DNA of 64,000 nt from assembly GCA_020891255.1 (NCBI GenBank), contig BQFW01000005.1, positions 434,001 through 498,000 of the forward strand, given 5' to 3'. Shown here in pieces: positions 1 to 64,000 of this stretch (positions within the stretch are counted from its first letter, which is position 1; each line of letters opens with the position of its first letter). The position numbers and the translations under genes were made by a program. The notes beneath the pieces were generated by a model. That model saw only the letters and a program-made list of their open reading frames with translations, did not search any database and had not been told where the DNA came from. The stretch is from Entomortierella parvispora E1425. Taxonomy: Eukaryota > Fungi > Mortierellomycota.

Positions 1-182
1 GTCGCATTGTGATGCAGGGCGAAGCTGGAAATTCATGTTGTCTTCAGTCGGCTAGCACTGCCTTTTTTTTTTCTCTCTCTCTCTCTTTATTCCCTCTCTG
101 CAGTTCATCAGTCCATCCTTCTCTCTCACCAAGTCCCTCTTCTCTCCACTTTTTCAAGTGCCTTCTTTCTATGATACACACC

Positions 183-2327
183 ATGCAAGCCGCAGACGCT
201 GCCTCTCTACTGGAAAATTCCAAGGCGGTCCTAAGCAATTGTTGCAACATCCTACTCCTAGGCGAGACACAAGCTGGCAAGAGTACCATTATCCAAGCAA
301 TTTGCCAATATGCCAACCCCGAGCACCAAGTGAAGCGGGAGGCCATCGGTGACGGGTTCAATTCATGCACGAGCCACGTTGATCGTTATCCTATCATCAC
401 CAATCTGCCCTCGTACAAGACGGTTGATAGAAATGAGACGAACTCTCCTTCGGCGGCACACAAGGATCCATCTGTCAGCAGCTTCAAAGACTATGACATG
501 GCACTCAATCAATACCAATGGCCCGACGGTCCTTATGAACTCGAGCTGGATACAGCCGACAAACAACAGACTCGGTTCAACTTGTACGATACTCCAGGTC
601 TCAATGACAGCAATGACAATGATGAGCTTCACGCCGCGAATATCTTTGATGCGGTGAAGAGGGCCGGCAATATCCACTTGGTCCTCATCGTGGTGGGACA
701 AGGACCCTGTAGTCGAGGGTTACAAGACGCCATCCGATGCTATCTCGATATTTTCCCTCAGTTTCAAGATATCATGGCCATTGTGCACACGAAAACCGAC
801 TACAAACTTTTGCATCCTCAGGATCCTACGGGGTTTGCAAAGAACAAGATGGCAAAGACCAAAAGGCTCCATGAGATTATCGGACGCGACAACTTCCCTA
901 ATTTTTGGATCAATTGCGAGCTCCACTGCAGCAAACCGGTTCCCAGATGTATCACCCAGAATACGATCCACGCTATCCTTAGGACCGCCATGATAAACCT
1001 ACCTATTTCGCTGGAGGCGGCCTTGATCCACAAGACGCCGGCAATGATACGCATGGACGGTTTGATTGAAAGTAGATACATGGATCTGTTCAATTCCATG
1101 GAGGACACTCTCCATCACATGGACGAGTATCAAGTCAGTTTGATGACAGATATGATAAAAAAGATGGATGAAATCGCAAAGAACGAGTCCGATCAGAGAA
1201 ATGTCAAGGCCCTCATCAAAGCCCAAGAAACGGACGAAACGGAGCTGATGGACGAGCTCTTGTATACCGATGAGTGGGGGCACTTCCGTTTCAATCTCCC
1301 CGGCACAATAAGTCTGAGGGAGCAGGATTCCAAGATCGACGTGTTGCATGTATTCCATCCTGGATTTATTCTGGAAAACGAAAAGGGGGGCGAAGGTTCA
1401 AGAACGTGGTCTGCTCGATACCAGAGAAGAAGCTTCACAAATGGCGTTTTGCTCGTCCGGTGCTACATCAAAAAGAGGAACAAGTACAAGCAACAGATCA
1501 AGGACTCTAAGGAAAAGTTGCGAGACCTGGAAGAGGAGCACTACCGGTTGCAAGCATCGCGGGAGGAGAAAGCCGGAGCATCTAAAAAGGTTCAGGCGCA
1601 AGTAGACGACCTGATGGAGAAGAACAGCTTATTCACCCGGATTGTAGAGATTATCAGAGAGGACCAAATGAGGCCAGATCTTTTTCGTGCTCTTGCCGAA
1701 GCAGGGGCATACCAAGGTATTAGTCCTGCCGACAATATCCATAAGGTTATGGATATTCTCACTGAGTTCCTTAGCAGGCCAGATATCAGTGCGCCCTTCA
1801 GAGACAATGGCGATGTCGTTCCCCAGACTACCGAAGAAGGACCAAAGTTGAACTATATGGAAGCCGCCAAGTCGGACGTTTGTGATGATGGAGACGCTAT
1901 TTGCGAGGTCATTGGAGATCTTGCCTTGTCATTGCCGGACCCAATCGCTGCTTCGACCTCGAGCGACTGGGTTGACGAAGATGTTGGTCATCAGGTTGCC
2001 ACTACCACGATTTCCACCATTACTGAAACCTCCAACACTTCCAACGCGACATTGTGCGACGAGAGCCTCGACGCTGTGGCCTACCAAGTCGCCACCCTTT
2101 CAGAGCACTCTCCTGATAGGATGCAGGTCAAGACGTTGGGTGAAGAAGACAGTGACGACGCGTCTTTCATTCCCAAGGTTGTTGATCCCACTGCCGACAC
2201 ACCACGCGATCCCACTCTTGACAAGAACAACGATAAGTTCGCCCACAATACTGTTGTCGTTCTCGCCACCGATGGACCACACACCAGTTCAGCTATTTCC
2301 AACGATGATGACGATATGGTGTTTTGA
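183..2327 (+). CDS. P-loop GTPase-like protein (AIG1/septin/MMR1-like N-terminal G domain, central coiled coil, acidic disordered tail)
   Basis: Single long ORF (9..2327); likely start ATG 183 (or 168) after a CT-rich leader. Motifs: G1 GETQAGKS, G3 DTPG, G4-like TKTD. Heptad-rich segment KYKQQIKDSKEKLRDLEEEHYRLQ and a D/S/T-rich C-terminus. Confidence 0.75.
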   Translation: MQAADAASLLENSKAVLSNCCNILLLGETQAGKSTIIQAICQYANPEHQVKREAIGDGFNSCTSHVDRYPIITNLPSYKTVDRNETNSPSAAHKDPSVSSFKDYDMALNQYQWPDGPYELELDTADKQQTRFNLYDTPGLNDSNDNDELHAANIFDAVKRAGNIHLVLIVVGQGPCSRGLQDAIRCYLDIFPQFQDIMAIVHTKTDYKLLHPQDPTGFAKNKMAKTKRLHEIIGRDNFPNFWINCELHCSKPVPRCITQNTIHAILRTAMINLPISLEAALIHKTPAMIRMDGLIESRYMDLFNSMEDTLHHMDEYQVSLMTDMIKKMDEIAKNESDQRNVKALIKAQETDETELMDELLYTDEWGHFRFNLPGTISLREQDSKIDVLHVFHPGFILENEKGGEGSRTWSARYQRRSFTNGVLLVRCYIKKRNKYKQQIKDSKEKLRDLEEEHYRLQASREEKAGASKKVQAQVDDLMEKNSLFTRIVEIIREDQMRPDLFRALAEAGAYQGISPADNIHKVMDILTEFLSRPDISAPFRDNGDVVPQTTEEGPKLNYMEAAKSDVCDDGDAICEVIGDLALSLPDPIAASTSSDWVDEDVGHQVATTTISTITETSNTSNATLCDESLDAVAYQVATLSEHSPDRMQVKTLGEEDSDDASFIPKVVDPTADTPRDPTLDKNNDKFAHNTVVVLATDGPHTSSAISNDDDDMVF

Positions 2328-2448
2328 ATGTTTTTACAGTAGACCTATAAAGAATGAACAGTATTTGAGGACCCCTTCCACATGTACCATGTACTGTACA
2401 GCAGTTCGTCTCGCGTTGCTGTGCAACACATCTCGCTCCTTTTCTTTC

Positions 2449-2498
2449 TTTTTGTTTTGCTTTGTTTGTTTTGTTTGCTTTGCTTTGCTTTGCTTTGC
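2449..2498. repeat. (TTTG)n/(TTTGC)n microsatellite
   Basis: ttttgttttgctttgtttgttttgtttgctttgctttgctttgctttgcc, downstream of the ORF1 stop. Confidence 0.85.
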
Positions 2499-2867
2499 CT
2501 TCGACGCTGGGCAAAGTTAGGAGTGAACTTGGAGTCCGGCCGGCATTGTCGATAACCATGATATCCAGAAATGGTGATAGAGTTTTGGCGGGTATTAACA
2601 ATGATGCACACACGAAACAAAAGTCCATGGTTAATACCGATGACATGTACTTCTGAACCCGATGGCATTATGGTTTATTGAATAAAAACAAAGGATGTCC
2701 GACATCCCGTATGTCTCTGATGAGTATGCTAAAAGTGCTCAGCATGCCTGCTTGTCCCATCCGGTCAACACAAGGGTGTGCCGGATCTCGAGCTGTAATA
2801 TAGATGGCGGTCGATTGACACGTTCCTTAGAGACGACGTACTTTTCACATATAGGTACTCTCCGTTT

Positions 2868-4078
2868 CTATGCCACTGATGATACGACAAACGTCCACTC
2901 ATCTCCTGCCTGTTTCAATGTCGCTTTCTTGTGTGTCACAACAGCTTTGGCGCCATCCTTGCGGTCTTCCAATCCGGCAATAGTATCGTCCATGAATGCC
3001 ACGACCCATTCCTGGATACTCGTAGTCAAACTCTCCTTTTTGGCCTTTGCAGGCTTTGATGTTCCATAGCCCAAACCATGGTCTGCATCCTGAACCTGAA
3101 CAACCTCCCGAGGCGATGACTTCATGTCCTTGAAGACCTTTTCAAAAATCTTGGGTTGGCACATGGTATCCTTGAGTCCCGAGATGAACAGTGTCGAGGT
3201 CCGTGCTGGAATGTCGTACAGAATCTGATCCCGGAGCGATTTGGTATTGTCGGCCGTGTGCAATGGGTAAGAGAGGAGAACGAGTCCAGGGATAAAGTCC
3301 GGTGAGTAATCGGAAGATGCGGTGGGAGAGGTATCCTCAGATGAAGCAGATGCAGACGCGGCTGATTTCTTTCCTTTGGCGGTTGACTTCTTGGCGGCTG
3401 GCGCTTTTGATTCTCCTCTGCTGATCTGATGAGCCAGTGTTCCTGCGACTATAATGTTTTTTTTTGTCAGTTTTTTTTTAGGGCAAATTTAAGAGAGAAA
3501 AATAGCAAGGTTTCCCATACCTCTGGATCCCATTGAGTGACCTCCCAAGAAACAACCTTGCAATGGATGGAGTCCTGTTTTGGGGTGAAAGAGATGGTCC
3601 ATCACCCTCCTGCATCCAGACACACGAAAGGCTAAAGGAAGAGATATCGAGGTTAGGATATGTGTGACAGCTTGAGAAATGCAGCTCAAAACGTAGCGAC
3701 TTCCATGGAAAGAGACTCACGTAGATTTGGGACTGTAAGGCGGTATCGTGCACAAAAATGACCCTGCTTTGCAATCTCAGTCGCCAAGGCATTCAAGAGC
3801 GGCGTTTTCTCATCACCACCTATTCAAAGAGTATACGGCTTGTAAGTACGGGGTTCACGATAGCGGTGAGAGATCAAGAGGTTGACCCGCAATGAGAAGA
3901 CAAGGAGAGAGTGTAGCGGAGCCGAGAATGGTGGGCTGTTTATGGTACCTGCTCCCGGACCAAGGATGATGCCAAAGCCCGAGTGCTTGACGCCCTTGGG
4001 TGGACTTGTGAGCGTGACAGGAATCGCGGTCTTGCTAGGATTAGGCACGCTGATGGATTCCTCTGTTGGATTGGACAT
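2868..4078 (-). CDS. Tex30/KANSL3-like alpha/beta hydrolase (4 exons)
   Basis: Splicing at GT-AG sites joins MSNPTEE...IILGPGAG / GDEKTPLLNALATEIAKQGHFCARYR / ...FLGGHSMGSR / ...GLVLLSYPLH...LFISGLKDTMC...DADHGL. Nucleophile elbow GHSMG, acidic residue in GxxD and His in DADH. Confidence 0.8.
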
Positions 4079-4806
4079 GGGTGAAGACTGTTTAGGCTGA
4101 ATGAATGAAAGTGAAGAGAAACAAAGACTGGAAGAATGGAAGGATGAACCTGAAAGAATGGGACAAAAGGCGGTCAAAAGGGATTGTGAGAATGGGCGAA
4201 AGAACGCGTTTTTGGAGGGAATCATGGAAGGGAAGTTCACTTGACCCTCTCTTGCTCATTCTCCTTTTTTGTACGACCGCCTTCTTGTTTGTCCGGGTGC
4301 ACATTTGCATCCCTTCCTCTCTCATCCCTTTTGTCTCATTTCTCATTCCGTTCCTCTTTCCCTTTTCACCTCTCCTCCATGTCATTCAGGTAACCACGAA
4401 GCGTTTCGACCAACTGCCATAGAGTGTAAGCGAAGAGACCTGTTTTTTTCTTGGATAAAATATCAGTCGAGGATCAATTGGCCCTGCAACTTTGTCAGGC
4501 ATCAGGCACATCAAACCCGCTCCCGCCGGAGAGAAGAATCAACAAGAATCGTCTCTTGATTTGATCCGCAAGGATACCATTGCAGAATACAAACGAGATG
4601 ACAATAAAGAACGGCTACAAGCTGAATGTTCAAAAAAATGATAAAGGGAACGTACCATGAGAAGCTTTTTATTAGGGGTCAAAAATACGTGAATGGTATA
4701 AGATGAAATGCAGATAGATGATAAGATGCAAAGGAAATGTCATTTCGAGAAAATGAGTGGAGAGAAAGGAAGAAGGGGGAAGTGGGGAGGGAGTGAAGAG
4801 TTGACT

Positions 4807-7419
4807 CTAAACGTTGTTCAAAGCCTTCTCGGCTGCCTTTTGGCGCCATGACTTTGCCTTCACGACCATCAAAATGAGCAAACCGGTTCCAGCAACGGTG
4901 ATCAAGGCCCACATCGTATAGAGCCATCCACTGCCCATGTCATTCAACAGGGGAACGGCAATGAATCCACCAATGGAACCAGTAATACCTCTACCAAAAC
5001 TGTTGCAAGCCACAGCTGATGTGGCCATGTTGTTATCCGAATTGGCATCGACCAGCGCAGTTGTCGTACTTGCGAGGACCATGGTCATACCAAAACCGAC
5101 TATAATTCAAAAAAAAAAAAAAAAAGAAAAGAAAAAAAGAGTAGAGGCATCATTAGCAAGGGCATTGGATACCTTGGATACATATACAACAAGTCCAAGA
5201 ACAGGCATGCTAACATAAAAAAAAAACTTACCACAAGCCATTCCAATCAAAGGTACCACAAGCGACATATTTTTCTGAACAGACCAACCAAAGAGCAGGA
5301 GCCCCAGTGGCAGGATTATAACGCCCAACCAGACACTTCGCAAACGAATCTCTGGAGGAGCACGCATGGAGATATCCACATCTGCGGCCGCGTCCTTCTC
5401 ATTGACATCGGCATCTTCAACCTGGTCACCAAAAGCAATGGACCTCTCGCGTTCCTCGCGCTTTTGCTTCACCGCTTGCTTGATCAACCACTTACGCATC
5501 ACATAGTCCGAGTACCGACCTCCGATCAGCGATCCCATGGCCGAGCCGAATCCTCCAGCACAGAAACAATAACCGACTTTCTCCACAGATAAGTGGTAGT
5601 TGGGCGTAAATGTGAGTGGCACAGTGTTGTTCATACAGAACTGAGCACCCAAGGCCAGGCCGTTGAAGGCGACCAAGATGGCATTAGTTGGTTCGCGAAG
5701 ACAGAGCAAAGGGCGGAGCGGGTTGAATGTCTTGCGCTTGGGCTCCGCCGAGTCCGTAGCGACGACAACGTTGTCCTCAGTGTCAGGGAAGGCAACGTGA
5801 CGTTCACTGGCAGGCAGATTCGGTCCGACGGCGGCGTGAACAGTGTCTTGGCTATTGGCAGATTCTGCCCCTGCAGAGGACGAGAACTTCTCTTCCTGAT
5901 CCCTGTCCAAAAAGGTAGGGATCATGTTGGGAACCATGAATTCTTTGGCACTCTCGATATGGGTTCCAGTTTGGTTCGACATGTTGTCGCTAGTCATGCT
6001 TTCCACGGATTCTTTCTCGGTAACAGGGGCATTGGCGGCCGAAGAAGAAGAGGATGTGGAGCTCGTGGAGCCATCGCGATGGTTATGAAGAGACGATCGA
6101 CTGGGAACCAAAGTGGGATCAGAGTGCGTTGAGTAAACGTTTGAGCGCGAATGGACCTTTTCGTCTTCAGCGTCCTCAGTTGAAGGAGCAGGGTAGTCAA
6201 TGTTATGGCGATAGGTTTCAGGGAGAACAAATAAGACCAACAAGAATGCAACCACAGCTGTTCCCAAGAGGAGCCACATGGTCGAGCGCCATCCAGCATG
6301 GTTCGAGATAATACCACCAATGATTGGACCGACCATAGGTGCAATCAGAGGTCCGACATAGAACAGCCCAAACGCCGCTCCACGTTCACCACTGTGAAAG
6401 ATATCGCTCAAAGATCCACCGCCGACGGACATGACTGAGCTAGAGCCCCAAGCTTGGATTGCTCGCATGACCAAGAAAACCCAAAAGTTTTTTGCGATGG
6501 CTGCAAGCAAGGAGCCGATAATGAAGATAAACATGGAGGCAAGGTAGATAGGACGACGACCATAGAAATCGCAGAGCGACGCCCAGAACACTGGCTAGGG
6601 ATGGTAATAACACGAAGTCAGCAAACGAATCAGGGATTCAAACGATGATGAATTGTTCGTGTTAACATGGTTGTTACCATAATACCCATGAAGAGGACAT
6701 AAACCGATACTGAATGTGCATAGCAGTTCAAATGAGGATGAGAGTAATCGTTGGTTAGAAGACGATCGTCGCTGGTGCGAGCCCGAAACACGGTTGGTGT
6801 TGTGCAAGACTAAGGTGATGCGGGGAATGGGTTAAGCGAGACTAATAAAGAGAGGACAGGGCGGAGCACGAACAGACGGCAGGCTGTCGGCGGGCACAGG
6901 GGGGCGGGGACCAAGGAGGGTAGTGAAGATGCGGCATGGATGCACGATAATCATTCATCTCGCCCTCGAAAGGAGAGGAGAGGCATTGCGTCTGTAAACA
7001 AACGCTCCCAGGAGAAGAACCCCCCACGGAAGGTAATTTGCCGGGAATGCTTATTTGGGCTGCAGGGGAGCGACCTGTGAGAGGAGAGAGCAATCTCCAC
7101 CCAAACGGATCCGAGTGAAATGAAAAAAAGGGGAGGGGCCAACAGTCTACCAGTCCACTGCAACAGAGCAAGATCAAAGGCAACAAACGGTTCAAACCAG
7201 CAACGTACGGGATGCACTGACTCTGGACTCGGTTGTGTTCAGGTCCTCCTTGACCTGCAGGACCGCTGGCATGTAGATACTTGAGGCCAGAGGGGCCACA
7301 AACGCGCAGTAGGCGATGGTGAAAACGACAATGTTCTTTTTACTCCGTGGCCACTCCCGGGGATCGTCCGTCTTGGGTGCTGGATGGACCAGTTCCTTGA
7401 GGTATGAAGCGACCGTCAT
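4807..7419 (-). CDS. MFS multidrug transporter, DHA1 (drug:H+ antiporter) type, 4 exons
   Basis: Exon 1 DDPREWPRSKK...SSIYMPA; short exon near 6680-6711 (LSVYVLFMGIM); exon 3 carries motif A (SLCDFYGRRP) and GGGSLSDIFHSGERGAAFG, WRSTMW, with a long S/E-rich central loop; last exon 4807-5100. Confidence 0.9.
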
Positions 7420-8783
7420 CTGGTATTAGTGGCAACTTGGAAATGATGAAATCAGTGAGCTTGCTTGAAGATAAGGACGAACGACTGGTTCGTCGGAATG
7501 AAGGAATGAATGAATGAAAGTGAGTGTGAGAGAATGACAGAGGTGGAGGTGGAATGCACGGGATCTTAGAAGTGAAATAAAAAAAGTGAGCCGGCTCGCT
7601 TGGGCTTTGGGGAGAAAGTGAAGCTGGAAGCTTGAAAGCAAAGGTGAAGAGGCGAAGGGGAAGAAAATGTGGTCAAGGCAACGCAACGGGGAAACGAGGG
7701 AGTTATATACAGGAACAAGGGAGCCATACCAAAGTGGCAGATACGTTGACGGCAGGTCTATCGAGTCAACAGAAAGAGTTTTTCTTGCTTGTCATGTTGA
7801 TGTCCCGAGGGGTAGAGAAGACGAGCCTAAAGGGAAAACTGCCCTTGGATCAGCCGATTCGACAAAAGGTCCGGCGGGCGTGGAGCGGAGCTCTTCGATT
7901 GATTCTTGCTCATTCATACCACCGCCTTGCATTGCATGTCATTTCTGCCTCTGCCTGTGTTCACTGTTCACGGTCGAGAGAGCAGGCCAGGGGAAGGGTA
8001 TGCTCAATTGGTGACGAGATGAGATGAAAGTGTGTGTGGTCAAGATGAGGGTATGGAGGGGGAGGACCCTTCACCAACCGACCCTCGGACACCCTCCTTT
8101 TGGCGAAAAGTGCACAGTCGCCGACGTTTATGGTGTGTTGTGAGTCTTTGTATTCTGGGGGTATCGGCAACATGTATAACCTAAATTCATTGACTCACTG
8201 CCGTGGCGTGGGGTAGTTATGCAAACGATGTTGGTGCGGACGAGGGAAATGTTCAACAGACTTGTGGCGTGAGAACACTGAGCACCTTCTTTCTTTTCGT
8301 CCTCTTCTCTCGCCCTCATTCAAGATCCTAGAGAAAGGTGAAGCGTATGAGGAAAGGATGAGAAGGAAAGAGGCAAGTGGGATGTGACCGTGATGCAGTA
8401 GTACGCCGACCATGAGGTGAAAGTGTCCAATGCAAGTGTCTCTTCATGTCTCTCTTGTTACACGGACGTCGAACCCCGGGAGCCCTTTCCTCCTTTTATT
8501 CTTCAGGACGAACCTATATAGGTGTAGAGTTGTTATGACCATGCCATGATGTCCTCCTGGACAGTTCTGTCGGAGACAGGTAGGGCCACTATCGGCGTTA
8601 GACTTTGGATCGCCGAAAAAAAGACCAAAAAACAAGGGTAATCTAATTTACACAGCATGCTGGTCCGGGAATGATTCTTGCGGGCAGTTGACAGCCCTGG
8701 TTACACCCTTAATTTATGTTGCAAACACTGGCCGCCACCAATTTTCAATTTCTTTTTTTTTCCTTCTGCATTGCATTTGCAAC

Positions 8784-10433
8784 ATGGAGAATCACCCTGT
8801 CATCTGTCAGCACTCGATCTGGGGATCCAAACAGCAGCGCTTTCGTCATTGCAAGCTCCCCGCCAAGCTCGAGCCGGCATTAGTCAACCAGATCAAGCAA
8901 CTAGAGCAGTCTGCTTTCACCCTCGCCCCTTCAGACCTCACTGAAGACGAACGCAAGAGCCGCGTGGATCTAGTTTTGGAGCAACGGGCAGAGATACTCA
9001 AGCCTCTATTAGACCTTGGCAAGGTTCTCTGTGGGCACCATCAGAAGGAGGCACAGGCAAAGCAATCAAAGGAAGATCAGATCGAGAAGGAGAAGGCAGC
9101 TGGAACCTATGTGGACCCAGAAGAACTGAAGCGGCTTGCCAAAGACCCGCCCGTCGATCCGAATGACATTCCAAAAGATTTTTTAGAGGCTGTCAACCGA
9201 ATCTATACACAGGAGCCATCTCTACTGCTGAAGAGTGTGCTGGATCAATTCGATGGACCAGAAGATTGGAAAAGAGGCAATGCCGGGCCGAAATCGTCGC
9301 ATGAGGAGGTGAATGGCAAGGAAGGCGAACCAGAATTTCCCTGTCATAGGTCCTACGACAAGCTGTTCTCAGATGCAGGCGCCAAAAAGAAAAGACATCT
9401 GGCTCAAGAGTCTCAGCTGATCGAACTTATGGAGGCGAGAGGGGTATTCGACCCTGTCCTTGGAACAAAAGGAAATCTGACTGACGGGAGCAAGAGCAAG
9501 CGACCCGTCTTTGTTGAGTTTGGCGCAGGAACCGGTGGTCTCTCTCGGCACGTCCAGCTCGCTCTGGAAAATATTGTCATAGAGAGAGCCGACCCAGAAT
9601 CTGACACGGACAGTTCGCTGGAGCCTTTCAATTTTGTGCTTCTGGACCGTCAAAAGTTCCGATCCCGCAACCAAGTCGACTACATGATCAGGACACAGGC
9701 TCGACCAGTTAAGCCCCGTGTCTTGCGCATCACTATGGATGTTCGAGATCTCAAGCTGCAGCACCTACAGCTCATCCACGAAACTCTGCCAGGAATCGCA
9801 TGGCCGGAATGGGCTGAAGGGGGTGGTCAGGTCAAACCACAGGAAGGCTCGATTAGGGTACCAACGCAGTACATTTGCATTTCCAAGCATTTCTGCGGAT
9901 CGGCGACTGATCTGGCATTGGGATGGATGCGGGAGCAACACCAGCAGGAGCTCTCTCGTCCAAAGCCTCAGGATTCATATTCAATCTGTTTTGCGACCTG
10001 CTGTCATGGTATCTGCGACCCATCACTATTGGTGGCCAAACCTTACTTGAGAGAGCTTTTGAATTCAGAGGCGGGCAAAAAAAGAAAGCGCGAGGACAGT
10101 GTGGGAACCGAGGGTCCAACAACAAAGCCTAATGTATCTGATGAGCAATTGGACATATGGGTCCCTTGGATCATCAAGCTGACTGGATGGGCAACGCTAG
10201 GAAAGCAGGAGGAGAGCAGTTTGGTCGCCAGACCGGGGAAGGACGCGACTACAACGACCCAGGACTCGGCTATGTCTCGAGACCAGCGACGGATACTGGG
10301 CAAGAGGTGTAAAAAGCTTCTTGATATGGCGCGCTGCCTTTATCTTGTACGCGAATGTGGATTCAAGCAGGCCCATTCGGTTGAGTATACCAGCGAGAGT
10401 GTTGAAAGCGGCGCCATCATTGGAGTAATGTAG
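8784..10433 (+). CDS. TRM13: tRNA:m4X (2'-O-ribose, position 4) methyltransferase Trm13
   Basis: Intronless ORF with FVEFGAGTGGLS (SAM-binding), FVLLDR, ISKHFCGSATDLAL, ATCCHGIC and C-terminal GKRCKKLLDMARCLYL. Start taken as ATG 8784 (MENHPVIC). Confidence 0.85.
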   Translation: MENHPVICQHSIWGSKQQRFRHCKLPAKLEPALVNQIKQLEQSAFTLAPSDLTEDERKSRVDLVLEQRAEILKPLLDLGKVLCGHHQKEAQAKQSKEDQIEKEKAAGTYVDPEELKRLAKDPPVDPNDIPKDFLEAVNRIYTQEPSLLLKSVLDQFDGPEDWKRGNAGPKSSHEEVNGKEGEPEFPCHRSYDKLFSDAGAKKKRHLAQESQLIELMEARGVFDPVLGTKGNLTDGSKSKRPVFVEFGAGTGGLSRHVQLALENIVIERADPESDTDSSLEPFNFVLLDRQKFRSRNQVDYMIRTQARPVKPRVLRITMDVRDLKLQHLQLIHETLPGIAWPEWAEGGGQVKPQEGSIRVPTQYICISKHFCGSATDLALGWMREQHQQELSRPKPQDSYSICFATCCHGICDPSLLVAKPYLRELLNSEAGKKRKREDSVGTEGPTTKPNVSDEQLDIWVPWIIKLTGWATLGKQEESSLVARPGKDATTTTQDSAMSRDQRRILGKRCKKLLDMARCLYLVRECGFKQAHSVEYTSESVESGAIIGVM

Positions 10434-10923
10434 ATTATTTGTAGGATACCAATACAACCTTTACATAATTCTGACCAGTTTTCTAACATGGAATCGGGCA
10501 AGGACAATCTCGGGGAAGAGAGCTTTTTTTTTATCTGCTGCGCTCAGCCATTCGGCAGCGGTACCCGAAAGAAGAGAACCACTTCTTTCTGCCATTCAGT
10601 CCTAACGAAGGATAAATAAGATACAATTCAGGGTCTGGTGGGCGTCCATGCCTGTAATTGTAGTGAGGCGCAGTCTCGCTGTTGCAGCTGACGAAGCCAA
10701 GGAATGTGACAATCGGAAGTGAACCTCGAATTGGAGACTCTGTGCGTGTGGACAAACTGACGGGTGGCCAGAAAAGACGCCGCATTGAATCGCTTTGGCC
10801 AAGTTGCTCAAAGATTATCCGCCAGCAAGAAAAAAAAAAAAAAAAAAGGGCCAGACGCTCTCATCCCTCTTTTACTTCTTTCATTCCATCAACCTTTTTC
10901 ACATCATCTATCCTTCATCCACC

Positions 10924-12372
10924 ATGGCCGCCCAACCCGTTCGTTCTGTCGACCGTCGTTTCACGACCACTGCATTCACCTACCCTGGCTACCACATCGC
11001 TGCCTCGCACGGTGTTGTTCGCGGGTAAGAATATTCTTATCCTTGTTTTGCTCTTTTCAGGGCTGTTGTTTCTCTCTAGCTCTCGAATACTCAGCGGCGC
11101 TCTTCCCTCGTGTTTTTTTTTGCATCTTTCCAACGTTCTTCACTGCTTAAAAATCCATATGATGTTCTTGGCTAACTTCTATGACCCCTCTGGATGAACA
11201 ACTTGTGGATAGACTGACTGTCCGTAACCCCAACGTAAGACCGCGAATCGAACCTCGGTAGTCTTTCCTCCTTGTTCTTGCTCCTCGTTTCCAAGGGCAA
11301 TTATTCTTGGAGAGTCTCGTTTTTCCTCTACCTCTTTTATGTTTCCTCTTGAAACTCAACCCTTTTTTGCTTCACTTCTTTCATAGGCTGGAAAAGCTAT
11401 CGTCGGAGCCTTTGCTTCCTTTACAGGAGGAGAGAGTTCGACCTACATTGAGATGGCTGAGAAGGCTCGTGAGAGAGCCTTCTTGAGAATGTTGGAGCAT
11501 GCCGCTGCTGCCGGTGGAAACGGTAAAGAGAGAGAGAGAGAAAACAGACGGACAGTTTCCCCCCAGCCTAGGCTCTGCAGTTCCCTTCCTTCATGACCGA
11601 CTGCACCATCATGAAGTTTTTTACCCACACCTGCTCACACTTACGCAAAAACTTTGTATCTGTGTCCCGTCTTTGTTGTTGACTTTAGCTGTCATTGGAG
11701 TCCAGTTCACAGGACAGGAGATTGTAAGTCAATGAGCATGAAGAAAGCAAGTACACACCACACGCAGTATCGTGATATTTAACCAATGTCCTTTGTTCTT
11801 CGTTTGCGGGATTATTTTAGGTCCAAGGGTAAGTAGAGCCATGAGAACCCTGTTAGCGAAACCTCTTCTGGGCTAAGCGCGTTTAGGACAAACGAAAAAG
11901 GCACCCGACATAGTCGTTTTCAGACGTTTTTTTGTTTACACCGTTTAGTGCAGCCCACTTAAGGGGGCGTAGTGGCCACCATCGAAGAAGGTAGGCTCGT
12001 CACCATCCCCTCCGCCAGCCACAGTGAGGTGAACACCAGCCCTCACTGACTGTCAGAGGGGATGGTGACGAGCCTGCGAAGGAGGGCAGTTGTTTCGAGA
12101 ATGACCGTAGGAGATTAACATGCCCGTCATCGTTTGTTTGTTGCCTTAGAATGACAGAGGTTATGGCGTACGGCACCGCAGTTTCCTTAGTTCCTCTCCA
12201 ACAGGCCCCCCCTCAGTCGCCAGCACAGACATTCAGCCAGTCTCAGCCTCAATCGCCTTATTCCCAGCCTCCTGCCTCGATCCCTCAGCAACAGCAGGCT
12301 TTCTCCCCTGTCCAGCCTCAGCAGCAGCAGCAGTACGTTGTCCAGCAGCCTTACCAGCCTGCCAAGAACTAA
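10924..12372 (+). CDS. YbjQ/UPF0145 (putative heavy-metal-binding) family protein with Q/P-rich tail; 6 exons: 10924-11024, 11213-11234, 11387-11522, 11689-11723, 11821-11828, 12150-12372
   Basis: The spliced product is 525 nt and reads FTTTAFTYPGYHIAASHGVVRGLTVRNPNAGKAIVGAFASFTGGESSTYIEMAEKARERAFLRMLEHAAAAGGNAVIGVQFTGQEIVQGMTEVMAYGTAV, the YbjQ pattern (GVVRG...R..A...M...A...G.NAVIG...EV.AYGTAV). All introns are GT-AG and phases are consistent. Confidence 0.85.
11993..12075. repeat. Intronic inverted repeat / hairpin (perfect 20-bp stem plus inner 8-bp stem)
   Basis: aggctcgtcaccatcccctc (11993-12012) is the exact reverse complement of gaggggatggtgacgagcct (12056-12075); inner cagtgagg (12022-12029) pairs with cctcactg (12041-12048). 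Confidence 0.9.
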
Positions 12373-14140
12373 GAGGATGCGATTGATCATTTTGCTGAAT
12401 AGGATCGGAAGTCTGGATCCCTAATGTCTTAATAAAATGGGAGAAGGCCCAGTTTGGAGCCCAACCTGCGTTCATGCCATAGACTCCACAGTCGCGTTCG
12501 CCAGTGGCCGGCAAGAGGTAGACACGCCTTTTGTATCGATGACAGGAGTCCTTCTGATTGAGAAGAGCTGAGAGGGATGGAGGAGGTTATATTGGGGGGT
12601 CATCTTGTGAGCAATATATAGCAGCAGGTCTTTTACCACGCGTCCAATCGGTGAGGTGACTAGCAGAGAACAGGCATGGCACAAAAAAAAGGCGATATTT
12701 GTTTTTTATTTCAAAATGAGTCGGACGATAGAGTATGCAGGTTGAAGTCGATAGGCTAGACCGCGGATATCGAAGGCAAGTCTATCTGATCGACAGCTTT
12801 GCTGGGGAAGCAGCTGGACCAAGAGAGAGCTCCTCGACCGACGTTACCTTTTTTGCATGATGTCTAGCAATTAAAGGGTCTTCCGGCTGCAAATTGACTG
12901 TGCACTGCACTGACAACTGAGTAGTAAAACACACGCCGACTGCGACTTCAGAGTAGGAGAAATCACTCTTACTCTCGCCAGCTGTGTTGACGCACATACA
13001 GACGTTGCTGAGAACAGAGTCGTTCACATTCAATCGCTGTCATTGTTACTGCTATTGCTTTTACGCGTTTAACGTGTTTCTACAGAAATGAAGGCTGAAG
13101 GGCCAACCTTTTCCGCCTTTTTGCAATATCTAGGTCTGTTTGCTACGGGAGTCTACGATCCTCTTGTTTCTAAGACCTCAATTTTGCTATTTGCTGCTCA
13201 AAGATCCTGCGTCTTTGCGGTCTATGGCGTCCAGGTTTATGGCCTTCGCTATCTTTGCTCACAATGTCTACACCCCAGACATGTTTGTAGTGACTCTATG
13301 TAAACCCCATCTTTTCTCAGCAAGAATTGAACCGATATTTGAGTGGAACAATGTTTTCGACGTGAACCCAAAGACACGGTGGAGGGACGATCAACCCTCA
13401 TATATCATATAAGAGAAGGGGCGCCACCAATTACTTGTATGATTTCGACATTGCAACCATCAAAGCAGCCACTGCTCAGGCTGCTGAGATCCATGAAAGG
13501 TAAGGCGGTTGGTAACACGGCATCGGAGACATAGGATCTAGAGCCGGGACTGATAAACTGATTCATTTGCCTTCTTGCTATGGTAAACAGAAGGCGTCAG
13601 TCAATGTATCAACCTTTTGAGGGCGCGCGCGCCCTACAGAAACAACTCGAAGATTGACCCTGATCAAAACCATGAAGAGGCAGGCAGTGAATGTATTAAT
13701 GGTTTTGTTTGCAACAACAACGAACAGTCGAGAATAAGAAACTAACAAATATCCATGAAAACCAGGCCGAGATTGTGGAGGAGCAATCCCAAGTTCTCGC
13801 ATTTTGCCAGAGACCTCTCACAATCATGCAGAGGAGCCTTCTTTCAAGCGATATTTTTGTGCCTCTATTTGGAGCCCGTCCTCCTTGGCCCTCATTAACC
13901 CATTGGCACCAGGTCGCGTGCCCAAATCTCTTTGCGAACTTTCAAGTGCATGGAAGCCAGTGATGGATAGAAAAACTTGTAGTGCTGCACATATCATAGA
14001 GTATTTTTTGAAGTGGGTCGTGTATTTGAACGGGACATGTCCCTCTGTGCGTACTTTAAACAATAGTATTTTTTTTTTCGTCCTCATGCAATTTCTACGT
14101 CGTCGTGGGTTACAGCTGAATCGTCGATGCAAAAAAGGAT

Positions 14141-14843
14141 TTAATGGTCACCGTGGTGAGCATGGCCCTCCTTGCTGAGTCTCCACTCTATCAGTTTGTA
14201 AAAGAGAGAGATGAAAAAAAAATGTCAATAATCGTGTCATCCAGTCAAAAACAAAAAAGAGGGAGATAGCGAGTCGAGTCCAATAGTCGGATCGCTCCTG
14301 AGAAAATATATCCTGATTGATAGCATGGGTTGTCCAAAAGAATCCTTCCTTGTTCCTGACACTCATGATCCTGTTGGTCCATAAATAGTATCCCGATGGC
14401 CAGCAGTTCCCAAAGAGATTATTGTCATGAACGTACGGTGGTTCTCCTTGCCCCAAGAGAACAAGGCGTATCCCAAACCAAGAGGGACTCCGATGTAGAA
14501 AGCCTGTCCGGTAACACGACGGAAGGTGTTGAAGACAGCCTGGTGAGCGGCACCAGCAAAGGCACGCTGCTCATAGGGAGAGAGAACGTAGACGGCAATT
14601 CCGCGCTGCTTGGGGGCGCCCAAATGTCCCCACCAACCCATCCATTTTCCTAAAAAGAGGTTCGGAAAGAAAAGGAAAGCATTAATTTAAACACGCCTTC
14701 AGAGAGTCTCCAGATTTCGACATGAAGTGGATGGCGCGCGATGGGAGAGATCGAGCGAGCAATCTGCTTCATGGATGACAAGGGTGCCGCGACGGACAGA
14801 GCGACGGAGAGTCGGACAGTCAGGGAGACGTACCGCCAGCCAT
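14141..14843 (-). CDS. QCR8: Cytochrome bc1 complex subunit 8 (3 exons)
   Basis: Exon 1 is 10 nt (ATGGCTGGCG, 14834-14843); exon 2 GKWMGWWGHLGAPKQRGIAVYVLSPYEQRAFAG...FNTFRR; exon 3 QWRLSKEGHAHHGDH*. Contains the QCR8 hallmark MGWWG..G.P.Q.GI..Y.LSP.EQ. Confidence 0.92.
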
Positions 14844-15326
14844 TGTTGATTATAAGAGTAGAGAGAGAGAAAGAAGGGGAAGTGATGAAGGAGATGAAAT
14901 CAGCTTCGGGAATTGCTTTGATACACAGCGAGTTGTGGCGTTGGCGAGTCCAGCTTTCCGAAGAGACGGAGCGACGTGCGAGCGCCGTGGAGGGCCGATT
15001 TGTTTATGTTTCTGTTCCTGCACACGGAATGAACCCTCTGTAGCTGCACACGGGGATAGTGCGGATACAACGAGGCTAATTTGAGCACACGTATGCGTAC
15101 GTGGCTCAGTCCCTGGTCGCCCCGCTTGCGCTGCCCTCTGCACGTTCGTGTTTGTTTCTGTTGGCTGGGAGGGAGGGGAAGAAGAAGAGCAGAGCGAGAA
15201 AAGGGTCAACTCTCCCAGGCTGACTGGCTGACAGGACGGGGCGGCAGCAAAGGACGCAAAAACGGAATTTCACTTCTTCCATCCATCCAACCATCCCTCT
15301 CCCCACTCTCCCACACTCCCCCCATC

Positions 15327-17896
15327 ATGTTCCGCTCCATCCGCTCTGCCTCGGCTCTTGCCAAGGCCATGGTAATTACTCGCCCAGTCTCATCGACATC
15401 TTGCTTTTCTTTTCTGATGATTCGCACGATCCTTTCTCGTCGGGTTCCCCCTCCCCTGGTGCCTGAAATAATAACGGGATGGCCAGATTGTTTGGGGCAA
15501 CAATCCCAACACGGCACCCCACCTTGCTTCTCTTTCCCCCTGGGACCAGTCAAAAGTAGCTCTTCTATCCTCCTTGACTCTGGTCCCTGGGTCGAGAAGC
15601 ACCCCCCCTACAGACTCGCGGCAGTGGGACGGTCTCCATCAGGATCAGATCAGTGACGCCTTCCGTGTCGACCGTGGACTGGATTCAGCTGATTGTATCC
15701 CCGACACGGTCGATTCACTGGGGTGGACACAGGGCAGCGAGAATCAGACCAGGATGAAAACACACAATCGGCAGAACCGCATCTCAGCGCGGGCATGGGA
15801 ATCCAGAATAGCTTGACAACGACACTACTTTTGTTGCTCTCGTCATTCGGATCGGCTCTGTTTGTTCAGATCCCCGCGAATGCCTTTATATGTTCATCGA
15901 CTGCCCCACCAGGGCCAACCTTGTTGGGTTTGGGTGAACTGTGGGCCGGCGAGGCACCTTTGGCCGAATTTTTTTTTATCTTTATTTTGCACATCATCTC
16001 TTCCCGTTGTGTTTTCGTCGTTGGCATCCACTAATCACAATCATCCTTCCATGATCATCATCTCTTAGCCCCGCATGAACCCTGCTGTCCAGCAGAAGCG
16101 CTTCTTGTCCATCCACGAGTACCTTTCCATGGAGCTTCTCCAGAAGCAGGGAATCAAGACTCCCCGTGGTGGTGTCGCCAAGTCCGGCTCCGAGGCCTAT
16201 GCCATCGCCGAGAAGCTCGGTAGGTCCTTGATAACACGATTTAAGAGATCGTTTTTGCTCGTGAAATGGGCCGATAACACACTTTGCGCATGCTTTGTGT
16301 CGCGAGACACAGTGGAAATCGACCTATGGGATATGCACGTGTTGGCCTGGATCACCCGATGGACCAAGTACAGGAACGCGGCTAGCTCAATTGGTTCTGT
16401 GAAGATGTTATCCATGACAATTTCTTTCAAGGGTTCAATTGGCCAGGCTTGCTTGCCTGTGTCGAGTGTCGATTGTGATTGCCAACCTCTTTACTGGCGC
16501 GGAGCGCGGACAAAGATTTTTGGAGCCTGAACATCCGTCACTGCTCAAGACGTAATGGCTGATCATCCCTGTTATTCATGCTTATAGGAACTGAGGATAT
16601 GGTCATCAAGGCCCAGGTTTTGGCCGGTGGTCGTGGCAAGGGTACTTTCGACTCTGGCTTGAAGGGAGGTGTCCGCACCATTTTCTCGTAAGTTCTAGTG
16701 CTATGGTCCCGGGTCGCTTCGGCTTTAGTCAAGGGTTGTTCTCCAGGTCCTAACCTATTTCCCATGTTTTCGTGTTTAACCCATAGCCCCCGTGAGGCTC
16801 AGATGTTCGCCGAGCAGATGATCGGACACAAGTTGGTGACCAAGCAGACCGGTGCTGGTGGAAAGATCTGCAACTCTGTCTACATTTGCGAGCGTCAGTA
16901 CGTCCGTCGCGAGTACTACTTTGCCGTCCTCATGGACCGCAAGTCCCAGGGCCCCGTCATGGTCGCCTCTTCCCAGGGAGGAGTTGACATTGAGTCTGTC
17001 GCCGCTGAGAACCCCGAGGCCATTCTCCAGTTGCCCATTGACATCAACAAGGGTGTCGATCGCGTTGCTGTCCGCGACCTCGCCGAGCGCATGGGATTCA
17101 CCCCCAAGTGCGTTGACCAGGCCACCGATACCATGATCAACCTCTACGATCTCTTCATGCAGAAGGATGCCACCATGGTTGAGATTAACCCCATGGCCGA
17201 GTCCTCTGACCACGAGGGTAAGTTTCAATCTAGCAAACAGGCTTTTAATGCACCCCCAATGGAAGGTCAAACTTGTTTCTCACATTTTCTTTCTATCTGT
17301 TTCTAGTCATCTGCATGGATGCCAAGATCAACTTCGATGATAACGCCGAGTTCCGTCAGCACGAGGTCCACGCTCTCCGCGATGTTACCCAGGAGGATCA
17401 GCGTGAGGTCGCTGCTGCCAAGTACAACTTGAACTACATTGGATTGGATGGATCCATCGGATGCCTCGTTAACGGTGCCGGTTTGGCCATGTCCACCATG
17501 GATATCATCAAGTTGCACGGTGGTGAGCCCGCCAACTTCTTGGATGTTGGTGGTGGAGCCACTGCTGAGCAGGTCACTGAGGCCTTCAAGATTATCTCGT
17601 CCGATCCCCGTGTGACCACCATCTTCACCAACATTTTCGGAGGAATCATGTCTTGCCGTGTCATTGCCCAGGGTATCATTGCTGCTGCCTCTACTCTCCA
17701 GCTCCAGATCCCTCTCGTCGTCCGTCTTCAGGGAACTGAGGTCGATGAGGCCAAGAAGTTGATTGCTGAGTCTGGACTCCGCATCATCTGCTCGGATGAT
17801 TTGGATGATGCTGCCTCCAAGTCCGTCAAGCTCAGCAAGATGGTCAACATGGCTCGTGAGGCCAAGATCAACGTCAGCTTCGAGTTGCCCATTTAA
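15327..17896 (+). CDS. LSC2: Succinyl-CoA ligase beta subunit, mitochondrial (probably ADP-forming)
   Basis: Presequence [15 protein letters not shown]; [97 protein letters not shown]; multiple GT-AG introns. Confidence 0.95.
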
Positions 17897-20650
17897 ATCA
17901 TCTCTCTCGACCTTCAGAAATCAACAATTTTAGAGTGAAGGAGAGCGGGTTTTTTTTAAAAAAAAGGCGAAAAGAAGAAGAGGAAAGGAGAGAATCATTT
18001 TTTTACATACACCGCACATGGCGAAAACCAAGAGTGTTTTTGCTGTCCAAACAACCATAAAAAAAGTCAATACATATTCTACATAAACGAATCGTTCATT
18101 ATCTATTCATCGCGTTTTGTTCTACTCTTGTGTCGACAAGAGGCGCTGTTGCTGTGTTGGCCACCGATGATGGACGACCTGCTCGACTGCGCCCTTACCC
18201 CATCATTTGCGAACCTGTTTGTTACCTTATAGAGAGAGGGGACGGGCAGGGACAGAGTGCAGGATGCGGGCGATCATCGAAGAGCTCTTCTGCTGCATGC
18301 AGGATTCCTAAACGGGACGCGCTCGCCCATAAAAAAAGAGGGGGGGACGCAATGCTCTCTGGTGAAGAGCTCGCAGGTTCCCCGCACTCCAAGCGAAGGG
18401 AAGTAAACAAACGCGGCCAAGTTTGTGTGTGTTTGTTTGTTTGCTTTGGTGAATAAACAAACCGGCATTCGTCACACAACAGCCATTGAAGAGAGAGTGG
18501 ATCAATTGTCCTCGCCCTTTTGCTTCGTTGTCGAAGAGAGGCCACCACTCGCAATACTAATGGTTCTTCCGTTATGTGCTTTTCCAATGACTGTCGTGGA
18601 CCATTCTCTAGACCTGGGCGCGTTTCTGAACTTTTTTTTTTTTTTTTTTTTTTTGAAATAGTCGAGGCCAGACAGACTGATAGAGAATAACAATGCATTG
18701 ACCAGCACTCCTGGACCCAAATTAATAAAAAGATGTTGGTAGTGTAGTTCATTGTCATTATCGTTTCCTCCCGTGTCTCTCCTCTTTCCCTTGCCATTCC
18801 CCGCTTATCGGCTTTTGCCCTCGATCAAGATTGCACTCACGGACCAAAGGAGCAAAATCAACAATTCCAGCTGGATCCCGCGTAGCAGCATCAATTCCTA
18901 CAGGAGACGACTGAGCGGGCGAACTGAGGTGAGCTCTTCTGGTTCCACTGATAATCTCCTGTGCAATTATGGTCTTAAGTATCCAGCTGGTTTATCCATC
19001 TGACCAGTTTCTCCATGTTTTGTGTTTTGTATTGTTGAGGCTGTAAAATCGATGGTATTGTTGTCAAATTGCCCTCGAACCAACCCATCGGGAACGCACG
19101 TAGCTTACGGGTACCACAACCCCGAAGAAAGACGCCTCATAGAAAGGGTAGATCCGGCATGTGCGGGTGCACGCGAGTTTCTGAGCTACTTGGTATAGCT
19201 AGACCAGAGAGGAGCATGTAAATGAGCAGCGTCCCCTTGTCAGACGATAATTCTAAGTAATTCTTCTCGTTTTACTCATGAATTGAATAACACTATGCAC
19301 ATGTCAAGGCCTTAGTCTTGAATAAGGGTATCCGTTCTGGAGAAAGAGGGGTGGTAACGATGGCGTCAACGGCGTTTAGGGTGATTGTTACCCCATCTGC
19401 CCCAGGTTTATACAAATATAGCAAGATCGAGCAAGAAGTGCAATGATTCGTGCCCCGTACAGGTTTGTTACCTCGCCCAGAGTGTTACAAAAAACAAAAT
19501 GCCGAAACCTACCAAGGAAGCAAGAGCGGGGAACCTTTACATCCGTGGTGGGGGAGAGAAACACACGATCATGGAGGTGAATGAACTTTTGATTCGCTCC
19601 AGGGTTTAGTTCTTGACCCCCCCCCCTTTGGAAGTTCATTGTGGTCGACAAAAAAAAATGAAAAAATGGCCTGGAGAATTCCTGTTGCTTAATCAGGGTC
19701 CCCGCGTTTTACAATCCCTTCTTCACCCTCATCAACCTTGCTCTAAAGGCGCTCTCCAGTCTTCGATTGTTTTGTCCGCTTGATCATGGACGTACAATTG
19801 ACAGGCTGCAGAGCCTTGAGATAAAAAAAATAGCGAAAACTCGAAGATAATTGAAAAATGGGGGGTGCGGTCCGAAAGGCAAAAAACAACAGCCAGCCGT
19901 TAACAACTGCCCGTCATTAAGAAGTTGCATCATTAATGATCAATGGGATTCGGGGAGATGTGTGGGGATGGTCTAGGAGAGCACGGATACAGACTCTCGA
20001 GCGGGTTAGTGGAGAAAGTCAAGTAATGAACCGCGAGAGCTAGAACCACCCCCACCAAGCAGCGGTCCAATTATCATTGGCCCCTCTACTTTGATCCAGC
20101 ACATGGACTGAAAAAGGACCACCGAGCTGAGCTGCAACAGAGCAGGAGAGATCTGTATAATGTTGCCGAGTCTTTGATGGCCTTTTTTTTTTTTTTTTGC
20201 GCTCAGCCGTTTCTTGTCATGTGCAGTGAAAAGGTGGGCAGCGAATGGCTCAGGAGCAGTCGGAGGAAAAATTGCCATCAAAAAACCCGAGAGGTTCTAA
20301 CTTGTAACGCCATTGGGCGAAAGGTGGTAATCTGTCTCTTTCATATCGCTTGTAGCCGTTGGTCGCCAGCAGGGGTATAGCCATTTTTCTATCTAGTCCG
20401 GAGTTTTATTGAGTGCTGCCAGAATAAGGGTACGACCTTACACTCCCTGTTGCTTTTCTAGGATCCTTCAGCTCAAGCACGGGGAATCTGACAATGTGTG
20501 TTTGTGCGTCGGTACACAGCGAGCCCCTCAAGAAAAAATCCAACTTTGATGAAAAAAGTGGATCTTCCCCGCTTTTTTTTATTCCGATCACTTTTCCCTC
20601 TACGTACTAGCTTGCACTTCTCATAGTAGACGAGTTATTTTCATCGTTCA

Positions 20651-20756
20651 GTCCTTTCGCACCGTGTTGCCCCTGCTACATGTTTGTCGTTGCCAGTTGG
20701 TTCGTCCTTTCGCACCGTGTTGCCCCTGCTACATGTTTGTCGTTGCCAGTTGGTTC
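20651..20756. repeat. Perfect 53-bp tandem duplication
   Basis: gtcctttcgcaccgtgttgcccctgctacatgtttgtcgttgccagttggttc occurs at 20651-20703 and again at 20704-20756. Confidence 0.95.
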
Positions 20757-21734
20757 ACTGTGTTTTCGATGTGTAACCCAATAAATTCTTTGCCACCAAT
20801 TTTGGGACTGAGAGCGGCGAACCTCGGTACTTGTCTTAGAAGCTGCATCGCCTGTGAAGTTGACCCTTCGCTTACTTAGCAAACGAGGTAACAAGCGGAG
20901 TCAAGGCCATTAGTTGATGCTATGCATTAGTCTTGGGAATGAGCGAAGAGACCGAAGGAAAAAAGAAAAAACCTTGGACAAACATTGACGCGAGGTGTGA
21001 ACCAAGGGATCCCGAAGGTAGTGAGGGAACCAAAAACCTTTTAAGCTGCCCGTCTTTTTTGTGCAGTTTGATACATTTTAAGATGCCCGCAGCGTTACTC
21101 AATCACGGTCATTGTACTTGTACAGCATCCTTTTTGTCTTACACTGCCGATTGTGGCTCCCATTCACCCTTCCCACAGCTGGGAATATGGTTTCTCTTCA
21201 CTCAATGAGGAAAGAAATGAATTGACGACCTCAGTGCCGATTTCTTGCAGAATAGTATAGCCGTCTGTGATTTGTTTGCTGAGGCGGATCCTCTTTGAGC
21301 TCTCGTGCCACTCAGGCAGGGCCTTCGCTTTCTCTCACATTCCCCTCTTTTCCCCAAACTTCAACCCTGATGGCCGTTTCTGTCAGTAGCCATGATAGGA
21401 GTCCATGACCTCGCCTCGCCCCTCTTCTCCCAGTTTGGTATAAATACTCGACTCCGACAGGTGTCATGGCACTTTTGTGTTCTTACTTCTCAACGCTCCA
21501 AGTTCACACTTCTCAACAAAAACCTCCCTCTCCTCCTCCACACCTCTTCTTCCTCATCTCCTTCGCTCACATTCAAACTCCTTTTTCCTTCTCCACATAC
21601 CCTCTCGATCCCTGACATCCATCACACACACGCACACCACTCCCGCATTATAAAAGATACCCCCCGCCCTTTCACAGCCCTCATCTTTCCTCTCAACCCC
21701 TCCCTTTCTTACATCCATTCAACCAGCACTCAAC

Positions 21735-22476
21735 ATGAGGGAAGAAGTCGATACCCAGGCTGCCGAGCTCGCCAGCATCAAGATCGTGTCCAGACAGTCA
21801 TCTGTCCGCTCCATCAAACCCCAGAAGATGTCTATCCTTGACAATGTTGTCTTCTGTACCATCCTCTGCCTGATCGGTGGAGTTGCCACTGCCTCCCAGG
21901 GAGCTGTCAACTCCAAGTTGGGAGAGTACACTGGTCAGGGTCTTTCCTCGACCATTGTCTTTTGCATGGGTAAGAAGACAGAGCAACCGCAGTGATTTTA
22001 TTCGTTGATCAGGGGAGACAATCTGTCCTCCCCGAATCCTCCCCTTTCTGGCTAGCTGCCTTTCCGATTGAAAAATTCTAGGTTTTTTTTTTGTGTGGTG
22101 CCTTTGCCCTTACTCACACATTTTTCGTCCAATCTGATCCGATCCAACTACAGGTGCCATTGCGTCATGTATCTACTTCTTAATCGAGGTCAGGGGCCGT
22201 CCCCCAACGAACCTGCTCATCATGATGGCCAAGGCCCCTTGGTGGTCCTGGAGCGGAGGTGTGATCGGTGCCATCTTTGTCATCATTACGATTCTTGTGA
22301 TCCCACAACTGGGGGCAGGTACCACGACGGCCATCATCGTGTGTGCCCAGCTCGTGTTCTCCTGTATCGTTGACAACTTCACGTTCTTTGGTATCCCTTA
22401 CCGAAAGTACACCGTCTGGCGCCTACTTGCCACCGTTGGTCTCATCGCCTGCGTCGCTGTCATTGCCAAGTTTTAA
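21735..22476 (+). CDS. DMT-superfamily small exporter, YdcZ/DUF606 type (2 exons)
   Basis: GGVATASQGAVNSKLGE...LSSTIVFCMG / APWWSWSGGVIGAIFV...IPQLGAGTT...IVCAQLVFSCIVDNFTFFG matches the YdcZ pattern (Q..VN..L; PWW...GG..GA; G......QL.....D.FG.FG). Intron at about 21970-22153. Confidence 0.85.
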
Positions 22477-23299
22477 AATAACGGCTTCTAGCGTGGACAA
22501 AGTCCATTCCCCCTCTTTGGCAAGAGAGACTGCGTATCCTAGGCTGGTGGTTGGGAGAGAGATGTTTTTTTTGATCTCTCTCAAATTCCTGCACGAACCG
22601 AACGACGTTTTTGTTTAGAAGTTTTTGTTTTTTTTTTGTAAATAGTGTGGGTATAGATGTTAGAGGCGAGCAGCGTTTTTTCTTTCTTCATCCTTTCCTC
22701 TTGAGATCCTTGAGAGGAGAGTGATGGAGAGTTTGTGACCTTTTACCATCCCATGGACTATTTAGATGAGTTTCATTTTTCATAGTCTAAAACATATCGC
22801 GATACCATGATACCACCCACTGAACTGTTTGGATCTCCTTTTCTACGGTCTTGGGTCGGTATGGGGACGAAGAAGGACGACGTTGTATGTAACATTATTT
22901 TCTTATTTTTCCTCTTTCATCCTCATTTTCTTTTTTTTTCTTTTTCTCCAATAAAAAGTAATTGGATTCAACAGAAGATATGTTGTCAACGGTGTTCCAA
23001 GGGTAGAAGGTGACAGAAGGACAAAAAACGGTAAATTGGTGGCGCTTAAGGGGTGCCTTCAATTGAACTTCCTTGTCGGACTGCCTTTTTTTTTGTGGGA
23101 ACAGACGAAGTCGTTGCCTCCTCTCTCTTCCTCTCTTGTTCCCTTCCTTCCCTCCTTCTCCTTCGCCATTATTTCTTTTAGGACCAGCCTCCCTTCGATC
23201 ACGTCTGTGTTGCCTCAAAGAGCAGCATCAGTAGTAGTACCAAAGATTTATAGACGTACTCTTATTATACAGCGAAGGCCGCTTTTCAAATATACAGGC

Positions 23300-24736
23300 A
23301 TGGAGCAGACAACCGTAGAAGAGAGTCAGCGATGGTTTGTGGCCCACGGATGGCACTTTGATAATAACAAGGATTTTGTAGACAAGGATGGTAAAGGCCG
23401 TCGTGGACTCTTGTTCAGGATATCTCTAGTTTGAGAGAACCTCAGACGTCAAGAAATGAGTTCTCACGCTTGAAGCTTGTGTTTTTTTCTCTCGACTAAA
23501 CAGGGAAATTCTTTGACTATCCGACCCAGGGCCAGCATTATGAATATCTCCAAGGTAAATCCAAAGAGGGAGTAGAGATGCAGACGGATAGTTTCAAGTG
23601 GCACCCAACAGGACGATAACAACATGGCCAAGGACCCTTCTGAGAAGAGGAACGTTTATGTACTAACCCTGTGGATTTCAACAAACGTAGAGCAAATCAG
23701 GGATCTTGTCTTCAAAGAGATGGAAACCAACTTTGACCTCGAACAACATCAGATCCCAAAAGCTAAGGGCCAGAAACCACCAGTAGATGAGGAGGAAAAG
23801 AAGGAGTTTGACGTATACTGTCCAACTATTTTTACGAGGTAAAAAAAAACTTTTTTTTTTCAATGTTCATGAGAGAACAAAACAGAGTGGACCGCAGGAT
23901 GAAGATAATGAAGACTGAAGTGCCTTTTTGTTTTCCCAGTAAGGATGCGACTTTCAAGCCGAATCTGCTCGTGATTGTTCAAGGACTGGGCATGGTTCCC
24001 CCAGGACAATGGGCAAGGAAATTGTTCACCAATGGGCTCAAGGACCAATACAAGTTGGCGACACAGATGCCCTATATTGAAAAGGCACAGAAGCACGAGG
24101 ACTGGGGCTTGGTTTTGTGTGATCCCAATCATGCAAGCCCGGAACCCAAGACGGAGGACACGCGTGCTCATCACGTTTTGCGCGTCTGGCAGGATGTCGT
24201 GGCGCCATCCAAGGCCAAGAACATAATGTATATTGGCTTCAGCGCGGGGACAGTTGCTGTACTCGATCTTTATGATACCCTATCCGTCAGTAAGTTCATT
24301 GACAAAGTCGCTGTGTGCTTGCGAACTCCTTTTTTTTTTTTTTTTTTTTTTTGCACGTTGCTAAATCATGTGGCGTTATAGGACCCGAGTTTGTCAAACG
24401 CGTGAAGGCGATCGCGTTGCTGGACGGGGAAAGCGGAGCCTCAAGGCAGGCACAGGGACAGGATGGCAAGTGGCTTCAGGACCATTCCCGGGCCTACTGC
24501 CAGAAGGGGATGTCAGGGTTCTTGGGGCCCAACAGCGAGACGGTCAACAGTATGTTCAAACCTGAGAGAGATAAAAAGTCAATTGATCTTTTTTGCTAAA
24601 ATGTCTCTCTGTTTCAATAGCTCATGATCATGACTCCGTCCCAGGGCTGGCTGTGGACTCTGTGTTTGAATTCTTGGACGAAATGCTCCAGATATTTGGC
24701 GAGGATGTCATTGCGGATAAGGAGAAGAGCCAATGA
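23300..24736 (+). CDS. Arb2/FAM172-family alpha/beta-hydrolase-fold protein (multi-exon)
   Basis: LLVIVQGLGMVPPGQWARKLFTN, TQMPYIEKA...WGLVLCDPN, HVLRVWQD, GFSAG, VKAIALLD and a final exon AHDHDSVP...VFEFL. This matches the FAM172/Arb2 signature (IQG.G....GQWAR). Start codon tentative. Confidence 0.75.
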
Positions 24737-24914
24737 GGCTAATTGTAAGTTGTCACATGGACTCGATCTTACTCCATGCGTCCATGCACTCAACTTGGCA
24801 CTCCGCCATTTCGACGCGCCGCGTTCGTTCCATCTGCATCACTCGACAATAATAAAATGGCGGCAATCCATCTGCACTGTAGACATTGAGAGCGTCACCA
24901 TCATGTCATGTCTA

Positions 24915-25093
24915 GCAGCACAACAGGGCGCACAGTGGTGGCGACAAGAGTCAGCTGAACCCTGTGATTCCAAGCATGCCAACAACCTGAACATCACTGC
25001 GACCATTTCATGCTCTTGGGTCCCGCAGCACACCAGGGCGCACAGTGGTGGCGAAAAGAGTCAGCTAAAGCCTGTGATTCCAAGCATGCCAAC
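24915..25093. repeat. Imperfect ~69-bp direct repeat, period 110 bp
   Basis: gcagcac(a/c)..cagggcgcacagtggtggcga(c/a)aagagtcagct....cctgtgattccaagcatgccaac at 24915-24983 and 25025-25093, with 4 mismatches by eye. Confidence 0.9.
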
Positions 25094-25456
25094 GAACTGT
25101 CAAAGAGAGCCTATCCCGATAGACCAGTTGATGGACGGTGATTGAGCAACCTTTAAGGTACAGTACTGCGGGAATAAGTCCACTCGGTCCATTGAGCACC
25201 TGGTAGATTGACTGCCCATACGCCTCGCCTGGGCACCAGAGCCAGAGGAAGCAGAGGGTGACAGGGAGGGACCTGAAGACGGAAATCGGCCCTCAGCCCA
25301 CAAACACATAAAAGGATTCTCTTTCGCCCTTTCCCCCTCTCTTGTCCCTCCTTTCTCAACCACCATTTTCTCGCCTTCTTTCGGAAGGTGATCTGCAATC
25401 CTCCCCTCTAACCCTTTTGATCACCCTGGCACCGCACCATCCCGCTTCGACCCATC

Positions 25457-28400
25457 ATGTTGCTGGACACTACCAACAGGATTCGTGTCCCCTCTCGCCC
25501 TCACAGACAATTCAATACTCTGGCGATTGATGCGGAAGATCCGACCGAAGTTTGGATCGATTTTGTGATGGATCATGGAGGTTTCTTCACTCTGCTTGGC
25601 CTCCCCGCACTCTGTGCAACTGTGGCCTTCATTGGACGCATGCGCTGGCTGCCAGCAAATCGTAAACCTCATCACTATGGGAGAACTGCGGCCATTTACT
25701 GGCCCACGCAAATCTCCATTTTTCTGAACATCCTCATCCTTGTGGCTTTGTTCGCCTCCTTGATCTGGAGTTCGGAATCCATACCAGTGCACGGCCTGGC
25801 TCCTGCGATTGCCCTGACTGTGGTTGCCTGGGTAAGATATGCATCCAATCTTCATCCTTTGATACTTCCGCAAAATTCTCACCCTTTGTGCTCCACTGGG
25901 CCCTTTGTAGGTCGTGGCACTGCCACTCAACACCTTGGAGCATCAATACGAGACCCGCTCGTCCGACTTTATTTTCCTATTCTTGTTTGGATCGCTTTTT
26001 CTGGATGGTCTGGCCATATACATTCTGTCCGAGGATACGAACCACAGGACTGGATCAATGTCTCCCTTTCGTTTACTCTCATGGTCCTCGCTCTTTGCCG
26101 GCTGTGCCTTATTTTTTGAGGCGTTCCCGCGAGGAAACACCAGAGTCCAGCGTCTCGGTCGCGAAAAAGGGAATCAAAGCGAGTTTGATCAGGCCAACGT
26201 CTGCTCCAGACTGACTTTTCATTACGTCCAGCGGATCATCTCTGTTGGATCAACACGACCTTTGACTCCTGTGGATCTTGTGAACACGTGCCCCGCATGG
26301 TTGGATACCAGGATCAACTACGACCTTGTTGAAAAGTACTGGTCCAAAGCGGAAGCCAAGCTCATCCGGGAGAAGGCGAAAGAGGAAGCAACCACTAGCA
26401 AGTCAGGAAAGAAAGACAGGCATCGGAACGCATTCTTTTGGGCGGTTATGCGAGCCTACGGTTTAAAGAGCTTTACGATGATGGCCTTTCGACTGACGGG
26501 TCTAGGTCTGCTCTATGCACCCCCAATGCTCTTTGGACAGCTCTTGCGATTTATTTCCGACTATTCGTCCGCGATCGAGGAAGGGGTTCCGCCACCATCT
26601 CGCAAAATCGGATTGATATTGGCAGCGGGCATGTTCTTCTTCAGTCAGCTGAGCTTGGTCATCTTGGCACAGGCGTTTTTAGCAAACACTGATCTCGGCA
26701 TTGAGGCGCGTGCGGGGACGATTGCTCTTATCTACAGGAAGGCACTGAAATTGTCGCCGGCTGCGCGTGTCAAGTCGACTCTTGGAGAGATTAGTATGTT
26801 TCTCGTTTGAAAATGTGGACGGGACCATTTTCCTTTTTTCCTTTTCAGTTAACCATTTGCTCTCTGTTTTTCTTTCTTATAGCCAACCATATGGCTGTAG
26901 ATGCGGAGCGCTGGGTGGATGCGTCTATTTTTCTTCCACTTTTGCTATCAATCCCGTAAGTTGCAACCGCTGTTCTCTGGACGCAGAGAGAGCAAGCAGC
27001 GGTTCTAGATGATAGCAGCTATGATTTTCGGGATATTCTAACCGAGGCTACTCTCTTTCAATCGACATATCCCCCTAGTCTCGAGCTATGCCTGTCGATT
27101 TACCTATTGTACAGGCTACTGGGATGGTCTCTAATTGTTGGATTGTTGGTGTTTGCCATTTTGGTCCCTCTGCAAGCTAAAAGCGGAAAATTCATCAACT
27201 CGTTTCAGGAAGAACATTTGAAGTGGATGGATGAACGTCTTCGACTGATGACCGAGATCCTAGCCAACATTAAAATTGTCAAACTTTATAACTGGTAAGG
27301 GTAGAGTGGAACAAAATACCGCCTCATAGAACAAAGAAATCGCTTTATAATACCGGAACTAACTCGTTGGCCAACTCTCTAGGGAAGTGCCATTCCGTCA
27401 GAAGGTCGACGTTCTTCGAGCTAAGGAACTGAAGGCCATCAAGGGTGTAGCGACGATCCGAGCGTTCCTCTCCATCGTGTTTTCGTCGGTGACTCTCCTG
27501 ATGGCCCTTTGTACTTTTTCCGTGTTTTCGACCGTTGGAGGACCAGACATGACTCCGGGAAAATTGAGTTCCGAGGTCGTCTTTGTCAGTATCACCTTGT
27601 TTGGAGTCATGAACCGACCTCTGGGTCAGATTGGACACATGATTTCAAAAGTCATTGCCATTGTGGTCGCCATGCAGAGAATCCAGCGGTACTTGCTCTT
27701 GGAGGAAATTGATACCACTGTTGTCCAGCGTCACAGTCGACACAACCGATCTCCCGGCCATTCGGATGTGACCAAAGCACTAGCAGTGGAAATTAAGGAT
27801 GCGACCCTTTCATGGAGCAAGCTGGAGGTCATCGAGTCTTCCGAAGAGGCTGAGGAGATTGAGCGATTGGGAGAGAGGCAGCCATTGCTTACGACAGATC
27901 ACTCCAGTCGACCTGCAAAACCAACACTTTCCGATATCAACCTGGAAATTGAGGAGGGAAAGATCGTGGCCATAGTCGGTCGAATTGGGCAGGGGAAGTC
28001 CTCGCTGTTGTCTTCCATCATGGGGGAAATGTACAAGCAAAAAGGTTCATTGGCCATTTGGGGATGTTTGGCCTATGTTCCTCAACAGGTAAGACACTTG
28101 CACGATTTCCAGGTGTTGAAAATATGATCTCGTGCTGAACTCCCTCCTCTTCCCGTCTTTATTTCACTCCCTTAGGCTTGGATCATCAATGCCACGGTTC
28201 GCGACAACATCCTGTTCGGAAAACCTTTTGATCAAATCAAATACGACAGGATCATCTATGCTTCGGGACTTATTCAGGATTTGGAGATGCTATCTGCTGG
28301 CGATATGACAGAGATTGGCGAAAAAGGCATCAATCTCTCAGGGGGTCAAAAACAAAGAGTTTCTCTTGCTAGAGCCGCGTATCAGGATGCCGATATTTAC

Positions 28401-31053
28401 CTCTTGGATGACCCCCTGAGTGCCGTGGATGCCCATGTGGATCAGCATTTGTGGCAGAATCTGGTCGGACCTGACGGTTTACTCAAGGACAAGACTCGCA
28501 TCTTGGTCACCCACGGAATTCACCATTTAGATCATGTGGATCAAATCGTGGTTCTGAAGGATGGGCAGATCTCTGAAACTGGAGAATACCAATACTTGAT
28601 GAAAGAGCGTGGGCCATTTTATCAGTTGATCAAGGAGCACGCTGTGAACAGGAGAAACCGGAAGAGGACTGCTTCGGGAGAAATCAACATGGCGCTCCCA
28701 GGCAATGTTCTTCAGGCAAAGTTGGGAAGCATTGAGCGTGTTAAAGGCTATGGCACCAGTAACGACAGTCCGTCAAACAGTGAGATAGAGAGCGCAATGG
28801 CCTCGGACGAAGAAGATACGAGCGAGCGGGAAACAATCGTGGAGGAGACTCTGAAAGCAGATAACGACAACTCGGGAGAGTTGGTTGCGGAGGAAAAGAT
28901 GGAAGAAGGAAGAGTTAGCTGGGGAGTCCTCATGACCTATGCAAGAGCAGCGTAAGTTACCTGGGGGTCAAGTGCCCGAAGAGAAGAAAAAAATGGCGTG
29001 ATACTCACTTCTCTCTTTGTTCTCTAACAGTTCACTCAAGAAGGCAATGGTTTGCATTTTATTCTATGCTTTGTCCCAAGCCTCCAGCTTGAGCACCAAC
29101 TTTTGGCTGAGATACTGGATCAGCGATAGTCAACAGCGCGAAAAGGATGGGGAAGAGGCTCGCCCTGTCTCGTATTACCTTCTCGGATATGGAGGACTTA
29201 TACTTATGTACATGCTCTTTAATATCATGAGCGACTATACAACTGAGGTCGTGTGCGGTATTCAGGCGTCCAAGATCTTGTACGACCGGCTCATGACAAG
29301 AGTCCTCCGCCTACCCATGAGTTTCTTTGATGTCACACCGTAAGTGAGGATTCAATTAGAAATGCTGTGTTTCACTGTAGCTGTCAGAGTGCTGACAAGA
29401 GAGTGCCCATTGCCTTCTAGTACGGGAAGAATCGTCAACCGATTTTCATCGGATATCAACGCTATCGACACCTCAATCCCTGAGGAATGGAACGATCTAT
29501 TTGCCCTCACATCGATTATCTGCGCCACTTTGCTCGTGATTACATACTCAACCCCTATGTTTTTGATCATGATTCCACCGTTGGTTTTGGTCTACCTCTG
29601 GATCCAAAACTACTTCATCAAGAGCTCTCAGTCCCTGAAGCGAATGTACTCCGTCTCCAAGTCTCCGTTATACCAGCATTTTAGTGAGACTTTGGCTGGT
29701 GCCTCCTCCATTCGGGTTATTGATGGACTGAAGGACCGGTTTGTTCAGTTAAATGACGAACGTGCAGATGTGATCGCTAACCGGATGAATGCATGGTCGA
29801 ACAACAATCGATGGTACTTTCTTTTTTTTTTCTTTTGGAAAAAAATCGATTGGAACGAAAACACTCAAGGATCACTAAAACCTGTTTTTCAATTTTTCTC
29901 TAGGCTGCAGCTCCGCCTAGAAACTCTTGGAGCCTTTGTGGTCTTCCTGGCTGCGTCCCTTGCGGTGATGAATGCAGAGAATTTGGATCCAAGTCTGGTT
30001 GGATTGGCCTTGAGTTACGCTCTGAATATGATTGGATACACCAATTACCTAGTGCGAACTGTCTGTGAGGTCGCTAATGTCTTGGTTTGTGTTGAGCGCG
30101 TGGATGAGTACTCGAACAAGCCAGAAGAAGCTCCAGAGTTGACTGGTGTGCGGTTGCCTCCCAACTGGCCTCAGCATGGACAAGTAGTCTTCAAGAATTA
30201 CTCGACCCGGTATAGAGAGGGCCTGGATCTAGTTATCAAGGACGTCTCCTTTACAATCCAGCCCTTGCAAAAGACTGGTATCGTGGGCAGAACTGGTGCC
30301 GGAAAATCGTCCCTGACACTGGCCCTCTTCCGCATCATTGAGGCCGCCGACAGTTTCTGGGCCAAAGCCAGTGATCCTTCTGCAGAGGAGCGATTGAATC
30401 GAGTCAAGGACGACTGCCCAATTTCGGAACCGCTGTTTACAGGAAACGACATTGGTGGCTCGATCGAGATTGACGGAATTGACATTTCGACTTTGGGCCT
30501 AAGTGATTTGCGTCGACACTTGTCCATCATCCCTCAGGACCCGACCTTGTTTGCAGGCACAGTCCGGAGTAACTTGGATCCTTTTGAGGAACGGACTGAT
30601 CATGAACTCTGGGAGGCCCTGGAGCGAGCGCATCTCAAGGATCATATCGTTTCTTTACCTGGAGGATTGACCTTCGAGGTGGCCCAGAACGGAGAGAACT
30701 TTTCGGTTGGCCAACGGTCCCTGATTTGTCTTGCACGTGCGTTGCTGAGGAGGACCAAGGTTCTCATTCTGGATGAGGCAACAGCAGCGGTGGACGTGGA
30801 GACGGATGATCTGATCCAAAAGACGATCAGAAAGGAATTCCAGGATCGGACCATCTTGACCATTGCACATCGGATAAAGACCGTCATGGACTCGGACAAG
30901 ATCCTGGTCTTAGAGAAGGGCCGAGTGTGCGAGTACGAGAGTCCACAGGAGTTGCTGAAGAAGAAGGACTCGTTGTTCTATCGACTGGCGGAACAGGCTG
31001 GCGAAGTAGATGACCCAAACCACCCTCATGCCCACAAAGCCTGGTCGCCGTAG
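25457..31053 (+). CDS. ABCC/MRP-type ABC transporter #1 (TMD0-TMD1-NBD1-TMD2-NBD2), multi-exon
   Basis: NBD1: GRIGQGKSS, IGEKGINLSGGQKQR, YLLDDPLSAVD. NBD2: GRTGAGKSS, FSVGQRSLICLAR, LILDEATAAVD, TIAHRIKT. Also ANVCSRLTFHY (L0) and FFDVTP/GRIVNRFSSD. Breaks in the ORF track are explained by GT-AG introns. Confidence 0.93.
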
Positions 31054-31885
31054 TCATTCAACGCTTGTTGATGCTGGGAAGAATGGTGCCACAGAGTGCG
31101 GGAAGTAAAGAGCGGAGCTTCGAGGCGTGTTTGTTTGTTCTGAAAATAAAAAGAAAAAAAACGCGAGAGCAGCAGTCGTCAGCATGTTCTTTCAATTGTT
31201 TGACAAATCCACTGATCGTATCTCAGGAGGTAAAGGAATCTTCAATGAGAAGTTGGCAAGGATGGAGTTTATTCAAGTACTTGGTATATCCAGATCAACT
31301 GATGAGCTCGCAATCGACGTTCCCTCTCGCGGTATGTTTGTTCAAAAGTTCTGAGCTGCATTCTCAATGGCATCCCAAGGCAATTGGTTGACCGGTGCCT
31401 CAAAGTTCCTTCCATCTGCAAGCGAAGGCTAGGGTGACGCCAAGGAACCTCTGTCTCTTTCCGCAGACTGCTGCTCTTGGAAGGGAGCATGACGAAAACA
31501 GCTCCGTTACGTTGGGTGCCATGCTCGCTTTAGATTCACGTGTACTTTTTCCCAAGAGAATCGAAAAAGAGTGAGCGTCCATTGGCTTGGTCCGATCTGA
31601 ACTCGGTCTATTTTTTTTTTGTTTTGTTTGTTCAGGGATGCTCTCAGTTCCTCCCCTTTGAACCTGTTGGAGCAAAAAAAAAAAAAAAAAAAAAATCCAT
31701 GCAGGGTTCTGGGCGACATGAGGCTGCGGCAACGGAGGGAATCTTAATCAGACGTGTGGACAAGGAGCAAAAAACTACCATAAAAGAGCAACCCTGCCTT
31801 GCTCTTTGTCCACAAGCTCAACAATCCCTCCCCCTTTTCTGCACATCGGACTTTTTCATAGCAGCATCAACTTTCCACTACTTGC

Positions 31886-34800
31886 ATGATGAGTCTTTCA
31901 TACTGTCGCGATCCAGAGGGATGGGTGAGTTTGGACCTGATTTATTGTTTTTGGATGCACAAGGGTCCTTTTGACTCAAACTCGTTACTTTCTCGAATGT
32001 AGGGACCCACGAGCGACACAAGGATCGACCTCACCCCTTGCTTCGAGGACACGTAAGTGCAGGCGCTCTGTGGCTGTGCTTTTGGATCCTGATCTGGGCT
32101 GTCGGAAATTAACCTTTTGGCTCTAATCATGATCATGACTGTAGCATCCTACTTGGACTGCCCGCATTGGTAGCCGGGCTATTGTTCGCGATCCAGGGAT
32201 GTAGGTTGTTCTCGGACCGTCAACAGAGCATCAGCCACAGGATCAACGGCCCGTATCGATATTCTCTATCGGTTGCCATCTCTGTTGTCACAATCGCCGC
32301 TTTGTTGACTAGGATTATACAACTAAAGCAGAGTGATGCAGCGCCTTCTGCCCTCTTTGCTACCTCGACTTTGTTCATCTCTTGGGTATGCACCATTGAC
32401 TCTAACGGTGTCTATTTGTATTTCAACTCTATCGCCTTGACTAATCAAGAAGGTTTCTTGTTGATCTGCACAGGTTTTTGCTCTGGTGCAAGGATACTTG
32501 CAGGCTAAACTGGAAATACGATCGTCGTCCATCATCTATGGGTTCTATGCGTATTGCATCATGGCATCGATCATTGTCATCAGGACGATGCACGACATGG
32601 GTCTCTCTGGACAGGGACAATTCATCTCCTTTTGCGTCTTCTTTGGCTCCTTGATCTTTGGATTTGTAGCAGAGGCGTGGCCGAGACAGTCAGGAGTCAG
32701 GGGCGAGAAGGGTACTTTTGACGAGGCAAATCTCTTTTCGCGGATGACGTTCCACTTTGTTCAGGACATCTTTTCAAAGGGATCGCGTCAACCACTTCAG
32801 GAACAAGATATCGCGGAAAGGATGCCTCGTCGAATCCAGACAAAGTACAGTTATTCTCATCTCGCCCGGCTCTGGGACCAGCATGTTTTGCATTGCCAAC
32901 AAAAGAACAAAGAGCCCTCCTTGTTCTGGGTCACTGTCATATCGTGTGGATGGGGTTGGATGCCTGTGACACTGTTTTCGTTCCTGCAGTCCATCATGGA
33001 GTACTCTCAAGTCCTACTGTTGACGGTGCTCCTGGATTTCATTGCGGAAACAACTGAGGCGTCCAGCACGATAGCTACCGCGGATCAGACATTGACGCAA
33101 CACCACCCCATGGTCTATGGACTTATCCTCTCCTTTGGCATGTTCCTGGCCACTTTTATGTCGACTTTGGCAGCCGGTCAGTTTTTTCAAGGATGCGCCA
33201 ATCTGGGCATTGAGCTGAAGGCTGGCTTGGTCGGCATGGTGTTTGCAAAGTCGTTGCGTCTTTCTCCAGGAGCGCGTCAGCGATCGACTGTAGGCGAGAT
33301 CTCGACCCACATGTCGGTGGATGTGGAGAGGATCGCGTTCGCCATGACTGCCTTCCCGATGATTGTCACCAGTGTGTTCGAGATCTGTGTTGGCATGTGG
33401 CTGTTGTACCGACAGATGGGACCAAGCTCTTTGACAGGCGTAGGCGTCGTGATCTTGATCTTTCCTGTCCAGGCGTGGACCGCCAAGTGGCTGAGCAAGG
33501 CCCGAGACCAAAAGTTGGCATCCATGGATCGTCGTGTCAGGGTCCTGACAGAGGTCTTGTCTGCCATGAAGACTGTCAAGATGTACTGTTGGGTAAGAGA
33601 ATCTCTCAAGTTTAGTTTCGTCTCCCGTCTGATTTTTTTTTGGTTGTCGATCATTCCAGCTGATATCGTTTTGTTATAGGAGGACTCCTTCCGAGAGAAG
33701 ATCACCCAGTTACGCAAGACGGAGCTTTCGTTCCTTCGCAAGATTGGTATCGCGTGGGCGCTGATGTGCATCATGTTCACTTCCTTGCCCCTGGTCATGT
33801 CATTGCTCACTTTCACAGTGTACTCATTGTGGGGTGGGCCAGGTGGAACTCGTGGACCCATCACGCCTCAACTCGTCTTCATCTGTGTCACCTTATTTGC
33901 TCGTCTCGGCCAACCGATCGGGCGCGTCTCTGGATTGGCAAACACCGTCATCAACATGAACGTTGCAGTGAAACGAATCCAGGTGTTGCTGCTGGAAGAT
34001 GAACTGGATCAAGACTGGATCGGTCAGCCGAGTTCTTCGAGAAAGTCCCCAGAAGATGGCCCTGCGATTGAAGTCGAAGATGGAACGTTCACATGGACGA
34101 GTGAAATCGATGTTGAGAAGAAAAAGAAGGCAGACGCTATCGCTGCGGCGAAAGTAGCAAAAGCGGCCAAATCTGCCGAGACCGAGGTTGCTCAACCAGA
34201 CAGACCAGCAACCGATCCTGCCGCTGTCACGGATGCCAAGGAAGCCACAGATTCGTCGCCTTTGCTCAAGGGGATCAATCTCAAGATTGACCATGGAAGC
34301 CTCACAATGGTCGTGGGAAGAGTGGGCCAAGGCAAATCCTCCCTTATCGCCGCAATCATCGGTGAGATGTACAAACTTCAGGGGCGAGTTGCCGTCCGAG
34401 GATCTCTGGCATACTGCCCTCAGTCTAGTTGGATCATCAATGCATCCGTGAAGGACAACATTTTATTTGGGAAACCTATGGATCAGGAGCGATACAACCG
34501 AGTCCTCGACTGCTGCAACCTACTTCCGGACCTCGCCCTCTTCCCTGCAAACGATGACACGGAGATTGGTGAACGCGGCATCAACCTTTCCGGCGGACAA
34601 AAGCAACGAGTGTCCTTGGCACGTGCAGCGTACCAGGACGCCGATATTTATATCATGGACGACCCTTTGAGCGCCGTGGATGCTCATGTTGATCAGCACT
34701 TGTGGAGGCAGTTGATCGGGCCTGATGGCCTGCTGAAAGACAAGACACGCCTGCTGGTGACCCATGGTATTCATCACTTGGCCGACGCTGACCAGATCTT

Positions 34801-37152
34801 GGTAATCAAGGATGGCGAGATTGTTGAGACTGGCCAGTACAAGGACCTTCTAGAGGCTAAGTTGGGATTCTATCAACTCATCATGGATTACCCAGTCCAA
34901 CAGCAGGAGAAGGAAGCGACTGAAGGAGAGGATGTCGATGCAACAATCGTCGAGGACGAGTCGGCAGATAGGAGCGTTCTGGACCTGACTCTTGTAAAAG
35001 AGGAAGAGAATGGGCAGTTGATTCAAGCCGAAGAGGCAGCCATTGGCAGTGTCGGATGGGCCGTCTTTCACCGCTACGTGAAATCGGCGTAAGCTCATTT
35101 TTGTTGAGAACAAAGATGCATGGGTACTTTCGTATCAACCGACGAACTCACCGACTATTTCTTCTTCTAGTTCATACATTTATTCGTTCTTGAGTCTGTT
35201 CCTCTACACGATGTCCCAGGCCAGTCAGATCGGTATCAATGTTTGGCTCCAGAACTGGTCCAACCGCCAACAGTTGCAGGAGCCAGCCTCAGTTGGGGAG
35301 CTTTTGGGAGTCTTTGCGGCTCTGGTGGTGTCCTACATGATCTTGGACACCTCGGTCAACTTGATCATTTTTATCAAAGCCGGTGTTCATGCTTCAAAGG
35401 TGATGCACAACAACCTCTTGACCAAGATTCTCCGTCTTCCGATCGCCTTCTTTGATACAACTCCGTAAGTGATGCCGCGCCTTCGCTCGGGACTCAACGA
35501 GATTCCGGATCAGAACACTGACGCCTCTATTTGATTTTTTTTTTTTTTTTAGTGTTGGGAGAATTGTCAACAGATTCTCAACAGACGTCGACAACCTGGA
35601 CGAGGAGATGCCAACCAATATCACGAACATCTATTACTTTTTGACAACAGTCGTGGGTACCCTTGTTGTGATCTCCTTTACACTCCCTATTTTCTTGGCT
35701 CTGGTTCCGTTCTTGGCCATCATTTACTTTTGGATCCAGACCTACTACATGCGCACTTCTCGTGCTCTCAAGCGCATCCACTCCATCTCCAAGTCTCCCC
35801 TCTACCAACACTTTCAAGAAACCTTGGCCGGTGTATCAACCATTCGCGCCATGGGCCTTCAGTCGCGATACGTTATTGAGAGCGCGGAAAAGTCGGATCG
35901 GTCGTCCAACGCCCACTATCATCTTTTGGTCGCGAACCGCTGGTTGAACATCCGCCTAGAATTTCTGGGAGCTCTGATCGTCCTGGCAACAAGTTTGTTG
36001 TCGGTTTCGAAGAGAGATGAGCTGGGAACGGGCAAGGCAGGTCTGGCCCTGAGCTATGCCCTGACTGTAACGTTCACGATCACGTATCTGGTTCAAGCTC
36101 TAGGAAGCTTGCAGAACCAGCTGGTGAGCGTGGAGAGGATCCAAGAGTACTGTGACAAGAACCCAGAGGCGCCAATGACCGTCGCCGATGGCAACAAGAG
36201 GGGCGATGAGAAGAAAGCAGAGATGCATACGGCCCTTTCGGATGCTGCACCACCTCAGCTTCACTTGCCCCCAACCCCACAATGGCCAGAGTACGGAAGG
36301 ATCACGTTCAAAAATTATTCGACCCGATACCGCGAGGGCATGGATTTGGTCCTGAGGGACGTGTCCTTTGAGGTCCAGCCTGGCGAGAGTGTTGGTATCG
36401 TGGGTCGCACAGGTGCCGGTAAATCTTCCCTGACTCTTGCTCTCTTCCGTATTGTGGAGGCTGCGGACAGTTACTGGGCCAGGGCCAGCCACAACAAGAC
36501 TGACTCGTCACAGCTGGAAGACACGTCGACGGAAGAACTGAAGGATATCAAGATTGGATCCCTTACTGGAGACCTTGGAGGAGGATCCATTGAGCTGGAT
36601 GGTGTGGACATTTCGACCTTGGGGCTGAAAGATCTGCGCTCACGCCTGGCCATTATCCCTCAGGATCCTACGCTTTTTGCAGGAACCGTCCGCGAGAACC
36701 TGGATCCGTTTCAAGAATGTGATGATTCGGAACTCTGGACCGCCTTGGAGCGTGCTCATCTCAAGACCAAGATCTCGTCATTATCAGGCGCACTGTCATT
36801 TGAAGTTTCGCAGGGCGGAGACAACTTTTCAGTTGGGGAGCGATCCCTGATCTGCCTGGCGCGTGCTCTTTTGAGAAAGACAAAGATCCTCGTGTTGGAT
36901 GAGGCAACAGCGGCGGTCGATATGGAGACGGACGAGTTGATTCAAAAGACGATCCGAGAGGAGTTCAAGGACCGGACCGTGCTGACAATTGCACACCGAA
37001 TCAAGACTGTCATGGACTCGGACAAGATCCTAGTGATGGAGAAGGGTTGTGTCGAGGAGTTTGACCATCCAGAGCTGTTGTTGAGGAACAAGGACTCTTT
37101 GTTTAGGAAGCTGGTGGAGCAGGCCGGAGAGTTGCCAAAGGATCTTTTCTAA
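31886..37152 (+). CDS. ABCC/MRP-type ABC transporter #2, tandem paralog of #1
   Basis: Spliced N-terminus MMSLSYCRDPEGW/GPTSDTRIDLTPCFEDT; ANLFSRMTFHF; GRVGQGKSS, LSGGQKQR, IMDDPLSAVD; GRTGAGKSS, FSVGERSL, VLDEATAAVD. Confidence 0.93.
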
Positions 37153-40100
37153 TCCAGGGGCAGCGACAAGATTTTCATACCCGGGGAGGAGGAATATACA
37201 CGAGGAGGCACGCACACACATGCATGAAAGGCTGGGGAGGAGAGCGTGTTAAGACTTGATAGACTGTCCATATTATCATAAGCCATCAATTAAAGTAATC
37301 AACATTTCCCAAGGGGTGCAGTTCGTTTCTAGGAAGTGTACGTGCGCGAGGATACAGCACGCATGTCAGGGTCCAGCCGAGAAGATGACATTTTGTTTGT
37401 TGGACACAGAGTGACAAAAGGGTAAAAAAATGATGGACATCATCGTGGCACAGCCATTTCTCTCTTTTTCCCCCAGTAAAAACTCGGAGTGACGAGAGGG
37501 GCTGTCCATGGGACGGACGGCCACAAAGCCCAGATAAGAAGAAAAGAAACAAAAGAAACATGGTTGTCGGGAGTCCCCGTCATCCAAAAAGACAAGAGGG
37601 AAGGGATCCCAGCCAGTCAACAAGCCATGAGCAAAGGAGATCGCCGTCCGTGATGAGCGTCCATCCTTTCTTGTCAGCACCTGTTCCATCCCAGCAAGTC
37701 GGACGCACTCCATATTTCAGGTACAATCTGACCATATCGATCACGCAAAAAAAAAAAGATAATTGGCATGTGAAAGTGATCTGAGCGTGAATTTTTGCTG
37801 GGTCGTGCATCTTTTCTTGGTTTCGTTCTCGATCGCATTTCAAATATCGGACAAACTATTTGAGCTCCTGCAGCTGTTCGAGAATTGTAATAAAAAAAAA
37901 ACGCGGCAGGGACCTTTTTTTTTTTTTTTTTTTTTTGCGCACAACCCCTCCTTCAAACCTTTTTGTTCACTCGTGTGAATGATAGAAAACAAACACTTTA
38001 GATGCTCCCAAAAACCCATTCTTCATGCTTTCTCATGAGAACGGACATCTGTTTAGCGTGGTTCCGTGGTTCTCCAATTGAAACGTACTTTTTGTTTGCT
38101 AGATGTAGATACAGACCATAGTCGGGTCAGTAGGCTAGGGGGGAGAGAGAAAAAGTTCAGACTGGCACATGCTGCTGGCCCATTTTTGCATCTCCACTCC
38201 ACTCCCTCTTTTCCTCTTAAGAAACAATCCGACCCATCCTTAACTCCTCCTCTCAACAGGTCGCTTGCTGAACTTTTTTTTTTCAAAGGGAAAGAGGGAT
38301 AAACAAAAAGGAATGGTCAAAACAATGTGTGGTTTAAAAAGAAGGGAAATTAGACCCATGCATGCTGTCCGTGGGTGGGGGAAGGGCTGTTTGTCCATGG
38401 TGAGGGATGCCTCGTTGTTTCTAGTATATGACCGCCAAAAACGCCCTTCTTTGTTTTTTTTTCTTGAATGGATGTCTTTCAATGAAGAAAAGAGCTGGCG
38501 AGGCACAAAGAAAAAGAAGCTCTCGAGGACAGGGCGCAGGGGTCAAGGGCTTTAAAGAGCTTACATGAACAACGAGGGCTTGTCCTGAAAACAACAACAA
38601 ATGTCAACAAAAACAAACAATTGATCAGCACATAGCTCTTGGTCCTGGCAACAAAGCTGGAACAGAGAGCCAAAGGGCTAACTGGTCACCCATGCATTTC
38701 CTTTCTCGCCTCTCTTCTTCTGACAATCATTTCAATAAAACACGATTGAACCTCAGAGCTTTCTTATCTAAAGGTATTATTCTTCATGCAACGACTATCT
38801 ACCCTTCAGGAAAAAAAAAGAGGGTTCTAGGTTTCGGGTTTTTCAAAAATGTTTAAAATTATCGTTGAGCGGACTCTTTTTTTTTTCATCTTGCTCGTCA
38901 TCGGTGGCGATGTGAGAAAACCAAGACAACGATGGATAGAAGAAGAACGAGAGGGATCAAGGGACGGGAGAGGGAATGCCAGCTAGGAGCGGAGAGTGTT
39001 GTTGGGTGTACATATGTATGTGGTGTTGTGGTGTTGTGTGGTGTTTGTTGTTGACTCGCTGCGTGTTGTTGCGTGATCGCATGGATGATGATGATAGAGT
39101 CTTGCGCGTGTCATGTCTTTTTTTTTCTTTTTTCCTTGGTGGCCGCACCCATGTGTGTGTCTTGTCATGGCTGCGACGCATGAACTCAGCCAGGCAGACA
39201 AGGGCAGAACAACAAAATAAGACGAGCGGCTACTCAATTACCGATCCAAACTTGAGCAATCGAGCACATCTTTTTTCGCCAGTTAGCAAGACGAGAGAGA
39301 GAGAAAGTTGCGAGCAAAAGCAGTGAGGATGAGCAGAGCAGCAAGAGCAATGCCGGCGTGAAGGAGTGTGAAGGAGCGTGAGGGGGACAGACAGACAGGC
39401 AGAGAGAGAGAGAAACAGCCTGACTGCCTTGAAGCAAGCAGACATGCAGACACGCCCCCTGCTGCCCCATGGCATGCGCCTGTCGAACCTCTTTCACGCT
39501 CTGGTCGTCGACCCTTTCGCTTTCAGGTGTCTGCAGAGGAGTGTCAATTTCCCTCCGACTATGCCGGGTCGAAAGGGCAAATAAAAAGGGCGGGTCCGTT
39601 CTCTCTTTCTCTTTTCTTCTTCACTTTCACCACTCTTCTCTTCTTTTTCTTTCTCTCTCTATCTTTCTCTCTCTCATCTCTCTCATCCCTCTTTGCATCC
39701 TCATCTCGCGTCGTCTGCATCCCTCGCTCATTCCTCTCTGTTGCATTCACACATATACCCCCCACCTACCCTCTCTCATTGCCTGCTCTCCAACAAAGAC
39801 GCAGCAACCCGATACCACAACGACTTTTCAGGTACAATATCCGAGCTGTCTCTTCAGCACCTCCTTTCTTCCTCTTCGCTCTTCTCCTCTCCTTCTCCTT
39901 TCATGGCCCATTGGGATTGAAAAGAAAAAGAGTAGAAAGTCCTTCCACTGCGGTGTTTGTCCTCGTTCTTCTGTCCTTGTTGTCTCTTGACTGCAGTTGC
40001 CTCCACACAAACACACGCGCACACATACCCACGTCGATTGTGTCCCCATCCACCACCCCCAACAGCGATCTGGGCGTATTTTTCCAATCCTCTCACGCAG

Positions 40101-40591
40101 CACCCAAACAAAGACACGACAGACCAACCCCCCATAATCCACACATCTCCTCTCCTCTTCATCCACCCAACATCAACAAAACAACAAAAAGAAGCAACTG
40201 CAATCGATCGTCAAAAAAACCAGCCTTTCGAGGACACCCGACTCTTTTTCTTTTGTCTCCCATCCTGTATCTGATCCTTCCATCCCGATCCTCAATCCCG
40301 AACCACCCCCCTTGCCGCTGTTGCTCGCCCTGTTCAGCGAGCATTGTGATTCCTCATCCCCTGTTCCTTTCTCCCTTTTTCTTTCTCTTTTTCCAGGGGG
40401 TTCACCAAGTGCGTAACTGCGTAACCTCGCTGCTGTTCTCTGCTTTGTTCTGCATCCCTCTGGGGATCAAATCAAACGTGTGTGCTCGAGGATCGACATT
40501 CGTCTAACCCAACCACTCCTTTTTTTCTCTTTCTTTCTGTCTCCTTCCCTGCACACACAGCTCTCAGAACAACATACACACCCTTTCCATA

Positions 40592-42076
40592 ATGACCACT
40601 CGCTACAGTTCATCTGAATCCGATAACTCTGATATCGAGGATCGTAACCACTCTCGTACGTCGACCTCATCTGTCGAAGAAGAAGTTGTCAAGTTGCCCA
40701 ACGGTGTCCACAAAACTACTACCACCACCACTACTACCCACACCATGTCTTCTTCTACCTCCTCCGCTGAGGAGTCCTCTGAAAAGGCCACCACTGCCCC
40801 TGGCTTCATTGCCCGTGTCAGCTCTCTTCCCTTGATCCACGACTCTGTCTCGACCTTGCACTCGATTGCCAAGGACAACAAGTACAGTAGCTACGCCTTG
40901 GACACCGTTGGCTCCGCCGTCGGAACCGTTTCCAAGTACACCGAGGGTTACCAGACTCGTCTGCAGCCTCACATCTCCAAGGTGGACCAGATCGCCACCA
41001 AGTCCTTGGACCTCTTCGAGACCACCTTCCCCATCGTGACCAAGCCTACGGCCGAGATTGTCACACAGGTCAAGAAGCCCATTGTCTTTGTGGAGGAGTC
41101 TTCCAAGAACGCGTATACCCAGATTCAGTCCACCATTGACACCCATGTCACTGTCCCCGTCAAGTCGGTGACCTCCTCCTTGGCCTCCACAGCTGCCTCT
41201 ACCCGCGACCAGATCACGACCGCCGCCACCTCGACCCGCGACCAGATCACTACTGTTGCTGCTTCGACTGCCAACAACCTCACCACCGCGGCCACCACCC
41301 ACGCCAACACCTTGGCTACCCATGTCAACACCCGCGCCACTCCTTTGGTCGATGGACTCGAGACCATCGTCAACCGCTACTTGCCTGCCGATGTCGATGA
41401 TGATCAGTCCACCGCTGGCCAGAGCAACCAGGCCACTCGCGTTGTGGAATTGGGTCGCTCGGTCTCTTTGCGCGTCACCCGTCGCGTGAGCGTCAGCACT
41501 GCCCCCATCAAGAAGGCAGCCGAGAACAACGCCACTGTGATCAAGTCCAAGGAGTCGATCCAGGCCTTGAACCTCCGCCTCACGGCTTTGGTCGAGTCTC
41601 TTCGACTCCATGCCAAGGAGCTCCAGGAGAATGTCCACACCGCATCGGGCGAGGCCTCGACCCGTGTCCAGGCCCGCGTCACCGACTTGTCGGCTTCGCT
41701 CTTGACCGAGATTGACTCTTTGTCCGTGTACTTGAAGGAGCACAGCCCCAAGTTGCCCGAGTATGTCCAGGTCCGCCTGGAGCCCCTGATGGGCTTTGTG
41801 AATGACCGGTATGTGTTGGTGAAGGGCGAGATCACCAAGCCCGATGTGTCTGCTATCCAGAAGGCCCGCAACATCTTGCACTTGACGACGGAGGAGACTT
41901 TGCCCATCTTGCAGAGCGCTGCCCAGGATGTGAAGGAGTCCTTGACCCAGTACCAGGTGTCGATCCAGGAGAACGTTCACCGTGGATTGACCAAGGTCCA
42001 GGAGGTCAACTCGTCTGTTAGCGATGCTGCTGCTCGTGCTGTCCAGAGTGCTCGCGTCATTGTCGGTGCCAAGTAA
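40592..42076 (+). CDS. Perilipin-like lipid-droplet protein (PAT domain, 11-mer repeats, C-terminal helical bundle)
   Basis: Intronless ORF with strong codon bias. PAT-like RVSSLPLIHDS...SKVDQIATKSLDLFETTFPIVTKPTAEI; 11-residue repeats ASTRDQITTAA/TSTRDQITTVA/ASTANNLTTAA; ETIVNRYLP motif. Confidence 0.8.
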   Translation: MTTRYSSSESDNSDIEDRNHSRTSTSSVEEEVVKLPNGVHKTTTTTTTTHTMSSSTSSAEESSEKATTAPGFIARVSSLPLIHDSVSTLHSIAKDNKYSSYALDTVGSAVGTVSKYTEGYQTRLQPHISKVDQIATKSLDLFETTFPIVTKPTAEIVTQVKKPIVFVEESSKNAYTQIQSTIDTHVTVPVKSVTSSLASTAASTRDQITTAATSTRDQITTVAASTANNLTTAATTHANTLATHVNTRATPLVDGLETIVNRYLPADVDDDQSTAGQSNQATRVVELGRSVSLRVTRRVSVSTAPIKKAAENNATVIKSKESIQALNLRLTALVESLRLHAKELQENVHTASGEASTRVQARVTDLSASLLTEIDSLSVYLKEHSPKLPEYVQVRLEPLMGFVNDRYVLVKGEITKPDVSAIQKARNILHLTTEETLPILQSAAQDVKESLTQYQVSIQENVHRGLTKVQEVNSSVSDAAARAVQSARVIVGAK

Positions 42077-42513
42077 AAACAGCAAAGATACCAACCATCT
42101 TATGATAAAAAACCTTTTAGACGAAAAAAAAAACCAGAAAAAAATTGCAATGACATTAAACAACAAAAAAAAAGGCCAGAAAACACCCAAAGCCCAATTT
42201 GATATCGATGTGTGTGCATGAGAAGGGTGCAAAAGAAGAGAAGAAGGTAGAAGAGATAGATGGGTGGCGTGGGAAGGAGGACCGGAAAGAACAAAAGAAA
42301 GAAGACGACGCGGTCCAAACGCGAGATTGCATCGCATCCAACTGCATGACGTGCCGTCGAATGAGCGTATTTTGCGTCGTTCCCCTTTTTTGTGGTCGAG
42401 TCGTTCGTTGGTTGTTCTCTTTCTTTCTCTCTCTTTCTCCTTATACCTCTTCCTCTGTTGATCGCTCTTCGTTCATTCATCCACATTTCACTCTTTCATT
42501 CTTTCATTCTCTC

Positions 42514-44289
42514 ATGCCTGCTCCACCCCCACCTCCACCCCCTCCACCCCCTCCAGGCGGTGGACCCCCTGCACCTTCTCTACCTCCCCCATCAAAAGAC
42601 CGGAATGCACTCCTGAATCAGATTCAGAGCGGGAAGAAACTCAAGAAGGCAATGACCAACGATCGTTCTGCACCCATCGTCGGTATGACTGACTGCACTA
42701 CTGACTCATGACAACGATGCATCGCAGAGAAGGCGCTTTGACCACGACCCGCTCAAGGTTACTGACGGACTCTGGCTTTCTCTCTTTTATTAAAACGCAG
42801 CTGCGGCCAAAACGAGCTCAAGTTCAGGAGCAGGATCTATGCCCAGACCACCGCCCATTGGAGGAGGTGGCGTGTCAGCGGGCTCGAATACCAACACCAG
42901 CAGCGGAGCACCTCAGCTTGGAGGACTCTTTGCAGGAGGGATGCCAAAGCTGAAGAGTCGAGCAGGAGGACTGGACACTGGAGGTAAGGACCTGGGACCT
43001 TTGCTGCAGCAGAGTTCCACTCCCATCTGAATGAGCATGGAGCATCAGCAATGAGCAGACAGACCGACCGACATGCGTTGTGAGCATGCGGGTCATCACG
43101 AGTCGCAACTCCTTTTTTTTTGCCTTTGTCTTGTCTCCCCAACCCAACCCAAGCCAACGCAACCCAGCCGTCTGTCTGCGCTGTGTCGTTACACAATGAC
43201 CTCAGTGACCAAAGTCAATCTGTCGCATGGCGTTTCTTCGTGCTACTTACACCTTCTCTTGTCCCTGTCATCTAGCTGACCACTCCAGCAGTAACGGCAC
43301 CAGCGCGTACGCAGCTCCTTCGAGGGGTGTGCCTAGACCCCCTTCTGTCGACTCTCCAGCAAGGACAACCGCTACTCCTCCCGGTTTGCCTGGACGGACT
43401 CCTCCACCTGTTCGCCAAGCACCAGTGACTCCACCTCCTGCGCTAGGTCGATCTGTCCCAACTCCACTGCCCGCCAATGCATCGTCAGCACGTTCAGTAC
43501 CAACCGCACCTCTCACACCCGGACGCGCAGTTCCGACCGCTCCTCCTACGCTGCCATCCCGATCACCCGCCCCTGCACCTCCTCCAAGGAAAGCAGGACC
43601 CCCACCTCCTCCAAGAAGCAATGGAGCAGCATCACCCGCGACACCGTCGAGGCCAACGCCAGGAACACCGGGTCGTGCGCCTCCAATGCAGCCAAATCGG
43701 GCTTCAGCTTTGCCCTCTCCCATCGTCACCGCCCCACCACCCAATAGGACGCGTGCATCACCTTCAGTCCCATCTGCAGCACCCGCATTACCAATATTAG
43801 GGTCGAGACCAAGGTCAGGGTCAGCCCCCCAAAGAGCCGACATCCGACCCATGTCTCCAATACCTTCTGCACCAAAACAGGGTATGTTTTAATAATATTT
43901 CTCAATCAAGGGTTTCCTACCGTCGACTTCTTACTGGGATACTTACAGCACCTTTGCTTTTGATGAATATCCTAAGCAGAGCCTCCAGCAACAGAAGGAC
44001 GGTGGACATTCAGGCTAGCTCATGACTTTCCCGCACCCAGAGCAGGTGGCCACCATGGGCCTAAAGTGTATCCGAGCGGAAACTCTTCAGGAAGCTGTAA
44101 GAGGATTATCTTTAGAGTCCAAAAACTATCTAGATCTTATTTGTCGACTGACACTGGTTCATTTGGCGCCTTTTTTTTCCCCTTCATTCTTCCTTAGCGA
44201 TACCTCTGGATCTTTCATCATTATCAGGAGCTTTAGGAGGAAGGGCGCCACCACCTCCACCCGTTCCTGGCGGGGGCCGATACCAATAA
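42514..44289 (+). CDS. VRP1: Verprolin / WIP homolog (actin regulator), 5 exons
   Basis: MPAPPPPPPPPPP; WH2 RNALLNQIQSGKKLKKAMTNDRSAP; second motif GGLFAGGMPKLK; proline-rich core; WASP-binding-like EGRWTFRLAHDFPAPR...KVYPSG; last exon SIPLDLSSL...RYQ*. Confidence 0.88.
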
Positions 44290-44448
44290 TGCGGATAATA
44301 AACAACCCCTCAGAAATTCAAAAACAAAGTGGAGCACAAATAGCGATCGATGGGTTTTATTTTCAAAGCATTTGGATGCAACAGGACCCAGAAAGAAGGT
44401 TCATTGGAAACAGCTGATTGTCTTGACAGTTTCCATATTGGGTTTTTT

Positions 44449-45195
44449 CTAGGCCTGACAGTAGTCTGACACGCCAGCGCCTGCACTGACGCACCGACCA
44501 GGACAGGGTCCGAGATTGACGCCATGAGAGCCTACAAAGTAGTACAAGTTGTTCCGGAGATACTCGCCCGAATCTTGATCATGGACGTCGCTGTTGTCGT
44601 CTTGATCGAGACCGAGACCGCGACGGATAGTCTCTCCGCAATAGAGGCCGTCCCCGGACTCGAGCGTCTTGGGCACAGTGGCGGGCCCGCCGCCAACACA
44701 GTAGTCCATTTGACGGTTACCGGCCGAGCAGACAAAGTAATCACTGGCCTTTTGGGATCCACCACCTTGACCGCCTCCAATGCCTCCAAAGACACCCACA
44801 AGAGCGGTACGAGCGGACGAGTCCACGAGTGGCTTGGACGTCACCATGGGAGCGGGCATAGACATGCGAGAACGAGTGTAGTCGATCAGGGTTGATTCGC
44901 AAAAGAACCCTGCACTGGGACATACGAGTTGGAGAGGCCCTTGACCTTGACCGCCATGATCAGCATCGTTGTCCGGGTTCCAATCGCCTTGATACATGCC
45001 GCGTTCCATATCATTTGGGAGATCATGGTGAGGGTGACGAGACGGTCTGTGAGGATGACCAACCAAAGTGGGGAAAGGAGTTGGAGACGCAGGCACCATG
45101 ACCGTGAGAGATCCGGGAGGCGGGATACCCTGGGCCATGATGGCCGTGGCCGACAAGAGGCTGATAACGAGGAGTTGCTGGATGTTGGAAATCAT
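44449..45195 (-). CDS. Secreted cysteine-rich protein of unknown function (~248 aa)
   Basis: Hydrophobic signal-like N-terminus MISNIQQLLVISLLSATAIMAQ; 8 Cys in CPSAGFFC, FVC..DYC, GLYCG, CPGRCV...DYC; intronless. Confidence 0.7.
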   Translation of the reverse strand: MISNIQQLLVISLLSATAIMAQGIPPPGSLTVMVPASPTPFPTLVGHPHRPSRHPHHDLPNDMERGMYQGDWNPDNDADHGGQGQGPLQLVCPSAGFFCESTLIDYTRSRMSMPAPMVTSKPLVDSSARTALVGVFGGIGGGQGGGSQKASDYFVCSAGNRQMDYCVGGGPATVPKTLESGDGLYCGETIRRGLGLDQDDNSDVHDQDSGEYLRNNLYYFVGSHGVNLGPCPGRCVSAGAGVSDYCQA

Positions 45196-45467
45196 TTCTG
45201 CTCGGAAAAGGTGTGTGGTGCAAGAGAGATTGAGGGTGCTTGGAGATGGCATACAGGAGTTTCAAGGCAATCTTTATGGGTTTCTACAAAACCTCATTCA
45301 GCAGACTTTTTTTCTTGGAGCAGAGTCAGTCGATGGAGCTCCATTTCAGAACCTTTTTGAGTTTGTATTGAGTTAAGGTAGAGAAACGGGGTCTTCTATG
45401 AAGTATGGACTATCGGATCTGATTCCCAGAATCTGGATCCTTGCTTTGGCTTCCTCGTCAGAGTCCC

Positions 45468-46933
45468 TCAGTGGTCACCTCGCATGATGCGGATTTGTTC
45501 ATCAGCATCAGCGAGCATTTGCTTCCTTCTCTGCGCTACAGTGTCGAGTTGTTTCTGAAGAGCTGCGATCTGGGTCCTCAAGAGCCTGATGTCTTGCTCA
45601 ACGCTTGCTGTTGTGGTGGTGGTTCAAATAAAATAAAAAGGTAGATGCCAAGTCATCATCGATAAGTCAGTCCCTGCGTTTGCTCTTTGTCTCCGATGTT
45701 TGATTGCATGGTGACATACCTTTCAGGGCCTCATGAGCCTCGGCTGCCTGTGCCGCAGCGGCCTTGATAGCTGCGATGACAAAGTCGTGATAGTAGGCTT
45801 CTTTAATGACGCTCCACTCATGTTCCTTTTGTTTGCTCTCCGCGGTTAACTGATAGACTTCAGACTGCATCGCCGCGGATCTTTCCAATGGAAACGCAAA
45901 CTCGTGTTAGTCAGGAAGACGGAGGCACCCGTGTTTCGCATCTTGGACAGCAATTACCTTTTGTCACCAGTATCCAGCTGTGCAAGCTGTCGCTGCCTCT
46001 CACTTAGGGACTTGCGAGAGGAGACCAAGGCCAGGGTGGATTGTTCCAACTACAAAAAGTCATTTAAAAGAGAGAGAGACAGACAGATAGAAAGAGAGGG
46101 AAGAAACAGTCAGAAAGTGTGGATCAAGAAGGCGACATTGCCAGAGACTCCTGCTTTTTTTTTTATCCTTCTCATATCCCAAACCTGGCAACGAGATTAT
46201 TTTTTTTACCTCTTGCAAGGCAACCCACTCAACGTCTCCGTGGGGACGACCCTCCTTGGCGAGGAAGGTCTGGCGTTCCTTGACGAATCGAAGCTCACCC
46301 GTGATGTCGAGCAAGGGCAGGATTTCGATCTGTTTGACCGCAGGTTCAAAAGCAGCCTCAGCCTGCTGAGGCTCCTGTTGTTCCGCAACGGTCGTCGGTT
46401 GCTCCCCACCGGACTCATAAGAATAAGCATCCTGATGCTGTGATTGGGAATACTCCTCTGAAGGTCGCTCATCGACTTCAAGGTGCTCTAGTTCCTGTTC
46501 GTGTTGCATGGCCTCTGTGGCCAAGGAATGGCTGTTGTCTGCTGTTGGCTCATAAGAGAGCGATTCCTGGGTCGCAGATTTAGAAAGGTGGGCATCATCG
46601 ACCACGTACTCCTGTGGACTTGCATCTGCCTGCTCCATCATGATTTCGCGCTGACGGGCTTCCTGGACCCGAAGGTCTTGTTCGACCATCTCCTCTGTTG
46701 CCTCTTCTCGAAGATTCCTGGCTGCCTTTTGCAAGTTGAAGACATCTTTTGGTGCATCGACGGGCTATCATTACGTGGATGATTGAGAATGAAGGATGAC
46801 AAAAGGGGAACAGTGAGGGGGGTGTCGCCCTGTTTCTAATTTTCCAGTTTATAATCCAATGAGTATAGAATGAAAGAGTGTAGAGTCAGAGCTTTACCAC
46901 ATAGGTTGGCGGGTTATCAACATGAGAGTCCAT
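45468..46933 (-). CDS. Uncharacterised protein: acidic disordered N-half and coiled-coil C-half (about 5 exons)
   Basis: Phase-consistent GT-AG splicing: MDSHVDNPPTYV / PVDAPKDVFNLQKAARN...VALQE / LEQSTLAL...DK / RSAAMQSEVYQL...EALK / ASVEQDIRLLRTQIAALQKQLDTV...GDH*. No recognised domain. Confidence 0.6.
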
Positions 46934-47559
46934 GATTTAATATATTCTTTTTTCTTTTGTGTTTTGTGGAAAAAAAAAGTCGTTTGTTGGGAATCTTGAA
47001 GGAATGGCGGAAAAGGGATTGAAAACGGAAAAGGTCCAGGAGCAGGTCGAGTTTTATAAAATGGATATAAAACTGGGTCGCGGGTGAGAGGGAACAGCTC
47101 CCTCATCGAAGAGGAAGCGAGAGAAGAGAGAGAGAGAGAAAAAGGCAAAGGGTCAAAGCTCATTGGGAGCCAGGATCCCGGGGTCCCATATAGGATGACT
47201 CTGACGAAACGCCCAATGAGCCAAAGAAAAAAGCTCAGAAAAAGCTCTTTGCTAGGAACAGAATGAAGAAAAAGAAGAAAGAAAGAGAAAAAAAACGCGA
47301 ACCTCCGTGATCCCTGGCCCTTGCTTTCTTGCTCGCGTCCATTGAACAGATGATATATTTTTTTTGTCTTGAGAGCACTTTGCAAGGGACTCACGGGAAC
47401 CAAAAAATGACGATCCAACTATGGGCTCCCCTCAGCCTCTGATCCTGGGCCATGGGCGGATTCACACGACAAGCCTCTTTTGTATACGGAGCTCTACCAT
47501 GCGGTCGACCCTGTCTCCTCTTGTTTTCAGACTATATATATTTTTTTTTTTACAATAAT

Positions 47560-48759
47560 CTAAGTTCTATCGGCCACTCCGTTCTTCAGAGCGCCTGGGT
47601 GACTATTTAACCCACCGACCTCCCACGCCTGCTGACGCATCTTTCGCAGCGTGATGCTGACCCTGATCTGCCGCTTGACATACTCGCCGGGGCTTGTCTC
47701 ATCCTCTGTCACCTCTTGTATCCCATGCTCCCATTCATATCGAGCGGCACCCTGCATTGTGACGACTGATCCTGGCTCGAGTCGTACAGAAAATGCAGGC
47801 CGTTGACTGTGCGGCTCTGGAGCAATGCATGGTGAGGTTTTCAGAGTGGTGTTGCAAGCCGAAACACGGCTCATCATCCCTGAGGAGGCGGAGGAGTTGT
47901 CGATGGAAGACGTGTTGCCACTTTTACTACGATCATCGCCCTGTGGAGGATCGTTCGGAGACATGGGTTTTAGAGCAGGGTAAAAATCCATGTTGATACC
48001 CGACACAAGAGAAACGATCACGATTCCGTCGTCAAATCTGGAACAAAGAACAAGAAGGTAAGAGCCACGTTTGAATCGGTGACAACCATGTAAGCAACAA
48101 AGAGCCTCACCTTGCCAAGTCCACGTGTGGCTTGATGCCTTCACCTAATCAGCATCAACACAGGTTAGTTTTGACTTGCCTATCGGGTGACAATGCGACG
48201 GGTCCTGAGCGTCAAATAAAGTAACAGCAGCCCAAATGCTTATTTTCTGTTTACCAGGCTGATACAAATTCATGATGCTTTGGTCAAACAGAGGCATCCT
48301 TGCCGTCCAAGAAGAAGCGCAATAGGGTTCGTCCAAGACTCCAGTCTCCCAGAGCCGACTTTCCAGTTCCTGGATCCATATAAGTTCTTTTGGTCCAAAG
48401 CACATGGCCTGGTTTTGTTGGCCGCCCTTGAAAAAGTTGTGTTCAGTGATCTGCTCCATAAGCCTGGATTGATCCAGATGAGTCAGAACGTGGGTATGGA
48501 GAACCAGGCCGGGTATATGTGGATGAGACGAGTGAACTGGTCGACGGTGGTCTTGCTGTTGGTCATCGGTGTCTCCCCGTTCAAAGCTGCTGTCCATGAT
48601 GCTGTGGAAGATAGGGTCGTCCTGCCTGTCGCTGGCTGGCATCCTTGGTTGTTCATGAGAGGTTTCGCGTGGGTATGAATGAGTGATCAAGTCGATGACT
48701 GACTCCGAGTCCGAATCGGATGATCCAAAGAGCTCCTGATTGAGCTCCTCCATTTCCAT
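47560..48759 (-). CDS. AlkB-family Fe(II)/2-oxoglutarate dioxygenase (3 exons)
   Basis: LFDQSIMNLYQP/GEGIKPHVDLAR/FDDGIVIVSL (HxD), LEPGSVVTMQGAARYEWEHGI (second His), RVSITLR (2OG-binding Arg). Confidence 0.88.
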
Positions 48760-49543
48760 GGCGATTGTGTTCCAGTGGTGCACACAGACAACATGCAAAC
48801 TGGCATGCAAGCAGCACCCAGAATCAAAATTGGTGGCAATAGTCACGTGATCACTTAAAGCCCGCCAGGCAAGGAGTCGTCATCCTCGGAAAAAGTTCAT
48901 CAACAACCATGCCCCTTTCAAAGATTGGCTGCGCTTGAGTTTGATCTCTTGGTCCTCCAGCCCCGCCCCAGTCACGACCTAATCTGTAATAGACAGACCG
49001 CGGTCAAGCAAAGTCCGGTCTGCGGAGAACAGGAGAGCAGACAAAGGGGTTTGGATGCACCCTTTTCCTCCACAGCCGACGCGAACTGACGCGAGATTGG
49101 ATCAAAAAAAAAAGTTTTTGCCCAAACAACAGATCGTCCATTCAGCGCAGTCGTCTGCCGCCCTCTTGTGCTCTTGGGACGTCTCCCATTCCACACGCCG
49201 CACCTTGCTTTCCTTCTCTCTGTGTTGGCATGCCTGTCACACTTCAAAGTGCGCAAGCGAACCACCCTTCTAATTACTAATGCGGATCGATCCAGCCCCG
49301 CATGGTTGGCAACGTTGGGAATCCTAACGTGCTAAAGACAACTATAAAAGGGCAGACGGCACCAACGGAAACAACACGCAACTGCTTCATCCCTCTCCTC
49401 TCTCTCTCCTTCCTCATCTTGCTGCTGTTTGCTGTCAGGCTCTTCTCCTTTCTTTCCCATCTCCTGCTTTCTTCACCCCTGTCGACAAACACATAAATCG
49501 CAAAAGGAAACAATAGCAGGCAGGCATCACCATATCAGCTCAT

Positions 49544-52500
49544 ATGTCATTCTGGCAATGCCAACAGCAGACCGCAGGGGTGAGCCATTGTTCTTCTCGG
49601 ACCCATGAACGCACGAATGGTGAATGTGGTCTCATGCTCATTCATTCATTTATATTTTTCGGTTACATTCTAGGAGCTGCTCGACCCATTCAGTCCTGAT
49701 TGCCCAGCGGACTTTACGCCATGTTTTGAAAACACGGTGGTGAGGCTGGCACCCGTGGCCTTCCTTCTGGCTGTGGGAGTACCGCGATACTTCAACCTGG
49801 CCAAGCGCGCCTCATTGGCCCACCCTTCTAAGAGCTGGCGTCAGATCCTGAAGCTGGTAAATACCCCAGATATACTTTGGTGTTTGGTGGCGCACCGGGA
49901 GCATTGTCTAACTATCGTCCCGTTCTTCTGTGTTGTTGTCTAGATCGAGATTATTGCCTTGCTGGGGGTGACGATAGCCCTTGTGGTAGTTGACCAGTTC
50001 AATCACAAAGAGTCGTCCTTCGGGATGGAGGCTGCTTCTGCTATGCTGGAGGTACTAGTTCTTGCCTTTGCTCTGGCGTTGACTGTCCTTGAAAACAAAA
50101 AGAGCTTTCTGTCTTCAAACACCCTTCTTGTCTTCTGGCCTCTTTCGATGATCGCGACGGGGATCAGGCTTCGGACCTTGGTTATTGGATGTCCTAGTAC
50201 CAGCCAAATAGACACCCAGTTGTATGGAGCCAAGTTCGCTCTGACTTTCCTCGTCTTTGTTCTCGAGTGTGCGCGAAAGGATGCAGGCATTCGACTGGGC
50301 GAGGACGACTTTGTAAGTGATTTTTTTAAGGTTGAGTTGTTTTTGTTGTGTGTATTGCAGCATTGTTTATTTTGTATCTGCATCTGAAGCGTTTGAAGCT
50401 GACTCCCTATTCTTGGTTTGTGTCAAAACATGCCATGCTAGACAAAGTGCCCTGAAGACGAAGCAAATATTTTCTCGATCGCCTCGTTCCACTGGGTGAC
50501 AGGACTGATGCGCAAGGGATACGCCAAACCTTTGACCATGGACGACCTTTGGGTTCTGAGGAAGCAGGATCGGTCAAACACTGCGTCAATGACATTCTCG
50601 GAGACTTGGGAGAAAGAATGCACAAAGGAGATGTAAGTTGGCAGGCGACAAAGTAGAGTTCCTCTGGATGCTTTGCAATATCGGCAACTGATGGGTCCCT
50701 TGTTTGCTCTGTGAATAGTCCAAGCTTGATCAGAGCTATCTCCTCGGCTTTTGGAAGACCCTTCTACATTGCAGGAATCTGGAAACTAGCCAACGATCTC
50801 CTTGGATTCTCTCAGCCGATGCTTCTTAGAGAATTCTTGATCTTTGTCAGGAGCTACAAATCTGAGGATCCTCTACCCTTGTACAGGGGATACACGATCG
50901 CCTGTCTGATGCTTGCATGCAGCGTGTCTCAAACGACGGTGCTGCACCAATACTTCCACCTCTGCTTCCGAACTGGCATGCACATTCGATCGGGTCTCGT
51001 CACTGCCATCTACCAAAAGTCTTTGAACTTGTCTAATTCTTCTCGCCAGAAGTTCACCGTAAGTCACGGATTATATTTCCATTGCTCTGGGTAAACGATG
51101 TTTGTTTTCCTCTAATGAACCAAGCATCGACTATTCACTTAGGTCGGTGAAATTGTGAATCACATGTCGATTGATGCCCAGCGTCTCCAGGATCTTGTCA
51201 CCTACCTTCATGTTGTCTGGAGTGGACTCTTCCAAATCACCCTCGCACTGTATCTCTTAAACAAGACGATGGGAGTGGCCATTTTTGCTGGAGTCGGTGT
51301 CATGTTGCTCATGATCCCTTTGAACGCTCGACTTTCACTGATCCAGAAGAACTTTCAACAGAGGCAGATGAAGAACAAGGATTCGCGCATCAAACTCATG
51401 AACGAGATTCTGAATGGCATCAAGGTCATTAAGCTGTATGCTTGGGAAGGAACCTTTCTGCAGAAGGTGCTGACAATCCGCAATGATCTTGAGCTGGATA
51501 TGTTGAAGAAGATTGGATATCTCGGCGCAGTCCAAAACTTTACTTGGGCTTGCGCTCCCTTCATGGTGTCGCTCACAACATTCTCGGTTTACGCCTTGGT
51601 CATGAAGCAACCCATGACGACTGATGTGGTGTTCACTTCTATTGCGCTCTTCAACCTCCTTCAATTCCCTTTGGGAATGTTTGCCAACGTTATCAGGTAT
51701 GAGAATATCAGTAACGATCGTAAGACAGATGTCGGAAACTTGAGCGCATTTACTCACTTCCTCTCATCTGTCAACTAGTTCTTGTATCGAAGCCTATGTT
51801 GCTATTGGACGTGTTCAAAAGTTTTTGCTGAGCGTGGAGGTCGACCCGACTGCCATCACCGTCGAGGATCCCAGTCAATTTACTGGAAGAGACGCTCTTG
51901 ACAAGTATGCATTGATCCTGTCTGATGCTACTTACACTTGGCACAGGAACTCGGCATCAGCTGTTTCGGATATCAACTTGATGCTTCAAAAGGACTGTCT
52001 GTTGAGTGTGATCGGACGAGTTGGCTCAGGAAAGAGTTCGTTGATTGCTGCTCTCTGTGGCGATCTTGAGAGAGTTTCAGGATCAATTCGCGTTCGTGGA
52101 TCTGTTGCCTTTGTGCCCCAGCAAGGTAGGAATTTGTCCCGTTGTTGCAATATCCATTTTTTTTTATTTTTTGTATAAAATCCTTAACTGTACCATTTCC
52201 TTTCCGTTTCCAACAGCCTGGATCATGAACGACACGCTCAGGAATAACATTCTTTTTGGAAACCGATACGACCCCGTCTTTTATCAAAAGACAATTGAAG
52301 CCTGCTGCCTCCAGCCAGATTTCGACATGTTGCTGGGTGGCGATGCTACAGAGATCGGTGAGCGCGGTATCAACTTGTCAGGAGGACAAAAAGCAAGAAT
52401 TTCACTTGCTCGTGCAGTTTACGCTCGGGCTGATATCTATCTCTTTGACGACCCTCTATCGGCCGTGGACGCTCACGTTGGCAGGACGATTTTCGATAAG

Positions 52501-54887
52501 GTGGTCGGACCAAATGGCTTGCTCGCCAAAAAGACCCGTGTGTTTGTCACCCACCAGATTCAATATCTCTCTCAGTCGACCAACATCGTGATGATGCGCG
52601 AAGGTCGCATCGTGGAACAAGGCAATTTCGAGGAGCTGATGCGGAAAAAAACGGATGTTTACCAGCTGGTTGTCGACTATGGACGCGACTCTAGTCAACA
52701 GACTGAATTCCCGGATGACGATGTCTCTGCACAAGAGGCAACCTTGGTTGAAGAAGTAGTTGACCCCAATGTTGCTCCAGGCGATGAACCCGTAGTGATT
52801 TCAACCAGCCCTATGTCGGCTCGTCCAGGAAGCCTAAAAAGTACACAAAGCATCCGGACGTTGAGACGACCCTCAGTTGCCTCTATCAAGTCGACCAAGG
52901 TTGTCAAAGTGGACCAGCCCAACAACATCATGACAGTGGAGCAGATGAACCAGGGCAGTGTTCATAGGAGTGTTTATCAGGCCTACGCCAAAGCATGCTC
53001 TTATTCAGCCGTCCTCATGTACTTCTTGTCCATGTTCCTCTCGCAAGGAGCCTCTGTCGCGACCTCTCTTTGGCTTACCTATTGGAGTCGAAACTATGAC
53101 TCTGGAAAAGGACCTCAGAACACGATTTACTACATTGGAGTCTATGCCGCCCTTGGATTTGGATACTCATTTTTGACAGTGTTGCAAAACATTATCGTTC
53201 AAGTCTTTTGCGGTATCCGATCAGCTCGAGTCTTGCATCAAAAGATGCTGATGAGCGTTCTGCGATCTCCTATGATGTTCTTTGACACGACGCCGTAAGT
53301 TGCCAAGGGGAATTGTTGTTCACTTGGTTGCTGAAATGCCTATTGATCATATATCTAATGGTTTTTTTTTCTCCTCCTCTTTGAATAATGCTTGTTAGTA
53401 TGGGGCGAATTTTGAACCGTTTCAGCAAGGACCAGAGTACAGTCGATGAAGTGTTGCCCCGAACCTTTGGAGGTTACTTCAGGACAGTTTATCAAGTGGG
53501 AGCAGTCTTGCTCGTTGTCACATTCTCGACACCCAGTTTCATTATTGTCATCCTGCCCTTTGGATTCATCTACCTGTGGCTCCAGCGGTATTATCTTGCA
53601 ACTTCTCGAGAACTTCGTCGTCTGGACTCTGTCTCTCGTTCGCCCGTCTATGCTCACTTCCAAGAGACCCTTGGAGGGATCAGCACAATTCGTGCATACC
53701 GTCAGCAGGCTCGCTTCATCCTTGGAAATGAGGACCATCTGGATCAGAACCTTCGCGCCTACTATCCTGGAATTGCTGGAAACCGCTGGTTGGCCTTCCG
53801 ATTGGAGACATTGAGTTCTGTGGTCATTTTTGGCTCGGCCTTTTTTGCGGTCATGGCTCTCTCCAACAACGTCGATGTCGACCCGGGTCTTGTTGGACTG
53901 TCATTGACATATGCTTTGAGTATCACACAAACCTTGAACTGGATGGTTCGTCAGTACACGGAAATCGAGTCGAACATCGTCTCTGTGGAGCGTATGCAGG
54001 AGTATATTGATCTTACCCCGGAAGCCCCCGAGATCATTGACAGCAACCGACCTGCTGCAGATTGGCCCGCGGAAGGACGCGTAGACTTTGTGGACTATGA
54101 GACAAGGTATCGTCCAGGTCTTGAACTTGTCCTGCGAGGCGTTACCTGTTCGATTCGATCTCACGAGAAGGTAGGAGCAAGTACTCACACGCACAAAAGT
54201 TCACGCGAAAGCCCAAAACGCGTCACTAAGTTTATCTTTACCATTTTGAAACAGATTGGAATCGTTGGACGCACCGGTGCTGGAAAATCATCGTTGACTC
54301 TGTCGCTCTTCCGTATCATTGAGTCTGTCAAGGGCCAGATCTTTGTGGATGGCTTCGACATCTCGACACTGGGATTGTACGATGTTCGGTCGCGCTTCTC
54401 CATCATCCCTCAGGATCCTGTTCTGTTTGCTGGCACGATTCGATTCAATCTTGATCCACAAGGAACGAAATCGGACTTGGAACTCTGGCAGGCTTTGGAA
54501 GATTCGTACCTGAAGGAACATGTTTCTCAGCTGGAGGGAGGGCTCAACGCAATGGTCTTGGAGCAAGGAGACAATTTCTCGGTAGGACAACGCCAGTTGA
54601 TCTGTCTTGCCAGAGCTTTGCTCCGGAAAACGTCATTGTTGATTTTGGATGAGGCCACAGCCGCCATTGACCTGGAGACGGATGCGTTGGTCCAGGCGAT
54701 TATCCGACAAAAGTTCTGTGACTGCACTATCTTGACGATTGCCCATCGTATCAACACTGTGATGGACAGTGACCGGATTATGGTCCTGGACCAAGGAAGG
54801 GTGGCAGAGTTTGAGACGCCAGCAAAGCTGTTGTCGGACTCGACTTCGATCTTTTACTCCTTAGCCAAGGAATCAGGCAATTTGTAA
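49544..54887 (+). CDS. ABCC/MRP-type ABC transporter #3, Ycf1/MRP1-like
   Basis: N-terminal DFTPCFENT; CPEDEANIFSRLVFHW; GRVGSGKSS, IGERGINLSGGQKAR, YLFDDPLSAVDAHVG; FFDTTP/MGRILNRFSKD; RELRRLDSVSRSP; GRTGAGKSS, FSVGQRQL, ILDEATAA, TIAHRINT. Confidence 0.93.
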
Positions 54888-55091
54888 TATACCTACCTGT
54901 AGAAGTGTGCGTGCAGCAGAAGCGGAAGTAAAGTTGATTCAGACAAAGGTTCGGAACTGCCTTACAGAGCAGCCCATGTTTGTCTCGTTTGCCCTGTTGA
55001 AGTTTCCAGCAATCTACGTCTTTAAATACAGCAGAGTTACTATGGGTAAAAAAAAAATCTTCATCATCCGCATCACCTCCTTCAAACTTCA

Positions 55092-55769
55092 ATGACCTCC
55101 AGTAACAGCTCTATTTCTCTCAAAGGCCTCTTGGCACTGACGGCAACTGCCTTGCTCATATTGGACTCTATCATCGACACGAAGTCCAAAAGAGAATATG
55201 ACGGGACGATACGGTGTTATTTTGACTCGACCTTTCTAAACGACTTGCCATGACCCTGATCCCCGAAATCTTCATACTCGCCTTCTATGCCGGCATCAAA
55301 ATTGTAGATTACAGACGGCAACATCTCTCAAAAGCGTCCTTTGCCTCAACTCCGACCTCTTCCTCCGGCATTCAACCATGATATCTTTGCAAACAACAGC
55401 AATAGCTCGGCTGATCACGAAAAAGCATCCCAGCTATCGTCCATGCTTCCAAGGCTGGTGCTCCTTCTCCTGATGTTGATCTGGCCGTTCATAGAACTGA
55501 GCGACTTTGATTCCTTCAGCGAGAGCACATGGCATGGGACTGCCACTTACAGCGATGGCGCCGGAGACAATGGGCAATGTACTCGGATCCTGAGCATGAT
55601 CCAAGGCCGGACCATTTTTGCCTTTGTGGTCTGTTTCTTCATGGCGCTCGAGACTTTGCTGACGTACACGAAGAAGAATGGAAAACGGTCGACGCCTACT
55701 CTGCCTTTGCAGAGACCGGCAGTGACGGCAAACAACAGGCGGACCATCTCTAGTTTTAGCAGGAAATGA
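55092..55769 (+). pseudogene. Probable 4-TM (MARVEL-like) membrane-protein gene broken by two compensating frameshifts
   Basis: TM1 (LLALTATALLILDSII) and TM3/TM4 (MLPRLVLLLLMLIWP; RTIFAFVVCFFMALETLL) are in one frame, which has stops at 55251 and 55305. A TM2-like stretch (MTLIPEIFILAFYAGIKIV, ATG 55250) is in another frame. I found no phase-compatible GT-AG intron. Confidence 0.45.
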
Positions 55770-55939
55770 AAAAACGAACAGCACTCCAATATACCAAGCA
55801 TGACTAAGGCAAAAGAATGGGCGGTTGCATGCAGTTGAGACAAGTGGTAGCTCTGGACGTTGGTTTCCTAGTCGCATAGGGCAGCCGTTCTAAGATGAAG
55901 TCGACAAAAGTGCTTTTTTTGTTCCAATGGAGACATGGA

Positions 55940-56285
55940 AGCTGAGAGATGGTTGGCGGGACACATTAGGCTTACTCGACCCCTGCAGACTGGTTGGCAC
56001 AGAGATGAGTCGATGTTGTGGACTGCCAGATGAAATACTGTCCACGTCTTGAACTTGTCATGCAAGGCCTTCCTTGTTCCCTTCCTTCCCGTGGAAAGGT
56101 AAGCGTAAACGTGATCAGGCACAATAATGGATCGTCCAAGCCCAAAACCTCCCGCCAACCTTACTTTGGCTATCATTTGAAACAGATTGGAAGCACTGGA
56201 GGCACAGCTACCGGAACATCATTGTGGATGCCGCTGCTCGTCCGCGCTCTTGAGTCTGTCAAGGGTCAGATCTTTACGGGGTGGA
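55940..56285 (+). pseudogene. Degenerate partial duplicate of ABCC #3 (start of NBD2, including its intron)
   Basis: Colinear similarity to ~54020-54350: gtcttgaacttgtc, aaggta donor, tttgaaacagattggaa acceptor, and tgagtctgtcaaggg(t/c)cagatcttt. Walker A is decayed to GSTGGTATGTS. Confidence 0.8.
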
Positions 56286-56498
56286 ATTGATATCTCTAGG
56301 TTAGCACCCGTTCACGGATTCCACGCTCGAGTGCTTTAGGTTGATTGGGAGAGGAAGCGTAGACCACTGTAGGCTTTTATCAGAAACTCATCGAAGGAAA
56401 GTAACTGCAGTTCAACCGAAGCTATTTATTCGAGGAGGTAGGGCGAAGGATGTGTGGCTGTGTGGCTGTGGCAGTCTTTGCACGAATGTTGGTGTTGG

Positions 56499-56859
56499 TC
56501 ATCCACTTTTATAGAGCAGAATGGCCATTTGGTCCATGTAAAAGTAGATAAAGTGTTTTGTTTCTAGTTTGAAGAACCATGTCGGTTTCTCATTAGTATT
56601 TGAAGGAAGGGATGAACATCTAGAATACGAAAACAACAACGGAGAAGAGTGTACCATGGGTCACATAGCTACCAAAGTTTCGACCAACGATGCAGTGCCA
56701 AGTGACACCGTATTTCCGGTCAAATTCCTTTTTCATGAAAGCAGCGATGTCCTTTTCAATCGTGTGCATTTCAAACGCTCGAACAGCACAATCCAGAACG
56801 TCTTGCTGAAGGTCCTCGGCCATATCGGCAGACTTGACCGTTGGGCGTTGATTCAACAT
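56499..56859 (-). CDS. DYN2: Dynein light chain LC8 (2 exons)
   Basis: [13 protein letters not shown]...[34 protein letters not shown] / [21 protein letters not shown]. Confidence 0.96.
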
Positions 56860-57312
56860 GATAGGTGCACGCTCTCGCTGTAGTTGGGACAGATCTGGAT
56901 GGAAGGCTGGTCAGAGGCTGGGCGAAGAGGTAAGTTGTGTCAAGAAAAAGGGAAGAAAGGGTCAAAATCAGTTAGCGGCCAGGTGAAAGGGAGTGGGGCA
57001 CCTTTATGTCTGATGTGGGGCAATGACAGCAGAGTCCGAAACGCGTCAGCATGTCGGATCGTGAGTGCCAAGACTCGATTCAAAGCAACAGCGACACGAG
57101 CACATGTCAGTCGCGTCCAAGAGCAGCTCAAGACGCTAATTGTTGGCACCAACAAAAATGTTGCACAGAGCAAAAGTCGGGTTTGGTGGCAAAATCTCCA
57201 CCTTGACGGAGTGCATGCATGCATGCATTCATTTGCGAACTTCCATTCTGACATTACAGTCCTCATTCCCTTGGTTCTCTGGCGCCTGACTTTGCGCCTA
57301 GTAAATGCCGCC

Positions 57313-57924
57313 ATGGAGCTGGAGCCTTGGCCTTGTGTTCTCAATTCGCTCTTTTGCATTCCTGAAGGTCTGCCTCTTGACTACTGGAATATCTCCTGGG
57401 ATGCCTTTCTGGCCATGCTCTTTCCCATCCGTTTTCAATATATTACAAGAATGGGCGAGCAAGACTTTGCTATCTACCTATGGCAAGACTTTTCCATCCA
57501 CGTGCAGTACCTCACTGATGGTGGATCGCAGATTCATATCCTGACCGTCCGGACACAGCATCCCCAAGATCTCGACAGCCCTGAAGTTCGACGACTTGTG
57601 GATCAGGAATCGCGTCAGTGGCTCTCGAACCTCATCTCTTTGACAAAGTCCAGAGTCCCTTACGTCTACCTTGTGAGCGCCTTTGGGCGCCAGTGCTGTG
57701 TTTACCGGCTCGATTGCGATTTTAGTTGCATCTCTCTACCTTTTCACAACTCCACAATTTCGTTCATTCCTGATCCTTCTGCAAGTTGCAGGTCAGGGGA
57801 AGGTAATGCAGCGGTTCCGATGAAGGACCAATGGAATATTGACATCGGGGCGTTTGAAGGGCGCCTGCTTCTGAATGATATCTTTGACGAGGCCAAAGTA
57901 ATGGTCGTGGCCACGCTGTTCTAA
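57313..57924 (+). CDS. Uncharacterised 203-aa protein resembling a fungal PD-(D/E)XK-like family, catalytic motif apparently degenerate
   Basis: Intronless ORF; pattern LFP..FQY...QDF...QHP..LDS...RR..DQE.RQ.L...VYLVSAFGRQCCVY...QWNIDI...EG..LL..IF...K.M, recalled from a widespread fungal family (not searched). Confidence 0.5.
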   Translation: MELEPWPCVLNSLFCIPEGLPLDYWNISWDAFLAMLFPIRFQYITRMGEQDFAIYLWQDFSIHVQYLTDGGSQIHILTVRTQHPQDLDSPEVRRLVDQESRQWLSNLISLTKSRVPYVYLVSAFGRQCCVYRLDCDFSCISLPFHNSTISFIPDPSASCRSGEGNAAVPMKDQWNIDIGAFEGRLLLNDIFDEAKVMVVATLF

Positions 57925-58763
57925 AGGCAAACACAAAGAGAGTCTTTCGCTACCCTTGTGTGGTATCACAGGATCACTGCCTATGACTGTTACCAATAAC
58001 TTTTGCAATAAACAGCTACCCGCATTACTTTCTTCTATGACAGATGACCATGCTGGTTTTGAGAATGCTCTTGGAGAGAAAAGAAAAAAATTATGAGTGC
58101 GAAGCTCTGAACCCAGCCCCTCTTTGCTCACTCCTTCACTTCAGAGGGGCTGGGCGCAAATCTCACCCTTTCCTATGGATGACCCAAAATAATTTTTTCG
58201 TCCAAAAAAGGAAAAAAAATTCTCTGATAAATAGTGTAATTTAAAAACTTTAAATAAATTCACTCTAATAATAATAAAATAGTGAGAGTAATGCCAGCCA
58301 TGCAGCCATGCCATCGCTCGTCGCCCGGCTTGAATGGGGTTAATTTCTTCCATTTTTTCATTTTCAATGCCACCACTTTCTTTCATAAACCCCGCGTTCC
58401 GATCTTGCATTCAGCTCCTGCCACCTCTTCTTTATACCCTTCATCTGATTAAATGACAAAGATGGCAAGCAAAAGACCAATCGAGCAGAGGTGAGGAGAC
58501 GCGTCTCGGGTGTCCATGATGCTCAGAGTCGCCCACGCGTCCATCTGCTCTATTTTTCTTCATCTCTTCATATTTTCTGTTGTAGTCATGATGCTCTTAG
58601 CAAATCTGATCAAGATATCCCGGGAACGCCGAGAAGATCGCGTAGCACCAAGGTGAGTAGCTTGATGTGGTGCCTGGTGGCCTCTTCCTGGTGTGGCCTC
58701 TTCTAACTCTGTGATTTACAATAGGGTGAGGGACGATTTCGTCTTGATTCCCCAGGTGCTCCT

Positions 58764-58844
58764 CCGCGAACCCCGCAAACAACACAAACCCCACGAGCAC
58801 CACGAGCACCACGAACTCCACGAACCCCGCGCACCTCACAAACC
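58764..58844. repeat. Degenerate 9-bp tandem repeat (~9 units, consensus CCACGA(A/G)C(A/C))
   Basis: ccgcgaacc ccgcaaaca acacaaacc ccacgagca ccacgagca ccacgaact ccacgaacc ccgcgcacc tcacaaacc. Confidence 0.8.
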
Positions 58845-59006
58845 TTACAAACGCCAAGATTCATACAGTCACCAATTGTGGCCAACCAAGTATGAAAAAA
58901 ATCGTTAAAAAATATGTGCTGCTCGCGTTTTCTTTTCTAACAGATGTATCCACCTCCTCCCATTCATATCGATTAGGGAACTACCAATGGTTCTGGTGCT
59001 ACCGAT

Positions 59007-62000
59007 ATGGCCCAACCTTTACCCTTTGTCATGGAGGCACAGGCTCTTTCTCCGACTTCTCAGGCTGCGTACATTGGAGGATCAACGCAATTCAACATTG
59101 GAAAAAATTCGACGCCACCCAACATTGGAAAAGAGTCGCCGCGACCCAGCATTGGAGATGAATCACCGCGACCCAAGCATGCGTCAGAGGAGTCTCTGCT
59201 CGATCCTTTCTGTGACAACACTGATGGAGAGCCATTCGATAGCCCATTCTGGCTTCGGAGATTAGGAAGTAATCGAACAGAGACGCCGATGATATGGGTT
59301 TCTGGGAACGATTACATGAGGACCCCCACAAGAAAAAACTCGCGACGATCTAGGAATCTGAGCACCCCTCAGTTCGCGTAAGCATGAGATACCCCAACCT
59401 GCCTACCCTGTCGCAACTTTAGTTGCCCCCAGGTTTACGCAAATTTCTAACATGCAGTGAAATTCAGTGATAGGATTAGGACTTTAACGGCCGACATGGA
59501 GGAGCAGTTCAACTCATCGACACTGCAGGTAAATTCAGCACATGGTTTCGAAAACATCCTTATCGTAATTTATGAATTACCTCTCAAGTGAATTACGAAT
59601 TACGTATAGATGTGCATGCCCGATTCCCCCCACACTCAGAGCGACCAATGGAGAGGATCGAATGCCCGGATCAACAAGGAAGCCGCATGTATGTGAAGAC
59701 CGGTTGTCCAAAGAAACCAGCAATATGTCACTCCCACAGGCGTCTAACAATTATTTTTCTTTTTAGCATTCCTCTACCCACAAAGTTGCAATGATTCTTA
59801 ACTACATCAGGGAACAACAGCTTTCACTTCCCGCCTTCTTCGAGAAGCTGTTTAACTCTCAAGATGAAAACATCAAGCGCTGGACTCATCAATTCTATCA
59901 CAAAGACGGTCCTCGTCGCGTTATCAAAATTTGGAGCCAAAAGTTACGCAAGATCAAAGAATGGGATGCCCCATTTGTGAACAGCGCTGTAGACGTCGTT
60001 GTCTCAAGGACTAAACGGGAGCTTGATCGCCTCAAGAACGGCGTCGTAGGTGACGATGGCCCACACCCAGCCTACCGATTCCCGCACAATAGAATGTCGG
60101 AGGAAAATATCGATAAGATCCTCAGGAACGGGTTTCTCGACTCTTACGCCGGCGAAGCTTCTTTTTTGACACGACTTTTGGACGGCATGCTTAGCAAGGG
60201 AAATGGTACGAACAGTGGCGATGGTAGCACCAGAGTAAACGAAGGCAACAACAACGGCAACGACAGTGAGAACGACACCGAGAGCAACAGCGACAACAGC
60301 GACAATAGCGGCGACAACGACATCGACAGCAACGGCGATAACACCGTCAACAACGGCAGTGACAACATCGGCAACAATGATGAAGAAACTGTGGGAAGCG
60401 CTACACCTGCTCGCAGGCGCGGTCGAAAACCCAGCTCTGTTCGTGGCTGCATCTCTGCTATGCTCATGTTCTTGAGATCCCAGCAATGCAATGCTTTTCA
60501 GATGGTAATGGGCATCTATCTTCACTGCCTGGGAGCTCCCAGACGAGTTTTAGAGACTTTGTCGGCTCTTGGACTTTGCGTGTCATATGATCAGATTCAC
60601 AGGGCATTGAAGGCCTTGACCAAAGACGCACAGGAGAGGGTGAAGGTGGCAGTCCTCAACAACGACTTTTACATTGTATACGACAACATCAACATTGCCA
60701 CAAGGCACCATCACCAGAGAGTAGGAAAAAGAGACACGTTCGACAACGGCACAGCTGCTACCGTGATTCTGATTCCCGACAGCTCAAATCTCGGGAGCTC
60801 CAGGAGTGCTGAAATACCTCGATCATCCCCAATGGTTTGCTTCAGAGTGGACAGGCCAGAGCCAAGCGCCAGCATTTTTTTCCCCACAAGCACCGACCGC
60901 ACCATGACTAGGGCTGCCTGCCGCACACATCTGTCGACTGCCATTTCGCAGTTTTTGCCTCGATCACCCAGTGTTTGCGTGATTCCCATGCCGGCCATTG
61001 ACGTACTGAAGGTTGTTAAGACGAAAACTTTTCCATTGCCAACCATGAAGATCGATGAGTCGACTATTGCCGGAAATCTCGCAGTGCTGGAAAACATAAC
61101 AAAGATAGATCTCGGCTTAAGCGATGAATGGTTCAGCAAGACCACCAGGGACATCATAGTGGCCGGTGATCAGATGACTGTCTCTAGACTTTTATCTCTC
61201 AAGGTACACCGCATGGTTGAGTCGGATCCATTCGGCAGTCTTGGTTGGGTACATCCTACGTTTCAGCTCTTCCATCTCCAAATGACACTTTGCTCCACGA
61301 TCTACAAGACACATCTTGGCGCCGATGCCAATACCCCAGGCTCACTTGCATCATTCATTTCCCTATTGGCCAGTAAAGGCTTTAACACGGATAAACCGGA
61401 GTACAAGCCAACCAGTGAACTGCTGAAGATTGTTTTCGACGCAATGTCAATGGTACTCTGGGAAGATCTTCATACCTCAGTGGAGTCTGACATGACAAGA
61501 TTCGTTGATCTTGTCATTTACGCCATAGCTAGTCTGCAGCATGCCAATCCCTTGCTCAATGGCCGGCCCTGCACTCCAGCAGATATCAATGCTCTTCTCT
61601 TCCTCCGAGACATGATCGTTTTCATCGAACTCTCTGCTGCTATTAAGGCTGGCGATCTTGGGCGGATAAGATGTGTGCTACCAACCGTGGCATTGATGAT
61701 GCACGGCGGAGGCAATTCCAAATATGCCCTTGAGCTACTACGATTTTCTCCACGGCATGCGCCACCTGTGGACGCGTGAATGGGAACACAGGGTCCTTTC
61801 AAGCATGCTGGTGAACCCTAAAGGCATTCCTCAAGCATGGATGCCAACGGACATGTACCAAGAAATCATCAACTTCCTCCTCAAAGCCACTCATGCAGCG
61901 AAAGGGCCAAACGCAAGCTGGGACTATCTTCGCGAACAAATCTCAACAAACGTCGAGATATTTCAAACCATTGCACGTAATTTCGAACGGGAGATAGAAA

Positions 62001-62263
62001 CCAAGTACAACAGCACTGCTCACAAAAAACCATCCACGAAAGAGGATGTTGAGCTTGTCAGAGACAATCTCCAGTTCTGTGGAATCCTTTGGGCATCCAA
62101 GCAAGACACTCGGCCTTCTCCATCCGTGGTAGTTGACCTTCAAACTGTTGGCGCGCACAAAATGGCAGAGAGTGCTATAGCATGTTTTCTCAGAAAAAGC
62201 GATAGCTACGATACTGTGGATATGGAGGAAGTCGAGGCCAACGACCATGTTGTAGCTGAATGA
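59007..62263 (+). CDS. DUF6589-type protein, putative RNase H-fold transposase-like; exons 59007-59377, 59468-59528, 59767-62263; one +1 frameshift at 61744-61747
   Basis: Motifs VYDNINI...HHQRVGKRDTFDNGTAAT, LPTMKIDESTIAGNL, VAGDQMT, LFHLQM, ELSAAIKAGDLGR, HGGGNSKYALELL, LVNPKG...WMPTDMYQEIIN. Removing one T from cgattttctc fuses ORFs 59791..61779 and 61724..62263. The upstream exons are phase-consistent but tentative. Family assignment is from recalled motifs. Confidence 0.7.
59093..59173 (+). repeat. 27-bp coding minisatellite (3 units; NIGKNSTPP/NIGKESPRP/SIGDESPRP)
   Basis: caacattggaaaaaattcgacgccacc caacattggaaaagagtcgccgcgacc cagcattggagatgaatcaccgcgacc. Confidence 0.85.
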
Positions 62264-62429
62264 TATTTTATGACAATAATAATACTAACTAAAGAAGAAT
62301 GAATGAATGGGACCTGGGCTCGTGCGATGTTAAATGGCCCGGCCGGCTGTAAATGTTTGGTTGTGCAGGGTCATCAGATGCAAGCAGTGACTCCATCTCC
62401 TTGTCATCTTGGCTCGGTCAATTGATGGG

Positions 62430-63917
62430 CTATTCTTCGACTACCAAGGAATTTTGATCATTTTTCGTACTTTCTATCTCGCCCAGGGCTTTCGCCACAA
62501 CCTCAGCGATCATTTCAAAATGATCGCAATCCACTGGCACAAAATCACAGCTGTCAGCTATCAACCTCACCATTTCAGTAGTGGTGGCCGCAAAGAGCTT
62601 GTAGCACAACCTTGCGAGTACTTTATCGGGCAAAACGCAAAGCTCGAAGTCCACGAAGGACACTTCTTCTCCTGTCCATTTTTTGCACTCGTTCTTCCTC
62701 CACTCCAATAACCTGTTCCTCCCTACATCCTGATCTTTGTCCGCGCTCTTCCCCTTTGGTATAGTCAGTTCGGGCCCAATTTGACCAGTAAGTTCGGTCG
62801 TCTTGCGGCGACAAGACTCACCGAGACATACATCACAACATTTGGTACGAGAGGATATTTTGTTCCCTAGATATTCATCCACCACATGCCACCGACATTT
62901 CCTCCGACTGTTGTCCTTGTCCTTTTCCTTGTCCTTTTCCTTGTCCTTGTCCTTGTCAATTGGGGGGGCAACGAAATTTAAGATGTCAGGTCTCTTGTTG
63001 TATTTCCTGCTGGTAGTTGGAGGCGCCAAGAGGATCCCAAAGCCTTTAGTTCCAGGACCCCTCGCTGCTCGACCGAACCTCTGCACAAGACTCGTCAAAT
63101 CGTGAGGCAGACTTCATATCATTGAAAATATCTTGAAGTAAGTAAGATCGTCTCTCATTTCATCCGCATTGTCCAACCTTAGTTACGTTTCAACTTACTC
63201 ATATTGGAACACAGTGATAACATCTGAGATATCGCATCCCATGCCGCAGGCATCAGTAGCCAACAGGACATCAATCTCGCTATTAATGAACTTGAGCAGG
63301 ACTTTATCCTTGGAAGAACTAAGGCGGGTTGAGAAAAATGCGTCCATTCGCAGATCAGGCCTCAATGGCCTTAACTTGTCCTGTACATCTCTGAGAAGTG
63401 CGATGCTGTCAAAATAGACAATCGTCTTTGTATTGTCCAGCAACTTCGCCAGTTGTCTGACTCGATTCCTTAGTGAAAAGGTATGAACTTCGAGCTGGAT
63501 GTTATCACGAATGTCATCCACACGAATGACATGAACGGTGGACGAGGCGAGAAAGACGCTATTCTTGATTTCCTGGAGCGAATCGGGTGGGAGGGTTGCA
63601 GTCAGGCCTACGATCGGCACCCCAGGTACCTTACCACGCAATGATCCAATTTGCGAATAATACGGCCGAAAATCTTTCCATTTATCTACACAGTGGACTT
63701 CATCTACGACGATGGAGCATAGTTGACTTTTCCAATACTTATTGTTCCAAAGGTCCTGAACCTTGCATGCAGTAGATCCTTTCCCGAAAATGACTTCTGG
63801 CGACATGAACACAGCTCTGTAATGTCCCTCCTTAACTAATTTAATGTCACTGTCGTTAACTCGATTGCCGTTGTAGGTCGAGAGTAGCAAACAAGTGACA
63901 TCCTTTTCTTTGAGTTT
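62430..63917 (-). CDS. RecQ-like superfamily-2 DNA helicase (5' part beyond the window), with RQC Zn-binding and HRDC-like regions
   Basis: VFMSPE, IVVDEVHC.DKWKDFRPYY (motif II plus aromatic loop), GLTATL (III), IVYF (IV), LATDACGMGCDISDV (V); intron 63112-63198; YDLPHDLTSLVQRFGRAARG (VI); CRW...CCDVC; LLEWRK...VLPDKVLARL. Confidence 0.88.
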
Positions 63918-64000
63918 CTAGAGTATTAACACAGGGTCGCATTGCGCGATATGTTAGAAAAAAGTATACCTGTTAGACTGGTATATTGTATGCTGGCATA

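Follow-up and report, generated by a model that had tools for sequence, protein, structure and literature searches.

A DUF6589 gene and a RecQ-like helicase gene are carried by a 7.6-kb transposon with published hallmarks of AcademH in Entomortierella parvispora

A window of 64,000 nucleotides from Entomortierella parvispora E1425 (contig BQFW01000005.1, positions 434,001 to 498,000 of the forward strand) was analysed, and its right-hand part holds a DUF6589 gene on the forward strand and a RecQ-like helicase gene on the reverse strand. The two are convergent, with stop codons at 62263 and 62430, and both the facing arrangement and the 166-nt stop-to-stop distance given in the original prediction are borne out by the ORF positions and the Pfam matches. 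ORFs 59791-61779 (+; E 9e-59, profile positions 8-319) and 61724-62263 (+; E 9e-26, profile positions 318-410) match DUF6589, and ORFs 63195-63890 and 62430-63098 (-) carry DEAD and Helicase_C. The end of the window (64000) interrupts the helicase gene. The gene pair is the cargo of a single 7.6-kb transposon at window positions 58101-65699. This part of the window is very probably the left 5.9 kb of an autonomous E. parvispora DNA transposon, 7.6 kb in length and moving by cut-and-paste, that fits the described AcademH lineage. The features are as follows, in window coordinates, with positions past 64000 given as window equivalents.

58092-58100, no strand: left copy of the 9-bp target site duplication (TSD), TATGAGTGC; identical 9 bp flank both ends in copy L001
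58101-59163, +: left terminal inverted repeat (TIR), from the alignment of left against right TIR
58101-58123, within the left TIR: conserved 23-nt terminus, GAAGCTCTGAACCCAGCCCCTCT
58143-58155, within the left TIR: subterminal motif, AGAGGGGCTGGGC
58453-62263, +: transposase gene (DUF6589), from annotation and Pfam; ATG 58453 and exons 1-4 lie inside the TIR
60682-60684, +: candidate catalytic D576, motif VYDNIN; column nearly invariant in alignment A1, on strand beta-1 in the model
61168-61170, +: candidate catalytic D738, motif AGDQMT; from alignment A1, directly past strand beta-4 in the model
61732-61734, +: alternative candidate catalytic E926
61741-61744, +: T-run, TTTT in the present assembly copy, breaking the transposase frame before the likely catalytic E is reached
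61862-61864, +: candidate catalytic E969, QENxN in the family and QEI here; nearly invariant in A1
62264-62429, no strand: spacer separating the two convergent stops, 166 nt
62430-64000, -: helicase gene, 3' two thirds, from the DEAD and Helicase_C Pfam matches and annotation
62430 to about 63110, -: last exon of the helicase, followed by an intron
62442-62741, -: HRDC-like helical tail, from the model (pLDDT 80.6)
62811-62897, -: RecQ-type zinc-binding Cys cluster, CRWHVVDEYLGN...CCDVCLGESC
62956-62962, no strand: G7 run (C7 on the coding strand), keeping the helicase C-terminus in frame in the present copy only
63195-63890, -: helicase core exon
63693-63704, in the helicase: DEVH (motif II DExH)
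65347, past the window end: helicase start codon, with TIR-encoded 5' exons
65700-65708, past the window end: right TSD copy

The transposase gene had been placed from 59007 onwards and described as spliced. Its annotated start is at 58453, and the ORF break at 61741-61744 is caused by an extra T in the T-run and not by an intron, with homologues uninterrupted at this point. The source sample's high-depth short-read contig lacks the extra T (one letter, at 61744), as do five of the nine assembled copies, and the letter probably reflects either an assembly error or a minority allele. Programmed +1 frameshifting, for which UUU-U permits tRNA-Phe slippage, was rejected because the short-read contig and the five assembled copies lack the extra T. 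The intact product, found in copy L003 (P0066), is 1101 aa long.

At E<=1 the Pfam scan of the transposase gave DUF6589 alone, with no KDZ or Plavaka domain and no hAT or P model, so that the proposed link to KDZ and Plavaka transposons is not supported; the 9-bp duplications together with a helicase gene of its own likewise rule these groups out. The structural model of the transposase (pLDDT 78.5) has the order beta1-beta2-beta3-alpha-beta4-alpha-beta5 followed by a helical insertion, which is an RNase H-like core. Its structural Z scores were 11.1 for Hermes, 9.6 for the P element, 7.4 for Tn5, 7.2 for ISCth4, 6.5 for RAG1 and 6.4 for Transib. In this model DUF6589 is a DDE transposase catalytic core with hAT/P-type structure. 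Where the structural alignments with Hermes, the P element and RAG1 end, the catalytic E of those proteins falls near E969, and this residue is the putative catalytic E of the present protein.

The helicase product is about 800 aa long (annotated 799 aa), and the description of it as compact does not hold; the initial 1.35 kb of the gene, motif I included, lie past the window end. Among the motifs that had been named, DEVH is present, an HRDC-like tail is plausible from the model, and the cluster called RQC-like is better named a RecQ zinc subdomain. The cysteines are spaced C-x18-CC-x2-C-x4-C and match the family-wide RecQ zinc motif CRRxVLxxxFGN..CCDxC, which is kept in the clade. The ten best PDB matches of the tail model are Rrp6, EXOSC10 and WRN HRDC domains, with weak E-values of 0.2-1.5. 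No Pfam match to RecQ_Zn_bind, RQC or HRDC was obtained in the helicase at E<=1. The remaining eight of the nine assembled copies read G6 at the G-run, which frameshifts the helicase in those copies as assembled, and the G7 frame is the one in which the Podila homologue stays open.

The best solved relatives of the helicase are WRN, RecQ, BLM, RECQ5 and RECQ1 at 1e-15 to 1e-9, beyond which only weak RECQ4 and eIF4A matches follow. Its own clade comprises 22 representatives at E<=1e-30. The expectation that it differs from host Sgs1 held up, the gene being multi-copy within a TIR-bounded element and only about 1e-15 from any solved RecQ. As judged by match scores, an orthologue of host Sgs1/BLM or Hrq1 was rejected on its multiple copies and its low similarity to BLM (1e-12) and RECQ4 (8.5e-5).

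The two TIRs match over 1063 nt at 99%; the initial ~1020 nt are identical and the similarity decays up to about 59237. The element termini read 5'-GA...TC-3'. The 23-nt terminus is kept in Podila verticillata and partly in M. alpina. Perfect 9-bp TSDs flank eight of the nine E. parvispora copies, and the TSDs have no consensus. Contigs from another strain begin precisely at 58101. Shared ends, TIRs of about 1.06 kb and TSDs, all of which the original prediction had proposed to look for, were therefore found.

A 7.6-kb sequence with inverted ends of 1063 nt is common to two loci at 99.96%, and the pair occurs at nine assembled sites on five contigs with differing flanks, the flanking genes being unrelated wherever called. 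When aligned, the nine copies show 18 columns of homopolymer indels and no real substitution. Compared with a flank word depth of 76.5, the interior reaches 838.7 and the TIR 1626.9, and these contig word depths give a rough figure of about 11 copies. Since the copies are identical but for homopolymer-length calls, movement was very recent. The proposed presence/absence difference was also seen: in another strain, a contig matches the flank at ~93% identity to 58100 and then diverges from the element, and depth over the element interior is 0 in that strain's run. The other strain probably lacks the element at the insertion point, as read from where the match of the left-flank contig ends.

According to the annotation and the open frames, the transposase and helicase genes begin at the same ATG within the inverted repeats, and therefore the first 138 residues are common to both proteins. 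The first four exons of both genes are annotated within the ~1-kb TIRs. Past the repeat both frames stay open and partly homologous, and Podila verticillata has the same layout, which argues for function. It is possible, albeit as a tentative reading of the sequence, that the TIRs serve as working gene heads (promoter, ATG and four exons) and that the 138-residue module targets both enzymes to the same DNA. By binding a host partner or the ends of the element, such a module could bring transposase and helicase together. To our knowledge, no eukaryotic transposon has been described whose TIRs encode a protein module shared in this way.

The two-gene unit of DUF6589 and helicase recurs in Podila, Mortierella, Actinomortierella, Mycena and soil metagenome contigs. 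In Podila verticillata the element has TIRs of 828 nt, shares the 23-nt terminus and is flanked by the 9-bp TSD TCGAAAAGA; TIRs of 637 nt bound the M. alpina element. Among metagenome loci with enough room, the helicase is convergent at six. It is divergent in Mycena and at three metagenome loci, and in A. ambigua the order is tandem, with both genes annotated as a fusion. The anticipated co-occurrence was thus recovered in other genera, though in convergent, divergent or tandem order. Matches in AFDB and Atlas include DUF6589-named proteins as well as clusters in which the commonest phyla are Basidiomycota, Mucoromycota, Cnidaria and Mollusca. The A1 profile search of a word-indexed protein database reached fungi only, and animal DUF6589-XPG fusions (AcademX) were not found in it.

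In the passages of PMC10045372 on this group, AcademH (Kojima 2020, Mob DNA 11:15) is characterised by a helicase and 9-10-bp TSDs, and AcademX by TSDs of 3-4 bp. AcademH is present in Mucoromycota according to the relevant passages of PMC10799480, and Academ has been reported in Mortierella (PMC5751038). The present element is bounded by TIRs, its TSDs are 9 bp long in eight of nine E. parvispora copies and in Podila verticillata, and an extra gene with DEAD and Helicase_C lies inside the TIRs in every copy. It fits AcademH by these published hallmarks (TSD length and a separate helicase gene). Homology of its transposase to Academ transposases is supported indirectly by the RNase H-like DDE fold, the spread of DUF6589 in fungi and animals and the Academ report from Mortierella. 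Neither a Pfam-to-Academ link nor Academ alignments turned up in the supplements of PMC10799480 and PMC5751038, and Academ together with XPG gave no literature match.

It is unlikely that the element belongs to a superfamily other than Academ, as a helicase-carrying DDE transposon that resembles AcademH by convergence. DUF6589 is still of "unknown function" in Pfam, a paper that names it treats it as unexplained, and the transposase fold is nearest to hAT and P with nothing labelled Academ, all of which would suit a separate superfamily. Against this, the element has the two hallmarks of AcademH given in the passages of PMC10045372 on the group, a TSD of 9 bp and a RecQ-like helicase as a separate gene, and the presence of DUF6589 in fungi and animals (AFDB, Atlas) agrees with the reported range 'animals and fungi'. 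Academ and Kolobok are also the sole Mortierellomycotina superfamilies of Muszewska et al. without a Pfam model (PMC5751038), and Kolobok is excluded.

A KolobokH element, that is, a Kolobok-superfamily transposon with a RecQ helicase, is very improbable, even if the tandem gene order of the A. ambigua relative counted for it and the 5'-GA...TC-3' termini obey its RR...YY rule. Kolobok TSDs are TTAA-specific and 4 bp long, and those found here are 9 bp, with TTAA in none of nine. The KolobokH motifs FDCSWSH, DGDLDSNK, DLKH and NEAFNR are, by eye, unlike VYDNIN, AGDQMT, QLFH and QENxN. A Helitron was rejected, as Pfam gives only DUF6589, DEAD and Helicase_C and both TIRs and TSDs are present. 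A host gene pair in a recent segmental duplication, suggested solely by the initial impression of two DNA-metabolism genes after a housekeeping run, is negligibly probable against sharp identical boundaries at nine unrelated sites, TIRs, 9-bp duplications and absence in another strain.

The element is therefore real and mobile, very probably a young member of the described AcademH group that moved very recently, and not a new kind of system, because DDE transposons with a RecQ-like helicase and 9-10-bp TSDs are already known as AcademH. The original prediction of a mobile unit joining a DDE nuclease to a dedicated helicase is upheld as to mobility, possession of its own RecQ-like helicase and distinctness from Helitrons; its novelty is not, given the AcademH description. 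Its alternative of an "unknown DNA-processing system" is not needed, since the transposon reading suffices.

In the AcademH reading, the transposase would bind the conserved termini and the subterminal motif AGAGGGGCTGGGC, cut by means of an RNase H-like D-D-E site, structurally of hAT/P type, and integrate with a 9-bp stagger. The helicase would act as an element-encoded accessory that may open or remodel the ends. Alternatively, it may direct how the excision gap is repaired, restoring the donor copy and raising the copy number.

DUF6589 hereby gains a working meaning as the catalytic core of a DDE transposase, as modelled, that travels with a RecQ-like helicase. A published speculation makes DUF6589 a factor in the virulence or the epigenetics of rust fungi, and annotators label the helicase 'sgs1' in at least one case; both times, transposon genes have probably been taken for host genes. 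With about 11 identical copies and intact ends, the family offers unusually clean natural material for studying the role of the AcademH helicase, and the element-less strain and the relatives with three gene orders add to its value for this question.

Several known systems share parts of this design. Helitrons are likewise eukaryotic transposons carrying a helicase, but theirs is a fusion of HUH Rep with a Pif1-type SF1 helicase without TIRs or TSDs, whereas here a DDE transposase is accompanied by a separate RecQ-type SF2 helicase. Hermes (hAT) and the P element have an RNase H-like fold in which a large helical insertion precedes the catalytic E, as in the modelled DUF6589 core; sequence identity to them is about 10%, the hAT and P Pfam models are unmatched and neither group has a helicase. 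Both make 8-bp TSDs. MuDR/Mutator of maize shares with the present element two convergent genes reading inward from long-TIR promoters and 9-bp TSDs. Its second gene, mudrB, is not a helicase, its TIRs are about 0.2 kb long and its two proteins have no common N-terminus. The MULE transposase has Pfam families of its own, which the present transposase does not match. KolobokH (PMC9587614) is likewise a fungal DDE transposon with a RecQ-type helicase, and differs in that the TSD here is 9 bp without TTAA and the corresponding motif here is QLFH. AcademH shares DDE cut-and-paste transposition, TIRs, a helicase gene beside the transposase gene, 9-10-bp TSDs, low copy number in fungi including Mucoromycota and relatives in animals, as far as the relevant passages of PMC10045372 and PMC10799480 describe it. 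Compared with AcademH as described there, the present family may stand apart in its 1-kb TIRs, which encode both gene starts and four exons, and in its three gene orders.

The convergent gene pair that had been reported at the right end of the window was confirmed, with 166 nt between the two stops at 62263 and 62430, as originally noted. It consists of a DUF6589 gene and a RecQ-like helicase gene, read as the following open reading frames.

59791-61779, + strand, DUF6589 ORF, N-terminal part (662 aa; Pfam DUF6589 profile positions 8-319)
61724-62263, + strand, DUF6589 ORF, C-terminal part (179 aa; Pfam DUF6589 profile positions 318-410)
62430-63098, - strand, helicase ORF, C-terminal
63195-63890, - strand, helicase ORF, core (Helicase_C domain and end of the DEAD domain)

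Taken together, the two + ORFs covered the whole Pfam DUF6589 profile. The helicase gene was cut by the window end, with motif I and all upstream parts lying beyond 64000.

The window DUF6589 ORF was 100% identical to the E. parvispora hypothetical protein P0001 (934 aa), which was found at two loci of GCA_020891255.1 (L001 and L002), retrieved with 10-kb flanks. L001 corresponds to the window, whose positions are those of L001 plus 48452. The two loci, on separate contigs with different neighbour genes, had 7.6 kb in common at 99.96% identity, with inverted repeats of 1063 nt at both ends, identical over the first ~1020 nt and followed by a decaying tail. The element starts with GAAGCTCTGAACCC at window 58101, ends at window-equivalent 65699 and has a direct repeat on either side (TATGAGTGC for L001, AAGTTCTGT for L002). 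To find further copies, the seven E. parvispora proteins in the 90% cluster of P0001, each annotated differently, were traced to their loci; this brought the count to nine distinct copies, spread over five contigs (L001-L007, L030 and L031). Genes around the copies, where called, were unrelated between copies. Perfect 9-bp duplications without sequence consensus were present in eight of the nine, and the ninth agreed in 7 bp. The shared ends, terminal inverted repeats and target site duplications (TSDs) expected of the "mobile unit" in the original prediction were thus found, and that reading is supported.

No real substitutions were detected across the 7.6 kb of the nine copies. Of the 21 variable columns, 18 were length differences of a single base, nearly all of them within short homopolymers, and the remaining three adjoined such indels, a pattern that suggests long-read assembly error. 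Word depth in contigs of the source sample was 76.5 in the flank, 838.7 in the interior and 1626.9 in the inverted repeat, corresponding to ~11 copies, with the inverted repeat at twice that number. Nine copies free of real substitutions, and ~11 copies by depth, mark this as a very young family.

The same length differences affected the reading frames. Homologues ran uninterrupted across the point where the two DUF6589 ORFs meet; here the window has TTTT, and the frame needs TTT. A high-depth contig of the source sample lacked one letter at 61744, five of the nine copies had TTT, and copy L003 encoded an uninterrupted 1101-aa transposase (P0066). At the G-run 62956-62962, only the window copy had G7, which holds the helicase C-terminus in the frame used by the Podila homologue; the simplest reading is that the 7-base run was under-called in the other copies. 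Single-base homopolymer differences of this type, noted at window 58551-58553, 59626, 61744, 62962 and 63958 and in the copies L002-L007, L030 and L031, made up almost all variation among the nine copies, and the short-read contig contradicted the assembly at four of these places. Uncorrected long-read indels thus seem to persist in the repeats of GCA_020891255.1, and they break up the annotated element genes into pieces that range from 152 to 1101 aa.

As annotated, both genes start at a mirrored ATG 352 nt inside each inverted repeat, with exons 1-4 open and GT-AG borders. The predicted proteins were identical over 138 N-terminal residues, and homology was recognisable for ~90 residues further, past the stretch in which the two repeats are identical. 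Judged from annotation and open frames, transposase and helicase would thus begin with a common N-terminus. On the helicase side in Podila verticillata, the frame was open from the ATG of the repeat for ~190 codons, as far as an acidic run and an intron. Within its coding portion, the inverted repeat also contained short repeats (window 58762-58868 and 59093-59180), a 9-nt repeat encoding PRTPRTPR-like tracts and a 27-nt repeat encoding NIGK(N/E)S(T/P)PP-like units; both tracts are basic, proline-rich and of low complexity, and lie at the common N-terminus.

Presence or absence of the element was assessed in two other sequencing runs, X5 (another strain under the same species label) and X6. 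A 14.6-kb X5 contig tracked the left flank at ~93% identity, and the match broke off precisely at 58100, where the target copy ends; from there on the contig was unlike the element. Interior depth was 0 in X5 and X6, except for a low-complexity stretch at ~60237-60433. We infer an empty site in the X5 strain from the position at which the match of this left-flank contig ends. Several X5 contigs started exactly at 58101 and matched the terminal 60-190 nt only, so the X5 strain holds other elements with related ends. These matches fell within window 58101-58294; the sequence upstream of them differed between contigs, and one contig had a 4-nt insertion after 58127. The contigs resemble termini of related families or short derivatives that are non-autonomous. 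The only interior part to which unrelated contigs from other runs showed weak similarity was 60248-60357; it encodes an Asn/Asp/Ser-rich low-complexity insertion in the transposase, within the low-confidence stretch 145-221 of the model (pLDDT below 50).

An alignment of 32 DUF6589 sequences contained invariant or nearly invariant VYDNIN, AGDQ, W..HP..QLFH, NYALE and QENxN blocks. The AlphaFold model of the transposase (pLDDT 78.5, pTM 0.75) had RNase H-like strand/helix order and a long helical insertion that precedes the final conserved acidic residue. P element and Hermes transposases were the best specific Foldseek matches, and a second comparison gave Z-scores of 11.1 for Hermes, 9.6 for P element, 7.4 for Tn5, 7.2 for ISCth4, 6.5 for RAG1 and 6.4 for Transib. 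Since the structural alignments end such that the catalytic E of those transposases falls near model residue 700, D576, D738 and E969 (P0066 numbering) are favoured as the candidate catalytic triad, with E926 as the alternative E. AFDB and Atlas matches included DUF6589-named proteins, as well as clusters in which Basidiomycota, Mucoromycota, Cnidaria and Mollusca were the most frequent phyla.

For the helicase core exon, the best solved relatives were RecQ helicases (1e-15 to 1e-9), followed by weak matches only, to RECQ4 and eIF4A. The element helicase clade was small (22 representatives at E<=1e-30, one wrongly labelled 'sgs1') and kept the RecQ zinc motif; HRDC domains were the best, though weak, matches of the modelled tail. 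Distant relatives in the dinoflagellate Durusdinium trenchii (P0160 cluster) were ~1440-aa proteins with two tandem DEAD + Helicase_C units, several of these paralogues lying on one 2.4-Mb contig.

Helicase genes beside DUF6589, a recurrence that the original prediction had proposed to check, were present in Podila, Mortierella, Mycena, Actinomortierella and metagenome loci, in convergent orientation for part of them. Podila verticillata had 828-nt inverted repeats, the TSD TCGAAAAGA, a convergent pair and a 23-nt terminus identical to that of E. parvispora, and Mortierella alpina (L009) had 637-nt inverted repeats and a convergent unannotated helicase. Of 17 soil metagenome loci, six had enough downstream sequence and transposase identity >=39%, and all six carried the helicase on the opposite strand. 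The helicase was upstream and divergent in Mycena olivaceomarginata and three distant metagenome loci, and both genes were on the same strand, annotated as one 1248-aa protein, in Actinomortierella ambigua. This is a third gene order of the family (L029:1553-4692); the 8-kb contig that carries it, JAAAIA010000877.1, had 55-nt inverted ends. One Rhodofomes locus had a DUF6589 gene without helicase. Many Mortierellaceae homologues were on ~5.4-kb contigs, which equal in length the element interior without its repeats; a collapsed repeat would give this outcome. The M. alpina element adjoins genes with Crinkler and homing-endonuclease/Hint domains and, on its other side, another transposase-helicase element that is diverged and oppositely oriented; with these neighbours (L009:1-4221 and 14800-17909), it may belong to an island rich in repeats.

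These results are of value for annotation, where they identify DUF6589 as the core of a transposase, and for the clean element family they describe, which is apparently active; systems of this kind were known before. The A. ambigua gene order resembles the layout described for KolobokH, a helicase-carrying group whose catalytic motifs in the supplement of its description (PMC9587614), compared by eye, are unlike those of DUF6589. Academ is present in Mortierella (PMC5751038). AcademX has 3-4-bp TSDs and a nuclease, and AcademH 9-10-bp TSDs and a helicase (PMC10045372); the AcademH range includes Basidiomycota, Ascomycota and Mucoromycota (PMC10799480). Given that its 9-bp TSDs and RecQ-like helicase match AcademH and its motifs are unlike KolobokH, the element, matched to Academ by published description, agrees with AcademH in every criterion tested and departs from those of Kolobok.
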